NCBI GenBank assembly: GCA_030295235.1
Contig: AP026158.1
Span: 434,001-477,489 of the forward strand
Length of the DNA: 43,489 nt
Source: Fistulifera solaris
Lineage: Eukaryota
Direction of reading: 5' to 3'
Shown here: positions 1 through 43,489 of the stretch, piece after piece
Numbering within the stretch: position 1 is the stretch's first letter
How the letters are laid out: the number at the start of each line of letters is the position of its first letter
Notes under the pieces: generated by a model
Seen by the model: the letters and a program-made list of their open reading frames with translations, nothing else
Databases searched by the model: none
Told to the model about the DNA's origin: nothing
Translations under genes and position numbers: made by a program

Positions 1-588
1 CCGAATTTTGTCATGTTCTGAATTTTGAAGAGCACAACGAAAATGAGTGAGCCAGCAACAAAAAGAGAGGAAATGATAGTACACACACTGGAGACGCACC
101 ATGGTATGATCTTCCGAGACTGTCACTAAGCCGGCACTATCACATCCCCGTGCTTTTAAAATATCCAAGCCTTCTAGCAAAAAGTTTCTATGCAATTGAG
201 ATGACAATAAAGGAAAGAGAGTCAGTCAAACTGGAGGTAAAGAAGAATATCGGCGCAAAAATACGTCTCGGGATGACACAAGAATCACACAGATCTCACG
301 ATACTGCAGACCTTTTGCAGTCCCTGGCAAAAGAAAATGATTCACTTACCTCGCATCGTAGGAACCGGATCCTACGACCGCCGCAATTCCGGAACATTTT
401 GTTTTGGAGTTTTCGTTGTTTGTTTCCATCGCGGCAATCGCCACCGTAGCCGCTATTGCCGCCGTTCCCCATAATAAACTGTTGTTCGTGTCAAAATTCG
501 AATTCAATGCAGTGGAAGAAGCGGTTCGTTTCCACAAAAAAGCATATTTTCGGGTCCACATCGTTCGGGAGCGCAGCAAAGGAATCAT
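1..588 (-). CDS. Glutamine:fructose-6-phosphate amidotransferase (GFAT/GlmS)-like, 5' part with N-terminal targeting extension; continues beyond window start
   Basis: ATG at 588; exons 588-350, 187-100, 17-1; introns 349-188 (GTAAGT..TAG) and 99-18 (GTGCGT..CAG). The spliced protein reads ...KTKCSGIAAVVGSGSYDARNFLLEGLDILKARGCDSAGLVTVSEDHTMNMTKF, matching the class II GATase N-terminus of GlmS (CGI.....LLEGL..L..RGYDSAG). Confidence 0.82.
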
Positions 589-1527
589 GTTGATTTGTTG
601 TGTTTTTCGTCCGTCGTTCGTAGAAATCAATCGTTGGAAGCCCTTTCTGAGATCCCTTTCTCTCAATTTAAGACAATAATAGATAAAGTAAAATCAAAAC
701 AAAGAAAACAAATTGCAGGCGACGGATAATACAATGTTACATTTTGAAATGCAACCAAATGTGCATCTTCGGCCTCGTCGCTCTCATCGAACAAAAATGC
801 ATACCTGGTATGACCCGCGATCTTTCGTTGAGTCTCATACAAAGTGTACTACGACCATGCCGGGAAGCACAGTTTTGGAGAGACGGCGACACTCTGGGAG
901 CCTTTGGCTCGTGCGTTCAGTCACGAATGGAAACGGGACGAGGAGCATGACACTAGTTCGACACCCCGTCAAATTTCAATTACTCCGTACTACCAGTACG
1001 TACGTACTAACGAAAATAATACGAGACACTGTCCACAATATCGATATTTGCCGATATTCGTACGCCTGACAGACGGCTTGAACGCTTTTTAGGCATGAAT
1101 GGGTCATGTCACGGACGAAGACAGACGGTTAAAATATATACTCCGTAGTATAATACGATACTTTATATCCTAATATCTAATATTTATTCCTAATTTCCTA
1201 CAGTCGGAATGTAATTTTGACATTCGACTGAATTTTCCATTTTGTTCGCAAAAATCCAATTATCGAGAATTTGTCGAACTATAAGCATGACTGAGCCGGG
1301 GGTAGTCTAAAGAAAGTAAAAAAAAGAACCTCTTTTGACGAAAAGCCAATGGCGGATAAAACCAACGTCCGCCTACTGCGATTCTTCGCCTTGTACCTCT
1401 TAGTGTTGCAACCAATACGTAGAATGTTACTATCATTTCATAAATAGCTGAGATATAATGGTAGGCTCGGCTAATATGCTTTTACATGCTTGATTCTTAA
1501 AATTGCGAAACATGATTCCACTGCTCA

Positions 1528-2019
1528 TCATGCTACTGTCGATAGGCAAAAGTTTTCCATGGTCTTTTGGTAGACCACTCGTAATGAGTCGGAATCGACG
1601 CGTCCGTAGGTATTGTATTGTCGCACTTGTTCCGTCAAGACGGCATCCAATACAAGGTGTTTGATCGACTTTTGGTTCGTCCATGCGGACCACACGAATT
1701 TGTCTAGTCCGTGGTACGTATGATGGTCCGATTCTTCCAACAGGCGACCCTGTTGGGCCAAATAAATAATTTGTTTCGCCTGTTGTTTCAACAATCGGAT
1801 TTCTTCTTTCGAATACCAAATGGATTGTGAGTCGGCGTGTCGTTCGACGTCGTAAACAAAAGCATCCTGAAAGAAAGTGACGCCCCTTCTTCGTTTCTTG
1901 TGGCGGGGTGGGGTGAAGTCGCAATGCGTGCTTTTTAAAGACGATGTTGTGGAGGTCGTCGATGACACATCGTCCCAGACGCAAGCTTGCTCATACAGAG
2001 AATCAAAAATGTGTTTCAT
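1528..2019 (-). CDS. Small hypothetical protein, V-x-F...W[YF]...GL[ED] family
   Basis: Intronless 163 aa ATG ORF with KKRRRGVTF, IWYSKEEI and HGLDKF; same motif order as the genes at 4291 and 5301. Confidence 0.75.
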   Translation of the reverse strand: MKHIFDSLYEQACVWDDVSSTTSTTSSLKSTHCDFTPPRHKKRRRGVTFFQDAFVYDVERHADSQSIWYSKEEIRLLKQQAKQIIYLAQQGRLLEESDHHTYHGLDKFVWSAWTNQKSIKHLVLDAVLTEQVRQYNTYGRVDSDSLRVVYQKTMENFCLSTVA

Positions 2020-4290
2020 TGGATGGGATTAGAGAGACAACGTAAAAGAAGAGAGATAGTAAGTACACGGAAGGAATAAAATTGCTGTCGGTGATAACGA
2101 CGAAAATGAGAAAAGACGAATGAAAAGCGTTTGTCGGCAAATTTTTGTGCACGTTTCTCGTGTCCAATTTCATTCTTTAAGGAAAGAAATATATAATGCA
2201 GTAGGGCTGTGATGCCTCAGCTGCGCCGTTTTAAAACTCAAAGAACAGCGTTCTGGATCGTTTTACGATCACCATCAGTTCTTGCGTTCATCGGGGCAAA
2301 CGTGATCGACATTAACGGTGTTCTTGCTGATTACGATCACAAACAGAAGTACCAGTATCGCACGCAATAATTTGGCGTTCCCATCCTTAAACCGTTTCAC
2401 GATAAGAAACGTTGTCATTGGCTACACTTTGTGTTTATAGCTTGAAATTATAGTCATGGAGTTAAGGACAGGTATTTCGAGATCCTTACATCCTCACAAA
2501 TCAAATCTTGATGTGGCCATCGACTACTGCAAATAGGACTAGGATTTCTGTTGGGGACCACGGCAACCTCAATCAGCAACGATTAAGCCCTTTTATGATC
2601 ACCATGCCGCAGTGAAAACCCCAATAATCAGCCTATGTCCTGCAAATAAATTCTACTTAGAACTAGGACGAAGATCAGATGCCATTGACATTTTCCAACC
2701 TCAAGGTCGCGAAACTGACTGTGGACTGTGGACTGTGAAATAGCAAAAAAGCAACTACCCAGTGCAAAAAAAGGCCCAACGCAAACCCAGCGACTTTTTG
2801 TGCCAGCACGACATCACGAAATTTGAGCATCCAACCAAAGGAGAACGGCTTGTGGTCGCCTTTTTGTTGAAAACGAATAATATTTCCTTTCGTGTTATGG
2901 CTCACCACCAACATTAACATAGAAATACGATCAAACAACCACAGCAAGAGACTTTCTGCAAGAGACTTGCTGAGTATCGAGATCCAGGGCTTCATTCTTG
3001 CCTCGCAATTGCCTCGCAAGGAAGTTTGAATGAAGTCGCAAAATAAACAGAGATGATACGTAAATGATCACTCAACTCCGTACTAGTATTGAACGCTCTA
3101 GTTGCAGGGAGCGAAAGATAGGAAATGGGAGAAGGATCGAGTAAAGAGTTCTAGTCATTATTCCTTCAAGCGACGACCTCATTCTGCTATGGAAAGTACT
3201 GAATGCTGCACGAATTTATCAAGAAGTTACACATTAAGGGCTCTTTGAAAGCGAAGCGGTAGTCGGCAAAACAATGGTTGTTTTTAAAGCGAAAAAGCGC
3301 AGCAGTTTACTCAAAAAATGAGACTTAGCCGTGTGCTTCTGATGTACAACATGCCATGGTGGCGTCATCAAATGGACTTGGAGAGCAACTGATTGATTTT
3401 CATCGTTCACGCACGAAAACGCCAACAAGTAGTTTAACTGTATATTCATTGAGAAACTGCATTCGTGTTAATTTTGATTTATAAAATCGCTGATTCAGCG
3501 TCATTGATCGTCATTCCCTCGCAAACATTTTCGAGATGAGAGCTCCAGTTATTTGGGAATGAGCGAGTTAGAGATGCTAGACGCTTAACGATTTACGATG
3601 CGTTATTATGCCTTTTTCAAGAATCAGTTCGTCGCAACCGAATATAGCGTGGAATTGGAAGTGCTGCGAAAAAGCTCAGCGCAATGCACAAGGTCTTTGG
3701 TCAAAGATGGAAGGCCCTACCTCTTGATACAGTATGCGGCAATGCGGTTTTCGCTGCGCACTGAGCAATTTCGCTCTTATATAACTCTTAACTCCAACAA
3801 TCTAGAAACACAAACAAGCCACAAGCCACTGATTATTGTCCATTGCATATTGCCAACCAATAACCAATGACGACTGACGACTGACGACCATTGTACTTTT
3901 TTTATGGAGAGTGGAGAGAGTTCATCGCAAAGAATTCTCGATGACTTTGTCATTTCCCTGTGTTTGTTGTTATGTACACGGAAGACAGAAGTCGCACGGC
4001 GCACGGCAACATTCTGAAGTCGTAGTTTAGGTATTTGGTATTTGCCTCCAACGCGAGTTGAATGACGAATGGCGACGCCAGTGAAAATTGATGTACAAGG
4101 TATGAGACACTGCATAGCAGCGGTCATAAGTCGTTACGAACGATGACGTGACTTTGGACAAATCTGGTACTTGTTGCTTTATAGTACAAAGACCTCTTGC
4201 GAATATCGCGACTTTGCGAAAAACTACCTAGAAGCCAGCGAGCACATTTCGATCTAGTCAAAGTCTCATTCTTTGAAAGCACACAAGACC

Positions 4291-4614
4291 ATGAAAACGC
4301 TGAACATGTCGGGGTCCCTCTCATCTAGCACCCATTCCAACTGTTCATTTCAGCGATCCGTACGTTTCAATGATGCGGCGCTGACTGTGATTCCCATCGA
4401 AACCGACATCAAAAATGTTGGCGATCTGTGGTTTACGTCGGCGGAATATCAGCATATCAAACGACGAAACAAGTTATGCTTGCAGCTGGAACGTTCTGGA
4501 TCATTTAAAGAGTCCGAGAACAATACCTTCTACGGTTTGGAGAAGCAGACAATGCTCAATAGATTGCAGCGGAAGCTTGACAGAGCTTACGTGCTTCGGA
4601 ACAACCTTTTGTGA
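4291..4614 (+). CDS. Small hypothetical protein (RSVRF...LWFTSAEY...GLEKQT), paralog of 4978-5301
   Basis: ATG at 4291; aligns without gaps over most of its length with the convergent ORF on the minus strand. Confidence 0.75.
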   Translation: MKTLNMSGSLSSSTHSNCSFQRSVRFNDAALTVIPIETDIKNVGDLWFTSAEYQHIKRRNKLCLQLERSGSFKESENNTFYGLEKQTMLNRLQRKLDRAYVLRNNLL

Positions 4615-4977
4615 GACTGCGAATGTTTGTCCTTATTTTGAAACAAAGCAGTTCTATACTCTCCCATATATCAAGCAGGAAGGCTCACAATTTGTAAGCA
4701 CTGTACATAGTTGAATGAAATCATTTGATATATTTTATCTGCATTCTATTACGGAGCATTGAGCAACTTCCTTTTAAATAGCTAAGCGATGATTCGGCAA
4801 ACACCGTCTTCAAAAATCCTTATCTGAATTCTGTATGAGTAATCTGTTAGACAACTTTAAAAATACGTAATAGTGTAACCAAAACATATTTCTATATTTT
4901 ATTAGCTGCCATGAATCCAAAAGAATATGCGTTGCGCATAGGTTGAATTTCGTTCGTCGAACGGAATATGAATGTAG

Positions 4978-5301
4978 CTATTGGGATCGATTGGTGGTGC
5001 CAAATCTTTGCATCAATTGACTGCGGGCTACCTTCCGTTGGTACCTGGCGGCTGTCGTTTGCTTTTCCAAGCCCAGCAGAGTCGTTTGATCGGTTTCTTG
5101 AAACGCCCCGGAGCGCGCCATTTGCACAACTAACTTGTTTCGTCGTCGAATGTGTCTGTATTCGTCTGAAGTGAACCATAATTCGCTGGCATTCTCTATG
5201 CAGCAGTCGATCGAATGAACAATGGCGTTGCTGTCGTCAAATGAGACAGAGTGGCGGCGGGGCTTCCTAGTGAAGGCTGTGTTCTCCATTGTAGTCGCCA
5301 T
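4978..5301 (-). CDS. Small hypothetical protein (RHSVSF...LWFTSDEY...GLEKQT), paralog of 4291-4614
   Basis: ATG at 5301; shares LWFTSxEY, HIxRRNKL, RSGxFxE and GLEKQT with 4291-4614. Confidence 0.75.
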   Translation of the reverse strand: MATTMENTAFTRKPRRHSVSFDDSNAIVHSIDCCIENASELWFTSDEYRHIRRRNKLVVQMARSGAFQETDQTTLLGLEKQTTAARYQRKVARSQLMQRFGTTNRSQ

Positions 5302-5965
5302 GATTTGCTTTAACAATTTAGGTGAAAGAGATGAAGAGATTTTGAGAGGCTTTGCGCAGCTACAGATTATTGAATTGCAATGAGAAAAGATACTCGTCAA
5401 CTTTTAAAATGAGAAAACGAAATGTTTTACTTGGTGGAGGTGCAGATGTCAAGGGAACCCTGTGTGGTGACGTAACCCCTTTGTTCAAGTGCGTGGCAGC
5501 ACGAAGAATGAAAAGAGTACAAAGAAGCGAGCTACTCTACATTCAAAAGAACGCCTAAGACCGAATGACTGCGCAGACATGTGTCTTCTTAAAGTGGCAC
5601 TTGCCATTGAGACTACACACTCCCTTCCTCAATCATAAAGGCTGTACCAGGTATTTGAACAATCATTGTTCTAATTTCTATACACTCAGTGGTTCAAACA
5701 GAAGCATCTGACATCGATTGTTCCCTACCATAAGTTCGAACAACGAGGTTTGAAAATATACGAGGAGAACAAATGTAAGGAAGAGTTCTTTCGCATTCGC
5801 TCCAATTATGTTCAAGTTAAACTGGGATGTTGCAATTCCTGCTTTACCAATATCATGCCTGAATTGTGTCCAGCACGACCGGGAGATAAACTAAGGCTCC
5901 CGAAATTTAGCAAACACAACCTTCATGAAAAATCGTTTCTACAGCGTAAGATCATTTCGTATTAT

Positions 5966-7648
5966 TTAGCTTGTCAAGTGATAAAGATGAATGCGTAAAA
6001 GGATGTGCATGTAATCCAACCAAGCCAAGACGCGATTCCACCAGCCACTTTCATGACCGTAAACCGTGGCAGCCGCATACCGACCCGTTACCAACAATGT
6101 ATTTGCAGGACTCCCCAAAGCGTTATCAATGTGCCGCAAACAATCATTCGTTTTCAGCAGCAACAGCATTTCACGGGGTATGCGAGCCAGTAAATCCATA
6201 ATCTGACGTAGAAATCGTTGGGCATATCCCGCCATGACTGTTTTATCGACACGCTTGTTGAGTTTATCACGGGGTTTGCCCCAGCGGTTCTTGCTGCGTT
6301 CAATGACTTCATCAAAAGGTCGGGCCGTGACGAGTGCCGCAAACATGGTGTACATGTCTTCTAAACCCATCTGCGCACAAGCGGCCTGAATCCCAGGAAT
6401 GTCGGCCAATAGCAACGCCTTCCAAAGGCGTGCATAGATCAAAACAAACTCTGCGTCCAATTCTCGATACAATCCATGATCAAGCAAAACAAGCTCGGGA
6501 TCTCCGCGCGAATTTTTAGCTCGCAACAATACATTCGCCGGATGCGGATCGCAGTGCACACAACGACTCTCAAATATCTGTGAAGCGAAGGCGCTGGAGA
6601 GTAAATTAGCAACTTTCTTCTTATCAATACCTTGCTTCGCAATAGCTTCGGTGTCTGTCGCTTTGCAACCTTCCTCAAAATGCATAGTCAACACGCGACT
6701 AGTGGTTTGCTCCCATACGATGGCAGGAACGATAACATCACGCAAACCTACACGCTTGAAATTTTCCGCCGCGCACTTGGCATTACGACCTTCGTTACTA
6801 AAGTCCAGTTCTTGTGGTAATAGAGGCTCCACTTCACGAGCAATCCATCCCCACGTAAATCCTTCGAACCATTCTTCGGCCCAACGACTGACTTGGACAA
6901 GAGCACGAATATCTCCCATAGCAGTCTCTTTCAAATCGGCGTGTTGTATTTTGATAGCTAGTTTTCGTCCATTCTTGTAAGCGACGTGAACTTGCGCCAA
7001 GGACGCGGATGCCATCGGTGTGTAGTCAAAGAAATCAAAGGCTTCTTCGGGTGATTGACCCAATTCTTCCTTTACGATTTGCGCAACATGTTCCGGTGAC
7101 GTTCGTGGATTGTCATCATAGAGTGCACTCAATACAGTAGTATATTCGGGTGGAATTAAATAATCCAAACTGGCGAGATGTTGTCCGACTTTGATGTACA
7201 CACCTCGATTCGTATGACAGAGCGATAAAATACGATGAGCCGCTCGCGTATGCACCGGATCTGGTCCAAGCTCTTCTTGCAATTGGGCCAATTCTTGAGC
7301 CACTTGTAACATGGCTTCTTTTTCGTGTCGTTTGGCTTGCACTCGTTCCGCAAAACTCAATTGAGGATGAGAATTATTACTATAAATGGCTTGGGCTTTG
7401 GCCAATCGCGCGCGACATTCTTCGACTCGTTGCATTATTGGCTGCCGATTGCTGTCTCTCTCACCAAAGTACTTGGAAGATTGATAATCATACACCATGA
7501 GAAGAGCGGTTTGACCCAATCGTAAGGCACGACGCGCTGCCTTGACGTTCGGTTCATCGCTGGTGGCCAACACAGCACTTCCCGAGCCGGCTAACAGAAA
7601 CCAGCCTGTTCTTCGTTTTAATTTACTACTTATCTGTGAGGCGAACAT
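5966..7648 (-). CDS. ADCK1: ABC1/UbiB-family atypical kinase (ADCK1-like)
   Basis: 560 aa ORF with GVYIKVGQH, ASASLAQVH, AIKIQ, ELDF.NEGRN, HCDPHPAN and LLDHGLY motifs; basic/hydrophobic N-terminus resembles a mitochondrial leader. Confidence 0.92.
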   Translation of the reverse strand: MFASQISSKLKRRTGWFLLAGSGSAVLATSDEPNVKAARRALRLGQTALLMVYDYQSSKYFGERDSNRQPIMQRVEECRARLAKAQAIYSNNSHPQLSFAERVQAKRHEKEAMLQVAQELAQLQEELGPDPVHTRAAHRILSLCHTNRGVYIKVGQHLASLDYLIPPEYTTVLSALYDDNPRTSPEHVAQIVKEELGQSPEEAFDFFDYTPMASASLAQVHVAYKNGRKLAIKIQHADLKETAMGDIRALVQVSRWAEEWFEGFTWGWIAREVEPLLPQELDFSNEGRNAKCAAENFKRVGLRDVIVPAIVWEQTTSRVLTMHFEEGCKATDTEAIAKQGIDKKKVANLLSSAFASQIFESRCVHCDPHPANVLLRAKNSRGDPELVLLDHGLYRELDAEFVLIYARLWKALLLADIPGIQAACAQMGLEDMYTMFAALVTARPFDEVIERSKNRWGKPRDKLNKRVDKTVMAGYAQRFLRQIMDLLARIPREMLLLLKTNDCLRHIDNALGSPANTLLVTGRYAAATVYGHESGWWNRVLAWLDYMHILLRIHLYHLTS

Positions 7649-8439
7649 CGTTTATTGCATGCTTATGAGTCATAAGTGAATGTAAATGAGAAGAGGTTAC
7701 GGTGATGGCAAGAAGAAAAGGAACGAACGAAGGAAGAAAGCAAACGGAAAAAAGTTGCGAGAACAAGGGTGACGACATCGGCGTCAGCAACGAAGATAAA
7801 ACGTCTTTCTGTCGCACAAACATACGTTGTGAAACCAAGACAACAATTTAGTCATGAGTCATTAGTTATGGATAAACAAAAATAGTTGCTACAAGTACAT
7901 CACAACAAGCAAATATTAATTACAATTTGAATTTTGGTGTCGAATACCCTTCTGATAGTTGTTTTACAAAGTTAAAAAAGCCATGAACCATTATTTTACG
8001 AGTCAGCCTGCCCCCTAACATCCGTTCATTCTGCTACAGCTTGGCTGTGCAGCAATACTTTTATTGCGATGATGATTCTCAATAATCTTTAGAATATTTT
8101 AATTGACGCTACGGTAGGTTAGTTGGATGTGACAAAACCTGCCTTTACCAAAAAAAGTACCAGGTACGTCACTTTTCGGCATGACTAGATTTGACCACGA
8201 GTCGTCGTCATGCAAATTGTTTTTGTGATGCGTGCGAACCACGATGATAAGGTTCTTCAATAGAAATGGTGATAGGCTTTGCACATCAGTTGAATTCGGA
8301 TTAATTGTTTCAATTTGATTGTAATTTATACTTTAGAGGTATTAATTCTTGAAAAAATATTCGTGAAGGTTGTGAGATGTGTTCTCTCAGCTCGAGCAAA
8401 AACAGAACACAAAAAGTGATATGAGATGGAACCTTTGAA

Positions 8440-9438
8440 TTAACGCATCTCACTTTGATGATGATGATGATGACGACGCAGGAGCATAGAAGTGAGAATC
8501 AGTTCTCTGCGCTTTTCCTGCTGGTGAAGCAACTGGAGCATTTGCAATCGAGCTTCATGCGGAAGCATCTGTGGACGCGGTCGCGACATGGTCAGTGCCA
8601 GCGAGACAGCCAAGGGGCGATGCGGCATGGTCAGGCTTGCTGATACAGTCGGATTGTTTCGCAAGAGTCGTGGGCGCTTCAAAGGTGGCTCTTCCGTGAC
8701 TTCAGTTTTGACGGGAAGAAAAGTCGCAACAGGAAGAACATTTGCGCTCGCAGCTGCGGCGGCTACTTCATTACTCGTCTCCGAGGGCAATGAGACGGGG
8801 AAACGCTGGGAGATTTCGTAAAAATCCGGTTCGTTATCAGGATCCGCAATTTGTCGGCGGATGTCTTTGATTTCGGGCATGTACTTGAGTAAATGAAAAC
8901 CGCCTTGCAGAAAAGTCTAGAAAAGAAAAATGAAGAAGATTGTGTATAGGAAAAACAATTTTCAAAGTGATGACACAAAACTAAACTCAAAAGGAAGACT
9001 TACTTCGTGATAGTAACTGTTGCGATCGATGCCTTTGGTGATATGCTTAAAGCCATAATTTGTGAGCTGGCGAAGAAAGCTACTGTAACGATTGTGTCCA
9101 AAATACTTTTGCAACAGCATGGATTGCTCCAGCAACTTGGGTACAATCACCCGGAAACTACGACCGTGCGGACTCCATGCAATATAGCGCGGTGCATCCG
9201 GTTCATTTAATAGCGTAAAGAGCTTTTGCGAAAACGTCATCGACTCCAAATCCGTAGGACTCTTGTCCGTGTCTTCCGGAGGGACTTGACTGAAGTCGCG
9301 ATACGAATGATTCACAAACGTTCGAGGCTTGTTAATGCGTTGAATGACTACTGGTTTGACCGGATAAAACGGTTCGGGAGCTGCCGGTTTGCGGCCGGGA
9401 CGCTTCTTCGGGGTACCGGTACCTTGAATCTTTTCCAT
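8440..9438 (-). CDS. HSF: Heat shock transcription factor (HSF DNA-binding domain)
   Basis: Exons 9438-9004 and 8916-8440, intron 9003-8917 (GTAAGT..CTAG). Motifs FSQKLFTLL, IAWSPHGRSF, YSSFLRQLTNYGF, SYYHE|TFLQG and EPDFY. Confidence 0.92.
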
Positions 9439-10209
9439 CGTGGAGTCTTCGAAGTAACAATTGAGAAAGGCAGAGCAGAAAACTCTTTCGAGAAGGGGGG
9501 CAAAGTTATTTTTTTTTATTAAAGTATGTGAATTAAATGAGAAGAGTCAGAAGAAATCGTCTCCACATGAAACATGAAGATACTGGAGAATTGCGAATGG
9601 ATGCGTCGAGAAAAAGAATTGGGGAGCACGTGGTCCACGAGAAATCGAACAAAAAACCGACGAACTTCTCGTAACATTTCTACGACCAGCTACGGGGGCC
9701 AAAGAATGCAGTGATGTGGGTTTCTCTTCCGATGATGCATGCTGCAGACTTCAGACGCACAATAACTGCAAGTGCCAGCTTTAAGAACATAATACCCAAT
9801 TCTCGACACTGACGCCACCGGTCAATCCCACATCCTACATTTACTGTAAATTCAACGTGTCGGTACCTTTTTGTACTATTCTGGTACCAAACTACTTCTT
9901 GCCTACTGTCCAGAGCCGACATGGTTGACAGTTCATTACTGCGAACTTATCTACAATTAACTCTAGTGAGAACATTTAAGTTTGAACTACAACGCGAAAT
10001 CACTTAGATCTCAAAGTTAAAGCTTTAACGGTATTGGATACGATTTTTTACAAGACTCTGTCCAAATTCCGGAATTTGAAGCAAATCAGATGTGGATTGG
10101 GGCAATGGGCAATGTGACGAAGTTAGTTTTGAAAATAGAAAACATGCAACAAGTCCATGAGTCCAGAGACCAAGCCAAACTTCCAGACTTACCATGATTT
10201 ATGAATCAT

Positions 10210-10227
10210 CATGAATCATGATTCATG
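10210..10227. repeat. Perfect 18 bp palindrome
   Basis: CATGAATCATGATTCATG equals its reverse complement; preceded by a tandem ATGAATCAT copy. Confidence 0.9.
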
Positions 10228-10372
10228 CTTCTCGACACACGACTCTCGGTTCAAAAAAGGAAAAAAGATTCAAAGAAACGATTCTGGGGCGGTTAGGTTG
10301 AACAAAGTTGGGCAATCTTATGGAGCAAGCTAGTTCTGCATTCTACCTAAGGATGCAGGTCGACGCCTCTTG

Positions 10373-12084
10373 TTATTCGCTAACAGCTTCATCGTCAAGG
10401 TGCTGAGTGGTCTCCTCGTAAACTGGATTCAAAGTATCTGTTTCCTCCTAGCAAGGTAACCTTTTGAGAGAATAGAATTATGAATGCCTCCAACTTGTCT
10501 CGCACACGTACCGTCAGTTGAGAGGCATAAAACACAGCAATGGCATAAAAGACTGACGCGAACAGAAACATGGTTCCTGGTCCCCACAGCATACTAGTTC
10601 CGGTCTGACTCCATCCATAAATTTGGCGCATAACCGTAGGCCCTAATCCAGATGCGATTGCTTGAACCGAATATAATGCTCCCTGAATGCGACCTTGTTC
10701 GGATTCTGTTACATTATTGGCCTTGAGTGCACTAATTGTAGGAAAAGCCATGGTCACTCCCGTTCCCAACGCCATGGCGACAAAGATGGTCAGCTTGTCC
10801 TGTGCTAAACCGTATAGTAGACTGTGAACAGCACCGAATACAAAACTGATTGAGATCGTTCTCCGCTCGCCGACCGTTTCCAGCAGTGTCTTCAATCCAA
10901 CACTTTGGACGAGAATCCCGAGACCGCCCATGAGAACGTAAAGGTTAGCAATATCCGTATCAGTAAAAGATAGGTGTTCTTGCAAGTAATACACCAAGAG
11001 AGTATAATCTGCAGAAGACACCATACCGCTGAAAAACGCCAGCGACGAAAGCATTCGGAAGAGGGATGTTCTGTTCAAGATTGTCAACTCCCACAAAGGT
11101 CTATACCACCAAGGTAACTGTTGTTCCGTTCGTCGCAGACGCGCTTGGTGTCGTGTTTCTTCGTCAAGTGTTTCTGGTATAAATAGAATTACAATAATAA
11201 TTCCCAACAGTATTGTCATCAGTGACCATAACGATACCATGAAATAGCCAAGCCACAATGCAAGTCGTGGAGATAGTGCCTGTCCAACCGAGTAGCCAGC
11301 TGACAATATGCCAAAACTAGGTGCGCGCCATTGTGCGGGAAGCACGTCAGCCAAAGAAGACATGGCCACGACATACCAGTTGATGCGGATGACTCCTGCC
11401 GCGTAATAATAGAAAGGAGACATGCTGGACCGTAGCTGAAGCAGCACCAGAACGAATGGCGATATGCTTGACACAAGAAGACCAATCAGTAATAAGGCTT
11501 TCGGTCGAAAAACAACTCGTGAGTCTACTCGAAAACAATAAATTTGGATCAAGCATTGAAATCACTCACGTTTTCTACCATATTCGTCACTCAGCGATCC
11601 TGTCAAGGACGATGCGAAAAACGTAAACGCATTTGCAGCCAAATGCCGATTCGCTACTGCTTGTTGAGCGTCAGCTGATGCTGCAGAGCAAGCTTCGGCT
11701 TTATCGTGCATTGAAAAGGCACGACACGTAATGTTCTGTGAAAGATTATAATCCAGATGAGCGTATCGATCCGTCATCACCGAAGGTACCTACAAAGGAT
11801 GTGAGAAGACAGACGCAAGTTTTTCGAGTCGTCTCGACTACACGTACCACTCCAATCACAGCACCTTCTCCAATCGCTAACAAAGCAGTCAGAAACACAA
11901 TCTTAAACCCCACTTTGCTTTCCGTGAAGGCTTGTAAGAGGGAAGAGTAATTCTTGCTATCCGTCAATTCGATAGATGCCATTTCACGAACGGCGCCAAC
12001 AGGTGGACGAGTCAACGTTTCGTCGTTCGAGTTGGCGATTCGCCGATGCCGGTGCTCTTGCGTAGAAAATATTTCACAAGTCAT
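10373..12084 (-). CDS. MFS transporter, TetA/HIAT1(MFSD14)-like, copy A
   Basis: Exons 12084-11848, 11789-11570, 11497-10512, 10447-10373 with canonical introns. Motif A GSLSDEYGRKP, AFPTISAL, EQGRIQGAL, many hydrophobic helices. Confidence 0.9.
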
Positions 12085-12435
12085 TCTTTTTTGCGACTGG
12101 TACGAAATATCGCTTGCCCTTCTCTCTCGCTTTGAAGCATAAATGATACATCTCGAGAGATTGAGCGCAGAGAGCAGTCATCATAATCATCGATCGACGA
12201 TCGCTCATTCTCAAAGGTTAATTCTGACCAATTCCGCCGGTATTACCTTCCGGAACAATAAGTATTTAGGGACCTTTTGGTTCTTCAAGTGATCGGCGAC
12301 TTGCGTGTTTTCGAGTGGTCAACAGCTGGAGTTGCGGGTCTGAAGCAATGAAGATGACGTCACGTTCGTGTCGACAACGAACCATACATGTTACATTCGA
12401 CATTCCCTTGGTTAAGTATTTCATCTCTCTGGGTG

Positions 12436-14301
12436 TTAAAGCAAAAGACTAGACTCTTCCACTAGGTCCTCGGATGATGATTCGTTGACTTCCTCGGACA
12501 AATCATGCGAGGCATTTGCTTCCTCCTAACCAGACGTGAAGCGAGTAAGTGAAAAGCGGCACTCATGGTATCGCCTTAAAGTCTCTTTGTCAAGTACGTA
12601 CCGGAAGCTGCGATGCACAATAGACAGCAACGACATAAAAGAGGGAAGAAAATAGAAACATAGTCCCCGGCCCCCAAACTATACTCGTCCCGTCTTGACT
12701 CAATCCGTATATTTGACGCATTACCGTCGGCCCCAAACCAGATGCGATTGCCTGAACCGAATACAAAGCTCCTTGGATACGACCCTGCTCTGCATCTTTT
12801 ACGTTATTCGCTTTGATCGCGCTGATAGTAGGAAAAGCCATCGATACACCCGATCCGATAGCAATGGCAACAAAAATGGTCGCTTTGTTCCTGGCCAGTC
12901 CGTACAATAAGTTATGAATAGTTCCCAGCGCAAAACTGATCATTATGGTGTTCCGTTCCCCAGCTTTTTCAATAACTGTCTTTAAGCCAACACTTTGTAC
13001 GAAAATTCCCAAGACACCCATGATCAAGAACAGATTGGCAATGTCTTTATCGTTGAATGATAGCTAGTCCACGGAAATGAAAGAGATCTCATTAGATGTA
13101 CCGAGTCTCCCAACACTTTAGCAACAAACTATGTCTTCCGTTTCCACTTACGCGTTCTTGAATATAATACAGCAAAGAGTTTGATCACCAGCTGCCACCA
13201 TGCCGCTGAAGAAAGCTAACGACGACAATAGTCGAAAGAGAGAATTCCGATTCAAAATACTAAGTTCCCATAGAGGTCGATACCACCATGTCATGGGTCG
13301 CTCTGCTCGTTGCAACAGCGCTTGCGCTTTGGCGTCTTCGGATATCGTTTCGGGCAGGAAGAACACCACGACACTCAATCCCCCCAACAATGTTACCAGC
13401 GACCATACCGAAACGTAAAAATGTCCAAACCATAAGGAAAATCGCGGCGCAAGCGCGAATCCGCAAGAGAACCCCGCCAACAAAACTCCAAAGCTCGGTG
13501 CGCGCCACTGCGGGGGCAAGACGTCCGCCAAGGATGAAAGGGCGACCGCGAACCAATTGACTTGGATCGCTCCGGCTGCATAGTAATAAAAAAGGCGACA
13601 TGTTTTCGTGTAATTGAATCAATACCAAAATAGTGGGAGAAAGACACGACAGAAGGAGCCCCGCTACTAATATAGCTGTATTGATAGGCACAAGTAGTGA
13701 GACGAAACGGAACAGAGCGCTTGATTGCACTAAAGTCTTTCGGACTCACGTTTCCTTCCGTATTCATCACTGAAAGATCCTATCAGCGAGGAAGTAAAGA
13801 AGGTCAAAGCATTCGAAATCAAACGTTCGTTTGCCACAGCTTGTTGGGCGTCGGCCGATGCAGCAAAGCATGCTGGTGGCTTATCATTCGCCCGAAAAGA
13901 ACTGCAAGTCACATTCCGCGGAAGATCATGAAACAAATGAGCATAGCGATCCGTCATCACCGAGGGAACCTTCATAAAAGCAAAAGATAATGTGAGAATG
14001 AACCAACAATGCCGTTTCAAGCGCAAGCTAAGAAATAATATACGTACAACACCAATCACTGAACCCAATCCGAGCGCAAGTAATGTAATCAAAAGAACAA
14101 TCTGCGGACCGGCTCGACTTTCCCGAAACACCTGAAAAAGGAAGGCTTGTCGTCGCCGCTGCACTCGCTGTCGTTTCGTTCGATGAGAGGCATATGAATG
14201 TGATCCGCACCGGCGCTTCCACTTCGTAATGTTTCGTCGTAATAAAGCTGAAGCTGCCTTTGATGTTGCTGGCGTTGTGGAGAATCATCTTCCGGGGGCA
14301 T
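12436..14301 (-). CDS. MFS transporter, TetA/HIAT1(MFSD14)-like, copy B (three apparent homopolymer frameshifts)
   Basis: ATG at 14301, stop at 12436-12438. GSFSDEYGRK, LADVLPPQWRAPSFG, EQGRIQGALYSVQAIASGLGP. Frameshifts near 14137, 13590 and 13175; extra intron 13151-13064. Confidence 0.85.
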
Positions 14302-15284
14302 TTTCAAATAAATGGAAATTGTGGCGACAAAATTGCTATGAAGCGCCAATTATGAATCAAATGATTAATGCGTGAGTCAAAAATTTGAGAACCCTCTTAA
14401 TAGGTGCAAGGGTAATAGGATCATCAAAGAAGGTAAAAGAAAATGGAAAGCAGAGCACTCTCATTCTTTCTCGCTCAAAACCCAGCAATGCGACAACACG
14501 TCTTCTCCCTTTTTTCGGAGTGATGTGGTGGGTCGCGGAACATAAACCAATCACTATCTTGTAAGCAGTACTCGACTCAAATCCAACGCAAAGCAAATTC
14601 AGTCCTGTGAATTTGCCTCTCGTTCTTTGAATAATCTGCCCTAAGGTTTCTTTCACATTTATCCATAAGATCACTCGAAATAATGGTTTTGATTCTATTG
14701 CTGTCAATGTGTTTTTGGCCGCTGCCAAGTGCCTCTGTAGGCATAACGTTAAAATACACTATGCCAATTAGTGCTGGCGACCTTTTCTCCGACTGAACTT
14801 CACTGCAGTCCCGCCTGCTTCCAAACCATTTTCATATAAAGATGAAAGCTAGGTGCTTTGCTTGATCTTTGCTCTTCTTGCTCTTTCCCAAGCTCAGACT
14901 ATTCTCTGGACACCTGCGGCAATCACATGACTGAATAAAGAAGGTCAAATGGAAGAGAAATTCTTGACAAAGCGACGATCCATGGCACAACACCAAATTA
15001 AGCTTGAGTACCGGACCGACACTTCGAAAGAAAAAACACAATCAAATAAATAAGGTTTACCGAATACAAGTAGAAGACTACTCCGTACTTAATAGACAAT
15101 ATAGCTTTGTAATGAATATATAGATATGAATACTGCATAAAATCGCCAGGCGTCCTCTTCGTTTCAACAAAATCAAAACGTTTGCCGTCGATCTGTTTGA
15201 CATGAAATGAGGCGGCTCTACCTTAGCATTGCTGAGTATAATCATTTCATAGCAAATTATTGAATGTAAAAGAAGGTACAGAAT

Positions 15285-16940
15285 ATGTTATCACCTTCTC
15301 CTGATTTCGCACCATCCCATGATGTTCGCAGTTCCGTATCCGGTCTAGCGCCAATCGGTAATATGTTCAGCCCGATTCCGTGCAGTGTCGCCCAAAGCAA
15401 AGAGCTACAAACTCCCCGACAATCTCCTTTCAGCAGAACAGATCAACGATATACGCTGCAGGGAAAAACATTTGACAATTTTCCGGAGTTGAGTTGCGAG
15501 TCGAAATTGGATCGTGTTATTGTCGAAACGGTCGATGACGATAGTGATGGGTCTGTTGACTGTTGTGTAGCAAATCTCGCTGAGCCCGTAAGCGAAGATA
15601 AAATATCAGAAGACTCTCAACATGACGCAACAGTAAATTCTCCGCGAGTACATCCTAATCTCGGTAACGACCAACGGAATCCTCTGGCTCCTACAACCAC
15701 GGATGAAAACCATGATATACGTGAGAAGCCGTCCGCTGAGATCAATTTTGTTGCTTTCAACAGCTATGCTGCGAGAAGTACCATGGGAATTCCAGTCAAT
15801 CTGACGGACAAAGAAGAGGGTTTAGCAGGTGAAGTCGAGGAGGAAAGCTTATACGTTAAAGGCGGCATCGACGTGAGCACCGAATGCCAGGAAGAGGTGT
15901 CAACTTCGGTCGATCATAAAAAAATAAATGATTCCTTCGAGCGCGAAGGCTTGCATGGGGATATTACAAAGAATGACGACGTTGAATGTCAAAATGTTCG
16001 ACTGAATCACCTCGATGGAGTTCAACTGAACGACTCCTTTGCTTCGACCGGATCGAATCGCGAAGAAGAGATCCAGCAAGCTCAGTACGTTTTGGGGGCT
16101 ACCAGTATGGCTTTCATGGATCGACTCCGAGGAGCTTCGCTTCGTCGTAAATTGAATTTAGCTCGTAATCGCGATTCGCTTGTCAACAAGGAAAAGGCAC
16201 AGAGAGAAGCCATCGCGGCCTCTGAGGCAGCCAAGACATCCCTGGAGAGTCGGCGAGAGATCAGTACAAACCACGAAGCCACCAAAGAGCCAACCGATAG
16301 CAACCAGTTCAAAGCCAGACCGTTGTCGAAAGCCATTCTGAAAAGCGGGGGGATAAGTGGAGTGCGCTTTGTCGAAAAGCGACCTGTGACGACGCCTTGT
16401 TCGCCACTACTGGGCCCACGTCGGGAGAATAGGCAAAGTTTGGAACCAAAATCGTCTGAGAATAGTGATGGCAACCATGAAGCTGACTTTTGTGTGTTCA
16501 AAGCTCGTCCTTGGCCACGAAGAAAGATAGAACACGCTGGCACCTACGGAGTTCCCAAAGTCGAGAAGCGGCCTACAACGATTCCTGAATCGCCTTTACT
16601 GGGACATCGAAGACGGAAAGCGGAATCAAAGCTTTTTTCAAAGAGTGTGAATAAGATTCTTCAACTCGATCTTAGGACACCGTCTTTGCCTCCGAAATTA
16701 GTGAATAGACCCTTTTCTACGGCCAACAAGGAGAATGCTGAGTCGTCTACGAGAGGTATTCCTGACACACATATTGAAGCCTATGTCCCTCACAGCACAC
16801 TTCGCGCTTCCCAGCGGGCCGAGTACGATACACAACGATGCGAGCGAGAGCAAAGGAGACGCGCCCGCACACGTCAGGAGAGTTTAGCCCAAGTCAAAGC
16901 CTTGCGAGAAGAGATGAATGTATTGCTTAGCAAATTGTGA
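15285..16940 (+). CDS. TPX2-like microtubule-associated protein (putative)
   Basis: 551 aa ORF with an acidic disordered N-half, two FKARP...VEKRP.T.P.SPLLG.RR repeats, and a C-terminal RASQRAEYD + coiled coil resembling the TPX2 C-terminal domain. Confidence 0.65.
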   Translation: MLSPSPDFAPSHDVRSSVSGLAPIGNMFSPIPCSVAQSKELQTPRQSPFSRTDQRYTLQGKTFDNFPELSCESKLDRVIVETVDDDSDGSVDCCVANLAEPVSEDKISEDSQHDATVNSPRVHPNLGNDQRNPLAPTTTDENHDIREKPSAEINFVAFNSYAARSTMGIPVNLTDKEEGLAGEVEEESLYVKGGIDVSTECQEEVSTSVDHKKINDSFEREGLHGDITKNDDVECQNVRLNHLDGVQLNDSFASTGSNREEEIQQAQYVLGATSMAFMDRLRGASLRRKLNLARNRDSLVNKEKAQREAIAASEAAKTSLESRREISTNHEATKEPTDSNQFKARPLSKAILKSGGISGVRFVEKRPVTTPCSPLLGPRRENRQSLEPKSSENSDGNHEADFCVFKARPWPRRKIEHAGTYGVPKVEKRPTTIPESPLLGHRRRKAESKLFSKSVNKILQLDLRTPSLPPKLVNRPFSTANKENAESSTRGIPDTHIEAYVPHSTLRASQRAEYDTQRCEREQRRRARTRQESLAQVKALREEMNVLLSKL

Positions 16941-17628
16941 GATCTTATAGTAAATTAGTGTTGCCGATAGCATCCCCTTTCAAGTTATTTTTCATTTGAA
17001 AAATTCGAAGGAGATGATAATGTTTACTCCGTGTCATTTATCGTAGACCTTGTAAAAGAAGATGGTTAGCTCTATCACATCAATTACAATGGATTTAATA
17101 AATAGCCTCCTGATTAGGAATTCGGGTTCGTCACGGAATGTAGAGAACATAGGTCGAGGTACATAAATACGGAAACCTTATAGAAACGGTAGCGTTTCGA
17201 TTCTGGAAGTCTCCGCTTCGCCGCATGTTCACAGTACCTGGTATCCATTTTCTTTGAAACTGAGTGGAAACAGAAGCTATTCTTGGACTGTAGCTTTTTC
17301 AGTGCTCGAGAGGCATTAGCTTGAACTTCAATGTGCCATCGTATGGAATTATGGAATCCAACCATGGCAATAGTGGAAAAACGACAACGACAGCAGCTTT
17401 CTTCCACGAAGTTACCGAACTATAAATGGGTTATACCGTAAAAACGTACCAGTAAACCCACAGCTGTCGCCCGCGAAGAATGCGCACGTAACACACACGT
17501 AAGATAAGTCTCTCGGCGCTGTGCACGGAACACGGAACGCTCTTTCAAAACGTTTCCTCTCATCGCTGCAATACAACATGCGTCGTTTCTGGCCCTTTCG
17601 TATCCTTCTCTCTGCTCTTGAAATAACA

Positions 17629-19732
17629 ATGAATGAAACCAACAACATGAATAACTCTGAGGATGATGTAAAGATGACTAGCACTCGCAATGACGAATTT
17701 CGTCAACGCAATTACACTCGACAAGATCTTTATCCGTTCAATTTGCTGCAACAAGCCATTTGGGTGTTTGATGTCGAACGAAAAAGCATGTGGTGGGCGA
17801 ATGCCGCATCCATACAAATGTGGAATGCGTCTTCATTAGAAAAACTGCTCGAACGAGATTGTGCGACAGATATGAGTGAAGCTACGGAACGACAAATCAA
17901 TAGTTATCTAGAAGGATTTCGTCGAGGTGAATCCTTTACAGAACTGGTACGTCTTCTTTCTTTTGTAGAGGAGTCAATTTTGTCGTGGCACTCGACGTTT
18001 CTCACAAGCACGCGATGTTCTCTTTTAGTATACATTTTATCCTTTGGGAAAGCCGGTCACCGGAATTGTGCGAGTATCCGGAATAATAGCCGACGGACGT
18101 TTGATGATGATGAATGAATTCGAGCCGATTGAGAAAATAGAAAAAGAACAAAAGAATGCGAGAAGAACCGAAATATTAAAACATATACCCATTGCTATAT
18201 GGCAATTTGAAAGTAATGGGAACATGATGGAACAGAACCCAGAGTCATTTAAGGCTTTTGGTGGATCGACAATTGTCGGACCGTCCTTTCTCGATCGATT
18301 CATCGATCGCGAAGTAGGGCAACATACGCTCACACACATTTTGAATCAGCAAAGCTATTGCGTCGAAGCGTGTCTGCAAACATTAAAAGGACCGAGATGG
18401 TTTTCGATTGAAGGTAGAATACATCGAGATCCGATTACAGCCAGTAATGTCATCCTGTGCTCGGCTCGAGATACCACAGAAGTAAGACAGGCGCGGATTG
18501 AAGCCGAGCAAGCGGATTTAGAAAAGTCGGAGTTTTTGGCCGTCATGGCACATGAACTACGGACTCCGTTGCATCAAGTGATCGGTTATACGGAACTTTT
18601 ACAAGATACGCAACTGTCGCCACGACAGGATGAGTACGTGCGCACGCTGGATGCTTCGGCCAAGTCGCTGATGACAATTATTAATGATTTGCTAGATTAC
18701 AGTAAGTTGGAAGCTGGGAAAATGAAATTTGAAACAATACCTTTCGATCCGCGGCACGTGGTTGGTGGTACTTTGGCGGCGATTGCCGATTCGGCCGAAC
18801 GCAAAGGATTGAAACTGGAAAGCTCCTTCTGTGACGACTTGCCTGTTTCAGTGGCAGGCGATCCCACGCGTGTTCGACAAATTTTGCTCAATCTTGCTCA
18901 TAATGCTGTCAAGTTCACTGCTCGAGGGAGTATTCAAATAGCCGTACGAAAATCAGTAACGTCGGAAATTCGACATGACGGCAAATCATGTCTCCGGTTT
19001 GAGGTAATAGACACTGGAATAGGACTGAGCGATGATTCAATGCGGAAACTTTTTACTAAATACCAGCAAGCCAACCCAGCGATTGCTCGCAACTTTGGAG
19101 GCACTGGGCTGGGACTGTCTATATGTAAGCTCTTGGTCAACGCAATAGGCGGGCACATTGGTGTCGAAAGTCAGACAGGTCAGGGCAGTACATTTTGGTT
19201 TGAGCTTCCCTTTGCGATCAACGACGCCAACGGCAATTTTAAGCCGCCGGTGACAAATCAATCAAAACCAGTTGATAAAAAGCCGGCCAAATTAAAGACT
19301 CACACAGGTCCTTCTCTCAAAGTGCTTGTTGCCGAAGATAATCTAGTGAACCAGAAACTGGCCAAGTCTCTCTTGCTTCGTTTGGGGCACGAAGTTTTTC
19401 TCGTCGAAAACGGCTATGATGCCACACTAGAAGTGGATAGAAGGAAGTATGATTTGGTTTTGATGGACGTGCAAATGCCAGTCATGGGAGGAATGGAGGC
19501 TACGGCTTTAATTCGACAAAAGTATCCACGCTCGGAGTTGCCGATTGTAGGGTTGACAGCCGATTTTCGGAAAGCGGAACTTCAAAAGTACCTTGATGCA
19601 GGAATGAACTATTGCGTTGGCAAGCCCATTCGGCTGAATGAACTGATGAGTACCATTTATAAAACTGTTCATGCGAATTCGAGCAATGTGACAGACGAGA
19701 GCGTACGGTCTTTTATGCGACCTTGCGCGTGA
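17629..19732 (+). CDS. Hybrid sensor histidine kinase (PAS-like sensors, HisKA, HATPase_c, receiver)
   Basis: Exons 17629-17946 and 18029-19732, intron GTACGT..TTAG. H-box FLAVMAHELRTPL, N-box QILLNLAHNAVKFT, G1 DTGIG, G2 GGTGLGLSIC, receiver VAEDN...LMDVQMPVMGG...KP. Confidence 0.95.
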
Positions 19733-19792
19733 TGCCTGAGCGGTTCGTAAAATCTGTATTTTTAGTTTATTATACTAGATCTAGATAAAGAG

Positions 19793-22700
19793 TTACTTCC
19801 GTCGGCGCGGACGCAAAATATCAAGTTCTTGGCAAAGTGACATGAATATATCTTTTAGCATGTCTTTCATTTGCCTGCGTAATGAGAAAAAGTAAGAGTT
19901 TTGCTTTTATTATCAAAAACTTAGCCTTTCAAACGTACCTAGCTTTGTTCGCATATTCCGGCAATTGCTCCTGATTGAACAAAATGCAATTGTTGAATAC
20001 CAACATCAAGTCTCGCTGCAAATCCTGTATGGAACGGTAGCGAGGAAGGCGCTCTTCTTCAATCGTCCGAAAGTCCATTGGTTCCTTGATCACGCTTTGG
20101 TAGCTGTCCGCAATGTCCGGATACTGTTCTACCACCGGTTCTTCAAACAGTTTCTCCTCGTCGAAGACTCGCTATAAGTTTGACAAAAAAATTAGCTAAA
20201 CCCGATCACCGAACATGTAAACGAAATCTTTGCTTACCAAACGTTCCAGAATACCAAGGGACACCTGCGAGATACATTTCAAATCAATCTCAGGCCATGG
20301 ATCTGCGACTGAATTTGTTTGCTTGGTGTTCACATTTTTACCCAGATTTTTTATGATTCTTCGCGCTTTCTTTGGTGGTGGTGGTGTTTCCTCGTCCGAC
20401 GTGTCGTCCCCTCGTCTTGACTTCTTTGAAGGACGTTTTCTCTCTTCGCTGCCAGGGCTTTCCTCGACAGTGTACCGATCTTTAGATCGTGTGGATCTTC
20501 GTGTACTAGCTACTTCTTCAACCGCCTCACTTTTTCGTAGAGTTGCCTTCCTCACCACCTTGCGCGTTTTTAAACCAAATTCTGAACCGTCAGATCCCTC
20601 GCTTCCACTCTCATACGATTTAGCTGCTCGAGCTAGATTAGAGTTTTTACGACTTGGCCTCATGACCGAGTTCGACTCGTCCGACTCGTTGTCAGTGTCT
20701 TCTTCGACTTCGCTGTCTTGTGCATCGTCATCAACAAAATCTTCTTCATCGGAAGAATCTTTTGCTTTCCTTTTGCGTCCACTTGCTCGAGCGCTGCTAT
20801 GTGCTTTGCTTTGTGAAGAATCCGAGTCGTCGCTAGCATGTCCTCCATGAGCTTTAAAAGCATTGCCTGGATCTGCCCCATCGTTTCCGCCATGATGTGA
20901 ACCGATTGACGATCGTAGAGGGCGCCGGGTATTTCTAGTTTGCGACGTAAGTTCCTGCGCGTCTACATCGCCATTTCGGGACAAAGCTCGTCTCGCGAGG
21001 CGCGCCGAACGAGTGCTGCTTTGACCGTCTTCATGGGAAACGTCGCTAATCCTCACTCTTTGCTCCGACCGCGAGGAGTGCGGTCGTGCGACACGTGAAC
21101 TGGAAAAGTTAGTCGATGCATCGTGGTCGCTGATATCTATATCTGAAGGCTGTTCAGCGTACGAGACATGACCATCTCTAGACCGTGTTGATCGATGGCT
21201 ACTACCAACAGCTTCAGAAGCGTTTGATTGCCTCCTTTGTCTCTCAACGCGAGCACTACTACTACGCTGGGCGTCTCGGTTTCGGCGTACATTGGATGGA
21301 ATGGCATTTTCATCGTTATCACTGAGGTCTATATCGGAGGGCTGATCTGCGTATGATAGTTGTCTGCGGCCTGGCCTGCCAAAACGACCGTGCTGGCTAT
21401 TGGGTTGCGCTCTCGCCCTCGACTGCCGCGTTGGAATTCCATTTCTGTCTGGTTGATGCTGGATCGCCTCTAAAACGCGCCGTGATTGCCTCATCGGTTG
21501 ACTGGAAGCTCGCAACGTTCTATGAGTGCCCCCGCGATTTTGAGCGCGCCCCCCTCTTCTTGCCAATCCACTCGCCAAATCTTCTAGAGTTCTCTGTGTG
21601 TCTCCTGTTCTAATTCTAATCCTTCTTGACTGTCGACGATTAGTGCCACCATCTAATAGACTATCGGAAACTCCATTTTGATTACTGGCAGTCCGTGCGT
21701 GTCGAGGTGGAGGAAGGGCTTCCAAGGACGTTGAACGGGATCGCTGCCTGGAAGAAGCGCGTCGAACAGGAGCTGTTCGGAGAGAGGCTGCCTCCCCCTG
21801 AGGTAGCTAACCCTCTAGCGGTACGACGGGCGTCAGTGACTGCAAGCGTCGCTGTTTCAGCAATAGGTTCTCCAGCAGCAGGCGGAATGTTTGGGATCTC
21901 AGCCTGAAATGTGCGATAGGCTTCCAACTCACTGGATGGAAGAAGCATTTCTTCAAATTGCGATAACATTTTCCTTGCTGCGTCGGACAAATCATGAACC
22001 TCTCCGTTATATTTGATGCAGTTTTCTTTGATTAATTTGACATCTGCAACCACACTAAAGAGGGAACAGTAGTAGTTTGACTCGAGTCTCTCTAGCATGA
22101 AATTCAAGCACATGGGAACCTCAACTCGAGACTGATAGTCAGAAAACTGATGCTCGTTTACAGGGTCTGCAAAAGCTGGCCCCATTTCCATATCTTTGAC
22201 AGTGCCAATAGCATCGCGGACCTTCTTCTTTTCCATTTCCGTCAACGCTGGACGGTCCGGAGATAGCGTCGAGTCGTCGCAAAGACTAAGCTCCCAAGGG
22301 CTAACATTCTCTCTTTCACCGGTATTCCATAAAATCGACACAGATCGATAGCCGCTACCTTCTATTTGGAGTTCACCGTCATCATCGCTTTCTGTTACCG
22401 CGACGATGCGACCCGGAAAAGGTGTCCACTCTGAATCATCGCGCCTACTTTCGTCCTTGTAGTAGACTTCGATTTCAATGTTTTCCCTACCCGACGCAAT
22501 TGCTTCTTCCAAACGCGCCAATCGCGACTGAAAGAGCCCTGAGGGATAAATGTAATCAGCCTCCGAATTTTCGAACAAGTTCAGCTAAATTGATAGGCGC
22601 CGGTTAGACAAAGAAAGCTCGACCAATTCCAATCTTATTAACATACCTCAAACAAATGCGATTGCTCAGGTTGCGCAAACTCTGGGCTCGGCCAACGAAA

Positions 22701-25700
22701 ACGACGGTCTCGTGAAATCTGTGCCACCCCAGTAATCTCCAGAGACAAAATAGCGACAACGCTGTTGCAGCGAGATCTTTCGAAACAAGCATGTGTTATT
22801 GGAATGCTGAACAAGAAGACTCAGGTAATTAAAGGTACTTACATTGATCCTCTTCCAGAGTACGCCGTGAAAGGAAATCGGTACCTGATGTTGCGGATTA
22901 CACACTGCACAAAGGGCCATTCAGCACCGTCTGGCCAATTACGCCATGGGGCAGTCAAGGAAGGGAACTGTAAGATCGTGTCTTTGTGGACCCTTGGTAT
23001 GTAAACAATACTGTCGCCAACTTGCGGGGTATAGCTTTTTCGTCCACCATAGGATGAATTGCTTTCAAGTCGACGGACCCAAGATCGACTAATCGATACG
23101 CTCCTTGCGTCGGGTACACGAAAGAAGTGCGAGTCATAATCACGAATGAAAGGGCCGGAAGGTTCGTTGTTAGTACTCATGTACTCTTCCAAACCAACCT
23201 CAGAATCCGAATCATCATCGTCAATAAATCGTCGGCGTCTTGGACGACCACCAGCAGCAGGGGAATCAGGCATTACCAACGAGTCCTCCATGTCATCGTC
23301 GTTATCCGAATCCGAGGACTCATGCAGACGTCTGCCGGCAGTTTCATTGTACTCGAACTCTTCGTCATCGGTATCAGCCATCTCACTGTCATCGTCATGA
23401 CGGTTTGATGACGCTTCTTCCCTCAAAATGTCTGTATAGTCTCTCCATCGGTAGTTGTCTGACATACGTCGTGGGCTTCTCGGTCTTGTTTCGGCATCTG
23501 ATATTGCTGAATTAAATCCAAGTGTCAGTTTTCCACCATCCGTGTCTTCGCCAATCATTACCGTGGTTTCTGGATCCAACCGAGCAATAACATTGCCATG
23601 AACAGGCATCTCTGTTTCGCTCATTTCTGCAGCAATTTGCCTCCAGTACTGTCGACCGCACCTTGCCTCAACTTCTGAACTAGGCAAAGGGCCAGTGTTA
23701 CCTCGCAGGAGGTCGTTTACAAAAGCGGCCCATGGCGTGCCTGCATTGGAACATCGGACGCCACGAGGAGCCAAATGAGGGGGTTGCTCCGATCCGCGCT
23801 CGACGCAATAGCCATTTTGATCATACAGTAGATCATAGTAGTCGTTGGAAAAATACTGCTCCTTCATCCATGGCAAGTTTTTGCCATCGGTTTCATCTTT
23901 CTGCCCAACGGAATCGAAGATCGACACGCGACCACTATCGTCCGTCAGAACTAGTAGTGCCCCATCTGGCGAGAAGGAACCATCTAAATATCCACTGGGC
24001 TTCCCTTTGTCGCGGGCGTCGATGGGACCAAACTCTAACGTATTTTTGTGCTGGAAAACACACTCACCGATGGTCACATTCCAAACCTTTACTCGTCCAT
24101 CGGCCCCAGCAGAGCAAAAGATATCTGACTCCGAAGGATGCGGTACGAGAACAGGGCACTGCATCGAGTGCCCCCCAGAAATAGCAACTAAGCAGTTACC
24201 ACTTCTACTATCCCAAACACAAATGAACTGACTTCCCGGAACAATGGCGCTTCCGCTCAGCTTCTCTAGCTCAGATTGCGATGTAATGATAGTCTCGTCT
24301 TGCGCCGTCCAGCAGGCCACATCACAAGAAATACGCGAAGCAGCAGGAGCGCGTCGACGTGCGGGTGCTGATTCAGAACGACGAGGGTTGGAAAGTTGTA
24401 TTAGAATATGCGATGTCTTGCGGTTAGCCAAAAGACGAGGATAAGAAGGATCAACGCTCCAGGACCATACCCGTACGACGCCCTCCTTTTGACTTGCACT
24501 AAGCAGGCGATCTCCTTTATAAGAATACGATAAATCAGTAATAGCACTATGATGTGCTTTGAGTTCCAGCAGTAGTTCTCCTGGAACAGAGAGAAGGCAA
24601 ATTAGCAATGTTTGGCTCTCTTTCGCCGACAAAACCGATGTTCACTTGCCTTGATCTCGAAGATTTGAAGAGGCTCGTATGACTGGTGACTTATTTTCGA
24701 TGAGTTCCAATGCAGGATCAGCTGTTTCTTTCCAAATGCGACATGTCCCATCATCAGAACCTGTAGCAAAATGTAAGCCGAAGGGGCATTTCGCGACACA
24801 AAGAACTTTGATGAAGGACGATCGTGTCCTTCCTTCACTCTGGTTTCCATGCGGTAATTTACAAAGCAGATCCACGCCTTCATCGAGATTATCGTTGAAT
24901 ACAAAGTCACCGGTCGATTCTTCATTTGCGTTGGCATGGTTGTTCTCCAGCACATTCAACCCGTTACCTTCAGGCAGGGGTGGCAATGGAATTTGAGCCA
25001 ACGCTACCTGAGTGTTTTCCGACGACTCGAGTAGCTGGTCCGGCGCTGCCTGGATCGCCCCCTGGCCTTGCGTGTCTTGTAGTGGAGCTCGTAGCATTAT
25101 CCCAGCCTTCGATTCATCCGTGTTCGTGGCAGTCTTCTCATTACTCTGATGATATTCAAGGCGCTTTCCCACCCATTTTCCGTATCTTTTCAGCGCAGCT
25201 TGACGAATATCCCAACACCGCGCCCATCCGTCACTTCCAGCCGTCACTAATCGATAAGGACTGGTCCAAATGACTGTATTCGTTCCTCCGGCATGACCTC
25301 GCAAAATAGCTACAGGACTTCCGTCGACCAATCCCCAAACGCGGCAATCACCGTCTTCCGACGCGGTCGCTAGAAACGCATTGTCCGGAGACACATCAAT
25401 GTTGTTGATTACTCCCGCATGACCACGAAGTGTGCACACCAAGAATGCGCCGCGAATTTTAGAATACGAATTTTCGGGTACATTTGGGTGGAGAGTAGGA
25501 TCCACGCAAAAGACGCGTACGAGATAATCATCTGCGCCGGTACAAAAATAGCGTCCCGTTTTGTCAAACTGCAAACAATATACAGGGTAGGACAAGTGCG
25601 TGTTAATGGTTGCCGCGTGATCGAGTCTATGTTGCAAAAGAATTTTCGAGAAGGAATCATCCCGCTTCGACCAAGCTCGACGCAGAATGCGCGAAAACAA

Positions 25701-26554
25701 CGAACTCGGTTTAGACGGCGTTTGAAAGTTGCGATGCACATGCTGGAACTGCTGAAAAGCTTTTTCCGCCGTGCACTTCAATTCCTGCAACCTGATACGA
25801 TCGGTTTGCTGCGTAGCCATCAATTGTTGCAAGGGACGTTCAAGTTGCGACAATACTCGTTCACAGGCTTTCCGTTTTTCCTCTTGTTCGACATCGTCTG
25901 AGCAAGGATTTTGTTCCAGTCTACGCAGAGTATTTGTTTGAAAAGTCACCGATTGCTGCATCGTCACGATCTGTTTTTCGTCGCCTTTGATTTTGTCACG
26001 TAAATCCAAATAGGCTTTCATGCCGGATTCAGCCGCCGTCTGTATTTGCTGTGCTTTCGGATGTTCGGGAACTTGAAACGGCCCCGTGACAACTTCAACG
26101 ACTTGTTCGGCTTGTTGAATACTGCCAGTCGTTCGTCCCTCTCTCGATTGTCGTTGCTGCTCTGCTGCTTGCTCCAGCAGATTCACCGACGCTTGCCCCG
26201 TTTCTTCCAACAATCGTGCGGACTGCACTAAATGCGACAGCTGCTGCGGAGGACACGCCCGTTGCAAGCGAGCCTGTGAAAAAGAAGCGGATTGCAACGA
26301 CGACGATGATGTCTGCAATGATAGAAAGCATACTTGTATGTGAGTAGCATTTCTCATGTATCTTTATTGAAAAACGCACAAATAAATAATAAACAACGTA
26401 CCAAAGCCGTCGGACCGAATCCTCCCACCGCAGCAAATGCTTCCGAAAGCTCTCGAGCAGCCCTTTGAATGCGTTCTTGAGCAAAGGAATCAGAAACAGT
26501 CACACTCGACAGCCAATGCGTTACAAGAAAGGGAAGCTCATCATTTGATTGCAT
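19793..26554 (-). CDS. Bromodomain and WD-repeat protein (BRWD/PHIP-like)
   Basis: Multi-exon gene: N-terminal ELPFLVTHWL, WD40 repeats (VYCLQFDKTGRYFCTGADD, LRGHAGVI, EQYFSNDY), YTPQVGDSIVY Tudor-like region, two bromodomains (FADPVN..Y...VEVPMCL..NCIKYN; IKEPMDF..NCILFN). Introns include 26401-26313, 24649-24581 (GC-AG), 20237-20172 and 19938-19875; one frameshift near 21780-21800. Confidence 0.92.
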
Positions 26555-27302
26555 TGTTGCGGTTGTAGACGAATTAACTTAAAAGAAAATACCTTCACTT
26601 CTTTTGAAAAGGCTTTCGTAAGATGCAGAAGTTACTTTGTTGCGGGTTGTAGCGGTAACTCTATCTTCGAAGTAGAGAAAAGAAAATGAATTATAAAGAT
26701 ATCATGTCACTTTGTGTTTGACGTGAGCTGTTGAGAAGCAAGCAAGCAAGAGAGCCTGGCGGAGGACGAGGTTTACCAGGTAGAGCCTCGCACTCGCACA
26801 CATTTGCGCGCAGCGCGTCTTCCCTGATACGAGCGCGCTATGCCCGCCCGCGCGCGCAGTTCAAATTACTGTATTTCATGTCTGTCCGTCGTGTGTCCGA
26901 AGAAAACCCTGACTGAAAACCTCTCGAGTCGGGAAAATAAGCGAGAATGGACTTGATGGGATGATTCCTTCCGACAACATCTTCTTTCATTTCATATCAT
27001 GAAAGCCACGGAGCGACGACCAGAGAGGGGCTTAGCTAAGTACTTTATAACATTTGATGAAGATCTTTCGGATAGTTGTGATATATCGAACGTCGACCAC
27101 AGATCGAGATTTTACTATAGTTCCCAAATGTAGTTTTCGACTTGATGAGTGGCGATTTTTCAGTCCCGAGGCCGGAACGGTTTTTTTCTTCTCGTTCCGT
27201 CGCGAAAGATCACGACAAACTTCGAGCAGCGCGTTAATATGAAAAAAAACGATTACATTGCTCCAGTATATTTCATTTTCATTCGAGTATTTTAATAGAA
27301 AC

Positions 27303-28123
27303 ATGAATCGCTGCTTTCCTTTGATACAAACAATAGCACGTCCACTACGACGCACCATATCCACAACTCCGCCTCGGTTTGACAAAAGAAGCATCAAAGT
27401 GCCCAGCATGGGTGATTCCATCACGGAGGTACGATTGATTGTTGCTACTGTTGTTGCTGTATACTTTATCTTATATACGAAAAACACCTTCTCGCTTCTT
27501 TTAGGGAACGATTGTCGAATGGACGGCACAAGTCGGTCAGGCGGTTCAGGCAGACGACGTCATCGCGCTAGTAGAGACTGATAAAGTGACCGTCGAAATC
27601 AAAGCTGAGATCAGTGGTGTTATTACAAAGCACTTTGGTGCCATGTAAGTGAGACTCACTAGGATTACTGTATGGTCTGTGTACGACGGTAAATTTCACA
27701 CTCCACTGGTTTTCGTTCACTTCAGCGATGAAACGGTCGAAGTAGGTGCGGATTTGTACGAGATTGATACAGATGCCTCTGCATCAGTATCGACGGAAGG
27801 CATTTCAAAGTAGAGTCGTCGAAAGCCACAAATGAGAACGACACTCCCGTGGCGGCCAGTGCCTCGGCCCCTCCGCTAAAAGTACCGACAGCGAAGCCCA
27901 CCTCGCGAACGCCCTCTATTCACTTTTTGGGAAGGGAAGGATGGGCTACCCGACTCAGTGGCGGATCTAAGCCAAGCCCACCGCCAAAACCCGTTTACAT
28001 ACCGCCCTCTTATGGGCGACCTAAATTACGCAAGAAGAGATCGATGCATTGATTACGGGAGGGGCCGACTTAGCTCCGTCTGTGTTGGACTATTCCAGCG
28101 GGGCCAAGTTTCGGCCGTTTTGA
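27303..28123 (+). CDS. Mitochondrial lipoyl-domain protein with C-terminal KGD4/MRPS36-like segment
   Basis: Exons 27303-27428, 27505-27644, 27726-28123. Leader MNRCFPLIQTIARPLRRTIST; lipoyl domain VPSMGDSITEGTIVEW...ETDKVTVEI; then RTPSIHFLGREGW and YGRPKxTQEEIDALITGGA. Needs two single-base corrections (near 27808 and 28025). Confidence 0.8.
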
Positions 28124-28946
28124 AAACAATAAAACTAGATTATATCTTGGTTGTCATGACAGTGTTGCTGAGCAAATGATGAAGACAAAAGCATCGATCC
28201 GCGCTACAGTCGTTCACTCTGATCTTCGTGTAGCTGATATATTGATAGCAGTTGCTTAGAAAATAAAATAATTGGTCTGAATGTCTTACTTCTTAATCCG
28301 CTGACGTGATGTTTGTTGTGCTTCTGTAATGATAAATCGTAATCCTTTGGGAAAGCATTAGCATTGTTGCGAGAAGTCTCGTAGTCGTTGGTGACGCGAG
28401 ACGAGTGACGACTCCTCGTGTCGAGCCCTATCAATCACTGGTACTTCATACCGTAGACTCTCTACTCTAGAGAGAGCATTCCTCACCGAAAAGATAAAGA
28501 AAAAACTGAGAAAGGTTGTTTCGGAAAAGGCGATGAAGCTGAAGACCTTACAGCGCACCATGTTCTCCACTTTCTGCCTACTTTCAAGTGGATACCACTT
28601 TATTCCCTCCTAAATACTTTTAGTCTGCTCTTTAAATAACGATATCTTGGCGATACCTGCATAGTGAAGTGTACTTTTCATGTTCCTATGTATCGTAAAC
28701 GTTGCTTAGCAGCCTTGCGCCGAATGTCGCTCAACCGCTGTTTCCTCACATTTTCATCGATCGCAAGGCAGGATCGCTGCTCTCTCGCAAGATTTTGAAT
28801 TGTCGAGGAGGTGCACAGCGGATGCGCCTTGTTTAATGGCACAATCTTTTTGTTGAGTGTCCTCATAGGTCAAAACGATCTTGTCTTATCTTGGTGACAA
28901 AGATAAATTGTGAAAATAGCGATAACAATCAAGCTTCAGTTGATTC

Positions 28947-31751
28947 ATGAGTGCACCGAAGGTTGTCAACAGTGCCCCGGACCATGATGTCGAGGCTCAG
29001 AAAATGAAGCACGATCGACGCAACAGCGGGTTATTATCAGCAGGTTCCAGCGATAGTCGTTACAGTGGACACGGCCCTCCGCCTTCGGCATACCACACGT
29101 ACTATCATCATTATCAACATCACCAATACCCGCACTACTACCACCAATCCCCACCCCCAGATATCCAAACACGTCATGGAGCCCTTCCATTACAATCCGT
29201 GGTGACAACCTCTTTCAGTGCCGAGGAGCGCGAAGCAGTTCAAGAACCGGGTGGCGTTGCTCGTTCATCTCCGGAGAATCGATATGAGACAGAAAAAAGA
29301 GACGTGGAACAGCGCGAGGCTTGGAGCACTCGAGGAGACTACCATCAAAGTCCCCCTATTCCTCGGCCGGCCCAGTTCTCGCACCGTACCTATTCTGGTC
29401 CATCCGCAGCATATTACCAACCGCCGCTCAAGCGAAACTTCTACCATCACAGTCGGCCAAGCGATGTCCGACGTCCTTCTGTTCCGTCTGAGTTTAGTCC
29501 GCCGAAAGAACAAAAGCCGAAACACCTTCCTCTAAGCATAAAATCGTAACACCTCGGCACTTTTGGCAACCAGATGATATGCATGCATACCACATGAGTC
29601 GCACAACTTCGTATCCTCCCGTTCCGTGGCCCTATCACCAGTACTTGCATCCCCCTGCAAGTCCGTCGGCAAGTCCATCTTATGCAAGACCGGCCGCCAT
29701 AAACCTGTCTCCTGGAAAGAAAAAAACCAACCACCTCGCTGGGTATCAATCGCAGCGCCTGCTCCAGGACATTGGGTGCCTCCTCCTCAGGAACCTCCAG
29801 CAGAGTGGAATCAATCATTTGACTCAAGTGAGGCTTCCACCCGGGTGCCCAAAGCAACTGAACCGGAACATCAAGCGAGAGCAAAAGAGTCCTTAAGCCC
29901 TACTTTGCACAAGGGCCTCGTCGAGCATGGGGTTTCTGGCTGTGAGAAAGCAAGAAAAATTAAATCGGAAAACGGTGAAACAATTCTCCTCTTGGCTCTT
30001 TCACAAGACCGTTCAGCGCTTAGTGAGACTCTTTGCATCGTTCGAGAGGTAAGTTGTATGTTACTATATTGGCATGATCCTAAAACTGGAGACTGACAAT
30101 ATTGGTTTCAGAATATTGAAATCTTTACGGCAACTCGAGAGGATGTTGACGCTCCGGCACCAGGACGCAAGCATTCCGTTTCCGTGGGACAAGTCGGTTT
30201 AAGATGCATTCACTGTCGCCATACAACAAAAGCGAGCGACCGTGTGAAGCGAGCAGTGTGCTACCCATCGTCGATCAAACGTATCTACCGAACAGTGATT
30301 GATATGAAGCTGGATCATTTTTCGCAGTGTAAATTTGTACCGTCATCCCTACAGAACCATCTCAACGAGCTCAAATCCGTTCATTCTCGGAGTACGGGAA
30401 CGACAATGCAGTATTTCATTCACGCGGCTCATATTCTCGGAATGGAAGACACCGAATCCGGGGTTCGTTTTTCGGACGAAGAAGGCAGACTAATCGATCT
30501 TGTCACGGCACCCGCAACACCTACAGCGATGCCGAATTTTCCATCGCTGCCTTTGCTCCGTAGAAACTCAAATGCCTCTGAAAGCTCTGCTACTAAATTT
30601 CAGCCAATAACCGTGAATAGTTTCGACTCGACAAGCCAGAGCACGCTTTCAGTCACCTCCCAGGACAAATACTACAACGGAATGGTGAGCTTGGCTCTAC
30701 CTGAGGACGCAGCATCATTGAGTCCTTTGAGATGCTTCTTGAGAGAGCAAGTTTGCGCTTTCTCTGCAACGGAAGAAGATATTGCTGTACGAGCGCCAAC
30801 GACTTTTTCCATCAAGATTGGACAAGTAGGAATCGGATGTATTCACTGTGTTCGACAGGAGTCAAAACGACGATCCAATAGAGCTGTTTGTTTTCCTTTT
30901 TCTATCGGAAGGATCTATCAGTCGGTAGCTGATATCCAGCGATTTCATCTTGGTGAATGCAAGCAGATGCCGACGGAAGTGAAGGAAAAATTTTGCAGCT
31001 ACAAAATGCAAGCTCGAAGGGATCCAAGGGGTTAGCGACTAGGCAGTACTGGGTGACAGCGGCGAAGAAGATCGGACTGGTAGACACCACTCAGGGACTA
31101 CGTTTCGGGCGGGACCCTTCGATATCTCAGTCCCCCAAAGCCTTTTCGTTGGACATTTTAGCCCAGGCGGCTTTTAACATGACCACGGCTAGTAAGGAGC
31201 TGGTCAAGAAAGAAGACAAAGAATGTATTGCGGAATTCCTGTACGTTGTTATGGAGCAGTTACGGCCTTGTCGCTTCACCGAAGCCGATCGTAATAAACG
31301 TCGTCTAAAGGATGTTGGATGTATTGGAGTTGAGTGCAAGCATTGTGCTGGTCAAGTGGACGGAAGAAAGTTCTTTTGGTCGAGTGTTAGTGCAGTCGAA
31401 TCGAACTTTGTTTCCGTTCACACTCATATGTTAGAGTGTCCAATGATTCCGGCTGAGCTGAAAAATCGATTGATCGAGCTCAAAGCACTGCGAAAGGAAC
31501 AGACGTCCGCCTTAAAGAGTGGTTCTCAAAAAGCTTTCTTCGCGAGGGTCTGGCGAAGACTGCATGATGAAGACGACGACGATGCTACCTATGATGAACG
31601 TCTTGCGAACGAAATGATGTGCACAGACGAAGACCGTGAAAAATCAGATCATGAAACAGCTCAAGCGAATGAAGAGAACGAGACTCGAGATGGCCCTGCG
31701 GATTCAGAAGTACTGGAGGTTGCCAGCAGCATGAAAATGGTGTCCGTATAG
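28947..31751 (+). CDS. Uncharacterised diatom-type protein with three G[LIV]xCxHC...HxxxC repeat domains
   Basis: Pro/His/Tyr-rich N-terminus; intron 30049-30111; repeats GQVGLRCIHC, GQVGIGCIHC and GCIGVECKHC; frameshifts near 29506, 29723 and 30992. Confidence 0.8.
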
Positions 31752-31947
31752 GCTGGGGGGAGAGAGAAGAAACAGTTGATTTACATAATTTACATTTACA
31801 TACACTTACTAAGGAAAGAAATAAGAGGGCGACGGTTGCATTAATTAATAAACACTGATCAAACGTCTACGATGTAGAATGATGATGATATTAACCTGGT
31901 ATAACTATAGGTAAGATTCATGAATAATGTGCAAAATTGATTGAAGG

Positions 31948-33654
31948 TTATATTTCACATTCAGCCTTTGATCGTCGTCTTGGAACATCCAATGACCAAT
32001 CTCCTTCATCCAGCATCTGCCTTGCTGATCGATGGATGAAAACCGGTGTTGACTTATTCCTACTACTCTCACTGTTTCTTCCAATTGGTCGCGAAGAGCT
32101 TGAACGACCATTTTGGTGAAACCAGGAGACGACCGCTTGTCGTCGTCGGTAATGGTTTCTAAAGGGAGAAGTGCAATAGCCATCCTGATCATTCATCGAT
32201 AATCTTTCGTCGTCTGCATCATGTGAGGAGCTCTGATAGAAATCTTCGCCACCGATAGACGAAATGTCGTCGAATCTGTTACCTGTCAAAAAGACACCTG
32301 GTAAACCTTCTGCAATTTGAGGCAAGTGTCCGTTCGTATCACATAAAGTATCCGCTTCTCGATCAGCTTCGGTTTCATCTGCCAGCACGTCTTTGTTGAA
32401 ATAGTAAATGGGATCCGATAGTCTTCGTTGGTAAGTCGGAGCGGGCTGAGCAAAGTGCAACGGGTCCGACACATTGCGCTGAAAAAGTGTCAGAGTGCTA
32501 GGCCTCTGAACCCACTCGGCGTGCGGCATTTCTAATATTTCGGATGACGAAATATGCTGCTTTGACGCAAGTTGATACTGATCTCTTTCCTCGATCAATG
32601 CAGCCAAATTCTGTGGGACAAACGCATGGCCACTTTCCCGGACTCGCCATGGATACACCTCGCAAGCTGGGAGTTGCGTGTAACGCAGACGCCGTAGCGG
32701 TGAACAGTCCCCTTCGTCTACCGTCCGGCTTAAAACAAGCGGAGGCTCTGATGGATCATCCCCGTCCCCAAGATGTTCGTCGTAATTGTTCGGAAGCGAG
32801 TAAGCGCCTTGAATGACAGACTGGAATAGAGAATCGTCGTCTTTCTTCGGCGTAACGTACCAATGACTAGAATCGTCGTCGCTTTCGGAGCCACTGTCGT
32901 CGTTGCAGCTCGTCTCTTGTTGTTCTTCTCCCTCACGCGTCTGCTGTTGCAGCAGACTCTCTTCCACACGACGATTGAAGCGAGACCGTGCAGCCTCCAA
33001 GAGCTCCATCGAGCACGTGCACTCGCTAAATTTGTTTTGCTTGAAAACTGCTTGTACAGCAGTTGATTCTTGTAGAGGAGAAGCCGCTGATCTTGTAGGC
33101 TTGATTCGTGAAAACGCTTGCACCGTGCTGTAAAGAGATGCATCAGCGCATGATTCTTGATCGGAGAAAGATAATCTTGCCGCTTCCCAGTTCTCCAACC
33201 AAGCACGAGCGCTTGTTAGCTGCATCGTAGCTTCTTGAATCAAGCTAGGACGACCTGCTTGTGTTTCCGTTCCTTCCGAGCAATCTTGCATTTCGTAAGT
33301 CGTGAATGTCCGTGCGGAATCATTCCTGGCAGAAACACTGTTATTCTCGCCTCGCTCGACTAGAACTTCCTGATAGTTGCGTTTTAATGCACTCTTTGGG
33401 ACGACATTGTTTCGCTTTTTGAGCTTCGTACTAAGAATGCTACGATAGGAAGTCGTCCAGCGAGTGCGTTCTTCCATTTGAGAGCTTTGCTGAGAAGTAT
33501 CGTCTGTCGTGCAGGAGCGTTTCGAATCAAAGGAGGATTTGTTGAGTAAAGGATGCGGCTCATATACAGCGCGGTTTGAGCATTTGATTCGGTCCAGCGA
33601 ATCAAAAAGCCATCTCTTCTTCCGAGCGGATCTTCGAATGTCCATTCCGCTCAT
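31948..33654 (-). CDS. Hypothetical low-complexity protein
   Basis: 568 aa intact ATG ORF, Ser/Asp/Glu-rich; no domain recognised. Confidence 0.75.
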   Translation of the reverse strand: MSGMDIRRSARKKRWLFDSLDRIKCSNRAVYEPHPLLNKSSFDSKRSCTTDDTSQQSSQMEERTRWTTSYRSILSTKLKKRNNVVPKSALKRNYQEVLVERGENNSVSARNDSARTFTTYEMQDCSEGTETQAGRPSLIQEATMQLTSARAWLENWEAARLSFSDQESCADASLYSTVQAFSRIKPTRSAASPLQESTAVQAVFKQNKFSECTCSMELLEAARSRFNRRVEESLLQQQTREGEEQQETSCNDDSGSESDDDSSHWYVTPKKDDDSLFQSVIQGAYSLPNNYDEHLGDGDDPSEPPLVLSRTVDEGDCSPLRRLRYTQLPACEVYPWRVRESGHAFVPQNLAALIEERDQYQLASKQHISSSEILEMPHAEWVQRPSTLTLFQRNVSDPLHFAQPAPTYQRRLSDPIYYFNKDVLADETEADREADTLCDTNGHLPQIAEGLPGVFLTGNRFDDISSIGGEDFYQSSSHDADDERLSMNDQDGYCTSPFRNHYRRRQAVVSWFHQNGRSSSSRPIGRNSESSRNKSTPVFIHRSARQMLDEGDWSLDVPRRRSKAECEI

Positions 33655-34615
33655 TGCCGTTTAAATTGTTGTGTGACTAATAGAAGTGCTCGTATGACTT
33701 TTTGTGTTTTGAGGTGTTTTGTTGCCGATGATGATGTAGAAAAGGATGAATGACCCTGGCTTTTGCGTCCCCAAAAGATAAAAATGAAAATGTCGGTCAA
33801 GCTCCATTCAGAAGCTGCGGCTCATCGGTGTTTGACAGGTTTGGGCAAACCAGTCACTGATTTTACACGGAGAATGCTAAAAAAAACGGCAAAAGCAATG
33901 GCGGGTCTGATGGAATTTTCAAAAGCAGAATACGTTTTTTACTATGTAAACCTGGTGGTAGTAATTTAATAGTAACTTTCTTCTTAGACGAAAAGGACTA
34001 TAACACAGAATGACATCACTAACTAAATTATTCGAAAAGGATCTCTTGGCCTTGCCGGGTTTCAAGAATGACCAAAAGGGCGCGTTTTTCTGTTTTTCTC
34101 TCCTTTCGAATGAGTAGAGAACATTTTCTTCTTTTCCTCTGTACTTTGACAATCTAAGTCCTTTTTGTTTCGGACAAACTACTTTGTACACTTTAGTATT
34201 ACTAGTCTTTAGTCTAGAACCCAGAAACACTTTTTTCCTAGTGCTTGAAGCCCGCCACATGACCGACGCCCTACACATTTCCGATGAAAGGTCTCCACAA
34301 TATACGCCATTCACAAAATTTCGATTGAAGTAAGAACGCCCAATTGTCCAACGGAAAATGAACCTTATTCACGACTCACACTAACAGAGGACGAACTTAA
34401 AGCATATCTACCAGGTACTATAGACGATCGCCTAATCTTGGTCGATTCATTCACGCATCAACGAATGTTGTTTACTTTACCGAAGCAAAAGCAAGCGCGA
34501 GGATAGATTTCGGCACGACAAATTACGCCGATTAGCTGATTTATTGCTAGAAAGGTTCATCCTTACTAGTCGTTGGAAATCTTGCACATCCCGTGGCGAC
34601 TAGTTGCCTACTTTG

Positions 34616-36251
34616 CTAGCACGCGAACGTCTGTCTCAGCCTATGAGCGTCACGCGACCTTATTCGCGATAATGCCATCTCTTTGATGTGGCTGCGCTCC
34701 AAAGAATATGGCAGAGGGCTATCTGGTGAAACAACGGTCCTCGTGAAGAGAATCGGTGGTACTGCTTCAATTCGTGGCTGGGGTAGCTCACCGTACTTTC
34801 CAGTCATTACTGATGACAGTTCTGCTAAGTTTTGGCTTGAACGACTTGAACTAATTCCAGGTGAGCGTTTATGAGCGTTTCTTGTACTCCTTGTTGCCTC
34901 TGAAGCACTTCGATCTGACGTGTTCGCTTTCGTAAGGAATGCAGGTAATCGCGACAAAACAGAGTTCAAACGGTTTGTTGTGTCGACAGTCCTTGGTGGT
35001 GAAGAAGGTTTATCGAACCGATTTGAGTTCCAGGTGACATCTTCATCAAACGGACATTGCATAAGCGATCGACTTGTTGGAGATATAGGAACTCTGGTAG
35101 CGACATCCCGTTTAGTCTCTTTGCGCAAGTCTTCATCACTTGGACACGTTTGTAGCACCTGCGTAGTCCGCAGCAGCAAATCATGAGCATATGAAGCGTT
35201 CCCAGCAAGTGCTGTTGTCGCCTGAGATGAAGGTGGTGACTGCAGCGTTTGATCTTTGTTTGTATTTTCTTGACTCGGCGAAGAGAGATAGTCTTGGCCC
35301 TCTGCACTAACGCGGGTGCCATCACCTTCTGTAAGCTGATCTGCTTCGTCATTAAAAACCATATGACTTGGTTTCACTGTAAAGTAAAAGTCCGGCGGGA
35401 GAGAAACCGCATTGCCAGATATTCCATGGAGGATGCGCCCGCACTGCGATTTTTCGTGAGCTTCGAGCACTTGCGACTTCTCATCAAAATCATCGCTAAT
35501 TTTGATTCTTTGAATCGTTTCAAACACAACGTCATCTTCATTGCTCTCTTCCTCTTGTATCGGGTCCCATTTGTCTTCTTCAAGAAAGCGATTCTGTTGC
35601 CGTTTCTCCATGATTGCTCGAAACTGCTGTATTTGTCGGTTGGCATCTTCTAAATCAATCGATTGCGAATCATTGTCGGAGTCATCTGAGCTAATACATC
35701 GAAGTTCGTCGCCTTTTTCTTCCCCTTCGCGATACGGAGACACCGGAGCAGGCCGGTAGTTCTGAAAACCGAACGCCCCAGTGAATTGTTTCGTATCAGT
35801 GTAACCTATGAATTCGGAATGAACCTCATTCGGAGAGTAAGTCGTAAAGTCATACCTTAAAAGACCCTTTCTGTCTTTGCTGTATGAGTAATAATCATCA
35901 ACTTGTCCACCATTTCGATCAGTTGACTTTTTTTCTATAATGTAATTCATCAGGGGTGCGCAAATCGAGATCGGGTGACTCTTGCGAAAACTTGTTCATT
36001 TTGCGCGTCTTTTCCGATAAATAAGAGCTATAACAGTCATACGCAGGAAAATGAAAACGTGATGAGGACTGTTGCGAATCGAAATGAGGGGAAGAACAGT
36101 TGAGAAGGTCCATCGCTTCCGACCACTTTTGACTCATTCGATGAAGACCATTATTCATTACTTCTCCGCTGTTTCTAGCTCGGGAAATCAGATCGGAAGG
36201 GAAATACCGATCTATGGTGTTGCCTGTATTTTTGGCAGTAGTGCTGTACAT
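34616..36251 (-). CDS. Hypothetical low-complexity protein (probably one gene split by a frameshift near 35930)
   Basis: ORFs 36251-35919 and 35950-34616 overlap; removing one base from the A7 run near 35928-35934 joins them. Confidence 0.65.
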
Positions 36252-36588
36252 ATTTTAACTACAAATAGGAGAAAAGTCACTTCCTACCAGGAAAGCTTTG
36301 TCTTTTGCCGTCGTCTCATTTTTATATGTTTTGTGCTTCGCGGTTTTCGCCACACAAAAACGGTCGCACGAAAATTTATCTGGAAATTGGTCGAGTGCGC
36401 GCGCATGCCCGCGCAACGGAAATTCCCTTGTCGTCTCTGAACAAAATTTGAAATTCCAACGCTTTGTGCTAAGGCGGGGCCTCTAGAAAATCACTTTACA
36501 AAGGCCTAAAGGAGGCATAGTTTAATAAAAGTTCCCTTAGAACTCAACCAGCTTTTGTTTTAGACCAGTCGACGACCTCAAATACTCT

Positions 36589-37633
36589 TTAGGTGATTGA
36601 GGGCGGGCGTGGAGGCTTTTCTCCGAATGATGTTCGCCGTGGAAATCGAGCATCTCTCTTCAAACTCTGAGCATGCAAGGATGAGTCCTCAATGAAAGCT
36701 ACATGATGGCCCTGGAGCAAAAGAGTCTCAACACCAATATCTTGTACCTCATTATCGTCGTCGGGCTCACGGGTCTGCAGCGAAACGACTCTTAAAAAAT
36801 CTTTCACACTTGCGATTTGTTGTTTGGCTTCTTGCAAAAGATTCCACTCATCGACGTAGCTAACATCAGCCCTATCTGATCTCGTTGGCGACTGGACGCT
36901 ACGCTGGGGCTTATGCCAAACACCGGAAACAGGAGTAATCAATTTCCGGGTCTCTATAATTTCGTTGTATTGATATTCTTCCCTGCTTACAAAGTCACAA
37001 TCAGCGCTGACAAAATCAAGTCCTTGTAGATTGTCGCTGTTTCGCCGCATATGGAGTGATATCCCTTGCTGTTGTAATTGACGTCCAGGCAACTCGTCCA
37101 ATACGGGTAACAGTATGCGATTGGTTGCCTCTTTCGATCGAGAAGGCAAGCCTTTCTCTTTCAGCGACTCGTGAGATCGAGAACTACCAAAGACATCGCG
37201 GATAAACTCAATGTGCTCCTCCGGTGTCACAACTTTTGTCGTTGGCGGATCATAATCGTTGATTCTTAGCTGCGATGACATTTCTTTCTTTTGTGCGACC
37301 GGTGGCGTCATAAACTGACGCTCGAATGAATGAAATTGAGGAGGACTTGCTCTGTGACGACTTTCGTGGGCTTTGTTTGCTTTCAGGGAAGGAGAAGTAG
37401 ATTGGCGATGCTCTTGTTGCAGAGATGACGACGAAGTCGATACGGTTCGTGGCGAAAGAAGGCGATTGTCACTTGGCACTCGACTTTCGAAGCGCGAAAA
37501 GATCATTCCAGGATTTCTCCTCGGTCGGTACAGAGCATTTGAGTAATTTTAAGGAGTGTATCCACGTTCGACGTTGCGTTTCGGCAAGCTCGTTAGAAGA
37601 GCGATCGCCCGTGATGTTGTTTTTCGTAGCCAT
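36589..37633 (-). CDS. Hypothetical low-complexity protein (start uncertain: 37633 with frameshift, or 37506)
   Basis: 305 aa ORF 37506-36589, overlapped by a 54 aa ATG ORF 37633-37469 in another frame. Confidence 0.6.
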
Positions 37634-38323
37634 GAACGTCGAATAGATTGCACATCATGAAGACTCCAGCCTGATAATATCAAGTGGCTGGAATAGTGTG
37701 CGATTGATGATTGAAGGTGAAAGAATGTACGGTAATTTTTATGATGTGAATTTTTCTTTCTTTCGTTTTCTCCCCAATTTTGTGAGGCGAAAAGAGCAAA
37801 CGAAACCTTGCATGCGCGCAAAGTCACTACTTTGTATACCAGGTACGTAGTATTAACAACTAGGAAAAGTAATACGGAGTACTATAAAATGACCAGTTTT
37901 AAAAGGTATAGGCCAGATTGTTGTTCGTTTTTTAATGTGACTGGATATTAGTCACGATGTATGTGTTCTGTCGCGCGAGGAATGACAAATAAATTTTACT
38001 CCGTATTTGTCAGTTGCCAACCGCTTTTTTGTGGACGCCCTTTCCAAAATGGCAAAGCGTAAAAGCTTACATTGCAATCCACTACAAAGTATGCTACTAT
38101 AAATAAAAATTGAAACTTTCTTATCTTACCTGTAAAATCGAACAAAAATAAGGAAGTCGAAAACAAGCCTTTCTCCGATCAATATAATAACATCGTTTAC
38201 ATAACGTTGGAATATTACCTTCTAGAGCTTGAAAGTGAACCCAAAATACTATCACATCTATGTGTAGGCGACCTTTCGACACGACTGGATTTTTAGTAAC
38301 GAGTGTGAAAGGCTTCACAGCTA

Positions 38324-38339
38324 GATCGATCGATCGATC
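38324..38339. repeat. (GATC)4 microsatellite
   Basis: GATCGATCGATCGATC in intergenic DNA. Confidence 0.9.
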
Positions 38340-38475
38340 GAACTATTGTCCTCGCCCAACTTATCAAACATGTGAGCACCAAAGCATTCAATTTTTGAAA
38401 TTTACTTTGTGAATGTTTACTATACAAGCGAGATCAAAGGGTCGCCAATGAAAGAAGGTTGGCTTCATTCTGACG

Positions 38476-39712
38476 CTATCGTTGTCTCTGGTCCTGACTT
38501 CGGATGCGATCTCCAAAAGAATCCCTTTGCTTTATCGCAAGATTGTCCATGTTTCCTCTCGCATTTGCGTGAGCTTGCGACCAACGCCTCACCCTTTCAG
38601 CAACCGAAACCGATCCAACAGTACAGCTTAGCGGAGGCAATTTGGGTACTGGATCGGCCGACAACGAAAGACATTGTGTCCGCGTTGGATGTTGACGACG
38701 ATTGTTTCTTTGTCGTATTCACATTAGAAGTGCAATGCATTGTTTGATTACTTGCAACCACAGAAAGACCCACATGGCTTCTTGTTTCGTCGGTAAGGCC
38801 TTTTGTTGCATCCATTGTCATAAGTCCGTCTTTCAGGAAAACACGACGAATCGCTGGTGGGCTCGGACAATAATCCCTATCGGTAAACCCACCCTCCTTT
38901 ACAGATAAATGAGTTGTTTCGACGATGATTCTTTGCTCGTTTTGATCCACATTCAATTCCTCCATCATCTGTGTATCGAGACCCACTTCAACCAAACTGC
39001 CCGTTTCATTTTGGTCGTTGTACTCCAAATTTTCATCGAGCAGCTCAGTGATTGTATCTTCGTCACGAGTTCTATCCGGGTTGCTCTCTTCAGATTGCAT
39101 CGAATCATCACTTTGTACGATAATATTCTCGTCTTCCCGTGTATCTTCGGCATGGTATCCATCTTTCTTTTCCAGACTGAGCAAAAGCAATTTGGCGCTC
39201 AGTATGAACTTACGAGCTTCTCGGAGGGTCTCCTGGTCAATATCCGACCCAGTTTCGGATGGAGTGGGAGATGCACGGCTTGATTCGTCCTTGCCAAAAT
39301 CAGGTGTGGCTACGACATCGCGACATTCGTCCGAGCACATGACTTCGTTCGGAATTCCTTTGGATCTGCGGCTTTTGTCCGATCGAACTGATTCATGTGA
39401 AGTCGTCATCCATCTACCGCGACTTCTCACCATGCCATCGGACCAGATTTCCGAACCAAAGGAGACTGTCTTTTTGACTTTTTCGTCTTTTTTAAAGGTC
39501 GAAGAGTTTGCATCGCGGTTGGAGTTGACCGATTCCGTTGCTTCCGTTATATCGCGTCCAGATGTGGGATTTGGTGATTTAGGATCAGGAAGATGACTGT
39601 AATAATCCAAATTCATGACGCGCTTCGATAGCGTATGCGCACCATTGACACAATTGAGACGTTTGATGTTTCGTAGCCAGGAAGACGATTGTGTTTCGGT
39701 AGTGGCGGTCAT
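38476..39712 (-). CDS. Hypothetical acidic low-complexity protein (probable frameshift near 38670)
   Basis: ATG at 39712 within the ORF ending at 38597; overlapping ORF 38664-38476 (PVPKLPPL...SVAERVRRW) looks like the true C-terminus. Confidence 0.65.
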
Positions 39713-40191
39713 TTCTTTTTTGTTTGTCAAGTCGTTACAGAGACGTCAGCTTTCGCAAACAAAAAAAGCAAGAAAAGCAAGCAAATACTTCTTCAATGAA
39801 ATAGTGATAGGGGGGAAAGTTGGAAATAAAATGGTTCGATAGGAGTTTTGTGGGTGGATGTTTTCTCGAAAAGAATCAAATGGCGAGGTGGGAGTACATG
39901 AAAGTAGATAGTGGTTTTCGTTGCCAGGATTAATTAGGGTATATTAGCCGTTGATGACTTGCTCCAGTATCGCTATTTCGATAGTTCTGTAAAATTACTT
40001 AGGGTGGAGAAACGGGAACGTAATGTTAATTAGTAGTATTGGGTGGCGGTCCGCGATCCGCGATGTTGATTTGCACGCTTTTTCTTTTGGCCTCAACACG
40101 ACGATGACGATCCTCAAACGTTCATGTTTCATGTTTCATTCGATTGTGTTGCATCCTGTCATCATATCTTTACCATTCTACATAAAAAACC

Positions 40192-41890
40192 ATGAGATAC
40201 GATTTAGAATTCTTTGTATGTTGTTGCCGTTCCTTTTTAGGACCTCCGAATTCGGGAAACGGCGATTATTACGAATTGTTGGGCATCGATGGGAGCGCGT
40301 CGCCTGACGAAATCAAACGGGCCTACAAAAAACAATCGTTGCAGCTTCATCCCGACAAATTAGCGCAACGCGGTGTTACAATAACACCCGAATTACAAGC
40401 ACAATTTACTCGTATGAAAGAAGCGTACGAAACGCTCAGTGATCCTTACAAACGCGAAACGTACGATGCGATCGGAGAACGAGGACTCAAATGGACAGAA
40501 GAACCGTTCAGTATCGATCCGCAAGAATTAGCGCACAACTTTGCGACAAGCAGTGTTTACGATCGAATGAAGATATTTTTGATTTTTGTGCTCGCAGCAG
40601 TGGCCGTTTTAATACTACCAATTCTAATCTGCTGGCATGTTGATCATGGTGATCGAGGATTGTGGTTGGCGACGCTTATTCCTTTGTGGCTTTGGAATGG
40701 GCTTATTATTTTTTATTATTCGCGCTTGATTCTTCTGGGACCGATCACAAGACCTGATTCGATCCCGGAAGCCGAGTGGTCGATCCGTTTCCGATGGAGA
40801 AACGAATCATGTCGCTTGTCAATCATTTGCTGCTAGTGGCGTTCGAATTTCTCATTGCTCTTAAAGTGGATAATTTGATTGCTGCGCCATGGTCTGTACT
40901 CTTTTCCCCTGTTATCGTATTTGAGATGCTTCATTTAATCAAGAAGTGGCCATTGGCAAGAATGAGGGTGGTCACAGTAGCCGATTTGGAAACTGCTCTT
41001 GGAAAGCCGTTCGCACAATTCACTGTCTTGGAGAAAGAGTTGATTGCGAAGCGATACTCGGTAGTTTCAAGTACGGACTGTCCGGAATATGAACTGGCGA
41101 ACAAATTAAGAGCAAAAGCACGCCACGACATTGTCAAATCCTTGTGTCGGCTTCTCTTTATGGCTCTGTTGTTGTATCAACTGGATGTCGTGAACAGTAA
41201 CGCAAATTGGTGGTTCATTTTACGCCATTTTGGTTCATGGCTGCGGCCATGTGTTATTCGAACTATCAAGCGTTTGATGCGGTGCAGCGCTTTGCTATGG
41301 AACGCGATCCGACTCTCTTTGGAATGGCAAGCGAGGATCCTGTGATGCAGTACGGCACGATGCAAGATGAGGAGAATCAAAATACTGCTACTTTGCCACT
41401 GACAGAGCAAGAGAAAGAAGAGCTGAAAGCAAAGATCTTGCAATCAACGGGTAAACTCGTAGCAACGTGCTGCTCGCAATGTTTCGTTCTGGTACTAGTT
41501 TTGCTCTTTGTCGGAAAACTTCAAGGCGCTGGTTATAGCAGTTTCTGGATCATCAGTCCTTTCCTATTGTTTGCAACATTCACTTTGTGTTGCCTGGGAT
41601 TTGCGATCTTTGGTGTGACGGAAGTATCTACCGATGGTGTTGACTTTGACATGGCGTACAGTTACATGCAGGATAATGAATCAACACAACAACAAACTGT
41701 CTACGTTCCGACGCCTTCGGAAACTATCATAGTGACTCCTACAGCGACAACTACGGTAGCGGAGTCGTCGACGGCGATACGCTTAGCCATTATACCTGAT
41801 TCGGCTGCTGTTGTTCCTGACACGGATGCAACTCCTTTAATTGAAAAGCACCACTCGAAGTCGCAAGATGAAATTCAGGGTTTAGACTAG
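40192..41890 (+). CDS. DnaJ-domain multi-pass membrane protein (J domain + TMEM185-like region)
   Basis: J domain DYYELLGI...IKRAYKKQSLQLHPDK...AYETLSDPYKRETYD; repeated TM motifs WLATLIPLW, WSVLFSPV, WWFIFTPFW and FWIISPF; frameshifts near 40778 and 41219. Confidence 0.88.
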
Positions 41891-42083
41891 CAGCTGTATA
41901 TCTATTTTACTCTGATGTTTTCAACATGTTTTTATTGTATACTTCCATCATAAAAAGATTCAATCTTTTTCAGAGCCGCACTCTAATTAGTAGTGCTATA
42001 GTGGATCACCATTGGAATTTCCTGAAATTAAGAGATATTAATCCCCAATTGTTCTCTGGCGTGTACTTACGCCTGAAGGCTAC

Positions 42084-42914
42084 CTAGCGTAAATAAAGCT
42101 GAAGCACTTGGCGATCCATAGTAAGACCACGGGTTTTGCACGCATGGTCAACTTCGAAACTTAGTAAAGACGCTGTTTTCATCAACAGTGTATCGTCCGC
42201 AGCCAACTGACTTAGATGCATTCGCGCTTGCCACTTCCAATACGGGACAAATAGCTTCGAAGATTGTTGATTGTGGCTGGAAAGAACGAAAAACATCCAG
42301 CAGCCAAAGCGACTTGTTTCCAGTACTCGGGCGGATGCTCTATATTGTGTAAAAAAATTGACGACATCCACTTCGTGCAAATTGTTATTTTGAAAGAAAC
42401 GCTGCATCTCATCTGGATATTGGCTCCACCAGTAGTCACAAACCGCTTTTCGACTCGAATTTCTGGTTGCTAGCGCAATCGTTGTAAAATATTCGAGTTC
42501 GTAGTCATTCAGAAATGTCTCGTCAACATTTGTCGAGGAAAGGCAAATGCTAAAAAAAGACGGAATGTAGCCAATCAACGGAAGCATACAAGCACCCGCC
42601 AAAGGAATGATCCAAGCTAGTTCTCTCCTCATTCGTTGTTGTTTCCATTGTACCCCTACGGGCGGCCCAGTCGACGTCGTCCATTGATTCCGAGGAGTCT
42701 TTAGGGCATCTCGTGTTAAAAAATAAATTCGTACATCGCGAGCAATATTATCAAACGCTTTCGAAAAATATTGAAACCGCTGCACGATTGTCATGAGTTT
42801 CGGTTCTTGGACGACAGCCGCTGTTGCGTCGTTGTTTTCGCATTTCCTACTTGTCGACGATGCATGTCGTAAATAAGTGAAAGCTTTTGATTGAACGCTT
42901 TTCACACGCTTCAA
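42084..42914 (-). CDS. LETM1-domain (LETMD1-like) protein, start unresolved, with compensating frameshifts
   Basis: QQRMRRELAWIIP...LPLIGY; an alternative frame at ~42550-42510 reads LAFAFPRQMLTRHF; C-terminal HLSQLAADDTLL...ACKTRGL, typical of LETM1-like domains. Confidence 0.65.
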   Translation of the reverse strand: MKRVKSVQSKAFTYLRHASSTSRKCENNDATAAVVQEPKLMTIVQRFQYFSKAFDNIARDVRIYFLTRDALKTPRNQWTTSTGPPVGVQWKQQRMRRELAWIIPLAGACMLPLIGYIPSFFSICLSSTNVDETFLNDYELEYFTTIALATRNSSRKAVCDYWWSQYPDEMQRFFQNNNLHEVDVVNFFTQYRASARVLETSRFGCWMFFVLSSHNQQSSKLFVPYWKWQARMHLSQLAADDTLLMKTASLLSFEVDHACKTRGLTMDRQVLQLYLR

Positions 42915-43077
42915 TGATTAGTTGTCCTATCGAAATTGGTAAGACGTATTTGATGTTGATTGAAATGAAACGAATTCATTGATAGGACAATACAAAGGAG
43001 CATGCGAATGCGGAAATTGTTTTGCAGTTGTTAATTATGGAGGCAACCGCTCCATGCTGGTGGACCTTTTTGGACCG

Positions 43078-43113
43078 TTAGGGTTAGGTATAGGGTTAGG
43101 GTTAGGGTTAGGG
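43078..43113 (+). repeat. Interstitial telomeric tract (6 units, 2 variant)
   Basis: TTAGGG TTAGGT ATAGGG TTAGGG TTAGGG TTAGGG. Confidence 0.95.
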
Positions 43114-43454
43114 TGGAAAAAAGCAGCTATAGGAAGAAATTAAGCTAGAACTACGAAAACCAGCCTGATGAGACATGTAGGGTGATGGGGAGGATGCAAT
43201 GAGAATGATGCGACCAGGAATACAAGTGGCAGGTTGCACAAGAGAAGAATGGACTCCAGATGGGAGAGCAGCAGGTCTAATAGAGCAAAAGACCTGAGCC
43301 ATCCCAGGTGGGTCTATCGCGCGGAGGGGCTCCATCCCTCGGCGCGCGCAGCAACATGCTGACAGACCGGACCAGTGAGATACTCAGGCGCGATCGTACA
43401 AATCCACACACGGTAGAATACGATCGCCCCCACTTTTTGGACAGGCGGCGACCG

Positions 43455-43489
43455 TTAGGGTTAGGGTTAGGGTTAGGGTTAGGGTTAGG
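43455..43489 (+). repeat. Terminal telomeric repeat (TTAGGG)n
   Basis: Five perfect TTAGGG units plus TTAGG running to the window end, G-rich strand 5'->3' outward. Confidence 0.95.

What the first reader, a model, noticed from the sequence alone, without database searches (positions are those of the whole stretch)
27303..28123. Lipoyl domain fused to a KGD4/MRPS36-like adaptor, with no acyltransferase core
Seen: mitochondrial-type leader, an E2o-like lipoyl domain with intact ETDKV lysine (27583-27585), an Ala/Pro/Ser linker, then RTPSIHFLGR and PPSYGRPKxTQEEIDALITGGA, and a stop at 28123. No E2 catalytic domain follows. Known: KGD4/MRPS36 (yeast Ymr31), the adaptor that recruits E3 to 2-oxoglutarate dehydrogenase, has an N-terminal PxIxF motif and a C-terminal (R/K)xxxxEExxxIxxGG motif, and in yeast and animals has no lipoyl domain. 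Inference: a lipoylated KGD4, architecturally analogous to PDH E3BP/protein X. It could add a swinging arm to OGDH or reflect an E2-derived origin of KGD4, and would likely be mis-annotated as a truncated E2.
Basis: partly seen in the sequence, partly recalled or inferred. Interest (0 to 1): 0.78.

Follow-up and report, generated by a model that had tools for sequence, protein, structure and literature searches.

The report
Lipoyl domain fused to KGD4 adaptor
This diatom gene encodes a small mitochondrial protein that joins a lipoic-acid-carrying "swinging arm" domain to a relative of KGD4, the adaptor that holds the 2-oxoglutarate dehydrogenase complex together. That combination was known only for the pyruvate dehydrogenase complex.

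Summary
Window 27303-28123 (+) is a three-exon nuclear gene of the diatom Fistulifera solaris (100% match to FisN_40Lh021).

- **Frame breaks.** Both are errors of the window. Public contigs insert a C behind 27805 and a T behind 28025. Both introns are confirmed by spliced contigs.
- **Product.** The repaired reading gives 221 aa: basic leader, E2o-type lipoyl domain with its ETDK lysine, Ala/Pro/Ser linker, then two conserved motifs. There is no acyltransferase core.
- **Conservation.** The tail has over 300 relatives. Wherever the upstream part is readable, the lipoyl domain is there too: 16 of 20 loci, 9 of them as one open frame.
- **KGD4 link.** The window's own protein does not hit Pfam Kgd4-YMR31. 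However, 53 of 133 family members do, below threshold. Stand-alone relatives (L018, L019) pass the Pfam cut-off and align to the tail at 98.3% hhalign probability.
- **Docking.** A complex model places the C-motif on an E2o core trimer, score 0.79 against 0.00 for the best control.
- **Origin.** The lipoyl domain nests among algal E2o lipoyl domains, which favours a secondary fusion.

E3 binding, lipoylation and OGDH association are untested. I rate this a new variant of a known kind. My literature searches found no description of it.

The parts
27303..27407 (+). N-terminal leader (35 aa, 6 Arg + 2 Lys against 1 Asp), a presumed mitochondrial presequence. The deposited model P0001 starts only at Met36.
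   Evidence: Translation. The same leader is conserved in homeologue P0002 and in relatives L007, L011, L013 and L015. No targeting predictor was available, so the location is inferred from composition.
27390..27765 (+). Lipoyl domain of E2o type, spread over exons 1-3 and interrupted by the two introns.
   Evidence: PF00364 at 59.7 bits on P0002 residues 30-102. PDB E2o chain 9njt_A at 79.6 bits. Tree placement among E2o lipoyl domains.
27429..27504 (+). Intron 1 (76 nt, GT..AG), after ..MGDSITE.
   Evidence: Spliced contigs in X3 and X4. Same position in L001, L003, L004, L005, L006 and L010.
27583..27585 (+). Lipoyl-lysine codon (K69 of the 221-aa product) in VETDKVTVEIK.
   Evidence: The TDK lysine is kept in all 16 loci with a lipoyl domain (L001-L016) and in all 8 proteins that cover the site.
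27645..27725 (+). Intron 2 (81 nt, GT..AG), inside the lipoyl domain before ..DETVEVG.
   Evidence: Spliced contigs in X2, X3 and X4. Most metagenomic fragments of the family start at this exon boundary.
27766..27905 (+). Ala/Pro/Ser/Thr-rich flexible linker (about 47 aa). Contains the first window error: one C is missing next to 27805/27806, which creates the false TAG at 27811-27813.
   Evidence: Insertion of C behind 27805 in contigs of X1, X2 and X3. P0001 reads GISKVESSK.
27906..27944 (+). N-motif RTPSIHFLGREGW, the presumed E3-binding motif of KGD4 type.
   Evidence: R, P, S, I, F, G, G and W are invariant in A1. Aligned to the same motif of Pfam-positive KGD4 relative L018. The motif recurs in front of an inactive E2p-type core in L020. 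It is not part of the predicted E2o interface.
27996..28066 (+). C-motif YIPPSYGRPKFTQEEIDALITGGA, the presumed core-docking motif of KGD4 type. Contains the second window error: one T is missing behind 28025, which creates the false TGA at 28050-52.
   Evidence: Insertion of T behind 28025 in X1. P0001 reads RPKFTQEE. All 19 PF10937 matches at E<=0.05 end on this motif at profile position 116/116. These residues form the predicted interface with the E2o trimer.
28067..28123 (+). Family-specific C-terminal extension DLAPSVLDYSSGAKFRPF plus the stop TGA at 28121-28123.
   Evidence: P, S, G, A and F are nearly invariant in A2. LAPSV is in the predicted interface. The extension is absent from stand-alone L018, which ends soon after GGA.

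Best explanation
The gene encodes a 221-aa mitochondrial protein that fuses an E2o-derived lipoyl domain to a KGD4/MRPS36-family adaptor. It is a fourth subunit of the diatom 2-oxoglutarate dehydrogenase complex, built like the E3-binding protein of pyruvate dehydrogenase but without a core domain of its own.

Proposed mechanism:
1. The basic leader imports the protein into mitochondria (inferred).
2. K69 in the ETDK hairpin is lipoylated (inferred from strict conservation).
3. The C-motif (Y-x-P-P-x-YGRP-x-F-T-x-E-E-x-x-A-L-x-x-GGA plus LAPxV) docks on the trimer of E2o catalytic domains. This is supported by a model and is homologous to the Kgd4 C-terminus, which binds the E1-E2 core.
4. The N-motif (R-T/V-PSI-x-FLGKEGW) holds the E3 dimer. 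This is inferred by homology to the Kgd4 N-terminus, which binds Lpd1.
5. The lipoyl domain hangs on a linker of about 47 residues just upstream of the E3-binding motif. It can therefore act as an extra swinging arm next to E3: loaded by E1o, unloaded at E2o, and re-oxidised by E3, or relaying reducing equivalents from the E2o arms to E3.

Shown here: the gene is intact and spliced. The fusion is conserved. The lipoyl domain is of E2o type. The tail is a KGD4 homologue.

Inferred: import, lipoylation, E3 binding, and membership of OGDH rather than another complex.
For: **Intact, expressed gene.** The two frame breaks are absent from public contigs, and both introns are spliced out in contigs of X2-X4. 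The deposited protein and its homeologue are 91% identical and open.

**Conserved fusion.**
- 17 relatives at E<=0.001 among 1.84 billion representatives.
- 342 hits at E<=10 among 3625 candidates; the 120 listed are all at or below about 1e-24.
- 16 of 20 metagenome loci carry the lipoyl domain upstream of the tail.
- 9 of 20 loci hold the lysine motif, N-motif and C-motif in one uninterrupted frame.
- 110 of 133 proteins keep a remnant of the last lipoyl strand. The other 23 start inside that strand or the linker.

**KGD4 homology.**
- PF10937 matches 53 of 133 members at E<=10, best 0.0035; the next family matches 14.
- 19 of 131 match at E<=0.05, with 15.7-19.4 bits against a cut-off of 22. 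All end at profile position 116 of 116, and some span positions 12-116.
- Stand-alone relatives L018 and L019 score 28.4 and 25.7 bits, above the cut-off.
- L018 aligns to tail profile A1 through both motifs at 98.3% probability, E 1.2e-14.
- 26 of the 30 Atlas feature hits of L018 form the set whose shown clusters carry PF10937, at score 0.91.

**Function of KGD4.** Read in passages of PMC4214781: the N-terminal part of Kgd4 pulls down Lpd1, and the C-terminal part pulls down Kgd1-Kgd2. Read in the abstract, passages and section 2.2 of PMC9974300: MRPS36 replaces the missing PSBD of eukaryotic E2o, with its C-terminus on E2o and its N-terminus on E3.

**Docking model.** Tail plus three copies of an E2o catalytic domain (P0166 residues 205-448) scores 0.79, against 0.00 for the best of 3 controls. 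That mark was reached by 51 of 78 solved complexes and 2 of 108 mismatched pairs. The runs agree in at least 58% of contacts, and partner pLDDT is at least 51. The touching residues are 40-69 of the 81-aa tail, which is the C-motif, while the N-motif stays free.

**Context.** Stramenopile E2o proteins (Aureococcus P0159, Ectocarpus P0169, MMETSP P0166 and P0176) keep their own lipoyl domain and show no PF02817.

**Independent hint for the N-motif.** In L020 the same motif sits directly in front of a catalytically dead (DRR for DHR) E2p/E3BP-type core. That is where E3BP carries its E3-binding domain.
Against: - The window's own protein and its homeologue give no PF10937 hit even at E<=10. No member of the fused family reaches the gathering score.
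- A profile of the tail finds nothing in the PDB at E<=10.
- The Atlas feature search with the tail gave no usable hit. Its structural row for PF10937 was under the bar, at TM 0.29.
- E3 binding was not tested at all.
- The E2o in the complex model is a stand-in from an unnamed MMETSP transcriptome, not F. solaris. The method is uncalibrated for disordered peptides and for multi-copy jobs, and it did not use the alignments.
- In yeast, Kgd4 did not co-migrate with Kgd2 without Kgd1 (PMC4214781 passages). Docking on E2o alone may therefore be incomplete.
- The pig-heart OGDH study saw no KGD4 (PMC11436768 passage), so the adaptor's stoichiometry is debated even in animals.
- The second indel rests on one X1 contig plus the protein records.
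Confidence: 0.72

Rival explanations
1. The adaptor serves another 2-oxoacid dehydrogenase complex, or several of them (pyruvate, branched-chain or 2-oxoadipate dehydrogenase), not specifically OGDH. E3 is shared by all of these complexes.
For: The N-motif also occurs on an E2p/E3BP-type core protein in L020, so the motif is not OGDH-specific. Docking of the C-motif was tested only against E2o, with no comparison against E2p or E2b cores.
Against: The lipoyl domain is of E2o type. The homologous family KGD4/MRPS36 is an OGDH component (PMC4214781 and PMC9974300). The predicted E2o interface scores 0.79 against 0.00 for the controls.
Confidence: 0.1
2. The lipoyl domain is not a catalytic arm. 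It could act as a regulatory or redox-sensing module, as an E1o-docking decoy, or as a lipoyl relay or donor protein, while the tail merely anchors it.
For: No catalytic participation has been shown. E2o keeps its own lipoyl domain, so an extra arm is not obviously required.
Against: The lysine hairpin is kept in every sequence that covers it: 16 of 16 loci with a lipoyl domain and 8 of 8 proteins. The domain stays close to E2o lipoyl domains. From general knowledge, not tested here: the analogous E3BP lipoyl domain in PDH is catalytically competent.
Confidence: 0.13
3. The locus is a decaying or truncated E2o copy, or a stand-alone lipoyl protein ending at TAG 27811. On this view the downstream motifs are untranslated and the KGD4 resemblance is chance.
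For: As printed, the window has an in-frame TAG at 27811-13 and a second frame break. The protein's own Pfam scan shows only the lipoyl domain.
Against: Contigs of three runs restore the first frame and one contig restores the second. A spliced contig of X3 reads 46 nt past the false stop. The downstream motifs are invariant across more than 100 relatives. Nine loci hold everything in one open frame.
Confidence: 0.02

Closest known systems
KGD4 / Ymr31 / MRPS36 (Pfam PF10937 Kgd4-YMR31; called E3BPo in Chaetomium thermophilum)
   Same: Two short conserved motifs in the same order, separated by a variable spacer. The C-motif ends in ..E-E-x-x-x-(I/L)-x-x-GG at the end of the Pfam profile. The protein has a mitochondrial leader. 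The expected role is an adaptor between E3 and the E2o core, in eukaryotes whose E2o lacks a PSBD.
   Different: A complete E2o-type lipoyl domain and a linker of about 47 residues precede the adaptor. A conserved tail of about 18 residues (LAPxVxxxSxGAxF) follows the GG. The fused proteins score below the Pfam cut-off. Described KGD4 proteins are 123-130 aa with no other domain (passages of PMC4214781 and PMC10203282).
E3-binding protein (protein X, PDHX) of eukaryotic pyruvate dehydrogenase
   Same: The architecture logic matches: a lipoyl domain on a flexible linker, then an E3-binding element, then an element that attaches to the E2 core. The protein is non-catalytic.
   Different: E3BP binds E3 through a PSBD (PF02817) and joins the core through its own inactive 2-oxoacid_dh domain. 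This protein has neither and uses two short KGD4-type peptides instead. It is not a homologue outside the lipoyl domain.
Dihydrolipoamide succinyltransferase (E2o, DLST/Kgd2)
   Same: The lipoyl domain is the closest match: 79.6 bits to PDB 9njt_A and 43-59% identity to E2o lipoyl domains. In the tree it nests among PSBD-less E2o lipoyl domains. Database names call the protein an E2.
   Different: There is no PF00198 catalytic domain and no room for one, since the stop is at 28121-23. It cannot be an acyltransferase.
Stand-alone KGD4-like genes L017-L019 (unnamed metagenome contigs)
   Same: The N-motif is identical in kind (GRTPSIHFLGKSGW) and the C-motif ends in ..DEIDAVVLGGA. hhalign gives 98.3% probability against the tail profile.
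   Different: No lipoyl domain was found within up to 4 kb upstream. The spacer is longer and there is no C-terminal extension. These genes pass the Pfam cut-off.

Membership tests
KGD4/MRPS36 (Pfam PF10937 Kgd4-YMR31) | Match to the family profile at or above the curated gathering score (22 bits) | tested here: not met
   P0001 and P0002 give no PF10937 hit at E<=10. Across the fused family, 53 of 133 members match at E<=10 and 19 of 131 at E<=0.05, but the best score is 19.4 bits. Only the stand-alone relatives L018 and L019 pass, at 28.4 and 25.7 bits.
KGD4/MRPS36 (Pfam PF10937 Kgd4-YMR31) | Demonstrable homology to accepted members (transitive or profile-level) | tested here: met
   Tail profile A1 against Pfam-positive L018 gives hhalign probability 98.3%, E 1.2e-14, over 59 columns covering both motifs. 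26 of the 30 Atlas feature hits of L018 form the set whose shown clusters carry PF10937. All sub-threshold Pfam matches are anchored at the profile end.
KGD4/MRPS36 (Pfam PF10937 Kgd4-YMR31) | The C-terminal part binds the E1o-E2o core | tested here: inconclusive
   The complex model with an E2o catalytic trimer scores 0.79 against 0.00 for the best control, and the interface is the C-motif. This is a model only. It used a stand-in E2o and did not include E1o.
KGD4/MRPS36 (Pfam PF10937 Kgd4-YMR31) | The N-terminal part binds E3 (dihydrolipoamide dehydrogenase) | not tested
The only indirect hint is the N-motif sitting in front of an E3BP-type core in L020.
KGD4/MRPS36 (Pfam PF10937 Kgd4-YMR31) | Small single-module protein (about 100-130 aa) without other domains | tested here: not met
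   The product is 221 aa with an N-terminal PF00364 lipoyl domain. This is the point of difference.
Lipoyl domain (Pfam PF00364 Biotin_lipoyl) | Profile match above the gathering score, and the lipoyl-lysine in the (E/D)-T-D-K hairpin | tested here: met
   59.7 bits against a cut-off of 22.1 on P0002, and 49.5 bits on P0001. The lysine codon is at 27583-85. The lysine is kept in all 16 loci with a lipoyl domain and in all 8 proteins covering the site.
Lipoyl domain (Pfam PF00364 Biotin_lipoyl) | Actual lipoylation of the lysine | not testable with these tools
   This needs an anti-lipoate blot or mass spectrometry.
2-oxoacid dehydrogenase E2 acyltransferase | C-terminal catalytic domain PF00198 with the DHR motif | tested here: not met
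   No PF00198 hit. The ORF ends 18 residues after the GGA motif. The database names calling it an E2 are therefore misleading.
E3BP / protein X of PDH | PSBD (PF02817) plus an inactive PF00198 core domain after the lipoyl domain | tested here: not met
   Neither domain is found. The resemblance lies in architecture and presumed role only.

The most novel reading that the evidence does not exclude
In diatoms and related algae, the short KGD4-type N-motif (R-T/V-PSI-x-FLG-K/R-EGW) has become a portable E3-docking peptide that replaces the classical peripheral-subunit-binding domain in more than one 2-oxoacid dehydrogenase complex.

- In OGDH, it is combined with a core-docking peptide and a catalytically active extra lipoyl arm. 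That makes a true 'E3BP of OGDH' that takes part in turnover, not just assembly.
- In a PDH-type complex, it is grafted directly onto an inactive E2p-like core protein (L020).

The fused form would then be a natural experiment. It shows that an adaptor with a swinging arm evolved twice, by different molecular routes.
Probability: 0.3. Interest if true: 0.78.

Novelty: new variant of a known kind. Interest (0 to 1): 0.68.

Why it matters
KGD4/MRPS36 has been studied experimentally only in fungi and animals, as a bare peptide adaptor of 100-130 residues. How E3 is held on eukaryotic OGDH is still debated; the pig-heart study saw no KGD4.

- **A conserved, expressed lipoyl-domain fusion extends the family.** It occurs in diatoms and in at least one pelagophyte gene model (Aureococcus P0182), an ecologically major algal lineage.
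- **The domain arrangement argues for real OGDH association.** The adaptor sits where substrates are handed over. This gives OGDH the same lipoyl arm plus E3-binder logic that PDH gained through E3BP, by a different route.
- **It offers a clean genetic test in a tractable diatom.** A K-to-R mutant compared with a tail deletion would separate adaptor and arm functions.
- **It corrects a systematic mis-annotation.** These proteins are currently named E2 acyltransferases in public records.
- **It points to Pfam under-detection.** Family members score just below the PF10937 cut-off, so the profile misses this branch.

Tried and rejected
- **Whole genome.** None is held for this window. I could not check whether F. 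solaris also has a stand-alone KGD4, nor fetch its own E2o and E3.
- **Pfam HMM over metagenome records.** Running PF10937 over the records behind my loci was not possible, because the loci lie in no held genome.
- **PDB profile search with the tail.** 0 hits at E<=10.
- **Atlas search with the tail of P0002.** No usable feature hit. The structural rows were all under the bar, including one PF10937 cluster at TM 0.29.
- **Cluster look-up for taxonomy.** 10 proteins were queried and no organism names were returned. The named range rests only on F. solaris and a fused Aureococcus model whose linker is in a wrong frame.
- **AlphaFold2 monomer of P0002 with alignment A2.** Mean pLDDT was 60.7. The lipoyl domain was poorly modelled (block means 43-54), because few rows cover it. 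The tail scored 63-89 with two short helices, which is not informative on its own.
- **RNA runs.** No RNA holder is listed on record. X1-X4 are 'RNA?' guesses. X2-X4 contigs leave 27884-28027 uncovered, and no single spliced contig bridges from the lipoyl exons to the C-motif.
- **Literature.**
  - Searches returned only the known KGD4/MRPS36 papers. I checked these lists by title and abstract start only, apart from the four papers cited.
  - Searches were too loosely designed and returned mostly unrelated papers.
  - Searches found nothing on a lipoyl-fused KGD4.
- **Supplement of PMC9974300.** It might already contain stramenopile members.
- **Earlier findings of this scan.** Nothing on this genome or on KGD4.
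- **Idea rejected: tiny introns repair the frames.** The candidate GT..AG pieces are too short, and the contigs show base insertions instead.
- **Idea disfavoured: KGD4 descends from an E2o N-terminus and the fusion is ancestral.** See the tree and the stand-alone forms.
Full report
**1. What is in the sequence**

Window 27303-28123 (+) holds a small eukaryotic gene.
- Exon 1 (27303-27428) encodes a 35-residue basic leader and the start of a lipoyl domain (..KVPSMGDSITE).
- Intron 1 is 27429-27504 (76 nt). Exon 2 is 27505-27644. Intron 2 is 27645-27725 (81 nt). Exon 3 starts at 27726.
- The lipoyl lysine codon is at 27583-27585, in VETDKVTVEIK.

As printed, the lipoyl frame stops at TAG 27811-13. 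The next frame carries RTPSIHFLGREGW..PPSYGRPK and stops at TGA 28050-52. A third frame carries TQEEIDALITGGADLAPSVLDYSSGAKFRPF and stops at 28121-23.

**2. The frame breaks are errors of the window, and the gene is spliced**

A search with the middle frame returned a 100% identical deposited protein of the diatom Fistulifera solaris (FisN_40Lh021, P0001, 186 aa) and its homeologue (FisN_40Hh021, P0002, 220 aa). Both read continuously through the two sites.

Public contigs laid on the stretch show the following:
- A C is inserted behind 27805 in X1, X2 and X3.
- A T is inserted behind 28025 in X1, in one contig.
- There are no other differences.
- Both introns are removed in contigs of X3 and X4 (intron 1) and of X2, X3 and X4 (intron 2).
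- A spliced X3 contig runs 46 nt past the false TAG.

Both errors are one-base undercalls of a homopolymer. The corrected product is 221 aa. The deposited model P0001 starts at Met36 and misses the leader, which P0002 and many relatives have.

Limits. The runs are only guessed to be RNA. X2-X4 do not cover 27884-28027. No single spliced contig bridges from the lipoyl exons to the C-motif. The neighbouring gene on the minus strand (22842-26363) is an unrelated WD40 protein.

**3. The fusion is a conserved family**

- phmmer with the 72-residue middle piece against 1.84 billion representatives gave 17 hits at E<=0.001.
- A profile of 20 tails (A1) gave 342 hits at E<=10 among 3625 candidates. 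The 120 listed are all at or below about 1e-24, and none has a precomputed Pfam domain.
- Most hits are last-exon fragments that begin at the conserved intron-2 position (..DETVEVGxxLYEIDT).
- By a simple pattern, 110 of 133 keep a remnant of the last lipoyl strand. The other 23 start inside that strand or in the linker, so none is demonstrably free of a lipoyl domain.
- Of 20 metagenome loci found with A1, 16 carry the lipoyl domain upstream of the tail.
- In 9 of 20 loci the lysine motif, N-motif and C-motif lie in one uninterrupted frame. The fusion is therefore not a gene-model artefact.
- The TDK lysine is present in every sequence that covers it.
- Invariant tail residues are R, P, S, I, F, G, G, W (N-motif) and G, R, A, L, G (C-motif).

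Named organisms are F. solaris and Aureococcus anophagefferens, the latter inside a mis-fused 920-aa model (P0182). Look-ups of ten other members gave no names.

**4. What the two halves are**

*Lipoyl domain.* PF00364 scores 59.7 bits on P0002. The best single-domain PDB match is an E2o chain, 9njt_A, at 79.6 bits.

A maximum-likelihood tree was built on 78 columns from 69 lipoyl domains. It is short and midpoint-rooted, so it should be read with care.
- The 11 family domains form one clade (support 97/86).
- That clade is nested (98/94) among PSBD-less E2o lipoyl domains, including Aureococcus P0159 and MMETSP P0166 and P0176.
- The Ectocarpus and Pythium E2o domains lie outside that group.

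*Tail.* The window's own protein gives no PF10937 (Kgd4-YMR31) hit even at E<=10. This is a real negative. Scanned member by member, however:
- PF10937 is by far the commonest family, matching 53 of 133 members at E<=10 with a best E of 0.0035. The next family matches 14, and it and the ones after it appear to be low-complexity matches.
- At E<=0.05, 19 of 131 members match with 15.7-19.4 bits against a cut-off of 22.
- Every one of those matches ends at profile position 116 of 116, on the ..EE..AL..GG motif. Several span positions 12-116 and so include the N-motif.

Three divergent loci found by the same profile (L017-L019) lack any lipoyl domain within up to 4 kb upstream.
- L018 and L019 exceed the Pfam cut-off, at 28.4 and 25.7 bits.
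- L018 aligns to A1 through both motifs at 98.3% hhalign probability, E 1.2e-14.
- 26 of the 30 Atlas feature hits of L018 form the set whose shown clusters (MRPS36/RT36) carry PF10937, at score 0.91.

I take the tail to be a KGD4 homologue, with probability about 0.9. I did not verify it against those sequences, because none could be obtained.

**5. How it probably works**

From the papers:
- Passages of PMC4214781: Kgd4 is needed to keep E3 on yeast and mouse OGDH. Residues 1-68 pull down Lpd1, and residues 69-123 pull down Kgd1-Kgd2.
- Abstract, passages and section 2.2 of PMC9974300: eukaryotic E2o lacks the PSBD, and MRPS36 is proposed to replace it, with its C-terminus on E2o and its N-terminus on E3.
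- Passages of PMC10203282: the fungal protein was named E3BPo.

Stramenopile E2o proteins found here likewise show PF00198 and PF00364 but no PF02817. They also keep their own lipoyl domain.

I modelled the tail with three copies of an E2o catalytic domain (P0166 residues 205-448).
- The score was 0.79 (runs 0.78-0.80), against 0.00 for the best of 3 controls.
- That mark was reached by 51 of 78 solved complexes and 2 of 108 mismatched pairs.
- The runs agree in at least 58% of contacts, and partner pLDDT is at least 51.
- Touching residues are 40-41, 43-50, 54-55, 57-63 and 65-69 of the 81-residue tail. These are YI, PTYGRPKF, EI, ALITGGA and LAPSV.
- They bridge two E2o subunits. The N-motif makes no contact.

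Caveats: the E2o is a stand-in. The method is not calibrated for peptides or multi-copy jobs. It did not use the alignments. In yeast, Kgd1 was also required.

The most likely mechanism is this. The C-motif docks on the E2o core and the N-motif holds E3. The lipoyl domain, on a linker of about 47 residues just upstream of the E3 binder, acts as an additional swinging arm next to E3. This is the logic of PDH E3BP, reached by different parts. Import, lipoylation, E3 binding and OGDH specificity are all inferred.

**6. A side observation that supports the N-motif's role**

Locus L020 encodes a 316-residue protein with this layout:
- M-LPTAIRLA, then RVPSIQFLGREGW, with all eight invariant N-motif residues.
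- An Ala/Pro/Thr linker.
- An E2p/E3BP-type core: PF00198 at 251.9 bits, mammalian E2p at 213.7 bits, human protein X at 210 bits.
- The catalytic DHR reads DRR.
- There is no lipoyl domain and no PSBD. The upstream gene ends about 340 nt before the ATG.

The N-motif therefore sits where E3BP carries its E3-binding domain, while a true core domain replaces the C-motif. This fits N-motif = E3 binder and C-motif = core docker. It rests on a single locus of unknown organism.

**7. Rivals**

- *A truncated E2 or pseudogene.* Excluded by the contigs and by conservation.
- *Service to another complex.* Possible, because E3 is shared and L020 shows the motif on a PDH-type protein. The lipoyl domain type, the family and the docking model all point to OGDH.
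- *A non-catalytic lipoyl domain.* Cannot be excluded without experiments.
- *KGD4 descends from an E2o N-terminus.* Not favoured. The lipoyl domain nests within algal E2o domains, and stand-alone KGD4 forms with the same N-motif exist. A secondary fusion of an E2o lipoyl-domain copy to a pre-existing KGD4 is simpler.

**8. Novelty and score**

My searches found no paper describing a lipoyl-domain-bearing KGD4, or KGD4 in algae or stramenopiles. I checked the result lists by title and abstract start only, apart from the four papers cited. The scan's earlier notes hold nothing on it.

The supplement of PMC9974300, with 304 MRPS36 homologues, could not be opened and might contain such members. 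Public names call these proteins E2 acyltransferases.

I rate it a new variant of a known kind, with interest 0.68. The architecture is unexpected for OGDH, it is well supported in silico, and it is directly testable in a tractable diatom. It extends a known adaptor rather than revealing a new kind of system.

Noticed in passing
L020:3995-4942 (+): A 316-aa protein whose N-terminus carries the KGD4-type N-motif (RVPSIQFLGREGW). A linker follows, then an E2p/E3BP-type 2-oxoacid_dh core in which the catalytic DHR reads DRR. It has no lipoyl domain and no PSBD. It looks like an E3BP-type core protein that binds E3 through the KGD4 motif.
   Followed up: partly
L017:4001-4258, L018:3935-4270, L019:1426-1863 (+): Stand-alone KGD4-like genes with the same N-motif but no lipoyl domain within up to 4 kb upstream. 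L018 and L019 pass the Pfam PF10937 cut-off. The likely first exon in L018 starts at 3755 (MMLRLTSFAKVVGVAK..) and is followed by a GTAAGT intron.
   Followed up: partly
window 27805/27806 and 28025/28026: The window carries two one-base homopolymer undercalls relative to public contigs and the deposited protein. Other genes of this assembly may hold similar false frameshifts.
   Followed up: partly
window 27303-27407: The deposited model FisN_40Lh021 (P0001) starts at Met36 and omits the 35-residue leader. The homeologue model P0002 and many relatives include it, so the public model is probably N-terminally truncated.
   Followed up: partly
window 22842-26363 (-): Two abutting open frames in the same reading frame, both WD40-repeat. 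They are probably one large WD40 gene with an intron or an in-frame stop at 24642-24644. It is unrelated to the finding.
   Followed up: no
P0182 (Aureococcus anophagefferens model, 920 aa): A public gene model fuses an alpha-glucuronidase-like and methyltransferase-like region to a lipoyl domain plus KGD4 C-motif (..FFGRPEITEAEMLAL). The linker reads as an Arg/Pro run, probably a wrong frame. This suggests a mis-merged, mis-framed model of the pelagophyte orthologue.
   Followed up: no
X4 contig 11, loose end at window 27804: One spliced contig switches at 27804 to a sequence that reads like the other homeologue (..PKVESKATNE..). Both homeologous copies therefore appear to be present in that run.
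   Followed up: no
L009, L012, L014 (+): A sub-branch of the family has a much longer Ser/Thr-rich spacer between the N- and C-motifs. It also has a longer C-terminal extension (..GGKIVTAGPR..W..) after the GGA motif.
   Followed up: no
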